Shown piece after piece: positions 1 to 64,000 of a stretch of 64,000 bases of DNA. This DNA comes from Phyllobates terribilis. Its lineage: Eukaryota. Below the pieces are notes generated by a model. It was not told where the DNA came from. It searched no databases and saw only the letters and a program-made list of their open reading frames with translations. How positions within the stretch are numbered: position 1 is the first letter of the stretch; each line of letters starts with the position of its first letter. The position numbers and the translations under genes were made by a program. The stretch lies in NCBI RefSeq assembly GCF_046119375.1, contig NW_027362767.1, positions 416,330,001 through 416,394,000 on the forward strand, written 5' to 3'.

Positions 1-1609
1 AAGAAGAGGATGGACAGAAGACGGCAGGAAATGAAAGTGGAGTGATATAAAATGCGTGAAGAGCAGAAAAATGAAGAGACAAATGACGTCAGCAGCCCAC
101 AACAAGACGTCCTTCTCTAGAGGCTACAAGAAACCAGATCTATAAACATGGACAGGAACGGCAATGAACGCCTCATCGCTTCTTTACCTTTAAACGCTCA
201 ATAGACTTTACACCAAAAATAACACATACTCCTGCTTGCTCTGGGGTTGCCATAGCAGCCTCAACAGGTGAACAACAGGTCATGTGACTTGCCCTCACAA
301 GGACATAAAATGTACACGCTCATCCACTGCATTATCTCCATGGCAACCCCAGAGCAAGCACAATATCCATCTATAGATCGCTAGATAGGAGACGAGAAAA
401 AGCGAAATTAAACGCAAATTAAATTAGAAGGAGCCGCTTGTTTCCAATGCAAGAGATCCCAGGCCGTTTTGTTTTGGGATATGTGGTCTTAATGGGTGAA
501 GAAGAAAAAAACAAAACCATGATCAGACACATGACGGGCTACATTAGTCACTAGTCCTGGCAGCCATACACCAGTAGGAGGCATATGGGGACGAGTTATT
601 CAGAGTTTTTACACTTTCGCATTGGGAGGAGATACATTTGATAGGCTGCTGATTTTGCAAGTTTTCCCATCTACATAGAATGGAGAGATCTGTAATTTTT
701 ATCGTAGGTCACTTCACCTGTGAGAGACAGAATCTAAAAAGAAAAAAACAGAAAATCACATTGTATGATTTTTACATATTTCATGCAATAAAATGCAAAT
801 TATTTGATACAATAGAAAAACAGAACTTAATATTTGGTCCAGAAACCTTTGTTTGCAATTACAGAGGTCAGACGTTTCCTGTAGTTCTTGACCAGGTTTG
901 CACACACTGCAGCAGGGATTTTGGCCCCCTCCTCCATACAGATCTTCTCCAGATCTTTCAGGTTTCGGGGCTGTCTCTGGGCAACACTGAGTTTCAGCTC
1001 CCTCCAGGGATTTTCTATTGGGTTCAGGTCTGGAGACTGGCTAGGTCACTCCAGGACCTTGAAATGCTTCTTGTGGAGCCACTCCTTAGTTGCCCTGGCT
1101 GTGTGTTTCTGGACATTGTCATGCTGGAAAACCCAGCCACGACCCATCTTCAATGCTCTTACTGAGGGAAGGAGGTTGTTGGCCAAAATCTCACGATACA
1201 TGACCCCATCCATCCTGCCTTCAATACAGTGCAGTCGTCTTATCCCATTTGCAGAAAAGCACCCCCAAAGTATAACCTCCTCCCCCCATCATGCTTCATG
1301 GTTGGGACGATGATCTTGGGGTTGTACTCACCCTTCTTCCTCCAAACATGGCGAGTGCAGTTGATACCAAAAAGATCTATTTTGGTCTCATCTGACCACA
1401 TGACCTTCTCTGGATCATCCAGATGGTCATTAGCTAACTTCAAACGGGCCTGGACATGTGCTGTCGTGAGCAGGAGGACCTTGCGTGCCCTGCAGGATTT
1501 TAATCCATGACGGCATAGTGTGTTACTAACGGTAATGTTTGAGACTGGTCCCAGCTCTCTTCAGGTCATTGACCAAGTCCTCCTCTGTAGTTCTGGGCTG
1601 ATTCCTGAC

Positions 1610-2951
1610 TGTTATGCACACGCCCGGGCTAAGCGGCGTGTGCGTGTGATTGGTAGTGATTCCACTGGACCGTGCCGGAGAGTGAATGCCTGGAGGGGCG
1701 TGACTAAGTATTCACCCGATCCGACCAGGGTCGCACGACGGCATACGACGCCAGTGCACCAAGGAGGAACCGAGCAGAGGGACCAGGTGCTACTCCAGGA
1801 CAGACCCCGGACACGGCTGTTGACCCACACAGGGGAATACAGGAACAGGCTGGTAGGCTGGCACACAGACTGGTGGGTATAGGCAGGCACGACTGGTATG
1901 CAGGCAGGCGGGTATGCAGGCAGGGGGGTAAAGACAAGCACAGCTAGAGTGCAGACAGGGAGGCACTAGCAGGTAGGAACACAGGCGGGATAGGACCCAG
2001 TACACACCGGGACTCAGGAACAATACAGGCAGAGGGTTACAGGCAAGCACAGCTAGAGTGCAGACAAGGCTGAGCAGGGAGGACAGGGCTCTGTTCACAC
2101 GGAACAGACAGGAAGGGAAAGACAGAGCCAGATACTCACACAGTACTTGCAGAGACAACAAGCAGGAGTTAGGTACGAGTTCAGACTCTGCAGAAAAAGG
2201 AAGGGAACGGACATAGAGGCAAAACAGGTAAAGGACAGGAGAGAGTTCAGACTGGAACTGAGTGTACGGAGGAGACCGACACTGCAGAGGGATACAGGAG
2301 CGGGTCTGGGAATACGGCCCCCAGAGAGGCGGGACGAACAGGCAAGGAGCGTGTTCAGACAGGACAGACCAGACACAGGAGCGGGTCTAGGAAATCGGCC
2401 ACTAGAAGGCGAGAGGAACAGGCTAGGAGCGAGTTCAGACAGGTCAGACAAGATACAGGAACGGGTCTAGGTAATCGGCCCCTAGAAGGCAGGAGGAACA
2501 GGCTAGGAGCGTGTTCAGACAGGACAGACAAGAGAACACAGAAAGGACTCAGTTCAGACACGGGAGCTGATACCGCAAGGCAGGAGACATACAGGACTCA
2601 GTTCAGACACGGGAACTGATACAAAAAGCAGGAGACAAGAGACGGGACCTGGCACCTTCAGAGTGCAAGCACACACTGAAGGAAACACTATGCTCAGGCA
2701 GGGATAGAAGGGAGCTGCTGAGCTATATACCAAGTGACAGACAGCAATAGGCTGAGGACGCACAAGGGGTGTGACCCACAGCAGGTACAAAAGGCAGGAA
2801 GTGATCGGGCGCCGCCCTTAAGCAGCAGAAACAGACACAAACAGACAGCATGGAGGGAAGCCAGAGAGACATTCTGGACAGGAGATCAAGTGCGCCCTCT
2901 TGCACAGTGGGAGATGGACCACCATGCAAGGACGCCGCCAGGTATGTTACA
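1610..2951. mobile_element. Solo LTR (1342 bp) of an LTR retrotransposon
   Basis: TGT...ACA termini with an exact 5-bp target duplication CTGAC (1605-1609 and 2952-2956). Internal degenerate GA-rich tandem repeats. It interrupts the Tc1 transposase frame. Confidence 0.85.
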
Positions 2952-3373
2952 CTGACCTTTCTCAGAATTACCCTTACCCCACAAGGCGAGATCTTGCATG
3001 GAGCCCCAGACAGAGGAAGATTGACAGTCATCTTGTGTTTCTTCCATTTCCTAATAATTGTGCCAACAGTTGTCGTCTTCTCACCAAGTTGCTTGATTAT
3101 TGTCCTGTAGTCCATCCCAGCCTTGTGCAGGTCTTCAATTTTGTTCCTGGTGTCCAAAGACAGCTCTTTGGTCATACAGGTAATAAGTTCAAATAGGTGC
3201 AATTAATACAGGTAATGAGTGCAGAGTAGGAGGGCTTCTTATAGAAAAACTAACAGGTCTGTGAGAGCCAGAATTCTTGCTGGTTGGTAGGTGATCAAAT
3301 ACTTATTTCATGCAATAAAATGCAATTTAATTATTATTTAAAAATCATACAATGTGATTTTCTGGATTTTTAC

Positions 3374-4712
3374 ATAGTTACATAGTTTATAAGGCCGAAA
3401 AAAGACAAGCGTCCATCCAGTTCAGCCCATTTCTTGTGCACTGCAGCTATTCCGCAGCGTTGATCCAGGGGAAGGCAAAAAAAAACCCATGCGGTATAGG
3501 CCAATTTACATCATTGAGGAAAATTTCACTTCCCGACTCCAATCTGGCAGTCAGATTAAATCCCTGGATTAATTAACTATCACTAAGGATAAGATGTAAT
3601 TTTATTGTTCTCAAGAAAGGCGTCCAGGCCTCTCTTGAACTCATTAAGTGAGTTGGACATCACCACTTCCTCTCCCAGAGAGTTCCAGAGTCTCACGGCT
3701 CTGACCGTAAAGAATCCCCTTCTATGCTGGTGCAGGAACCTCCTTTCCTCCAGACGCATAGTGTGCCCCCTCGTCTTTGTCACCATCCTTGGTATAAACA
3801 GGTCATGGGAGAGATCTCTGTACTGCCCCCTGATGTATTTATACATGTTTATGAGGTCTCCCCTAAGCCTTCTCTTTTCCAACGTAAATAGGCCTAATTT
3901 TGACAACCTCTCTGGGTATTCTAGTCCCTCCATTCCCTTTATTACCTTAGTCGCCCTCCTTTGTACCCTCTCTAGCTCCAATATGTCTTTCCTGAGCACC
4001 GGAGCCCAGAACTGTGCACAATATTCTAAGTGCGGCCTTACCAGCGCTTTATACAGAGGAAGAACAATGTCATCATCATATGCCCCTATTCTTCTTCTGA
4101 TGCATGCCATGACTCTATTTGCCTTCGCAGCTGCTGCCTGACACTGGGCACTCCAATTTAATTTGCTATTAACCAAGACGCCCAGGTCCTTCTCCATGTC
4201 AGATTTCCCCAACGTTTTCCCATTTAATATGTATGGGTGACTGCTGTTTTTCTTTCCCATGTGCATGACCTTACATTTATCGACATTGAACCCCATTTGC
4301 CATTTTTTGGCCCAACTCCCCAATTTATCTAGATCCTCCTGTAGCTGTGCCCTATCCTCATCTGCATTAACTACTTTACAAAGTTTAGTATCATCTGCAA
4401 ATATTGCTATTTTACTATGCAACCCTTCCACTAGATCATTAATAAATATATTAAATAATATAGGGCCCAAGACAGACCCTTGAGGCACCCCGCTAGTAAC
4501 CCTGACACCCCCTGAGCTTACTCCATTGATAACCACCCTCTGCTTTCTATCACTCAGCCAGCTATTTACCCACTTGCACACATTATCCCCCAGACCAAGC
4601 ATTCTCATTTTATATACCAACCTTTTGTGTGGCACGGTATCAAACGCTTTGGAGAAGTCAAGGTATACAACATCCACTGACTCTCCCCGGTCCAGCTGTG
4701 AGCTCACCTCCT
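3374..4712 (-). mobile_element. CR1 LINE, 5'-truncated, with open RT C-terminal ORF
   Basis: 374-aa ORF 4707-3583 with [34 protein letters not shown] and VRPHLEYC motifs. The 3' tail is (ACTATGTA)n at about 3374-3390. Confidence 0.95.
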
Positions 4713-5042
4713 CGTAGAAGATTTAGATTCTGTCTCTCACAGGTGAAGTGACCTGCGATAAATATTACAGACCTCTCCATTCTTTGTAGGTGGGAAAACT
4801 TGCAAAATCTGCAGAGTATCAAATACTTATTTTCCCATCTGTATGGGGACAGTATACACAACAAGGCAGGACATTGTTAAAGAAAACTATTTGCAAAGTT
4901 GGTTCAGTGCATCAGAGAAATACCAGGTTGGTTGCAAAAGTATTCATACCCTAAAACCTTTTTTGTTTCTCTCTTAGCTTAAAAAAGTGGAGCCTCCCTC
5001 TCCATTACGCACCTTCTAGAACGGTAATATGGGTGGTCTCAC

Positions 5043-5117
5043 CCAGACACCTCGTAATTCAGATGCATGAAAACATGACGGCCGCCAGCACACAGACACA
5101 GATCTCGTCGTCATCAT
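5043..5117 (-). CDS. Candidate first coding exon of a downstream gene (possibly C6orf136)
   Basis: 75-nt ATG-to-GTGAG exon (MMTTRSVSVCWRPSCFHASELRGVW) just downstream of a CpG patch with ETS (CGGAAG) and YY1-like (GCCGCCAT) motifs at about 5210-5235. The identity rests only on the ATAT1-C6orf136 adjacency in human. Confidence 0.3.
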
Positions 5118-7199
5118 CGGCCTTTTTATTGATCCAGTCAAGTAAAGTATTAACCCATAAGTTATTTCTAGGGTGCACACAGTCTCCTACAGATCATGGA
5201 CCATCGCCTATGGCGGCGCCGGCCTCTTCCGCTGCGTGAAGGCAACAAGCACTTTAATAAACAGTTCATCCTAGAGGGGCAAAAATGTGCAAAGAACTGA
5301 ACATTGTAAAAGTGTATAAAATGGTAAAACATATAAAACCCGCAGCACATTCTGAAAGGACAGGAGTCACCAGGGCCATTACCTGTTAATGGTGATTAAA
5401 TGAGTCAACAGCGACCCCTACTGGCCAGAAAAATAAGTTCTACAAGATTATTGCACTTTGTTGATTATATATATTAAAAAAAATACATAAAATAAAGTTA
5501 AAAACATATAAAAGACACAATAAATTATATGGTCAGCAGAGGGTGCATGGTTATCTGGAGATTGCAATACTTCAGCACGTATCCTCCTCTGTGTATGCAT
5601 TGCATAATGATGAGGCCCCCGGGGCGGGGTGCCCATGCAGCGGTCGATGCTTAGACCGAGCTCCGGGCTGCTAAAGTGCATTTCCATTATGTAAGCCACA
5701 AATGTCGTCATTGGGACATCAGCCGCTGTATGTGGCATTGCCCACCCCATAGCCGGCCACAGGGATCTCCACTGCGGGCCTTATACCCTGCACTAAAAGC
5801 GAGCAGTCAGGTCGGGAACTGCCTCTGTAATATGGATGAGAAGATGCAACAGCAATATGGGCATCCTTAAGGCCAAAAGGAAAACCTCGGCAAAAAGGAG
5901 TAATGATAAATAAAAGTGCTAAAAATCTAAATAAAATACTAATATTAGTGAATTCACTTAATTAGACATAGCTACAGGAAATCACCTATTCACAAATAAA
6001 AAAAAATCATCATTAATCTGCCTATGATTAGTGTGGTAAACATACCTTACTGCCTGTCTATAATTAACGTCATTAAAGGGAATGTGTCAGCAGGTTTTTT
6101 GATGTGTAATCTGAGAGCAGTATGATGTAGGGGCTGATACCCTGATTCCAGTGATGTGTCACTTACTGGGTGCAGCAGCTGTGATACAATCAGTTTTCTC
6201 TGAAGAGCTGGGGAATGCTGAGCTCTGTATAACCCCGCCCACAGCACTGATTGGCTGCTTTCTGTGTACAATGTATCAGTGGTGGGGAGCGTGGTTGGAC
6301 CAGGAGGCATGAGACACCTAGTCCTGCAGTAATAATCTCCTGCTAATAAAACAGCAACACACAGCCTAGTAAATGACACATTGCTGGAATCAGGGTCTCT
6401 GTCCCTACATCATATTATGCATTAAAAACCTTTAACCAGGGTCGTTATTGTGCTCAGTATATGAAACCAGCATATACCTGCTGGCCACATACAGGTGTTA
6501 TGGCATAAACGGTCGTTTTTTTTTTTTTTTGTTTTTTTTTAATAGTTCAGTTGGTCAAATTTAGACGTAAAGAAAAACATTGTTGAGACCTCCATCGATC
6601 CCGAGAACTGGGGGTCCAAAGTTCCTGTCTGAATGCAGCAGAAGTGAGCATGTGTGACCACGGTCCTTTTCACTGTCCATAGGAGAGGTGGTCGCACATG
6701 CTCGTTACTGCTTACAATCACACAGGAGACATTCGGACCTTCAATATTTTAATCAGTGAAGTTTGAGGCACAGCGATCCTACAGTTATCACCCATCCCAT
6801 TAATAGCCAATATAGGATGACCCCTTTAAACATTACATGAAAATCAACTGAGAAGTTTTCCATAGGAAAATGAATCTGCATGCAATGATTTGCCGTTCTG
6901 CCACCTATGGCTACCATAGGATAATGCCAGGCTCATGAACATGGACTCATTTCCTCACCATTTGCAGGTAATCCCTCCATGACCTGACCTCATGACATTC
7001 ATTGACCGTGGGCAGGACACCCCACTATAGCGGTGTATATACTCAAGCACCCACAATTTGGCTTTGGGCCTTTGGTAATTTTGTAGTTTTCTTTTTAACC
7101 CCAAGTGAAAAAGTAAAAAAATTGTTGTGAATGACCGAGGTGGAAATACTGGAGGAAACAGACTTGTTCGATTTCCAGTAAGGAGACGCTTATTAATAG

Positions 7200-8661
7200 A
7201 GATATTCCCATCTCCAAGATCCTATCCCAAAATGTAGTAGGAGTCATAACAATATTAGCAAATATCTCCAACTAGAAAAAGTAGTCTAGTTCTTCCAATT
7301 TGCTACATCACTTACCCATTGTGCAGGGCATTGCAGTAGCTTAGGTATTCATGGTTTTTTTTTTAATTCGTTTATTAAAGGGGTTGTCCACTACTTTCAA
7401 TTGATTGGGAGGCGGATGTGCAGTACACCGCGGCGGACACTACCACTTGACGGCGGAGACCCGCAGGGGAGTACTTCTGGCTGGCGGCCGCTGCCAGCAC
7501 CTATAACAGTTGATATGTGGGGGTGCGCACGTGCGGGACCCTGACCGATCATACATTGATGCCCTACCCTACGGATAGGGCATCAATGTAAAAAAGTAGT
7601 GGGACGAATTCCAGAGATCCCAGATCTTATTAAATTTCTCCGAACATCCTCTATTCTGATAAACCGTTCGCTCATATGGTGTGACTGAACTGACCAGTTC
7701 AATCCAGGATCTAAGAGATGGTGGGAATTACCCATCCAGTGTAGAGCTAGTCATTTCCTGGCTAAGAAGATGGTTTCCCTTAGGAAAATTTTAGTATGAT
7801 GTCCCAACCACTCTTCCTCCAGAACACCAAATAATCCAATTAACGGGTCATGGGGAATTGGAATAGATAATAGGGAAGATAGTAGTGAAGTAATCTCATT
7901 CCAAAAAGAAAGAATAGTTGGGCATTGCCCCACCATGTGTATAAAGTCCGCGTCAGATGCAAGACACCTCAAACATTACGAGGTCTGGGATCGCCCCATC
8001 CTAAATAACCTCAATGGGGTTAAATATGATGGATGTATAATGTACAACTGGATCGTTTTGTTATTAGCAGACTGAGAAACGTTGGTTGAAGACTCCAAAA
8101 TCTCTTCCCAGGCCTCATCCTGAATGCTATGAATAAGAAGCTTCCATTTTTGTTTTACCCAACAGGGGAGTAGATTCAACACCTATGGATAACATATGTA
8201 TATAAAAGTGGAGATGAAGCCCTGTGGATCTTGTGATTTGAGTGTCCCTATTAAAGGGAAAGATGATATTAACTTGATGGTGCCCATATTTTGTAAGTGA
8301 GATAGAGTTGCTGTTCTAAGTTGGAGGTATGGAAAAAAATTGGGACCTTGGAATTCCATAGTTGTTTTGTAATTGTTCAAAAGGAAATTAGGACGTTTTG
8401 TTCGTATATGTCATATATTATGTGATATCCAAAACTGAGCGGATGGCTGGTTTAACTTAGATATTTATGGTTACGGCCAGTAACAACTAATGGTCACTAT
8501 ATGAGTAGTTGGAACCATGAATACCTAAGCTACTGCAATGCCCTGCACATGGGGTAAGTGACATAGCGAATGAGAAGAACTATACTACATTTCTAATTGG
8601 AGGCATTTGCTAATATTATTATACATATTGGGATAGGATCTTGGAGATGGGAATACCCCTT
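7200..8661. mobile_element. T2/Kolobok-type palindromic MITE split by an L1 insertion
   Basis: Halves 7200-7355 and about 8468-8661 match the intact copy at 46884-47240. The right end is GAGATGGGAATACCCCTT. Confidence 0.8.
7355..8467 (-). mobile_element. L1-type LINE 3' fragment
   Basis: ORF2 C-terminal pieces (DADFIHMVGQCPTILSFW...IFLRETIFLARK), poly-A tail (T-run at 7355) and a probable TSD ATGGTT. A small MITE at about 7378-7605 is nested inside. Confidence 0.8.
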
Positions 8662-8734
8662 CCACTCCACAATCACTGTGCAGGTCGATGAGGAATGATG
8701 GAGGAGGGGGACGGAGATCAGACTGTAGAAAAGG

Positions 8735-18078
<9,344 letters not shown>

Positions 18079-18996
18079 CTTGGTTGCCGGGTGAAACTGT
18101 GACTCTATAGTTCAGTTCCAGAGGATGCGTCCGGATTTAGGGTCATATCCCGCCTCCTACTATAGAAAGCCCCTGTAAGGGACAGAACGGAAGGGTGGGA
18201 CGAGTTTCCATCAGAGACAGGAGGATGGAAGGCTGCAATAAAATACCACAGCGCGGGCACTATGTCGCCAGGGCACTCATGTTATAGCATAGTGGACCAA
18301 TAAAAAAATAAATAAATAATAATTATTAATTATTTTTGCATTTGTATGGGATGATTTTTGTGATACTTTCTTAGGTCGGACTGTTCCACATGCAGCAATA
18401 CTGAACAGATTATTTTATTTATTATTTAAGATATTTTCCAGGAAAAATCAGTCAATGTGAACATTTATACAGTATGTGTAAAATATATATATATTCCCCT
18501 CTTTTTAAAAAAAAAAAAATGGAGGATTCACCTCCCAATAAATTGAATGGTAAAAAAAACTATAAAGAAATAAATAAAAATAATAAAAGTTGTTCGGAGG
18601 CCAAAACAATGATAATGAAAAACAAAAAAAAAACCTCGACAGCTTGTGCCTCAAAAAACAAACAAAAAACCCTTCAACTAAAAAAAATAAATAAATAGGA
18701 AGGCAAGGAGGAAACAAATAATGCGGCGAGGGGCCCACATTCCCCAGCAGTGGCCCTGTACACACAATACGTTTTCACATTCCCGCGACTTCAGATCTCC
18801 GAGCCCTACAATGGCGCCACGTGAACCCCGACTATTTCCACCACTCCCATAGAGGATGACTAGACCTCCGCCCTATTAAAGGGGCGGTCAGGGGTCCCCC
18901 ATTATGGCACTTTGAGGGGTTCACACTTCCTGATAATCTATGATGAGTATATACAGATACATCAGTGGGGACATATACAACCCTGTTCACACTTAC

Positions 18997-19480
18997 CTCT
19001 CCCTATAGACGCATCCGGCAGTGGCAGTGCAGGGCGGCGCGCACATCAGGCTGTATACATCCTATAGGGGCCCCCTGCATGCAGCGTCCATAGGCTGCGC
19101 GCCCCCGACCCGCACTCTCGGCTGCGCGCCCCCGAAACAAAAGAAGCCCGGCTCCAGATAAGCGCGAGGGGAGAGAGGTGGGCGTGGCCACATGACAGCA
19201 GCTTCCTCCAATCAGCGAAGGCGGGTCCGCTTCCACCTAGCAACCGCTTTCCTAGCGACAGCTCTTCACGCCCGTTGATTGGTTATGAAATGTAAAAAGG
19301 CTTTTAGTATTAAAATGATGACCACGCCCTCCGGCTTGCTGGTTAATGGCCGTCACGTGACCGCATCTCTGTCAGTCCAAATAGAAAGGCTGTAGGGCTC
19401 CCTAGCAACCTACCAGGCCTTCCTTAGCAACAGCTATATATTCCTGCCGGGGCTCTTCTGTGTTCCTTAGCAACTGCACA
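18997..19480 (-). promoter_or_regulatory. ATAT1 CpG-rich promoter and probable non-coding exon 1
   Basis: CpG-rich island with a strong donor AGAG|GTAAGT at 18997/18996. An acceptor at 18105/18104 lies 26 nt upstream of the ATG. CCAAT boxes occur near 19208 and 19279, with repeated (C/T)TAGCAAC RFX-like half sites. Confidence 0.65.
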
Positions 19481-19712
19481 CTTTATTCATTGTGGAACTT
19501 GTGTCAGTGGTGAAATGTATCTAGTCATTGCACGGTGTTATCTTTAACACCTTTTTCATTCTTCCAATGAACGATCATAAATAAAGGTCAAATATTTAAC
19601 CGATCCTCGCAAACCGTGGTGTCTCCATGCTTGTCAACCCTCCCGAAATAACTGGGACACTGCCCCCCAGGCACCATTTCCTCCCCCCAATCGCCTGTCT
19701 GGTCTGCAGCGC

Positions 19713-19857
19713 CATCAGACTCCTCCGTGCCATCAGACTCCTCCGCACCATCAGACTCCTCCGTGCCATCAGACTCCTCCGCACCATCAGACTCCTCCGT
19801 GCCATCAGACTCCTCCGCACCATCAGACTCCTCCGCGCCATCAGACTCCTCCGCGCC
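19713..19857. repeat. 18-bp tandem repeat (about 8 copies)
   Basis: Unit CATCAGACTCCTCCG(T/C)(G/A)C. Confidence 0.95.
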
Positions 19858-20450
19858 AAACACACTTTCACATTGCGGGAACAGGGTGTGGGTGGGGTGT
19901 GACCCATCAAACAGGTGAAGTAAAGTTTAAAGTGAAGGTCCATCCACACTGCAAGATTATGGTGGACGACTTTTTTATAATCTTGCAGTCTAAACAGACT
20001 GTAAATCATCTGGAGCGCGAGCAAAACACTCGTTCGTCGGGTGAAATTATCTTTTCTGCAGCACTAAAGATCTTCGTTCTGGGCAGCTCAACGTCCTGTG
20101 TAAACAAGGTCGTCCCTGTGCTGCCGAGCACACTGGCAGCCTGTGCGCACTGAACTATTACAGATTGTGTATCTCCATTACAAAAAGGCGCAGTGGGTCA
20201 GATGCCCGACCGTCGCACCATTCATTCACTATGGGGTTGATGGAGAAAGCTGAGAATAGCACTCAGTAGCCCCATTGAGAATAGATTCAGCGCAAGTCGC
20301 ACATCCGGTCCTTTCTGGGGTAAAAGTTTCTCCTCCAGTCAAGAAGTTGTCACTTATCATGTGGATAGGCGATATATTTTTTTCACCGGACGATCTATTT
20401 AATTCCCCAATTCACCATTCACCAGTGTCAAGATTCAGTGCTGGAGGCAC

Positions 20451-22221
20451 AATAATGTCACTACATCACGTGTGCAGGAGGCACGATGATGTCACTACAT
20501 CACGTCTGCAGGAGGCACGATGATGTCACTACATTACGTCTGCAGGAGGCACGATGATGTCACTACATCACGTCTGCAGGAGGCACGATGATGTCACTAC
20601 ATCACGTCTGCAGGCGGCACGATGATGTCACTACATCACGTCTGCAGGAGGCACGATGATGTCACTACATCACGTCTGCAGGCGGCACGATGATGTCACT
20701 ACATCACGTCTGCAGGCGGCACGATGATGTCACTACATCACGTCTGCAGGAGGCACAATGATGTCACTACATCACTTCTGCAGGAGGCACGATGATGTCA
20801 CTACATCACGTCTGTAGGAGGCACGATGATGTCACTACATCATGTCTGCAGGAGGCACGATGATGTCACTGCATCACTTCTGCAGGAGGCACAGTGATGT
20901 CACTACATCACGTCTGCAGGAGGCACAATGATGTCACTACCTCACATCTGCAGGAGGCACGATGATGTCACTACGTCACTTCTGCAGGAGGCACGATGAT
21001 GTCACTACATCACGTCTGCAGGAGGCACGATGATGTCACTACATCACGTCTGCAGGAGGCACGATGATGTCACTACATCACGTCTGCAGGAGGCACGCTG
21101 ATGTCACTACATCACTTCTGCAGGAGGCACAGTGATGTCACTACATCACGTCTGCAGGAGGCACAATGATGTCACTACCTCATGTCTGCAGGAGGCACGA
21201 TGATGTCACTACATCACTTCTGCAGGAGGCACGATGATGTCACTACATCACGTCTGCAGGAGGCACGATGATGTCACTACATCACGTCTGTAGGAGGCAC
21301 GATGATGTCACTACATAACGTCGGCAGGAGGCACGGTGATGTCACTACATCACGTCTGCAGGAGGCACGATGATGTCACTACATCACTTCTGCAGGAGGC
21401 ACGATGATGTCACTACATCACGTCTGTAGGATAACGTCGGCAGGAGGCATGGTGATGTCACTACATCACGTCTGCAGGAGGCACGATAATGTCACTACAT
21501 CACTTCTGCAGGAGGCACGATGATGTCACTACATCACGTCTGCAGGAGGCACGATGATATCACTACATCATGTCTGCAGGAGGCACGATGATGTCACTAC
21601 ATCACGTCTGCAGGAGGCACGATGATGTCACTACATCACTTCTGCAGGAGGCACGATGATGTCACTACATCACGTCTGTAGAAGGCACGATGATGTCACT
21701 ACATCACTTCTGCAGGAGGCACGATGATGTCACTACATCACGTCTGCAGGAGGCACGATGATGTCACTACATCACATCTGCAGGAAGCACGATGTCACTA
21801 CATCACTTCTGCAGGAGGCACGATGATGTCACTACATGACGTCTGCAGGAGGCACGATGATGTCACTACATCACTTCTGCAGGAGGCACGATGATGTCAC
21901 TACATCACGTCTGCAGGAGGCACGATGATGTCACTACATCACGTCTACAGGAGGCACGATGATGTCACTACATCACGTCTGCAGGTGGCACGATGATGTC
22001 ACTACATCACATCTGCCGGAGGCACAATGATGTCACTACATCACGTCTGCAGGAGGCACGATGATGTCACTACATCACGTCTGCAGGAGGCACGATGATG
22101 TCACTACATCACTTCTGCAGGAGGCACGATGATGTCCCTATATCAAGTCTGTAGGAGACACGATGATGTCACTACATCACGTCTGCAGGAGTCACGATGA
22201 TGTCACTACATCACGTCTGCT
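20451..22221. repeat. 34-bp minisatellite (about 52 copies) with an internal hairpin
   Basis: Unit GATGATGTCACTACATCACGTCTGCAGGAGGCAC. TGATGT/ACATCA form an inverted repeat inside each unit. Confidence 0.97.
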
Positions 22222-22607
22222 GCGTCGGGACATAGGGACAGTACGGAATAGAGATCTTTGCTCATTGTAGGGATGGGGTTCGGTGAGATTTTTTTTATTG
22301 TGTTACTTTTCGACTGAAGTGAAGGGGCACCATAGAGGACGGGAAGGGGTTATCATGTTGTGTGGGGAGGCATCACTATGTGAAGGGATATCTTTGCGTA
22401 CAGGTGAATAAGGGTCAGATAGTACTTTCATGCATCCAAAAAGGTGGGTTCCCATAATCAATATCACTGGTGGGCAAAATGACGTAACTAGAGTCAGATG
22501 GGCCCTGGTGCAAAATTTGGACCTGGACCCCCAACTGCATTTGGATAGATGTATGGGCCTTTGTAGCATTCTAAATCCTATAAAGAAATTTGTGTTCGCC
22601 TCCCCAT

Positions 22608-22910
22608 GTGATAATGTCCTCCATCCTGCCCCCTTCCTGTAATAATGTCCCTCATCCTGTGCCCCTTCTTGAAATAATGTCCCTCATCCTGGGCTCCTTC
22701 CTGAATTAATGCCCCCATCCTCTGCCCCTTCCAGTATTAATATCCCTCATGTTGGGGCTCTTCCAGTGATAATGTTCCTCATCTTGTGCCCCTTTCTGAA
22801 ATAATGTCCCCCATCCTGGCCCCTTCCTGTACTAATGTCCCTCATACTGTTCCCCTTCCTAAAATAATGTCCCTTCATCTTGGGCCACTTCCAGTGATAA
22901 TGTCCCCTTT
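22608..22910. repeat. Degenerate ~33-bp tandem repeat
   Basis: Recurring ATAATGTCCCTCATCCTG...CCCCTTC. Confidence 0.75.
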
Positions 22911-23409
22911 GGGCCGGTCGCACCCTCTGTGACTGTGATTATTATGCCCCTGGGTGGGCCATTGTCACCTCAGTCCGGTCAATGCTCTCTGAAGACAGCA
23001 GACCTGTTAAGCTATGTGGTTATATAGAAGAATAGTCTAGGTAGGCTGCAATATAGAAACCTACACCGATCATGAATACAAATTTACCTAAGGTTAAAAA
23101 AATATCAGTTTTGTTACAAGAAAAGTAATAAAAATGTTTCAAACGGTTGGTTATTGTGTAAATGAATCCCACATGTAGTTCAAGGATGAGATGTCTGTTT
23201 ACAAAGTCCAAAATAACTTTCTTCTTAGTTTTGTTTTTCTTCTACTAAATCTTTTTGTTCTTCTCTTTACATTGTTTGTTTTCTTCCATGAAATGTTATG
23301 AGGGCCCCAGTGGAGAAATATGAAAAATGGAGGCATATGCCAGGCACCACCGAAAGGCAATTATGTGTCAAGTCGAGAAAATCTGCACATGCGATAAAAA
23401 CAAGAAAAT

Positions 23410-23645
23410 ACACAGAATTAGAAATAATTTATAGCAACCTACTTTTGGATTGGAGTGAGGAGACAAATGTGCTCCCTTTGGACCTTTACCAATCTCATGT
23501 GTATAGATCTTGCCACTACATAGACGATGTGCTATTATTTGGGACTGGTTCTATGGAAGCTTGTCAGGAGTTTATATCCAGTCTTAATAATCATTTGAAA
23601 ATTTTTCCACAACTTCCCTAGATTTCGTGGATCTCAGGATCACCC
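23410..23645 (+). mobile_element. Penelope-like element reverse transcriptase fragment
   Basis: Translation ...YSNLLLDWSEE...CHYIDDVLLFGTGSMEACQEFISSLNNHLKIF shows a YIDD motif in the context typical of PLE RTs. Confidence 0.7.
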
Positions 23646-24094
23646 ACCAAAATGTTACGCTTTTTACTGGCTTCAATAGTCCCCTCTGGAGACGACTTGA
23701 AGCTGTGATTATCTGATTGCTTGTGCTACACATAGCAGGGCTTGAGCCCTGCTATGTGTAGCAGAAATTATCATCTCCTATGAATGTCGGCCACAGGCAT
23801 ACCAGCCTCTTCTGCAGACCCCAGGCTGTCATGCCAACCCATCAGCGCCCCGCGATCATGTGACAGGGGCGTCGATGGGCGGGGTTTGTGACACGCTTCC
23901 GACTCACGCGATTTAAATGCCGTTGTCAGAGATTGACAGTGGCATTTAACTAGTTAACAGCTGTTAGGGGCACAGAACAGCTGATCAAATCAGCAGCCAT
24001 GTGCTGGAAAAGATGTGGGCTCAGCGGCGGAGCCTGCATCAAAGGGAGGCGACCTATGACGTAGCTATATGTTATAGGTCGTGGAGGGGTTAAA

Positions 24095-24352
24095 ACAGAA
24101 AACAGATAGACTATTCTTTACCAGACAATCCTTTTTTTTTGAGCTTGGCAATAAGACTGGGCATCTGCTATTCCATATAGTTAACCATATTACTGCCTCT
24201 CCTCTGGCCCCTTGGGTTAGTGATCCTGGGGGGAGGGTGGTGACCAATTCTTGTGAGATTCTGTCTGTTTTCTGACTTCTACCAGGACCTGTACTCCACT
24301 CAGGCTGATTACCTGGAGGAGACTTTGCAGGAATATTTGGACGGTATAAGGC
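24095..24352 (+). mobile_element. L1 ORF2 fragment
   Basis: FFELGNKTGHLL and FSDFYQDLYS motifs typical of the L1 ORF2 linker. Confidence 0.6.
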
Positions 24353-24359
24353 TAAGTGC

Positions 24360-24959
24360 CCACGATGGCCCCCGGTCTCCTTCTCCGATGCGTCCGGTGT
24401 CTTGGGCCGCTCGCGGTGGTGTAAAAGGACCTTCCATGACGTCATTTAGTCATGTGACAGGTCCCGTGACCTGTCACATGACTAAATGACGTCATGGAAG
24501 ATCCTTTTACACCATCGCGAGCCACCGGGGAGCTAGGACGCACCAGAGAGAAGACCGCAGGCCATCAGAAGGTGAGTATAATGTTTATTTTTTTATTTTA
24601 AATTCTTTTCTTTTTTAACAGGTTCTACGGTACCCGGGTCTGGATGAGAGTCTCCTCTTCTCCAGACCCAGGTACCATCCGCACATTGAATCGCTTAATA
24701 TCCGCATGTACACATGTAGTCATGCGGATATTATGCCATTCAATGCAAGTCAATGGCGGCAATTACGCCGCATTTCCGCAAAAATAATGGACATGCTGCA
24801 GATTTTTCTGCAATGATAATCCACAGCGGAAATATCCGCAGCATGTGCACAGCACATGAGGATTATCATTGGGCACCATGGGGCACGTGCTACCAAGCGT
24901 TTTCGCTGCGGAAATTCCGCGGCAAAAACACTTGAAAAATGCATAGTGGGCACGCAGCC
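24360..24959. mobile_element. Partial copy of the Harbinger-like MITE family also seen at 45460-46797
   Basis: Shares GACGTCATTTAGTCATGTGACAGG and GGTACCCGGGTC blocks and the right terminus TGGGCACGCAGCC|TAA. Confidence 0.65.
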
Positions 24960-25136
24960 TAAATCTCACGATCCTCGGAGAGGAGAGTGCCGCAGTCCTT
25001 GAGACTAATATTACTGCAGAAGAGATAATGGAAGCGGCCAGAGGAATGGCGCGAGGGAAGTTTCCGGGACAGAGATGAACTCCCTCTGAAAGTCTAAGAT
25101 ATTTAGACCAACTGGCCCCTCATCTTCTTTAAGTTT

Positions 25137-26382
25137 AGGTGCATCTCACAAAATTAGAATATCATCAAAAAGTTAATTTATTTCAGTTCTTCAATACAAA
25201 AAGTGAAACTCCTATATTATATAGCGTCATTACACACAGAGTGATCTATTATATAGAGTCATTACAAACAGAGTGATCTATTTCAAGTGTTTATTTCTGT
25301 TAATGTTGATGATTATGGCTTACAGCCAATGAAAACACAAAAGTCATTATCTCAGTAAATTAGAATACTTTATAACAACAGCTTGAAAAATGATTTTAAA
25401 ATCCTAAATGTTGTCCTACTGAAATGTTCAGTAAATGCCCTCAATACTTGGTCGGCTCCTTTTGCATCAATTACTGCATCAATGTGGCATGGAGGGATCA
25501 GCCTGTGGCACTGCTGAGGTGTTATGGAAGCCCAGGTGGCTTTGATAGCAGCCTTCAGCTCGTCTGCATTGTTGGGTCTGGGGTCTCTCATCTTCCTCTT
25601 GACAATACCCCATAGATTCTCTATAATAGATTCTCTATGGGGTTAAGGTCAGGCGAGTTTGCTGCCAATCAAGCACAGTGATACTGTTGTGTGTAAACCA
25701 GGTATTGGTACTTTTGGCCTTGTGGACAGGGGCCAAGTCCTGCTGGAGAATGACATCTCCATCCCCAAAAGACAAGGAATGTGACACTTGTAGCCCATGT
25801 CCTGGATACATCTGTGTGTGGTGGCTCTTGAAGCAATGACTCCAGCAGCAGTCCACTCCTTGTGAATCTCCCCCAATTGTTTTAATGGCCTTTTCTTAAC
25901 AATCCTTACAAGGCTGCAGTTATCCCGGTTGCTTGTGCACCTTTTTCTACCACACTTTTTCCTTCCACTCAACTTTCCATTAATATGCTTGGATACAGCA
26001 CCCTGTGAACAGCCAGCTTCTTTAGCAATGTCCTTTTGTGGCTTACCCTCCTTGTGGAGTGTGTCAGTGACTGCCTTCTGGACATCTGTCAAGTCAGCAG
26101 TCTTCCCCATGATTGTGGAGCCTACTGAAACAGACAAAGGGACCTTTTTAAATGCGTAGGAAGCCTTTGCAGGTGTTTTTTAATTATTCTAATTTACTGA
26201 GATAATGACTTTTATGTTTTCATTGGCTGTAAGCCATAATCATCAACATTAACAGAAATAAACACTTGAAATAGATCACTCTGTTTGTAATGACTCGATA
26301 TAATATGAGTTTCACTTTTTGTGTTGAAGAACTGAAATAAATGAACTTTTTGATGATATCCTAATTTTGTGAGAAGCACCTG
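25137..26382 (-). mobile_element. Tc1 transposon, internally deleted
   Basis: TIRs AGGTGCATCTCACAAAATTAGAATATCATCAAAAAG...CTTTTTGATGATATCCTAATTTTGTGAGAAGCACCTG|TA. Transposase pieces: MGKTADLTDVQKAVTDTLHKEGK, LQQDLAPVH. Confidence 0.9.
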
Positions 26383-26477
26383 TATATCCAGGGTGTTTTT
26401 GTTTCCTTCGATCAATGTCAACAGCTCTAAGCCCCCAGCCAAGCTTTAAGTATCTGCAATGAAGGCAGGCCCTAAAT

Positions 26478-26657
26478 CAGAGTTCCCCAACTCCAGTCCT
26501 CAAGAGCCACCAACAGGTTTCAGTAATTCCTTAGTATTGCCCAGGTGATAATGGCATCACCTGCACAGGCAGTAAGTCCATCCCCTGTGCAATACTAAGG
26601 AAATCCTGAAAACATGACTTGTTGGTGGCTCTTGAAGACTGGAGTTTGGAAACACTG
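26478..26657. mobile_element. hAT-type MITE (180 bp)
   Basis: TIRs CAGAGTTCCCCAACTCCAGTC / GACTGGAGTTTGGAAACACTG with an exact 8-bp TSD CCCTAAAT (26470-26477, 26658-26665). Confidence 0.88.
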
Positions 26658-26669
26658 CCCTAAATACCC

Positions 26670-27585
26670 AGTTCCCAGACATTGGAAATTCTCTCATATC
26701 CTCATACCCTGATTGGGATTCTAAGGGGCTAAAGACCCAAGGGGTTCATCGCCTTTTTATACACCCGGTTACTAAGCAGGAGATGCTCCTCATCACCATT
26801 GTTGGTTGAGGCCAAACTGAGGACAGCAATACCCTTCCTATCAGAGGAGGACTGGAGCGAAGCCTTGACCTTCCCACAATATTTTTCACCGGCAATTAAT
26901 AACAAGCGAGTCCAAATGTATATAGTCCATCGATGATACCTCACACCTTACAGGTTATATAAAATGAGTAGATCTACCACCAAACACTGCCATAGGTGTG
27001 GGGAAGAAGTGGCAGATTTTATACACACGATGTGGTGTTGCCGTCCTATTGCAGACTTTTGGAAAGAGGTCATAGCTATCCTCATCGAGATCATACAATC
27101 CCCTGTACCGCTCTGCCCTAAGGTGGGTTTATTAGGAATCCTTGAAGGAAATCTGGCCTCACCATCTTCACACTCTTCTCAGGGAAACATTGTTTTTGGC
27201 ATGCAAGGTGACCTTCATGACCTGGATGGATAGAAACCCCCCGAGAATTTCACACTGGGTCAATATGATACTGCAGCTTCCTATGAGAGGGAGGTATATA
27301 AAAATAGACATTGTCCTCAAAAATGTGATAAGGTATGGAAGCCTTGGTTTGATTCTCCTTTGACTCAATTAGTCCCCAGGTGATGAGGAGTATCCTCTCA
27401 TGATGAAAGTATGTGATATTTGGTGCTTGACATTGGCATCTTATGGTTTAGGTCAAGATATCTACCCATAGTATGTTAAGGGAAAGGTTTGCCAGATAGT
27501 ATTAATGAGCAATGAGAAAAGCTCTTTGTTCTATGATTTAACCTTGTTATGTTGTATAATCTTCAATAAAAAAAAGTTTAAAATA
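26670..27585 (+). mobile_element. L1-type LINE 3' fragment
   Basis: HRWYLTPYRL and CHRCGEEVADFIHTMWCC (ORF2 C-terminal Cys/His motif), followed by AATAAA and an A-rich tail near 27566. Confidence 0.82.
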
Positions 27586-28712
27586 AAGTTTTCTGTTGTC
27601 GTCTTATTAAAGAGTCATAACTTTTTTTTTTTTTAAACTTTACTATGATCGGAGCTGTGTGAGGGATTATCTTACTTTTTTTTTTTTTCTAGATGACTTC
27701 TTCCATCTTGTTGGGAAAAGAGGTGATAATTCTGTCATATTTCATTACTGAATTCACCATGAGGGGATAAATAATGAGATATTTTAATAGTTGTTACAGA
27801 CATGGTGATACCATTCTTGTCTGGGTTTAAGCATGATTGGTAGATGGCAGATCTACGGGTTTTTATTAGGTTCCTTTCTGCCGCGACAAAGGAAGTTCGA
27901 TATTGACAGCAGCACCTAAGGAATTAAATGGCCAGGACCCCCGACCTTGCTCGTTGCATCAGGTGTACGTTACATCAGGTGTACGTTACAGTCGGCTCTT
28001 GAAACATTCGCTATAAATATGCGGCAGATATTGGGAAGGGCTTTAAAAAAAAAAGCCAAATCCAGATCTTCTGATTAATCAATGCGAGGAGCTCATATTT
28101 GTTCTGGATATCAGTGGCGTTCAGAAATTATGGATTTCACCAATGTAGTCGTCTGATGATGAAATGATCCGGGACAGATTCACACACGTTCTGTTCAGGG
28201 ATAAGTTATCAGAGAGGTTTCATTTCTTAAGTCTTCATTGTTTACTCTTCTGGTGTCTTTGCCATTATCCTTTTTTTCTATAGTCTCCTGAATAAACGTT
28301 GTCCTGCTGAGCAGGTGGATACGAGCAGAGCTCACGCTGCCCAAGTGATGCCATGCTAAGGCATAATGGGAATGATAGCAGAGCTAAAAGGAAGTTTAAG
28401 ATGATGCGTTATAAGAAGTGGAAAGGAAAAAAAAATAAAAAATTCTCGTGAGGATGGAAAATTGAGTTTCTACCTTTGGTCTTCCAATAGGAAAATATTA
28501 CAGAAGATTGAATGATAGCAGAGCACGAAGAAGAGGAAGCAGAGCAACATCTGAAATTCGAGATGATGTCTGATGATGAAAAGTTGAGTTTTTGCCTTTG
28601 GTCTTCCAATAGACAAATACTACAGAAGATCCATTGTGTTTTTTTTGTCATTTTGTGAATCTGTAATTTCAGAAATCTGTTCCCATCCGATTCAATCCAC
28701 CTTCTCATTAGG

Positions 28713-28718
28713 TTTATT
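28713..28718 (-). terminator. Probable PPP1R10 polyadenylation signal (AATAAA)
   Basis: Plus-strand TTTATT (AATAAA on minus) about 1.15 kb downstream of the stop codon, after an AU-rich 3' UTR. Coordinates are accurate to a few nt. Confidence 0.5.
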
Positions 28719-29872
28719 TATCATTTACAAAGTATACAAAAAGGAAAAAAAAAAAAAAAGAAAACCATGGAGTCCGGGGGGCTCCCACTAGGCGCCCGTA
28801 AAAAGCAAGTAAACATTTAAAAAGAAATACAATATATTCTTGGACAGTTTTCACAGAAAACAAGTTTACAGGATAGGACTCGGAGCCGGCTCCCATCCTG
28901 TGAGGTCGGTGGGTATAAAAGGTCAGAGCTTGTCCTGTTAATACTGTATTTAAATATATAAGTTGTGGAGGGGAAGAAGGGTTAATGATGAAGACCGTAT
29001 TGAAGTGGTATTGGAAAGGCGAAACGCTGGTTGTATACAGATTGTCGGGGGATGAACTCCTCGTGTGTAGGCCCCGACGGTATAAACACTCAGCATTATT
29101 AGTATATAGATACCTGGTCCATCACACAGAGCAGCATGGTCACTATATACATGGTGCAGATGCTCAGCATCAGTACAATTTGACATTATACATATTATTT
29201 ATAAAAAAAAAAAATATATAGTGGTCAAAAAATATTCAGTGGTTTCCAATGCCAGGAAAGGAGTCCATAATGATACAAGTCTTTAGTGTAGAGTTCAGTC
29301 ATTGTAATACTCGTTCTTGGAAGGTCCGTCCTGGAGAAAGACGCAGAGCTGAAGACAACACTGAGTTGCGTAGAACTTCTTTAGTGTTTACTGTAAAAAA
29401 AATTATATACCGACACGGTCGCTGAGAATTGGAAAAAAATGTAAGGGGGAAAGTAATAAGGGAGAGAGGAGAACAAAAAAAAGAATCTGGGAGGTCAGTT
29501 CTCCGTCACATTTGATTTCTTTCCTTGTGCAGTGGCATCTCCCAACCCCCACCCCATACACACCCCAATATTGTCCATCCAAAGCCTAAGAGGAAGGAAG
29601 ATTTCCATCCATTGCAATCTGCAGTCAATGGAATAGGCAGCACTCGCCAATAACCCAGTGCTTTAGATTAGGCGCTTTGTTACAAAGTTATTCAAGTAGA
29701 GGCGTAGAAGGGCAGGAATGATCTGCTCCGTCCTCAGGTCTAGTCTTAGTGAGAGAGAGGTTCAGGGGCCTCACAGAAGCCATAATTAATAGAAAATCCA
29801 ACAAGAATTCTTAGGTCACTTGTTCACTTTCTTTCAGGAAAACACTGATTATAAAAGGTCGTTGGAGGCTGA

Positions 29873-32800
29873 CTAGAGAGGGGGGCCGTTGATGCCTGGA
29901 TGGTAGAAGGCACAGCCGTTTTCATACCGGCAATTGCCTTTCAACATGAAGTGTCGGCAGACAGGGCGAAGAGACATATCTGGAAACAGAAGAGAAATAA
30001 AGTTTTAAAAAGTTATTAAAAGGGATATGCCCACCATAGTACATATGCCATACATGTCCGAAAGGCACACATCCTACCTCTGGGACCCACACCTATCTCC
30101 AGGACGGGGGGCCCTCAATTGCCTCCTGCCCAGAGAAGCAGCTACTGACTGCTGCATTGAGTTAGATAATAAATGGAGAGGTATCAGCAGTGCTCTCTGT
30201 AGTTCTATAGGAGTCATGGAAACAGTGACCATGGGTGAGTGGCACCTCTCCATTCATTGTGTGCTGAAGATGGGGATAGGCTCACCCCCAGAGGTAGGAC
30301 AACAGAAGTCAGTGATGGGTAGTTTAATTTCAGGGAGAACAAAATAACATTAGTGGTTGCTATTCTTACCTCCACCATGTCCATGACCTCTGTGTTCTCC
30401 ACTGTGCCCTCGGTGCTCGCTGTGACCTCTGTGTTCTCCGCTGTGACCCCGGTGTTCACTGTGACCTCGGTGGTCTACACCGTAACCTCTATGCTCTATT
30501 CCATGGGGACCGTCCCTCCCTCTACCGGGAGGGCCTCTCTCACCTCCTCTTCCACCTCTCCCTCGGTAGGGGGGCTCACCTCCTCTGCTGCCCCTATTTC
30601 TGTGGAATGGAGGTGGGGGAGGAGGAGGAGGAAGACCTCTGTCTCCTCCTCTCATTCTACCTCTCCCTCCCAAGCCTTCATGATGCTCGCCTCTCAAGTC
30701 ATTAGGTGGAGGTTCCCAGTAACCGTCACGGGGAGGAGGTGGTCCCAGCATCCGTGGTGGACAGCCAGGAGGTCCGTGTGGCCCTATAAGACAAAATTAC
30801 ATTTTTTTTTTTTTTTTTTTTAAATTAGCGGGAAGCAAAGGCCAGCATGAAGCTGAGCCTGGCTCCATGATTACCGCTTGGCATAATTTCCAGCATTTCA
30901 GAGAAAATATGCCATAGTTTGAAGATTTGGCAGGGACCATAGTCAGAGACCAGACTAGTCCGGCACCGCTTCAAAGCGCTGCTGCAGATGATTAATAGGT
31001 CTCTTTCATAACAAGAGACCTGTCCATCACCAGCATTGGCTCCAGACGGGTCTCGTCTTTCGCTATCATCCCCAGCAAGATCTATAGGGCACTGAAGTGT
31101 TTCAGAGTAAATTATACCAGACTGCGATTCATGCTGTTCGTAGTTTGGGTTCCCTTAAAGTCAGAGGCATCAATATGAACCACTAGGCTGATTATATTAA
31201 TCCTGAGTTGGACGTGTAGGCGTTTTAGATCTGAGATTGGAAAGGATTCTCTCAATAATCAGAAATAAATACTCCAATAAAGGGGAAAAAAAACATTGAT
31301 GGCTCCAGATATAATTTACAGGGGAGGAAAAAAAATAAATAAAAACAAACTAAAACATACCTGGGAATGGTCCACCAGGAGGTGGAAAGTGCGGAGGCGG
31401 TGGTGGTAACTGGGGATTTTTCGGTGCTGGGGGTGGGAAGCCATTGTTGGGTGGCAGTAGTCCTGCCATTCCTGGTCCGGCTATAAGAATAGAAATAACA
31501 GATTATTAGTCTTATTACATTTACATACAGTATATTTACACTGCACAATTACCCCCCATGTAAAGACTATTGGAGACAAGGATGGATTATAAAATACAAG
31601 AGGTCCAATAATTCTTCAGACGCTCCCGTTATGCCTGTTATGAGCGGTCTTTCCCTTTTTGGATTCATTCTGCGCCTTGCAGCCGTAATGACGACCTTTC
31701 GTTTGTTTCCTCCTTAGTACCAATCGGGGCTTGCATGTACAGAAGAGGCCCCCGGAAGAAGCAAGCGGGCGAAACGCGCGTCGGGGTGAAGGAGGGACAG
31801 CGTCCTGCTCTTACTTTAGGTACGTGGTACCATGGTTTATTTCCTGATATCAAATGGATCAGGTATTTGGCTCATCTCATGTGAATGATTATCTTTGTTT
31901 CCCGTTTGACTTTCGCTTATTAAATTGGTCTAGGTAAAGGGTTTTGTTCCCCTCATTGATTCATGTCTACTATATCAAGCTATAAATATATAGCATATTA
32001 CAAATGGTTTACAGAGATTTATTGTAAGGAGGTCTTAAATATTATAGTAACATTATACTAAGATAGTCGTTTTTTGAGCCTATTGTATACTATATTGTTG
32101 TGCAGGAGTCTGTCCCCCCCCTTACTGGGCACTCTGCTTTTTTAACTCTATGTTATGTCGTTGTTATGATTTTAATTTATTGATGTAATAAAATGTATTT
32201 TTAATTACTATAATGGATCTCTTTGTTTTTCTGCACTATAATTCAGTGTAGATGTGGTGATTTATGGATTTGTCTGAAGAGCCATTCGTTACACATATGT
32301 ATCCAATCATTTGATGTTTATGTACAGAAGAGGGCAGACATATTGATCCGATGCAGCTTGCTGACACTTACATGGTCCTGGTGGCGACTGGGTCTGATTC
32401 TGCGTCTGACTTTGAAGTGAGCCAAGAAGTAGTTTTATCTTATCGGAGAAATCTGGCTGTTTCATCAGATCTTCTGTGTTAGCATTACCTTGGGCGGTCT
32501 GAAATAAAAGTCATCGAAAAATTACTAATGTGCTAAAATTCATTAGCAGAAAGAGTATTAACGACTGACATGTTCTCTTACCATTATGGAAGTCAGGATC
32601 TCCTGCATAGCATCTGGTAAGGGACTGGTTTGGGCCTTTGTGTTACCCATGCTACCCATTAAGTTAGCGAGTACAGGAGGCAATTTAGCCCCACCAGTCA
32701 AATCGGGTGATTGAGAAGCTAAGCTCTGATCCATAGGCTCAATATATGACCCGTCGTCCATGGAACAATCCTGGAAAAGAATCAAAAATTGGATTAGTTT

Positions 32801-35800
32801 TAGCTTTTAAGCCGGTCAGAAAGATTCATGTTACTGCACTAGAAGATATCAGGATTGTGAATGGTAGTGGGTTACATTGTACCTCATCCAGCGGTATGAG
32901 TTTTGGAGGCGACGGTTCATAGGGCTCAGGGTCCGGCTCATGCGGTGTGTCAGGAACACTGGTGGGTAAAATTAAAAAAATAAATAAAATCATTCACTTA
33001 CTGGGGTTATTTTGGCTGAGAAGACAAAATCTTAGTAACTTTATAATAAACAAAAAAAACCCAAAAGGATCCTGGCTGGATTGTATGTACCTGTCTTTGG
33101 ATAGGAAGATTTCCTGCAGAATCCCCATCTCCCGCTCGGCCTGTGTGAGCTTCTCGGTGCTGTTGGTGCCCATTTGTACAAGGGCCCCTGGAAGCGACAG
33201 GGGACGGGGTAGTACCCAGGGTGTGACTTCTTCCATAGTATCGTGACTTAACCGTCGGGCATTTTGGAAAGCGCGGCGATCCATCAGCATTTCTCGTTTT
33301 GCAGCTTCACCAAAGTCCTTAATCTTATTCACATTCACTGTTATGAAAGATGTGATACAGAAATCTAGTGAATTCAGGGCATGGCCGGTAGGGCCCGAGA
33401 CAGCGTTCATAGGAGGAAAGCAAACATACCTCTCTCCGTTTCATCCAGCTCAAAGTAGAAGTATTCTCGGAGATGACTCTCGTCCGGCCAGCTGACCGTT
33501 TTCCTCTTCTTTCCCTTCTTTGTCAGTTGTGGGACTTCTGGTTCGTTAGGCTTCTCTTCTGTTGATGCTGAATCAGAAGCTACAAAACAAATATATAAGA
33601 TTCAATTCAGACCTACAGGAAGGTAAGAAAAAGGAAGAGAAATCAGCAGAACGAGTCCTTACTTTCCATGGGCTCAGGGAGCTCAACAGCAGGAACCGGA
33701 GTCCCGGGCCTCTCCACATCCATCCCTTCAGCTGGTGGCTCTGGCTCGGGAGAAGATGGCTTGTTCACACTGGTGGCATCTCCTGGAGACTTGCTGTCGA
33801 ATGGACTGGGCTGCAGATATAGAAATAATACACTGTAAATACGAGGAAGGCATAATAACCTAGTCCAGAAACTGGGCACAGAATCTGCATCGACGAACCT
33901 TATTACTGGTAGGAGAAACTGCTTTTTTCTTCTTTTTGATCTTTATTCCAGGAATGGGGGCAGAATTCAGTGCATCCAGAAAACCTAAACTCTCCATAGC
34001 TGGGAAGAGATAATGCAATCCATTAGAACAAAAAAAAAAGGGCAGTTTCTGTAAAAATACAGCATTTAATGGAAGGACGTTACTAACATTTCTTGCAGAG
34101 AAAACGATTGATCAGAGGAGCAGGAATATTAAAAAAAATAAATTCAATAAAGAGATTGTATCGGAGGCTTGATACATACGCTGAGGAGGGATGATCTTGA
34201 CTTTGATTTCTTTGGCAGCGTTTGGCGTGGTATTGAGAGGTTTGTACTTTTTCTCGGCAGGAGCGGCATCGGTGGCAGAGGGCACAGGTCTGGTGTGACA
34301 ATACGTGAGTGAGTGAAAGTGTTTTTCAATAAGCCGTTTGATATTATCATCAACTAACTAATCGACGGGGTCCATCCAACTATGTGACCAGTGCAAAGGG
34401 AAAAAATATGAGGTGCTGCGTCACCTTCAATTTCTGGATCATGGGGGTTTCCTCCCGATAATAAAGCGATGACCCATCCTAACAATTCCCCATCACTTGA
34501 TAAGCACATAACACATCGGAGTCGTCACGAGTCTACTCACCCCTGCCTCTTTACTGGGACTGGTTTCAAGTATTTGTCAGATATAACTGGAACAGGTGGT
34601 GGTTTCTTACTGGGGGCAGGAGCTGGAGCTTCAACCTCAAGACCTGTCAGATGAAGAAGAAATTAAGTAATCGATCAAACAACTTGGGAGAAAGAAAACA
34701 AACACGAATGTTCCTAGTGATGCCGCTCACCGGTGGATCTGAATTTTGCGTGACTCGGGGCTGTGGTTCGCTGCATCTTTGGTTTCTCTTTCTTCTTATC
34801 ACCTTGATCCTCGACTCTGGATTCAGCTTTCGCCTCCGCACTCCTATCAGCAATGGGTGATCGCACTTTTACATCTTCTTTCTTTTTCTTTTTGTCCTTT
34901 TCTATTAATTATAAAAGAAAAAAAAAAAAAGTTGAGGGGAGGGATGGATTCTTAGAAAGGTGAGACAATCAAATACCACAGATAAATTATAAAGACAAGA
35001 TTTCCTTGGCGTGGCAGAAAACATTTTCCTCTTACCTGGAGGTAGGAGGTTGCTCTGGGTTCGGATAACTGTCATCCAGTCGCTGACCAAAACCCCTGCT
35101 AACGTCCGAAGCTCTGAGACAAAGAGAAGATCAAGAAAACCATTAAACTACTATCCCACGACACGCAGAAGGCTGCATTGGCCGTCTGTGCCTCGTAGCT
35201 TACCTTCAACCTCGCTGGTTTTGCTGAGCTGCTTGACCAACTTTGCCGTGTTGTTCTGCAAAGATAAAAGTAAAATGTTAGAGAATACAAAAAGGTCTAT
35301 ATTTAATGGTACATTCTCATAAAATCAAAAACACATTTGGGAGTTACACAAAGTAGGCCAAAACCAGATAACATATGTTGTGTATTGAGGCTCCCGAAAC
35401 TTCCCAGACACATGTTGTCGGCTGGTCTGAATTGAAGCACCCAACACCTTTTGTTTTCCAGGGAGATAAGAGATGTCTGGCAGAAGCTTTCTCCTCTGTC
35501 CCCATCGACAAGGCCGAGTGCTCACGGATATGGGGAAGGGGGTTTGGTTAGCTGTCGGCCGAGACAGTGATCTTATGTCCGTGGGCAGCTGTCATTAAAT
35601 TCACATGTGGCAGATCTACTGCAAGACTTTCTGCCAATGTAAATCTGTTGAATGGGCACAAATGGGATTAGGGTCCCTTTACCAGCTTCAGGTGGTCCAC
35701 GGTCAGAGGTAAGTGCTGCAGAGTAAGGAGGATCTGGTGAAGCAGAGGGCTGTTGTTGTTGGTGCGGGCGTAAGTCAGCCAATTATTCAGCAACTTGTAT

Positions 35801-36408
35801 CCGCCGACACGAATAAACCTGAAAGCAAAACGTCAAACAATTAATCCTCTGGTTCTTGTCTACAGTCTTATTAATTTTGATGGTAAAATACAAAGTAAAG
35901 TCATATAAAACAGGAGAGTGTGGGCTCATGCTAGATTTCAGCCAAGGGGAGTTAATATGGAGGGTGTGTGTGTGTGTGTGTTTTGTTTTTACTGTGTCCC
36001 TGTATGAGCATTGCAGACTTGCATGTACATCTAAAACATAAAATGTAATAAAAAAAAAAAAAAAAAAAAAACCACCAAAAAACACTAGAGCACATCCAGA
36101 TAGTCTTAAAAGCGTGTGACTTACTTGGAGAGAATTTCAGGGGCTTGCGTCTGAAGGATGATGTTAAGGTAGATACATCGGCTCACCAGCTTTTTAGATT
36201 CTTTCATTAAGCTGAGGAAAACAGAGAAACGTTACAGAGACGGATAAAACATCAAACACAAGACAAGAAAAATAAAATGTTCATCATCTACATGCACCTA
36301 CTTGTAAATTTTGGTCATGGCATCCACAGCTTTCACTTCTCCTTCTTGCCCAAGGAAACAGTCTAGCCCCTTCAGGAGTTCCAGGGGGTCTATAGATCCG
36401 GACCCCAT
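29873..36408 (-). CDS. PPP1R10: Serine/threonine-protein phosphatase 1 regulatory subunit 10 (PNUTS), 18 coding exons, 840 aa
   Basis: Exons (minus): 36408-36302, 36211-36125, 35818-35683, 35255-35204, 35113-35036, 34901-34731, 34643-34541, 34289-34180, 33999-33899, 33810-33663, 33579-33430, 33337-33091, 32958-32883, 32770-32582, 32498-32372, 31480-31361, 30783-30370, 29979-29873 (2523 nt, in frame). Starts [20 protein letters not shown] and has a TFIIS-N-like region ([11 protein letters not shown]). Contains the PP1-binding RVxF-type motif [10 protein letters not shown], an RGG/His-rich region, and a C-terminal CCCH finger [31 protein letters not shown]. Confidence 0.97.
31570..32240 (+). 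mobile_element. Penelope-like element pseudo-LTR remnant in a PPP1R10 intron
   Basis: Contains a hammerhead-type motif (31749-31785) and AATAAA near 32187. The two ends show a short inverted similarity. Boundaries are approximate. Confidence 0.6.
31749..31785 (+). ncRNA. Minimal type I hammerhead ribozyme motif (degenerate, PLE-associated)
   Basis: CCC-CGGAAGA-A-GC(AAGCGG)GC-GAAAC-GCGC-GUC-GGGG. Stem I is CCC/GGG, GAAA is intact, stem III is palindromic and the cleavage triplet is GUC. The core CUGAnGA carries U4>G. Confidence 0.55.
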
Positions 36409-38471
36409 ATTGTTAGTGGCTAGGAAAAAAAAAATAAAAAAAATAGATGAATGGGGGTGTTCAACAACAACAATTGTATAGAAACAGCCGCTCTATGGTC
36501 ACTGGTGAGGTCTACAGCGTCATCCATACAACAAATGTCTAGTCAGATTTGGGCTAATGAACCAACGAGGAGATGGTAAATGGCTCGGGCACATGTCTAG
36601 GGGAGAGAGAGTCTTCCAAGGGTTTTCCTGATCTGACGGGATGAGATCAGCTCCTATCCTTGGCAGTAAAAAAAAGCATTAAACAAATATGGCGATCCAT
36701 AAGGAGAAATGCTTTATAATCCTCCCCGCCCCCAAGATATGGTGCATATGTAAATATATTTATATTATAACCTGACTCGCTGAGACCAATACTGATAGCG
36801 GTGCCCATGGGCCATATGTATGCGGACACGTTATAACGGCATTTGGTGACTATATGGAGTGATAGTCACGTAGGCCTCCCACCAGGATACATTACACTCG
36901 TGGTAATGAAGTGTTCGGATACATTATAGCGCTGCCTCCATTTACCATTAAAAAAACAAAACAAAACAAAAAAGCGCAGCGCTGTAAACCTCAGCATACA
37001 GCAAAGTTAGTGCAGTTGACTGCACTTCTCAGTAGTCACGGCTGCAGAATTCCAGCAAGCCCAATGTTTGCCCACCAAAGTCTATGCGCATCACCTTCGA
37101 GATGTGGGGGTCTTGCCTGTACTATTGTGCCCCTATTCACATTGTGCTGTGGTGGAAGTGGCTCAGATCCCCATCATTATCTACATAGTGACTGTCATTC
37201 CTGATCATAATACAGACTCCTCTATGGTTCATAAGCTGCCTGCGCTCCACATATATATTCATCATCGCAATAGTTGGAATGATGGCAGCTTTTCTTTTTT
37301 TTTTTAACTGGAGGGAAACTTTTTTTTTCTAATGGCATTTCTTTAAACAATTATTAATTGATCTCTTCCCCTTTTTCCAAGCCACGGTTTGTTCCATCTC
37401 AGCGCTAGATCGTCTTTTTTGTACCCAATTTCAGAACCTTTCAATTTAGAAAAGTTGGATCGAAAAAAAACAAAAACTATAGAGCTGAAATGCGAACAAT
37501 CCTGAAGGTTCACGGAAAGGAAGCAAATGGTCCAGTGGCAGATCTGTATGATATTGGAGATAGATAGATATATAATCCCCCCCCCCTATTATAGCGGTTG
37601 GTTCACATTTATTTTGGGCACAGTCCGGCATTGCAAGTATTTATAAAGCTGCAGAGAAAATTACGGTCAGTGTTGAGCTCAATTTCTACATCTTTATGGT
37701 AGAGACGTTAAAAAATGTTGCAAAAACCTACTGCCAACATAATAGGCAGGTGTACGAGAAAAAGAAAAAAAAAACCAAAACGGCATATAGCTTGTTTCTG
37801 CTCCTGAATACTCTTCCTACAGGCTGGCAGATCTGGCCTCCAGTACTTGTATAATACAGACACTGACTGCCGCTCTTCCCCTGCTCTGAGGTAGGGGGAG
37901 ACAGAGAGCCTAGCAGTGATGGATACAGGTCTCCTCCCAGTTAGAGGCTTTTCCTAGCAGATCTCCCTGCAGAGAAGGAGCTGAGCGCACGCAGCCACAT
38001 ACACCCACAGCAGCACGCAGGCCCACAGTAGCACACAGGCCCGCACCAGGGTCACACAACACCACTGTGTATTCACTTTTTTTAAATCCAGAATTTGTAG
38101 AAAAGTTCATTCATACGGATATTGCAAGTTTTGTTCAAGTCAGCACAAGTAAAGGACATTCAGGCGTCCTTTTAGTGTATGTCCCATTTTTGTCGTGTAA
38201 AGATCGGTCCGTTCAAAATTGCGGAGACACATCCAATAATGATCTGAATGTCTAATCAAAAATCAGCAATGAAAGTCTATGGGTCCGCAGAAAAAAAACA
38301 AAAAGTCAAGACGGTGCTTGAATGCCATCTATGTGTTGTCTACTTTTCACGGTTTGCTATATCAGAGGAAGTGGAGACTTTTTTTCCCCTTAATCGGAGA
38401 CATACTGATGAAACCCGGACTGATTTTCTCATAACTGAAAAAAAAAAGTGAAGCTGTGAAGGAGCCCTTAA

Positions 38472-39109
38472 AGGGGTATTCCCATCTTCATGATCCTATC
38501 CCAATATGCAGTAGGTGTAATAACAAATATAGGTCCAGCTCACCGTAACAGACATCTTGAGGTGTTCGGGAGCAATCACATAAACTAGAGAAATTCCATC
38601 TCGGCGGACAAGTGAACAAACATCATTCTTTCACCAAAAGTGCTCAGTAGAGGATAAAACCGAATCAGAGATGCAAGTTACAGGATATACGACATTGACG
38701 CGTCTCGACTGCGCACCCCTGAAACGCGTCGATGTCGTACATCATGTAATTTGCATCTCTGATTTGGTGAAAGAATGAAGTTTGTTCACTTGTCCGCTGA
38801 GATGGAATTTCTCCTGTTTAATAATATTAGCAAATAGCTCCAATTAGAAATGTAGTATAGTTCCTTCTCATCACATATGTCATTACCCCATGTGCAGGGC
38901 ATTGCAGTAGCTTAGGTATCCATGGTTACGACCACTAACAACTGTCAATATACAAGTGGTCATAACCATGGCTACCTAAGCTACTGCAATGCCCTGCACA
39001 TGGGGTAAGTGACATTGCAAGTCAGAGCTATACATTTCTAATTGGAGCTATTGGCTAATATTATGACACCTACATGTTGGGATAGGATCTTGGAGAGTAG
39101 AATACCTCT
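38472..39109. mobile_element. T2/Kolobok-type MITE containing a hairpin insertion
   Basis: TTAA|AGGGGTATTCCC...AATACCTCT|TTAA, with about 300 bp of foreign sequence inserted at about 38526-38820. Confidence 0.85.
38588..38813. mobile_element. PLE-derived long inverted-repeat insertion
   Basis: Two ~100-bp arms (the left has an extra ~25 nt) around a ~12-nt loop. GAAACGCGTCG sits at the inner end of the right arm. Confidence 0.6.
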
Positions 39110-41229
39110 TTAAGCTTTTTAAATCTTGTTTTTTCCCCCCACACGTTCGGTACATGTACCAGGAAAGCTCCAGACCTGCATGATAAATGTGTCCTAAGCC
39201 GCATGCACCCAGCCAATGCCAAACATGTGTGTATACTTTTGGCACTGTATAGGAAAGTGTAGTTTACCACCCCCTGCTACGCACAGTAGAAGAATGACCA
39301 CTGGGCCGTTGTGGCTGGAGGACTCTATCGGAGGTATAGTTAGGAGAATTCTCTCAGCGTATACACGTCCAAGATCGCCAAAAAGCGAGATCCTCAAACT
39401 GTTTACATGTGACATAGCAGCACCCAGGCCATACACACACGCCACTTATTCAGGAGCTTACACACATTCATTCAGACTAGACTTGTGCATCTCTATAGAC
39501 AGTCTAGTCTAAGGTTACATCATCTATTGGTTGGCTAAGGATATGTTCACATGGAGATTTTAAAGTAGATTTTGAATCCAAACTACAGCATATCCTCTGT
39601 GTAAACATAGCCTTACTTTTAACCAAACTCAAGCATATGGGGGTCTCTGAGCTAAAGTCAACAGCCTCATATATGCCTAAAAAGCTGTCAAGTTCTGGTC
39701 AGACCACGCGGCTGGGCCATACATCACAGACTGTGTTTCACAGGATGTCTGAATGAGACCTTAGCTGCACCAGGACACTCTAAAAGCACCTTATAAGAGG
39801 CAAAAAGGTTCATAAAACCCCAAACCACAGCACTCGTATCAATAAGTAATGATGAGTGGTACTGAACGCCATTGCCGTGTGTATATATGTGCCTAGCTCG
39901 CGAGCATGCATGCATGTACACAGCTGATCACAGGTTTTTAGGAGATCAGAATATATATTATATATACTCACCAGCCATACACACACATTCGCGCAGTCAC
40001 ACTAGGGTTATTCTCTTACCAACACTTGAGATGGAGTCATCTGCGGGATCATCGTCTATTCCAGTCATTACAATGATGAACACCGTATGAGTGGTCTGTA
40101 CTAGAGGCATTCATACGGCCGCTACACCACCAAGAGCTCCACGTTACTCACCCCGTGTTTCCCAGGAGAGTTTTTGGCAAGATATCGAACAAGTAAAACC
40201 TACCCTTCTTCTAAAAATTAAAAGTATAAAATAATAGTCGTGAAAAGTAAGAGGGAAACTTTCTCTGGCAAATTGACTTAGCCGAGGAAGAGCTGAAAGG
40301 CTTCGTCCACATATTTTTCATATAAGTAATAAAGTGGATTAAGTTATTTTTGCTACAAAATTCACAATAAAAAAAATATAATAAACTCTACATGTTGCGG
40401 ACCAGTCAGGTATCAAATAAATGTCTAGAAGAAACATCAAACTCTCAGGATTGATTGTCAGATGCACAGAAAACTGTCCTGTGTCTTATACAAAACCTGA
40501 AGCCATACAAGAAAAAAAAATGGAATTGTTCGATTACACTGGTATACAGTGATTTTGGTGCCAACGATGTCTGAACGATTTTATATTGTTTATGATGCTG
40601 ATTAAGAATATGACTTCGGTTTTGCCAGATTGGCTCCAGTTTCTGGGATATTTGATAGATAATTACAGTAGAATTCTGATTTAAAAAAAGTGGCTTTTAT
40701 AGCGTTGTAAGCCTACAGACTGAAATACAAAATAATTATATGGGATTTCATTACCTAAGACACTGATAAAGAGTCAAAAGTCCAAAAGCTAAGGAATTTG
40801 TTATCACACACAAGTCACATTAGGGGAATGCATCATTTTCATGGATGAATTATTTCAAAAACTAGAACCAATTCAGCAAAAGTAATGGGATTTTTTAATT
40901 CAGCGCCATCAAAATACCCTAAAACCTTGGCATCAAAAAAAAAAAAAGTTTTCTTTGTAGACCTGTGTTACAGAAAGGAGGCCGAGGCCCCGTCCTGAGC
41001 AAATCAGAAGTAGAATCAGCCGTGGATACGAAATGGATCAGGACTTCTCTGCGTAAAAAAGGAGGGAAACCTCGTAGGTCCGAAGAACAAGATATTAAAG
41101 TGTAAAAGGACAATACATACGAATAACGAAACATAGAAAAGAGGTGCACTACAAAATGTATCACCTGTTTATATGTGTGTGAACATATATGCATTTGTGA
41201 TTGATTTTGTAGTGCACATAGGTATTCTA

Positions 41230-41480
41230 GAGATAAAAAAAAGTCCTATGTTACACATTTCTATACAAACACAGACATATACACAAGCACATTTCTATAC
41301 CACACATACTCAGACAAAGATATATATATATATACACATACATACACACACTATACACTCACAGACATATACATACACACATTATAATTATAAATATACA
41401 CTATACACAAGCACATTTCTATACCACACATACACTCAGACATATATATATTACATACACACACACACTATACACACGGA
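41230..41480. repeat. CA/TA-rich low-complexity tract with an internal direct duplication
   Basis: ACACAAGCACATTTCTATACCACACATACTCAGACA occurs twice. Confidence 0.7.
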
Positions 41481-44093
41481 TTATAGAGCCGAGCATCGAT
41501 ACTGAGCATTTTAATGGCTCTTTTGCTTCCCCTCTACAAATATGTAACATCTTAGCTTTAAGACATACATTGGATACAAAGGATGTAGAAAAATGTTTAA
41601 AAAAAATCTTAAATTTTACACATCTAGTAAAAAAAAAAAAAAAAAAATTCCGTCTGTCAAACAAAACTACTGTATTGGCTACGACAGAATACTATTTCAT
41701 TAGTAGAGATGTAGACAACACAACAGATTACTAATCAGCAAAAGGAGTCATAAAAAGAAGCAAAACGCAATATATAATCTGTATGTACAGTGTATATATA
41801 TATACATATGTGGCAAATCTGTCAGTAGCCTTGTAGGTCACTCGCACTAGCCTGCGGTGTATAACCGGTTGGTCCTAAGACCCCACACTTGCACCGTCTA
41901 GCCTCTTTTTCTCCCCCCAGCTCTGCTCATTTTTCAGCTGTCTGGCTGACTAGAGGGCATTTGTAGATGAAATGAGGGCGTTCCTAAGAGCTGATCCGTT
42001 GGCCAACCCACTGCAGCACACCCCAGTGTACCGAAGGCCAACCCAGTGCAGTACACCCCCGTCCGCCCCAGATCTGAAAACAAAGGAGGGACCTCGCCAT
42101 TTTGCAGTTGGAATTTGCTAAAGATTAAAAAACAACAAGCCTGGCGGCCATCTTGGAAGAAAAAAAAATGAAAAGCTCAAAAAGGCAAAAACAGGAAAAA
42201 AAAAATGCTCTGAAAAATTCATTAGCATGCAAAAAATAATTATATATATAATATATATATATCTAGAAAATTGTGCCGTAATAAAAGAAAAAACAAAATT
42301 GCCAACAGATCTAAAACTAGATACACACACAAATATATATTAAAAAAAGATATTTACGGCTAAGATGAAATGTGTGAAATAGCAAGTAATGCGCAGATGT
42401 AATGGAGAACTATGAAATGCCAAGCAACTCTTAAATAAATGTACAGATAAATAATGATCAACTACATAGTTTTGCAGCCCCCCCACGGCCTAAGACAGTC
42501 ATTAGCTCCTTATTCCTATCCCTCAAGCCTCAGTCCTGCTGCCTATAGATACTAGGTTGGCAATCTTTATTGATAGATTGCATGCAATTCTCTTAGGAAA
42601 TTTTTGCCCAGTTAAAAAAAAAATATATATAATTGTAACCCACTGCTGGGTAAATATCTATTCCTCAAGGACACCGAAATAATAGGTACATAGACAAAAC
42701 AGAAGTCGGAAAATAAACAGCACGTATCCGTGGTTGTGGAAGCCTACAGTCCGTGTTTGCTAGGTCATTCGTGTATTTTTCTGCCTGGTCAGGGGGTGTA
42801 AAGTCTTTCGAAATCTGCCATCCTTACGTCTCTCCCTGCAATCTTTATGTACAGATTGCTCATGGATCTTTCAGGTTTTATCATCCGGGAAGGGTAAAAT
42901 CGCCTATTTATACTTCCCTTTCTTCCATATTTTGGGGGAGGGGGGTCTCCCACACAGAGATGACCAACACTCCCATCATCTCTAGTGTGGGAGCTCATTT
43001 ACAAAAAAAAAAAAACAACCCTATCTGCGGCTCATAAATCGCCCGCTTATCCAACCTCTTTCTAAAAAGCCTATTACATCATCTCGTCCTCTTGTATGGT
43101 GTGTGAACAGGCATGCCAAAATTATAGGTTACACGTGATGTCGAAAAAGAAAAATTAAGTTATTTCTCTGCAGCTTTAGTCTCTTGCCTCAAAGATTCAG
43201 ACTGTGCCATAAACATTCAGTGATGTCAATCTCTGTACAGCGCTACGGAATAAGTTGCTATATTAAATTTTTTTTTGCATGAAACGCTTTCTTTTTTTGA
43301 GGGATTAAAAATTTGTTTTTTTTTTTTTTTCCAAATTTGGTCGGAAAAAGGGTTAACACTTACTATCCAAAACTTTCCTCCTGAGCTTCGTACGCAGATA
43401 AAAAAAAAAAAAAAAATCTAAAAAAAAGGGGGAAAAGAAAGTAGGGCAGAGCAGGGATCCTTATGAAGACTATGTGCCTCGGATATACGGCCACATGGAA
43501 AAAGCTGTGGCGGCCATTTTTAGAAAGGGCGTAGCATCAATTCACTGGGCTGGAGAACATCCAATATCTTTTTGTTGCTTTTCTTAAGGTTTTCTGTAAA
43601 ATCTAGGTTCTCTCGGAGCGGTGACTAGCATTTATTACCAGTGTTACTATAAACTATACCGCCCTATGGTGGATCATGTGGATTTTTTTGGATATATATA
43701 ATTTTTTTTTTTAATAAAAATGGCACAAGGTGGTCAAGGAGAGGAGCGTGAAAAATGGTTAGAAATCGTACAAAGAGGTTTCCTCGAAGTAATTGGATCT
43801 TCAGACTCCTCCAACAAAGCAAAAAAACTGAGAGCAAACGGGCAGAAGCTTCTGGATATTAATCTTTAACTATCGTCCATAATCATAGTGGTTGAGGTAA
43901 ACCCAGAATATTCGTGAAGACCTGTAAAGGGGAAGAAAAGAGAAATAGAAAAAATATATATTAAGTACGAGGTAAATAAGTAACATATATAAATCAGCAT
44001 GTAAATGGCGACTGGAACAAACAAGGTCACGAAATGGCGGATGAAGGGGAGGAGGAAGGGAAAAGAGCTGAACGGTTTCTAGAACCTACATAC

Positions 44094-44867
44094 CTGACGA
44101 CGAAGTCTGGAATGGCGGGGCCGTGACGCAGCCGCATTTATATAGGCTCGTGACGTCTGCAGAGGGGCGGGGAAAGGCCGCTGCTGAAATTAAGCACGCG
44201 ATTGGCTGTAACAGGACGGCAAATATTAGAGACCGGTTAGAGACTGGTGACGTCGAACGGCTGCCCAATGAGGAGCCGTTTAACCGCTACCGCACGTGTC
44301 CCTGTGACTCCGCCCACGGGCTGTGGCTCGGCGCTATAATAGGCTTTATATGCCTTTAACATTGGGTCAACCGAATACATTCATGTCCTTTTCCCCCTTT
44401 ATACGGTCGTAGTGGTGTATAAATGGCGGTTAACTGAGGAAACAGGGATGATGTATAGTCTATGTGAAGCCGTGGGGGGACAAGGTTATGGCGTCAACGC
44501 CCTTTCTTGTGGTGACTGACGCAATCACTAGAGCGCGACGTGTCGCCACTGTAGCGTCTCCTTGTGGACGCCATTTTGGGTGAGCCATTACCTATACAAA
44601 GAAGAGGGGTAGTCTCCGGAAAGATGGCTGTGCGCATTACTTTGAGAAGCTAAAAGCCACGCATAATCGTAATAACACCTCCATAACCTTTAATAAACGT
44701 ACATAGTGGCGAATAGTTACTGAGGGTGTGGTGGAGTAACTTGAGCGGTTAGCAATGCTAAGGCGGGGTTTGTTTATGCGTCCCTCCTTGTTAATAAAGT
44801 TTATTGATTTAAAAAAAAACTGGTTGGCAGGTGTCCTTGCGTTCTGCTTAGACCTTCCCTCACCAAG
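44094..44867. promoter_or_regulatory. Bidirectional CpG-island promoter PPP1R10 / MRPS18B
   Basis: Head-to-head arrangement. Minus-strand TATAAA at 44142-44137, CRE-like TGACGTC at 44151 and 44248, GC box 44164-44172, CCAAT boxes at 44201 and 44265. A PPP1R10 5'UTR donor CAG|GTATG lies at 44094/44093 and an acceptor at 43922/43921. Confidence 0.75.
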
Positions 44868-47800
44868 ATGGCGGCCTCCTTGGTCAGGATGTGTGTGTGC
44901 GGTGTGAGAGGAGCGCTCCGGAGCCGGGTAATTAGCTGATGGCGGATTAGAGGAGCAGGGCGATGTATTGGGTGATGAATGTCTTGTAACTGTGTGTCCT
45001 CCCCGCAGGCGGCGCTGCCCCCCGGGGTCCGCACACTGTGTAGCCCCCCAGAGGAGTTTGACCTGGGGTCTCGTTATAAGGAGCATCCCTGGGAATACCT
45101 GAGCAGCGAAGGTAACAGCCCCAGTCTGCTATTGCTCTCTGTTATCAGTCTCACTACTAGGGCAGATGCTGACTGTGTTTGGCCTCTTTAGGTCATGCGA
45201 CTCTCTATCTACAGGGGAACTACAACCCCCAGCATGTCCTGACACCCTGCAGCGGTGTAGCATAGGTTGTCAGCGCCCGGGACCAGTATCTTCTGCCTTT
45301 CCCCTCGTTTGCAGGACAATAATTATGTTTTTTATTCTTTTATCTTCTCATCGTTTTCAGCTTTTTTTTTTGCTGAAATTTGACCTACAATTTAAAAAAG
45401 TCATATTGTTTTACTTTTTCTTTTTTTTTCCATGTAATTATTTTTTATACTAACCCTATGGCTATGTGCCCCCGATGCTGAAATGATCCGGATTTTTCCT
45501 GAGCGTTTCTGCATCTCCCTGGCAGAAAAAACGCATGCGGATTGCACATTCGTTTTTCCTGCCAGGGACAAGCGGATGTGAAGCGTTCTTCACATGCATT
45601 TCCGCATGCGGGTTGACAAGCGCTTTCCAAGTGATTTTAGCATCACTTGGAAAGTGCTTGACAACTTGGTCACACTATATAAATCCAGCCGGCATGGCTT
45701 TATATAGTGTGACCGAAAGAATGGTAAAAAATAAATCTATACTTACCTTCCGATGGCCTCCGGAGTCTTGATTCGATGCGTCTCGGCTTGCCGGCAGCTT
45801 GCGGTACACTGAAGGACCTGCCGACGTCAGCATCACGTGACCTGTCACATGACTAAATGACGTCAGCGCTGATCCTTCAGTCCACTGCGATCTGCCGGCA
45901 AGCAGACACAAGGACATCGGAGGCCATCAGAAGATAAATATAATATTTATTTTTTATTTTATTCTTTTTTTTACAGGTTCTATGGTACCCGGGTCCGGAG
46001 GAGAGTCTCCTCTCCTCCAGACCCGGGTACCATCTGCACATTGATGCGCATTCCATGCGTTTGTACAGATCCAGTCATGCGGATTCCATGCCTTCCAATG
46101 CAAGTCAATGGAGGCGAAAACGCAGCGCTTCCGCAAAATAATTGGTAGTGCTGCGTTTTTTTCCGCAATGATAATCTTCAGCGGAAATTTCCGCAGCATG
46201 TGCACAGCACATGCGGATTATCATTGAGGACAAAAAATAAAATAAATTCAGCTCACCTGGTTCTCACATGCTCCTGGTGCAGGGAAGCCTGGTAACGTGT
46301 GGTCTCACGTAGTAGAAACAATATAAATGTAAGAAGAAACTGGCTTCCAGGAATATAAAAATTTCCCCCCAATTTTTTTCTTTTTTTTATTGATAGAAAA
46401 GTAGTTCAGATCAGTTCAGGTAATGAGATAAAAATTCAATGGATAAATCACATCATAGACCAGCTACGCGTTTCGAGCATGATACTATGCTCTTTGTCAA
46501 AGCTCTGACAAAGAGCATAGTATCATGCTCGAAACGCGTAGCTGGATCCTATGATGTGATTTATCCATTGAATTTTTATCTCATTACCTGAACTGATCTG
46601 AACTACTTTTCTATCAATAAAAAAACAGAAAAAAATTGGGGGGAAATTTTTATATTCCTGGAAGCCAGTTTCTTCTTACATTTATATTGTATCATTGAGG
46701 ACCATGGCAGGCCTTCTACCATGCGTTTTTTAAGCGTTTCTGCAGCGGAATTGCCGCTGCAAAAACGCTTAAAAAAATGCATCGTGGGCACACAGCCTTA
46801 GGGCTAGAGATGGGAGAATCAATTAACGGGACTCTGCTCCACCAGCCGGGTCAGTGATCTGTGAGCTCTCTGGTTCTCCTTAAAGGGGTATTCATTCCCA
46901 TTTCCAAGATCCTATCCCAATATGTAGTAGGTGTAATAATAATATTAGCAAATACCTCCAATTAGCAATGTAGTATAGTTCTTCTGATTCGCTATGTCAC
47001 TTACCCCGTGTGCAGGCATTGCAGTACCTTGGGTATCCATGGTTACGACCACTGATATACTGACAGCTAGTTGCTAGTGGTTGTAACCATGAATACCTAA
47101 GGTCCTGCAATGCCCTGCACACGGGGTAAGTGACATAGCGGAATCAGAACTGTACTACATTGCTAATTGGAGGTATTTGCTAATATTATTACACCTGCTA
47201 CATATTGGGGTAAGATCTTGGAGATGGGATTACCCCTTTTAACTCCCCCCGGCTCTTTTTTTTGGCAGGAGCGACGTCATCATAGCGGCATCATTCACAC
47301 ACAATCAGTCAGAAATCTGTGGCCGCTGGACAGAAGTCCCGCATGCCTTTTTTTCACTATCGGCATCCACATGTCTTCTGATTAGCCGGCCTGGTGCAAC
47401 ATCATCATTGCTTCCAGACATTGTGCTGTACCGACTAATCAGAAGAAGAGCCGCACTGAAGACGGAGGATTGCAGGGCTGCCCTCCTGCGGCCACAGATC
47501 ACCAATATGGCCATCAGACCGTGGGCCTCCAAATGTATAGAGTCTTCTCTAGTTCTGACCCATCTTGATCTGAATGATTAAGAACCACCAAAAGAATTGA
47601 TGAGCTGTGGTTGTTTTTATTACTTTTTTTTAAAAACACGCATCGTAGGTAAAATGAGAAATTCAAAGTTAAAAACTATGTTCCCGGCCAACATTTCTGT
47701 TACTGAAAAATGATGCTGTTTTCCCACAAGTAAAAACCCCAAAAAAGCTGTGTGTGAACAAGCCCTTATGCTAGTTGGGGTGGGAATAGGTGTATAAAAG

Positions 47801-50800
47801 CATAACACTTCTGTCTCGTTTGCGTGATTCCTTGGGTAGAGAGGAGTTTGTCACTATCTGTCAAAGAAAATATTAAAAATCTCTGAAGTCCCTCATATCT
47901 ACCCTTCCCTCCCTTTTCCTGACACACAGAGTGCAGCACCACGCAACAGCTGACAGGTTTAAGTCTCTTAGATGTGAACCATCTTAGTTAAAATGCATGA
48001 AGTTCTTTTGATGCCCAGATGACTGAAAGAAGATGCCTTTTGTGAGAAAGACAAAGGGATTGCAAATGGGAGAACTCTTTTCAAAGAGTTGGACAATAAA
48101 AGGGTACATGTGTTTATGCTTATGCAGGGCAGTGGAAAAAACGTTTGTCCTCAGGAAATACATTGTCCTTTCAAGAGATGTATTTTACATTTACACTAGA
48201 CACCCTTGTCCCTGCAAGAGAAGTGTTGCACCTGCAACAGATTTGAGGTCTCCGAAAGGAAATGTTGAATATCGAAATTTGTATAAATCCGATTGTGAGG
48301 AGACGTATATTTTTAGTGGCAGGGCTAACAGGAGAAGAAGACGCATAATTTTTCAGAACTGTAACCCCTGCCTGTGAGCCACAAATCCACAGTGACCAGA
48401 TCACTGACAACAGCTATGCCATGTTTACTATCTGTGGAAAGGTAAAATCCCGATGGAAAATATGGCTGCAATCTTGAACTTCTGTGACCATCAGGAGGGA
48501 AGTTATCGCAGAACTTGGGATTTCGTAAAATCCTGAATGGCTGGGGACAGCCTACAACCCTGCCCACGTGAGGTCATCGTGGGGGGTGTGTGGTTGGACC
48601 TCAGGTGCTGATAAAAGATCAAGCCGAATTATGATCTGGGTTCCTGTAGAGCAGGGGTGGGGAACCTGAAGGCTGAGGGCCATTTATGGCGCTCGATGAT
48701 CTTTCATCAGGTTCCTGGGGACCACAGTGCTTGGGCCGGCAGCTGTGTTTTGATGGCCACAGGCCTTTTTATTTCTTCTTGCTCTGTGAGAACGCAGATG
48801 CAATGTTCACTACTGAATGCTGAGGCGCGAGCAATTAAAGATTACGTCCTGACACCAGTGCCAGCATCAAGACGTACTTTGTGGGCTGAGTTAGCGCATA
48901 ATTTGTACGGCCCCCGAATGATGGTATAAATATCCAAATGGCCCTTGGTAGAAGGAAGGTTCCCCACCCCTGCTGTAGAGAGAGACATTTTGGTGTATGC
49001 ATGATTCCCGTCCGCTGGACGTTCTTCAAACAAAGCGCTGTCCTTCGCTAGGCCGAATCATATCTGTGATCGGTATAGTAAACTCTTTTGTTAATCCCTT
49101 TTTATCTTCTGTAACTGTATACGCTGTATTGTTTTATCCCCTTTGTAAAATCTTTTGTATAGTTTTCATAAACGCTGGTTCCCTTTTAGATTAAATATAA
49201 AATATAATAGCTCTGTAACCACGCCTCAAAGCCATATGTGACCTGTATAAACGATTAGTGGTGGCAGCGAGTAGTCTTGTGTTATTGTGGAGTTAGCGTT
49301 GGTCCGATACGGAGGTACATACACAGATTCCATGTGTTGGAATCCGGAGGTGTATATACCATACGCTCACTGTTAGTTTTCCAATAACCGGCATGTTAGT
49401 GCAAACAGCCTGCGGCCTCCTCCGTTAGTCGTCGGCCAATCGTGTAATTATCCGCACGATAGGGGGCAGCAGAGAGCTCTTGGCTCCAAAGATCACAGCG
49501 GGTGGTTCAATGTGACCTTCCCAGGGTGTGATATTTATGGATAAAACCTTGACACTGCCCGGGCGGAGCGCAGCAACCGAGATGAGAGCTTTGACATCTC
49601 CACAGTCGTCCCACATCCTCGTTCGCTATACCACTGGCTCTAGGACATGCTGGGAGTTGTAGTTTTGCACGCCCTGTGACATTTCCGCAGCTTTGCGTTT
49701 TATCATTTCTCCCCCCCCTCTCTAGAGTACTTGGAGCGTTATGGACAGAGATCTGTGTGGACCGGTTACAGAAGAAATCACAAAGGACCAATCCCACCAC
49801 AAAAAACACGGAAAACCTGCATTGTGAGTGATTGGGGGCCTGGAATGACTAAGTGTTTTTACCTATAAAGGGGGGTGTAATAATTAGAGAACATCTGTCC
49901 GTCCGGTGCTTGAGGTTTCGCTCTACGAGAGCACGACATTCAGATGTGAATGCAGTTTGCTCTTAAAGAGAACCTGTCCCCAATCTGGGGCTGCCCCAAG
50001 AGCCTTGGACGCTGTCGGGTAAGAGGCAGCTCTCATCCAGACATGGCCTATAAACAACGTGGCTGCTCAGCAGCACCACTCTTGTGTATAGGTCATGTCT
50101 GGTATTGCTACACGCGGTGCAGTAACCACTTCGTATTTTCTTACAGAGAGGAGGTAAAGTTTGCGGCAATCCCTGCCCTATCTGCCGGGATCAAAGCCTC
50201 GGTGTGGATTACCGAGTGAGTATCCTCCGATGGCTGCGGTGAGCTCTCTGCCGGTCCAGCCCAGGCTGATAATTGTCATTTTCTTTGTTTCCGCAGAACG
50301 TGAAGTTACTGCAGCAGTTTATCTGTCCGCACACGGGAGTCGTGTATGACCCGACCAGAACAGGTTTGTCTTGTGCAGGCGGCTCGGGACGTAGGCGGAC
50401 GCCCATAACTTATGTATTTATCTCCTAGGTGTGTGCATGAAGCAACACAAGCGGCTCGTGAAGGCCATAACCGAGGCCGAGGACCATGGTGAGATGAGGA
50501 TTCATCAGAAACTGTGTGGCCACCACTCGTAGTCATATAGTGACTGCAGACTAAAGCCTGGACAACCCCTTTAAATAATATTTTGAGATGTTTGAAATTG
50601 CACAGGGCAATATCTCACCCCCTCCTCATCCGCAGGTCTCCTGCCATTAATGATACATCACAAGGACATCACCTTCGGAGACTACTCCCGGACACACAGT
50701 GCGGTGGCACAGACGCCTCCGGCCCCGGAGGGCCCCTGGTATTCCTGGTACGAGTGGCAAGAGCCGTCCGCAAAGGACGTCGCCAAACTGCAGAAGCTGT

Positions 50801-50838
50801 ACAGGCCGTACTGGAGAGAGATGAGGGGGGAGCAGTGA
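44868..50838 (+). CDS. MRPS18B: Mitochondrial ribosomal protein S18B (mS40), 7 exons, 219 aa
   Basis: Exons: 44868-44927, 45009-45111, 49726-49823, 50147-50215, 50297-50363, 50429-50488, 50636-50838 (660 nt). Translation: [20 protein letters not shown] (presequence-like)...[60 protein letters not shown]...[17 protein letters not shown]...[11 protein letters not shown]...[11 protein letters not shown]...*. AATAAA follows at about 50878. Confidence 0.96.
46232..46689. mobile_element. PLE-derived insertion with a 373-bp palindrome and a 13-bp TSD
   Basis: TATCATTGAGGAC at 46219-46231 and 46690-46702. Near-perfect inverted arms span 46318-46690 and are centred at about 46502. Confidence 0.85.
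46501..46543 (+). ncRNA. Minimal type I hammerhead ribozyme motif at the palindrome centre (mirror copy on minus, about 46461-46504)
   Basis: AGC-U-CUGACAA-A-GAGCAU(AGUAUC)AUGCUC-GAAAC-GC-GUA-GCU. Stem II has 6 bp, GAAA is intact, stem III ACGCGU is palindromic and the triplet is GUA. The core has G8>A. Confidence 0.6.
46884..47240. mobile_element. T2/Kolobok-type palindromic MITE (intact copy)
   Basis: TTAA-flanked, AGGGGTA...TACCCCT termini, and self-complementary over nearly its whole length. Confidence 0.88.
48360..49270 (+). mobile_element. Possible decayed LTR with a primer-binding-site-like motif
   Basis: Begins TGTAACCCC. TAGTGGTGGCAGCG at about 49256-49269 resembles Gypsy PBS regions. 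The LTR 3' end is not clean. Confidence 0.35.
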
Positions 50839-51029
50839 GGGCGACGCTCTGTATTACAGAAAATATATGTAATAATGAATAAAACGCAACGTGTGTCTGT
50901 CCCCTACAGTATTGCTCCTGGATATTCCTACATATAGACCATGGATTAGGACCGGTGCTAATTTATTTATAGGCTAAAGATGATGAGAAAATCCTTTAGC
51001 AAAACCAGCTGTTTGGCGATGGGTGTGGG

Positions 51030-51150
51030 GGGAGGTGATTGGGTGGTGATCGGGGGGAGGTGATTGGGTGGTGATCGGGGGGGGAGGTGATTGGGTGGTG
51101 ATGGGGGGGGGGAGGTGATTGGGTGGTGATCGGGGGGGGGGGGGGGGGGA
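51030..51150. repeat. G-rich ~25-bp tandem repeat
   Basis: GGGGGGAGGTGATTGGGTGGTGAT(C/G), about 4 copies. Confidence 0.85.
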
Positions 51151-51599
51151 CCTTTGAGTGAATCAAAGAATTTCCCATCACTAATATGAATAAAGAGGAA
51201 ATGGAGACGCATTCGCCGTAGTGGGACACGCATGGGACTGGGGATTATCCAGTTTGGAAATCCCCTTAAAGGGGTTTTTGACGAGTATAATACATGGAGA
51301 AAAGTACCTGTAAGGATGGAGAATAGGTCAGATGTGATTTATTTCTCGATAATAGGATTTTTCATTACTTGGGACAACCCCTTGCACTGCCCGATCAATA
51401 GTAGTAATGACAGAGCTCAAAGTGAAGGAGAACAGCTCCCGTGATTCCTTTCACTCATTAATCAACACAGATCAGCTCCTTATATTCTGCATCTCTATCT
51501 GCTGCCCAGCATGTAACACACAATCCAGACAGGAAGAGGAGGATAGAGATAAGCAGTGAGGTGTGCGGCCTCCATTCTATTATCGCCTGTATTAACCTG

Positions 51600-54500
51600 G
51601 CAGCTCTGCCGCCTCTCTCGTACGCAGGAGCGCCCCCCCACTCTGCCACCTCTCGTACGCAGGAGCGCCCCCCCCCCCTTCTGCCGCCTCTCTCGTACGC
51701 AGGAGCGCCCCCCCCCCACTCTGCCACCTCTCGTACGCAGGAGGGCCCCCCCCCCCACTCTGCCGCCTCTCCCGTACGCAGGAGAGCCCCCCCCCACTCT
51801 GCCACCTCTCGTACGCAGGAGCGCCCCCCCCCTTCTGCCGCCTCTCTCGTACGCAGGAGCGCCCCCCCCCCACTCTGCCACCTCTCGTACGCAGGAGGGC
51901 CCCCCCCCCCACTCTGCCGCCTCTCCCGTACGCAGGAGAGCCCCCCCCACTCTGCCACCTCTCGTACGCAGGAGCGCCCGCCCCCCCTTCTGCCGCCTCT
52001 CCCGTACACAGGAGCGCCCCCCCACTCTGCCACCTCTCGTATGCAGGAGCGCCCGCCCCCCTTCTGCCGCCTCTCCCGTACACAGGAGCGCCCCCCCGAC
52101 CTCTCTCATACGCAGGAGCGCCCCCCCCACTCTGCCGCCTCTCCCGTACGCAGGAGCGCCCCCCCCCTACCTCTCATACGCAGGAGCGCCCCTCCCACTC
52201 TCCCGTACGCAGGAGCGCCCCCCCCACTCTGCCGCCTCTCCCGTACGCAGGAGAGCCCCCCCACTCTGCCACCTCTCCCGTACGCAGGAGCGCCCCCCCC
52301 TACCTCTCATACGCAGGAGCGCCCCTCCCACTCTGCCGCCTCTCCCGTACGCAGGAGCGCCCCCCCCACTCTGCCACCTCTCGTACGCAGGAGCGCCCCC
52401 CCCCTTCTGCCGCCTCTCCCGTACGCAGGAGCGCCCCCCCCCACCTCTCTCATACGCAGGAGCGCCCCCCCCACTCTGCCACCTCTCGTACGCAGGAGCG
52501 CCCCCCCCCCCACTCTGCCACCTCTCGTACGCAGGAGGGCCCCCCCCCCCACTCTGCCGCCTCTCCCGTACGCAGGAGAGCCCCCCCCACTCTGCCACCT
52601 CTCGTACGCAGGAGCGCCCGCCCCCCCTTCTGCCGCCTCTCCCGTACACAGGAGCGCCCCCCCACTCTGCCACCTCTCGTATGCAGGAGCGCCCGCCCCC
52701 CTTCTGCCGCCTCTCCCGTACACAGGAGCGCCCCCCCCGACCTCTCTCATACGCAGGAGCGCCCCCCCCACTCTGCCGCCTCTCCCGTACGCAGGAGCGC
52801 CCCCCCCCTACCTCTCATACGCAGGAGCGCCCCTCCCACTCTCCCGTACGCAGGAGCGCCCCCCCCCACTCTGCCGCCTCTCCCGTACGCAGGAGAGCCC
52901 CCCCACTCTGCCACCTCTCCCGTACGCAGGAGCGCCCCCCCCCTACCTCTCATACGCAGGAGCGCCCCTCCCACTCTGCCGCCTCTCCCGTACGCAGGAG
53001 CGCCCCCCCCACTCTGCCACCTCTCGTACGCAGGAGCGCCCCCCCCCTTCTGCCGCCTCTCCCGTACGCAGGAGCGCCCCCCCACCTCTCTCATACGCAG
53101 GAGCGCCCCCCCACTCTGCCACCTCTCGTACGCAGGAGCGCCCCCCCCCCTTCTGCCGCCTCTCTCGTACGCAGGAGCGCCCCCCCCCTGCCACCTCTCG
53201 TACGCAGGAGGGCCCCCCCCCTACCTCTCATACGCAGGAGCGCCCCCCCCCCACTCTGCCGCCTCTCCCGTACGCAGGAGCGCCCCCCCCCTACCTCTCA
53301 TACGCAGGAGCGCCCCTCCCACTCTGCCACCTCTCCCGTACGCAGGAGCGCCCCCCCGACCTCTCTCATACGCAGGAGCGCCCCCCCCACTCTGCCGCCT
53401 CTCCCGTACGCAGGAGCGCCCCCCCCCTACCTCTCATACGCAGGAGCGCCCCTCCCACTCTCCCGTACGCAGGAGCGCCCCCCCCACTCTGCCACCTCTC
53501 GTACGCAGGAGCGCCCCCCCTTCTGCCGCCTCTCTCGTACGCAGGAGCGCCCCCCCCCCACTCTGCCACCTCTCGTACGCAGGAGCGCCCGCCCCCCCTT
53601 CTGCCGCCTCTCCCGTACGCAGGAGCGCCCCCCCACCTCTCTCATACGCAGGAGCGCCCCCCCCACTCTGCCGCCTCTCCCGTACGCAGGAGCGCCCCCC
53701 CCCCCTCTGCCACCTCTCGTACGCAGGAGCGCCCCCCCCACTCTGCCGCCTCTCCCGTACGCAGGAGCCGCCCCCCCCCACTCTGCCACCTCTCGTACGC
53801 AGGAGCGCCCCCCCCCTTCTGCCGCCTCTCCCGTACGCAGGAGCGCCCCCCCCCACTCTGCCGCCTCTCTCGTACGCAGGAGCGCCCCCCCCCTTCTGCC
53901 GTCTCTCTCGTACGCAGGAGCGCCCCCCCCTTCTGCCGCCTCTTTCGTACGCAGGAGCGCCCCCCCCCCCTTCTGCCGCCTCTCTCGTACGCAGGAGCGC
54001 CCCCCCCCTTCTGCCGCCTCTCTCGTACGCAGGAGCGCCCCCCCCCCTTCTGCCGCCTCTCTCGTACGCAGGAGCGCCCCCCCACTCTGCCGCCTCTCTC
54101 GTACGCAGGAGCGCCCCCCCTTCTGCCGCCTCTCTCGTACGCAGGAGCGCCCCCCCCCTTCTGCCGCCTCTCTCGTACGCAGGAGCGCCCCCCCCCCACT
54201 CTGCCGCCTCTCTCGTACGCAGGAGCGCCCCCCCCTTCTGCCGCCTCTCTCGTACGCAGGAGCGCCCCCCCCACTCTGCCGCCTCTCTCGTACGCAGGAG
54301 CGCCCCCCCCCCTTCTGCCGCCTCTCTCGTACGCAGGAGCGCCCCCCCCCTTCTGCCGCCTCTCTCGTACGCAGGAGCGCCCCCCCCCCCACTCTGCCAC
54401 CTCTCTCGTACGCAGGAGCGCCCCCCCACTCTGCCACCTCTCTCGTACGCAGGAGCGCCCCCCCCTTCTGCCGCCTCTCTCGTACGCAGGAGCGCCCCCC

Positions 54501-55101
54501 CCCCACTCTGCCGCCTCTCTCGTACGCAGGAGCGCCCCCCCCTTCTGCCGCCTCTCTCGTACGCAGGAGCGCCCCCCCCCCTTCTGCCGCCTCTCTCGTA
54601 CGCAGGAGCGCCCCCCCCACTCTGCCGCCTCTCTCGTACGCAGGAGCGCCCCCCCCCCCCTTCTGCCGCCTCTCTCGTACGCAGGAGCGCCCCCCCCACT
54701 CTGCCGCCTCTCTCGTACGCAGGAGCGCCCCCCCCTTCTGCCGCCTCTCTCGTACGCAGGAGCGCCCCCCCCCTTCTGCCGCCTCTCTCGTACGCAGGAG
54801 CGCCCCCCCCACTCTGCCGCCTCTCTCGTACGCAGGAGCGCCCCCCCCCCCTTCTGCCGCCTCTCTCGTACGCAGGAGCGCCCCCCCCCACTCTGCCGCC
54901 TCTCTCGTACGCAGGAGCGCCCCCCCCCCCTTCTGCCGCCTCTCTCGTACGCAGGAGCGCCCCCCCCCACTCTGCCGCCTCTCTCGTACGCAGGAGCGCC
55001 CCCCCCCCCTTCTGCCGCCTCTCTCGTACGCAGGAGCGCCCACCCCCCCTTCTGCCGCCTCTCGTACGCAGGAGCGCCCCCCCCCCCTTCTGCCGCCTCT
55101 C
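51600..55101. repeat. 3.5-kb GC/CpG-rich minisatellite (about 37-40-bp unit)
   Basis: Unit CTCTGCCGCCTCTCTCGTACGCAGGAGCG(C)n with a variable C-run. It lacks stop codons in several frames, which explains the spurious 1210-aa ORFs. Confidence 0.97.
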
Positions 55102-55669
55102 CTGTGTTCTCTGAGAACAGTCGGCAGACACGTTGGATGGTGTCATCTCTGGGAGAACAATGTGACAGTCAGTCCAAAATCAGATATGCGTGATTGACAT
55201 CTCTCCCAACCATCAGTTGTCCGGCGCTTCCATACACAGTGTCTGCAGAACCCATGGATATTGGCGAGCTCGGCCATCATTAGTGTATTGGGGCCTATAA
55301 TCTGGGGCGGCCCATGAGCAGGAGGCAAACACCAGGGCTGCGTCCTGTGACTGCGAGACGTTCTGGTTTTGGACCGTACATTATAAGCGGCTGCGATCAC
55401 CATGTGTGACCCTTAAGCGCAGGAGCCACATGTGATCGATACAAGAAGCAGAAACAAGATTTATATCCAAAATGAGAAGTTTTATATACAAGATCTGTAC
55501 AGATGTTACATATAGTCCGGTGATTGGCTGCAGCGTGATGAGGCCTCCCCTTCCTGCAACGCAAAAAGTGGTCACTGTCACAGAGCAAAACGTACGCAGA
55601 ATGTGAATACAGTCCTACGGTGCAGAAACGGCCACACACCCAAGTCCTAGAACCACAATATGGCGCCAT

Positions 55670-63640
<7,971 letters not shown>

Positions 63641-64000
63641 CTGTAACACATTCACCAGCCGAGAGTATAACCACCATCATCTGCTCTGTGAGGACATCCA
63701 GTCTAAGCACACTTTATCTGGGGTCTCTCATGTCAAATCTGTAACAGGGACCCCCACGCTGATATGGCAGGGGGCAGACTGGGCGCTATATGGTATCCTG
63801 ACCCATGTACAACAGTAAATACATATACATCTTGTAGATTGTGAGCCCTCGCGGGCAGGGTCCTCTCTCCTCCTGTACCAGTCAGCGACTTGTATTGTAA
63901 TTGTTGTTTGTCATGTATACCCCTTTTCACATGTAAAGCGCCATGGAATAAATGGCACTATAATAATAATAATAATACTGGACCTGAGTGATTGGTTGTG

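Follow-up and report, generated by a model that had tools for sequence, protein, structure and literature searches.

How did a near-perfect palindrome with two hammerhead-like motifs come to lie within a target duplication in an intron of MRPS18B, and from what kind of element was it derived? The locus lies in a window of 64,000 nt of Phyllobates terribilis DNA, the whole stretch that was analysed. A 13-bp direct repeat (46219-46231 and 46690-46702), exact and with no third occurrence in the 64,000-nt window, encloses an insert of 458 bp (46232-46689), as described in an earlier note made from the sequence alone. The near-perfect palindrome with ~185-bp arms given there was likewise recovered: the arms (46319-46502 and 46503-46689) are 97% identical, meet at 46502/46503 without a spacer and differ by a substitution at 46505, beside the centre, a 2-nt deletion and a 1-nt indel. 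Each arm carries the AATAAA already noted (46616, plus strand; 46391, minus strand). The ~86-bp sequence termed a leader is present at 46232-46318, but it is the 3' tail of an element whose sense is the minus strand. The insert is an ordinary Penelope-like element (PLE) footprint, with two ribozyme-bearing ends joined head to head in an intron. Its features are as follows.

45112-49725, plus strand: MRPS18B intron 2, placed by the flanking exons; the host gene strand is opposite to the element sense
45902-46798: MITE-like host repeat of high copy number, interrupted by the insert, with a paralogue at ~24544-24960 (sequence)
46219-46231, plus strand: left copy of the 13-bp target duplication (repeat search; empty-site form in short-read contigs of the host MITE)
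46232-46318, minus strand: 3' tail of the element, between two recurring ends (comparison with long copies)
46259-46252, minus strand: conserved donor-like CAG/GTGAG inside the tail, a putative splice site
46319-46504, minus strand: sense pseudo-LTR (pLTR) arm, first base the A of AGCT (46504), matching the 3' pLTR of copies with RT and GIY-YIG, e.g. L035
46462-46504, minus strand: minimal type I hammerhead, core U3-A8, U3 at 46500, 3-bp stem I, predicted cut after 46465 (sequence)
46501-46504: AGCT, the 4-nt overlap of the inversion joint, centre 46502/46503, identical in sibling copies
46501-46543, plus strand: hammerhead motif of the inverted arm, C3 (46505) opposite A8 being a mismatch, predicted cut after 46540 (sequence)
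46501-46689, plus strand: inverted pLTR arm, outer end at the second recurring site, AATAAA at 46616 (sequence)
46690-46702, plus strand: right copy of the target duplication (repeat search)

The placement in MRPS18B intron 2 claimed by the earlier note follows from two downstream exons that match mitoribosomal S18b (49728-49823 and 50147-50215, E 4e-13 and 8e-8) and from exons 1 (44868-44927) and 2 (45009-45111), read by eye. The paralogue of the host MITE contains the target site once, also as claimed, with 11 of 13 bases identical. The joint expected of an empty site (46218>46690) was present in three of four short-read runs; given a summed depth of ~1 million for the host MITE, this joint is unassignable to the locus. 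The single site in the paralogue and the joined empty form in short-read contigs thus identify the repeat as a true target duplication. Directly after the host MITE lies a second palindromic MITE-like repeat, unrelated to it (46894-47230), with copies at 7204, 8558, 38466, 39009 and 58847 of the window.

Parent element and hammerhead motif

At least 98 matches to the insert were found in the P. terribilis genome (10.6 Gb). In all of them the tail lies at one end and terminates in the same T-rich run, and longer copies extend beyond the palindrome centre on the minus-strand reading. The sequence of L035 leads upstream into RT and GIY-YIG frames separated by a CX2-5CxxC linker; an inverted partial pLTR, the tail and a duplication of 15 bp are present in this copy too. 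In L083, RT and GIY-YIG share a single frame of 607 aa, in which the GIY-YIG match (E 6.8e-6) is above the Pfam cut-off; the RT matches fall below it (E 5e-4 and 4e-3, the latter being the RVT_1 of L083). Protein homologues with RT domains are amphibian. In L077 and three further copies (91-93% identity over the whole query), the tail continues into the 5' region and the ORF; here and in L035, the pLTR that follows one ORF is also the one that leads into the ORF of the next unit. These continuations establish the minus strand as element sense, the arm as pLTR and the supposed leader as 3' tail.

The genome search suggested in the earlier note, for further copies and for an autonomous PLE with the same pLTR, thus returned multiple relatives, including RT- and GIY-YIG-bearing ones, and the Penelope-like origin proposed there stands. 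The insert almost certainly consists of the pLTR and ~86-nt tail of a GIY-YIG (EN+) PLE. This element may be termed Neptune-like on the basis of its vertebrate host and the CX2-5CxxC linker, which is found in the L035 frame and in sister families and, in the accessible text of Craig 2021 (PMC8557442), is common to Neptune and Nematis. No intact ORF of the focal subfamily was observed in the 13 long loci scanned, the longest open frame being 607 aa, and the genome search gives a lower bound. A search of solved structures with the RT-EN frame gave no match. The donor-like CAG/GTGAG is kept in the tails of two families, as judged from sequence. The focal copy is fairly young and holds no RT or endonuclease sequence, in agreement with the earlier note; with neither TATA box nor ORF, it is likely a dead end. 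Elsewhere, at least 17 spaced copies of one 5'-truncated fragment of an older subfamily lie on one strand at G000:C8:280.2-281.7 Mb, probably as a segmental array.

AGCT, the extra U, U3, A8 and GAAACGCG are all shared by two sister families (64 and 49% aa identity), whose stem II is altered by compensatory pairs and whose flanks differ. The family at 64% has open frames of 849 aa. Sister PLE families with open frames of 849-867 aa are represented by L135 (G000:C4:373424200-373434100), L137, L138 and L139. In L135, two near full-length units lie head to head; as they are 99.5% identical, the sister family is probably young.

The hammerhead-like layout reported earlier, with a predicted cut after A46540, is present in the sequence; the reading of its core as decayed (G8>A and an extra U, with C3>U in the minus copy) does not hold. 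An alignable core was found in 67 of 83 distinct arms, and was U3-A8 in 60, C3-A8 in three, A3-A8 in three and U3-G8 in one, with no C3-G8. On these counts A8, the extra U and U3 are evidently family traits rather than decay, and the C3 of the plus arm a derived base. All three C3-A8 arms, the focal plus arm included, lie at inversion joints. The ranking of the two focal arms is therefore reversed: the minus arm is the family type, and the apparent CUGA of the plus arm is a mismatch at the joint, without a 3-8 Watson-Crick pair. Scoring copies for an intact CUGANGA, which the earlier note had proposed as a means of refutation, would wrongly reject the hammerhead idea, since none of the 67 arms is C3-G8. 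U3-A8 is described as natural covariation in PLE hammerheads in the available text of Cervera 2014 (PMC4209133).

The focal motif also has an extra A between positions 9 and 10.1 that the first reading missed. In a comparison of three families, two of the six stem II pairs differ in a compensatory manner between the focal and sister family, the loop differs and ACGCGT is kept. The scan with hammerhead models proposed earlier was made against Rfam at E values up to 10 and gave no hammerhead match, only miRNA-type hairpins far below gathering scores. Cleavage by the two arms as a dimer, as had been suggested, is not expected, given that they lie on opposite strands and one transcript would contain a ribozyme and its antisense. 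When two native copies of the motif were co-folded (L027 was used, with an altered stem I), no hammerhead dimer was obtained; the minimum-energy fold pairs stem II intermolecularly, which, with the stem I of L027 altered, does not count against a dimer. By sequence conservation the hammerhead motif is real and kept in the family, as a putative self-cleaving ribozyme.

The joint CTCTGAC occurs at two unrelated loci (46505 in the window and L099:~437; 2 of 83 arms). It corresponds to a sense-strand G just before AGCT, seen also in L005 and L026, which a copied cap may explain rather than a point mutation. At L033:~770-830, directly beside the copy is a hammerhead-like motif that belongs to another repeat and lies on the opposite strand.

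Insertion ends and formation of the mirror

The ends of the family were surveyed in all 56 exact matches to a 27-nt tail motif, a choice that avoids selection for 5' extent. These represent 55 distinct contexts, two near-identical loci being collapsed and one locus with tails on both arms counted twice. In the coordinates used, position 1 is the C of AGCT and the predicted ribozyme cut is at 38/39. Two recurring 3' ends, ~87 nt apart, were observed: tails end at 279 or a few bases past it, and 30 of 37 inverted arms terminate at 181-199. Of these 30 copies, 28 are flanked by a duplication of at least 12 bp (at most one mismatch). Such a duplication was found in 2 of 18 copies that lack an inverted arm, in none of seven inverted in other ways and in 1 of 600 controls with mismatched flanks; where the duplication is exact, it mostly measures 13-15 bp. 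Three of the 18 copies that lack an inverted arm begin where the element would naturally continue, and deletion or misplaced boundaries may account for the absent duplications in this class.

At the other end, the interval from -10 to +12 of AGCT contains the ends of 22 of 55 sense arms and of 22 of 37 inverted arms (binomial p 6e-11 for this hotspot, indicative only because the uniform null is crude). Starts at 31-45, the region of the predicted cut, were seen in only 3 of 55 sense arms. All three families have a TATA-like box beginning 29-33 nt upstream of the A of AGCT, from which a transcription start at AGCT is inferred. Given that many arms end at AGCT, upstream of the cut, the RNA template was likely uncleaved. 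In the sister family, 3' ends ~90 nt apart were found (12/30 and 15/30 loci), 5' ends lie at AGCT in 3 of 30 loci and extend more than 60 nt upstream in 25 of 30, and mirrors with the focal type of joint number three among the first 100 of 134 matches.

Single loci show other junctions. In L011:1680-1760 (G000:C2:194196463-194196945), pLTR 1-38 lies beyond the joint and ends exactly at the predicted cut, followed by pLTR from position 4; a template jump to a 5' fragment left by cleavage may explain this single instance. L108 (G000:C4:580703700-580706000) has its mirror joint at 38-41, a second AGCT spanning the predicted cut, where cleavage and microhomology are indistinguishable. In L009 (G000:C7:257555918-257556464), each arm of the mirror has a tail and one flank is an inverted copy of the other, so that the whole looks like a larger inverted duplication.

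The arms of two-armed copies were compared at nine marker columns, four of which represent one 4-nt indel; one CpG column and the end columns had been dropped. Pairs were taken from 33 chosen loci, with arms longer than 150 nt only, and L015 and L089 yielded none. In 17 two-armed copies with nine marker haplotypes, arms agree at 150 of 151 comparisons (shuffled pairs, mean 53%, with 0 of 5000 shuffles reaching 150/151), and the sole disagreement is a small deletion of the focal copy itself. This agreement across nine haplotypes indicates that mirrors arose on many occasions, each time from a single source, although conversion between arms may have contributed to it.

The same data bear on whether the palindrome is itself a non-autonomous element, moving as a unit in the manner of a SINE, MITE or retrozyme. 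About a dozen copies of similar size with the same joint are among the top matches, as such an element would produce. However, mirrors exist in nine haplotypes with the arms of each copy matching each other, outer ends and joints vary among copies, arm-specific shared variants with fixed ends are absent, the TATA-like box lies outside the copy and no head-to-tail array is present. Mobility as a unit is thus largely refuted and highly improbable, and the earlier description of a non-autonomous derivative gives way to a palindrome remade at each insertion, with no separate family. That the palindrome is an artefact of assembly from fold-back long reads can be discounted almost entirely. Neither outer junction is bridged by a short-read contig; nevertheless, one contig matches perfectly across the centre (46475-46534; 28 and 32 nt to either side, slightly short of the 31-nt rule), and the exact two-sided duplication, the differing arms, the one-sided tail and the recurrence of this layout at many loci speak against an artefact.

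The focal insert is quite probably a short EN+ PLE copy, comprising pLTR, tail and inverted pLTR in a 13-bp duplication, formed by what were likely two reverse transcriptions from one staggered cut. The endonuclease would nick both strands ~13 bp apart, the two nicks priming respectively at the end of the tail and at that of the pLTR, on unspliced, uncleaved RNA from one source element. Both cDNAs would run off the RNA 5' end at AGCU, the likely transcription start 29-33 nt below the TATA-like box, and their self-complementary ends would anneal before fill-in. The focal joint is identical in L002, L009, L012, L015 and L025, and in the sister-family copies L173 and L174; the 4-nt AGCT overlap of the focal copy and the first five fits such annealing of two cDNA ends. 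The anole PLE protein, in the accessible text of Frangieh 2024 (PMC11167929), acts on both strands by nicking and extension, begins at two internal sites that delimit the tail and takes uncleaved RNA as its template, and by analogy the proposed two-primer insertion agrees with these results.

The main alternative is that a single cDNA or antisense template primed itself at a short palindrome and was then resolved by the endonuclease, leaving the tail on one side, as proposed in Arkhipova 2013 (PMC3846280, available text). The marker agreement of the arms is as expected from this course, as are a rare variant on both arms in four copies besides the divergent L088 and the location of joints on short palindromes, AGCT or, in L103 and L113, TTCCTGGAA. 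Against it, a zero-loop hairpin of 4 nt is impossible within one strand. The inverted arm also carries sequence absent from the sense arm in L082 (1.8 kb), L064, L096 and L109, and sense arms stop at AGCT even without a full mirror in L093, L028, L033, L026 and L110. Self-priming is accordingly rather unlikely. Two-primer insertion on uncleaved RNA is favoured by the association of the duplication with the inverted arm (28/30 versus 2/18) and by arms ending above the cut, and taken alone is somewhat the better bet. Against it, the 5' hotspot is weak in the sister family, arm agreement fits fold-back or arm-to-arm conversion equally, and L102, L104, L117 and L099 keep the joint without part of one arm, which later deletion of a fold-back product also explains. 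Proof of two templates would have been a copy whose arms belong to different subfamilies; none was found among the two-armed copies compared. No statement of a two-primer, AGCU-annealing model was found in the literature searched, on which subscription papers, figures and supplements (Xenopus hammerhead families, anole insertion ends) may bear.

Host effects and relation to known elements

The long double-stranded hairpin foreseen by the earlier note in the pre-mRNA was obtained as a fold prediction (about -320 kcal/mol); a fold in which stems I and II of one motif are enforced is less favourable by ~60 kcal/mol. Both hammerhead motifs are thus predicted to be trapped in a ~185-bp hairpin of the host pre-mRNA. 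An effect of the insert on MRPS18B, by ribozyme cleavage of pre-mRNA, premature polyadenylation at AATAAA 46616 or supply of double-stranded RNA, could be imagined, given that the plus arm is in the host-gene sense with a hammerhead-like motif and AATAAA and that a long hairpin is predicted. It is nonetheless improbable: the plus motif combines the C3-A8 mismatch with a stem I of 3 bp, transcription reaches its antisense copy first, the folding cost must be met, and PLE minimal hammerheads are described as weak even as dimers (PMC4209133, available text).

In the parts of the literature accessible here, the layout of inverted pLTR, tail and duplication, including head-to-head joint palindromes, has been described in Arkhipova 2013 (PMC3846280) and Craig 2021 (PMC8557442). 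Pen2a and Pen3a of Adineta vaga (PMC3846280) likewise have an inverted, shorter pLTR adjoining the direct one, a head-to-head joint palindrome, a one-sided tail, a target duplication and a TATA-like box in the pLTR. By contrast, the focal insert has no ORF between the repeats, its tail is ~86 rather than 31 nt, and duplications in its family are mostly 13-15 rather than 8-10 bp. The metazoan PLE minimal type I hammerheads of PMC4209133 share with the focal motif a long stem II, the extra base between 9 and 10.1, G10.1-C11.1, a palindromic loop 3, U3-A8 covariation and opposite-strand pairs, there 100-700 bp apart; the extra U between stem I and position 3 is absent from the description available, and the two focal motifs share bases at the joint. 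Poseidon PAc of Anolis carolinensis (PMC11167929) is alike in having two internal start sites that bound the tail and an uncleaved RNA template. The focal sites, known here from genome sequence, instead lie ~87 nt apart in the 5' untranslated region and presumed intron, and the focal-family protein has the CX2-5CxxC linker of Neptune and Nematis.

Non-LTR retrozymes (Li, Clavereau, Pollet 2026, bioRxiv 10.64898/2026.07.22.740005) are, in the text available, also non-coding, related to pLTRs, equipped with type I hammerheads and found in amphibian genomes. They are head-to-tail tandem units, whereas the focal insert is a single head-to-head pair with duplication and tail; with one inverted pair and no head-to-tail tandem hammerhead units, its identity as a retrozyme was rejected. 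By the sequence comparisons made, it belongs with EN+ Penelope-like insertions.

The locus itself is ordinary, one of dozens of dead-end copies with a layout already published. The present analysis contributes a corrected reading of the core, the identity of the parent family, counts in favour of one insertion model and an intact sister family in which it could be tested. Whole vertebrate PLE families whose cores are U3-A8 escape any scan for CUGANGA. The formation of PLE mirrors and tails is debated between self-priming and other models, for which the family census is more useful than the locus and is of modest mechanistic value. More speculatively, and with the chances against it, PLEs may insert by default with two RNAs and two primers at the tail ends, AGCU serving as a built-in sticky end and the palindromic hammerhead loop as a means of pairing RNAs rather than cutting them. 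If true, such insertion would explain the tail, the mirror, the duplication and the conservation of weak hammerheads, and the intact sister family in the same genome makes this idea testable.
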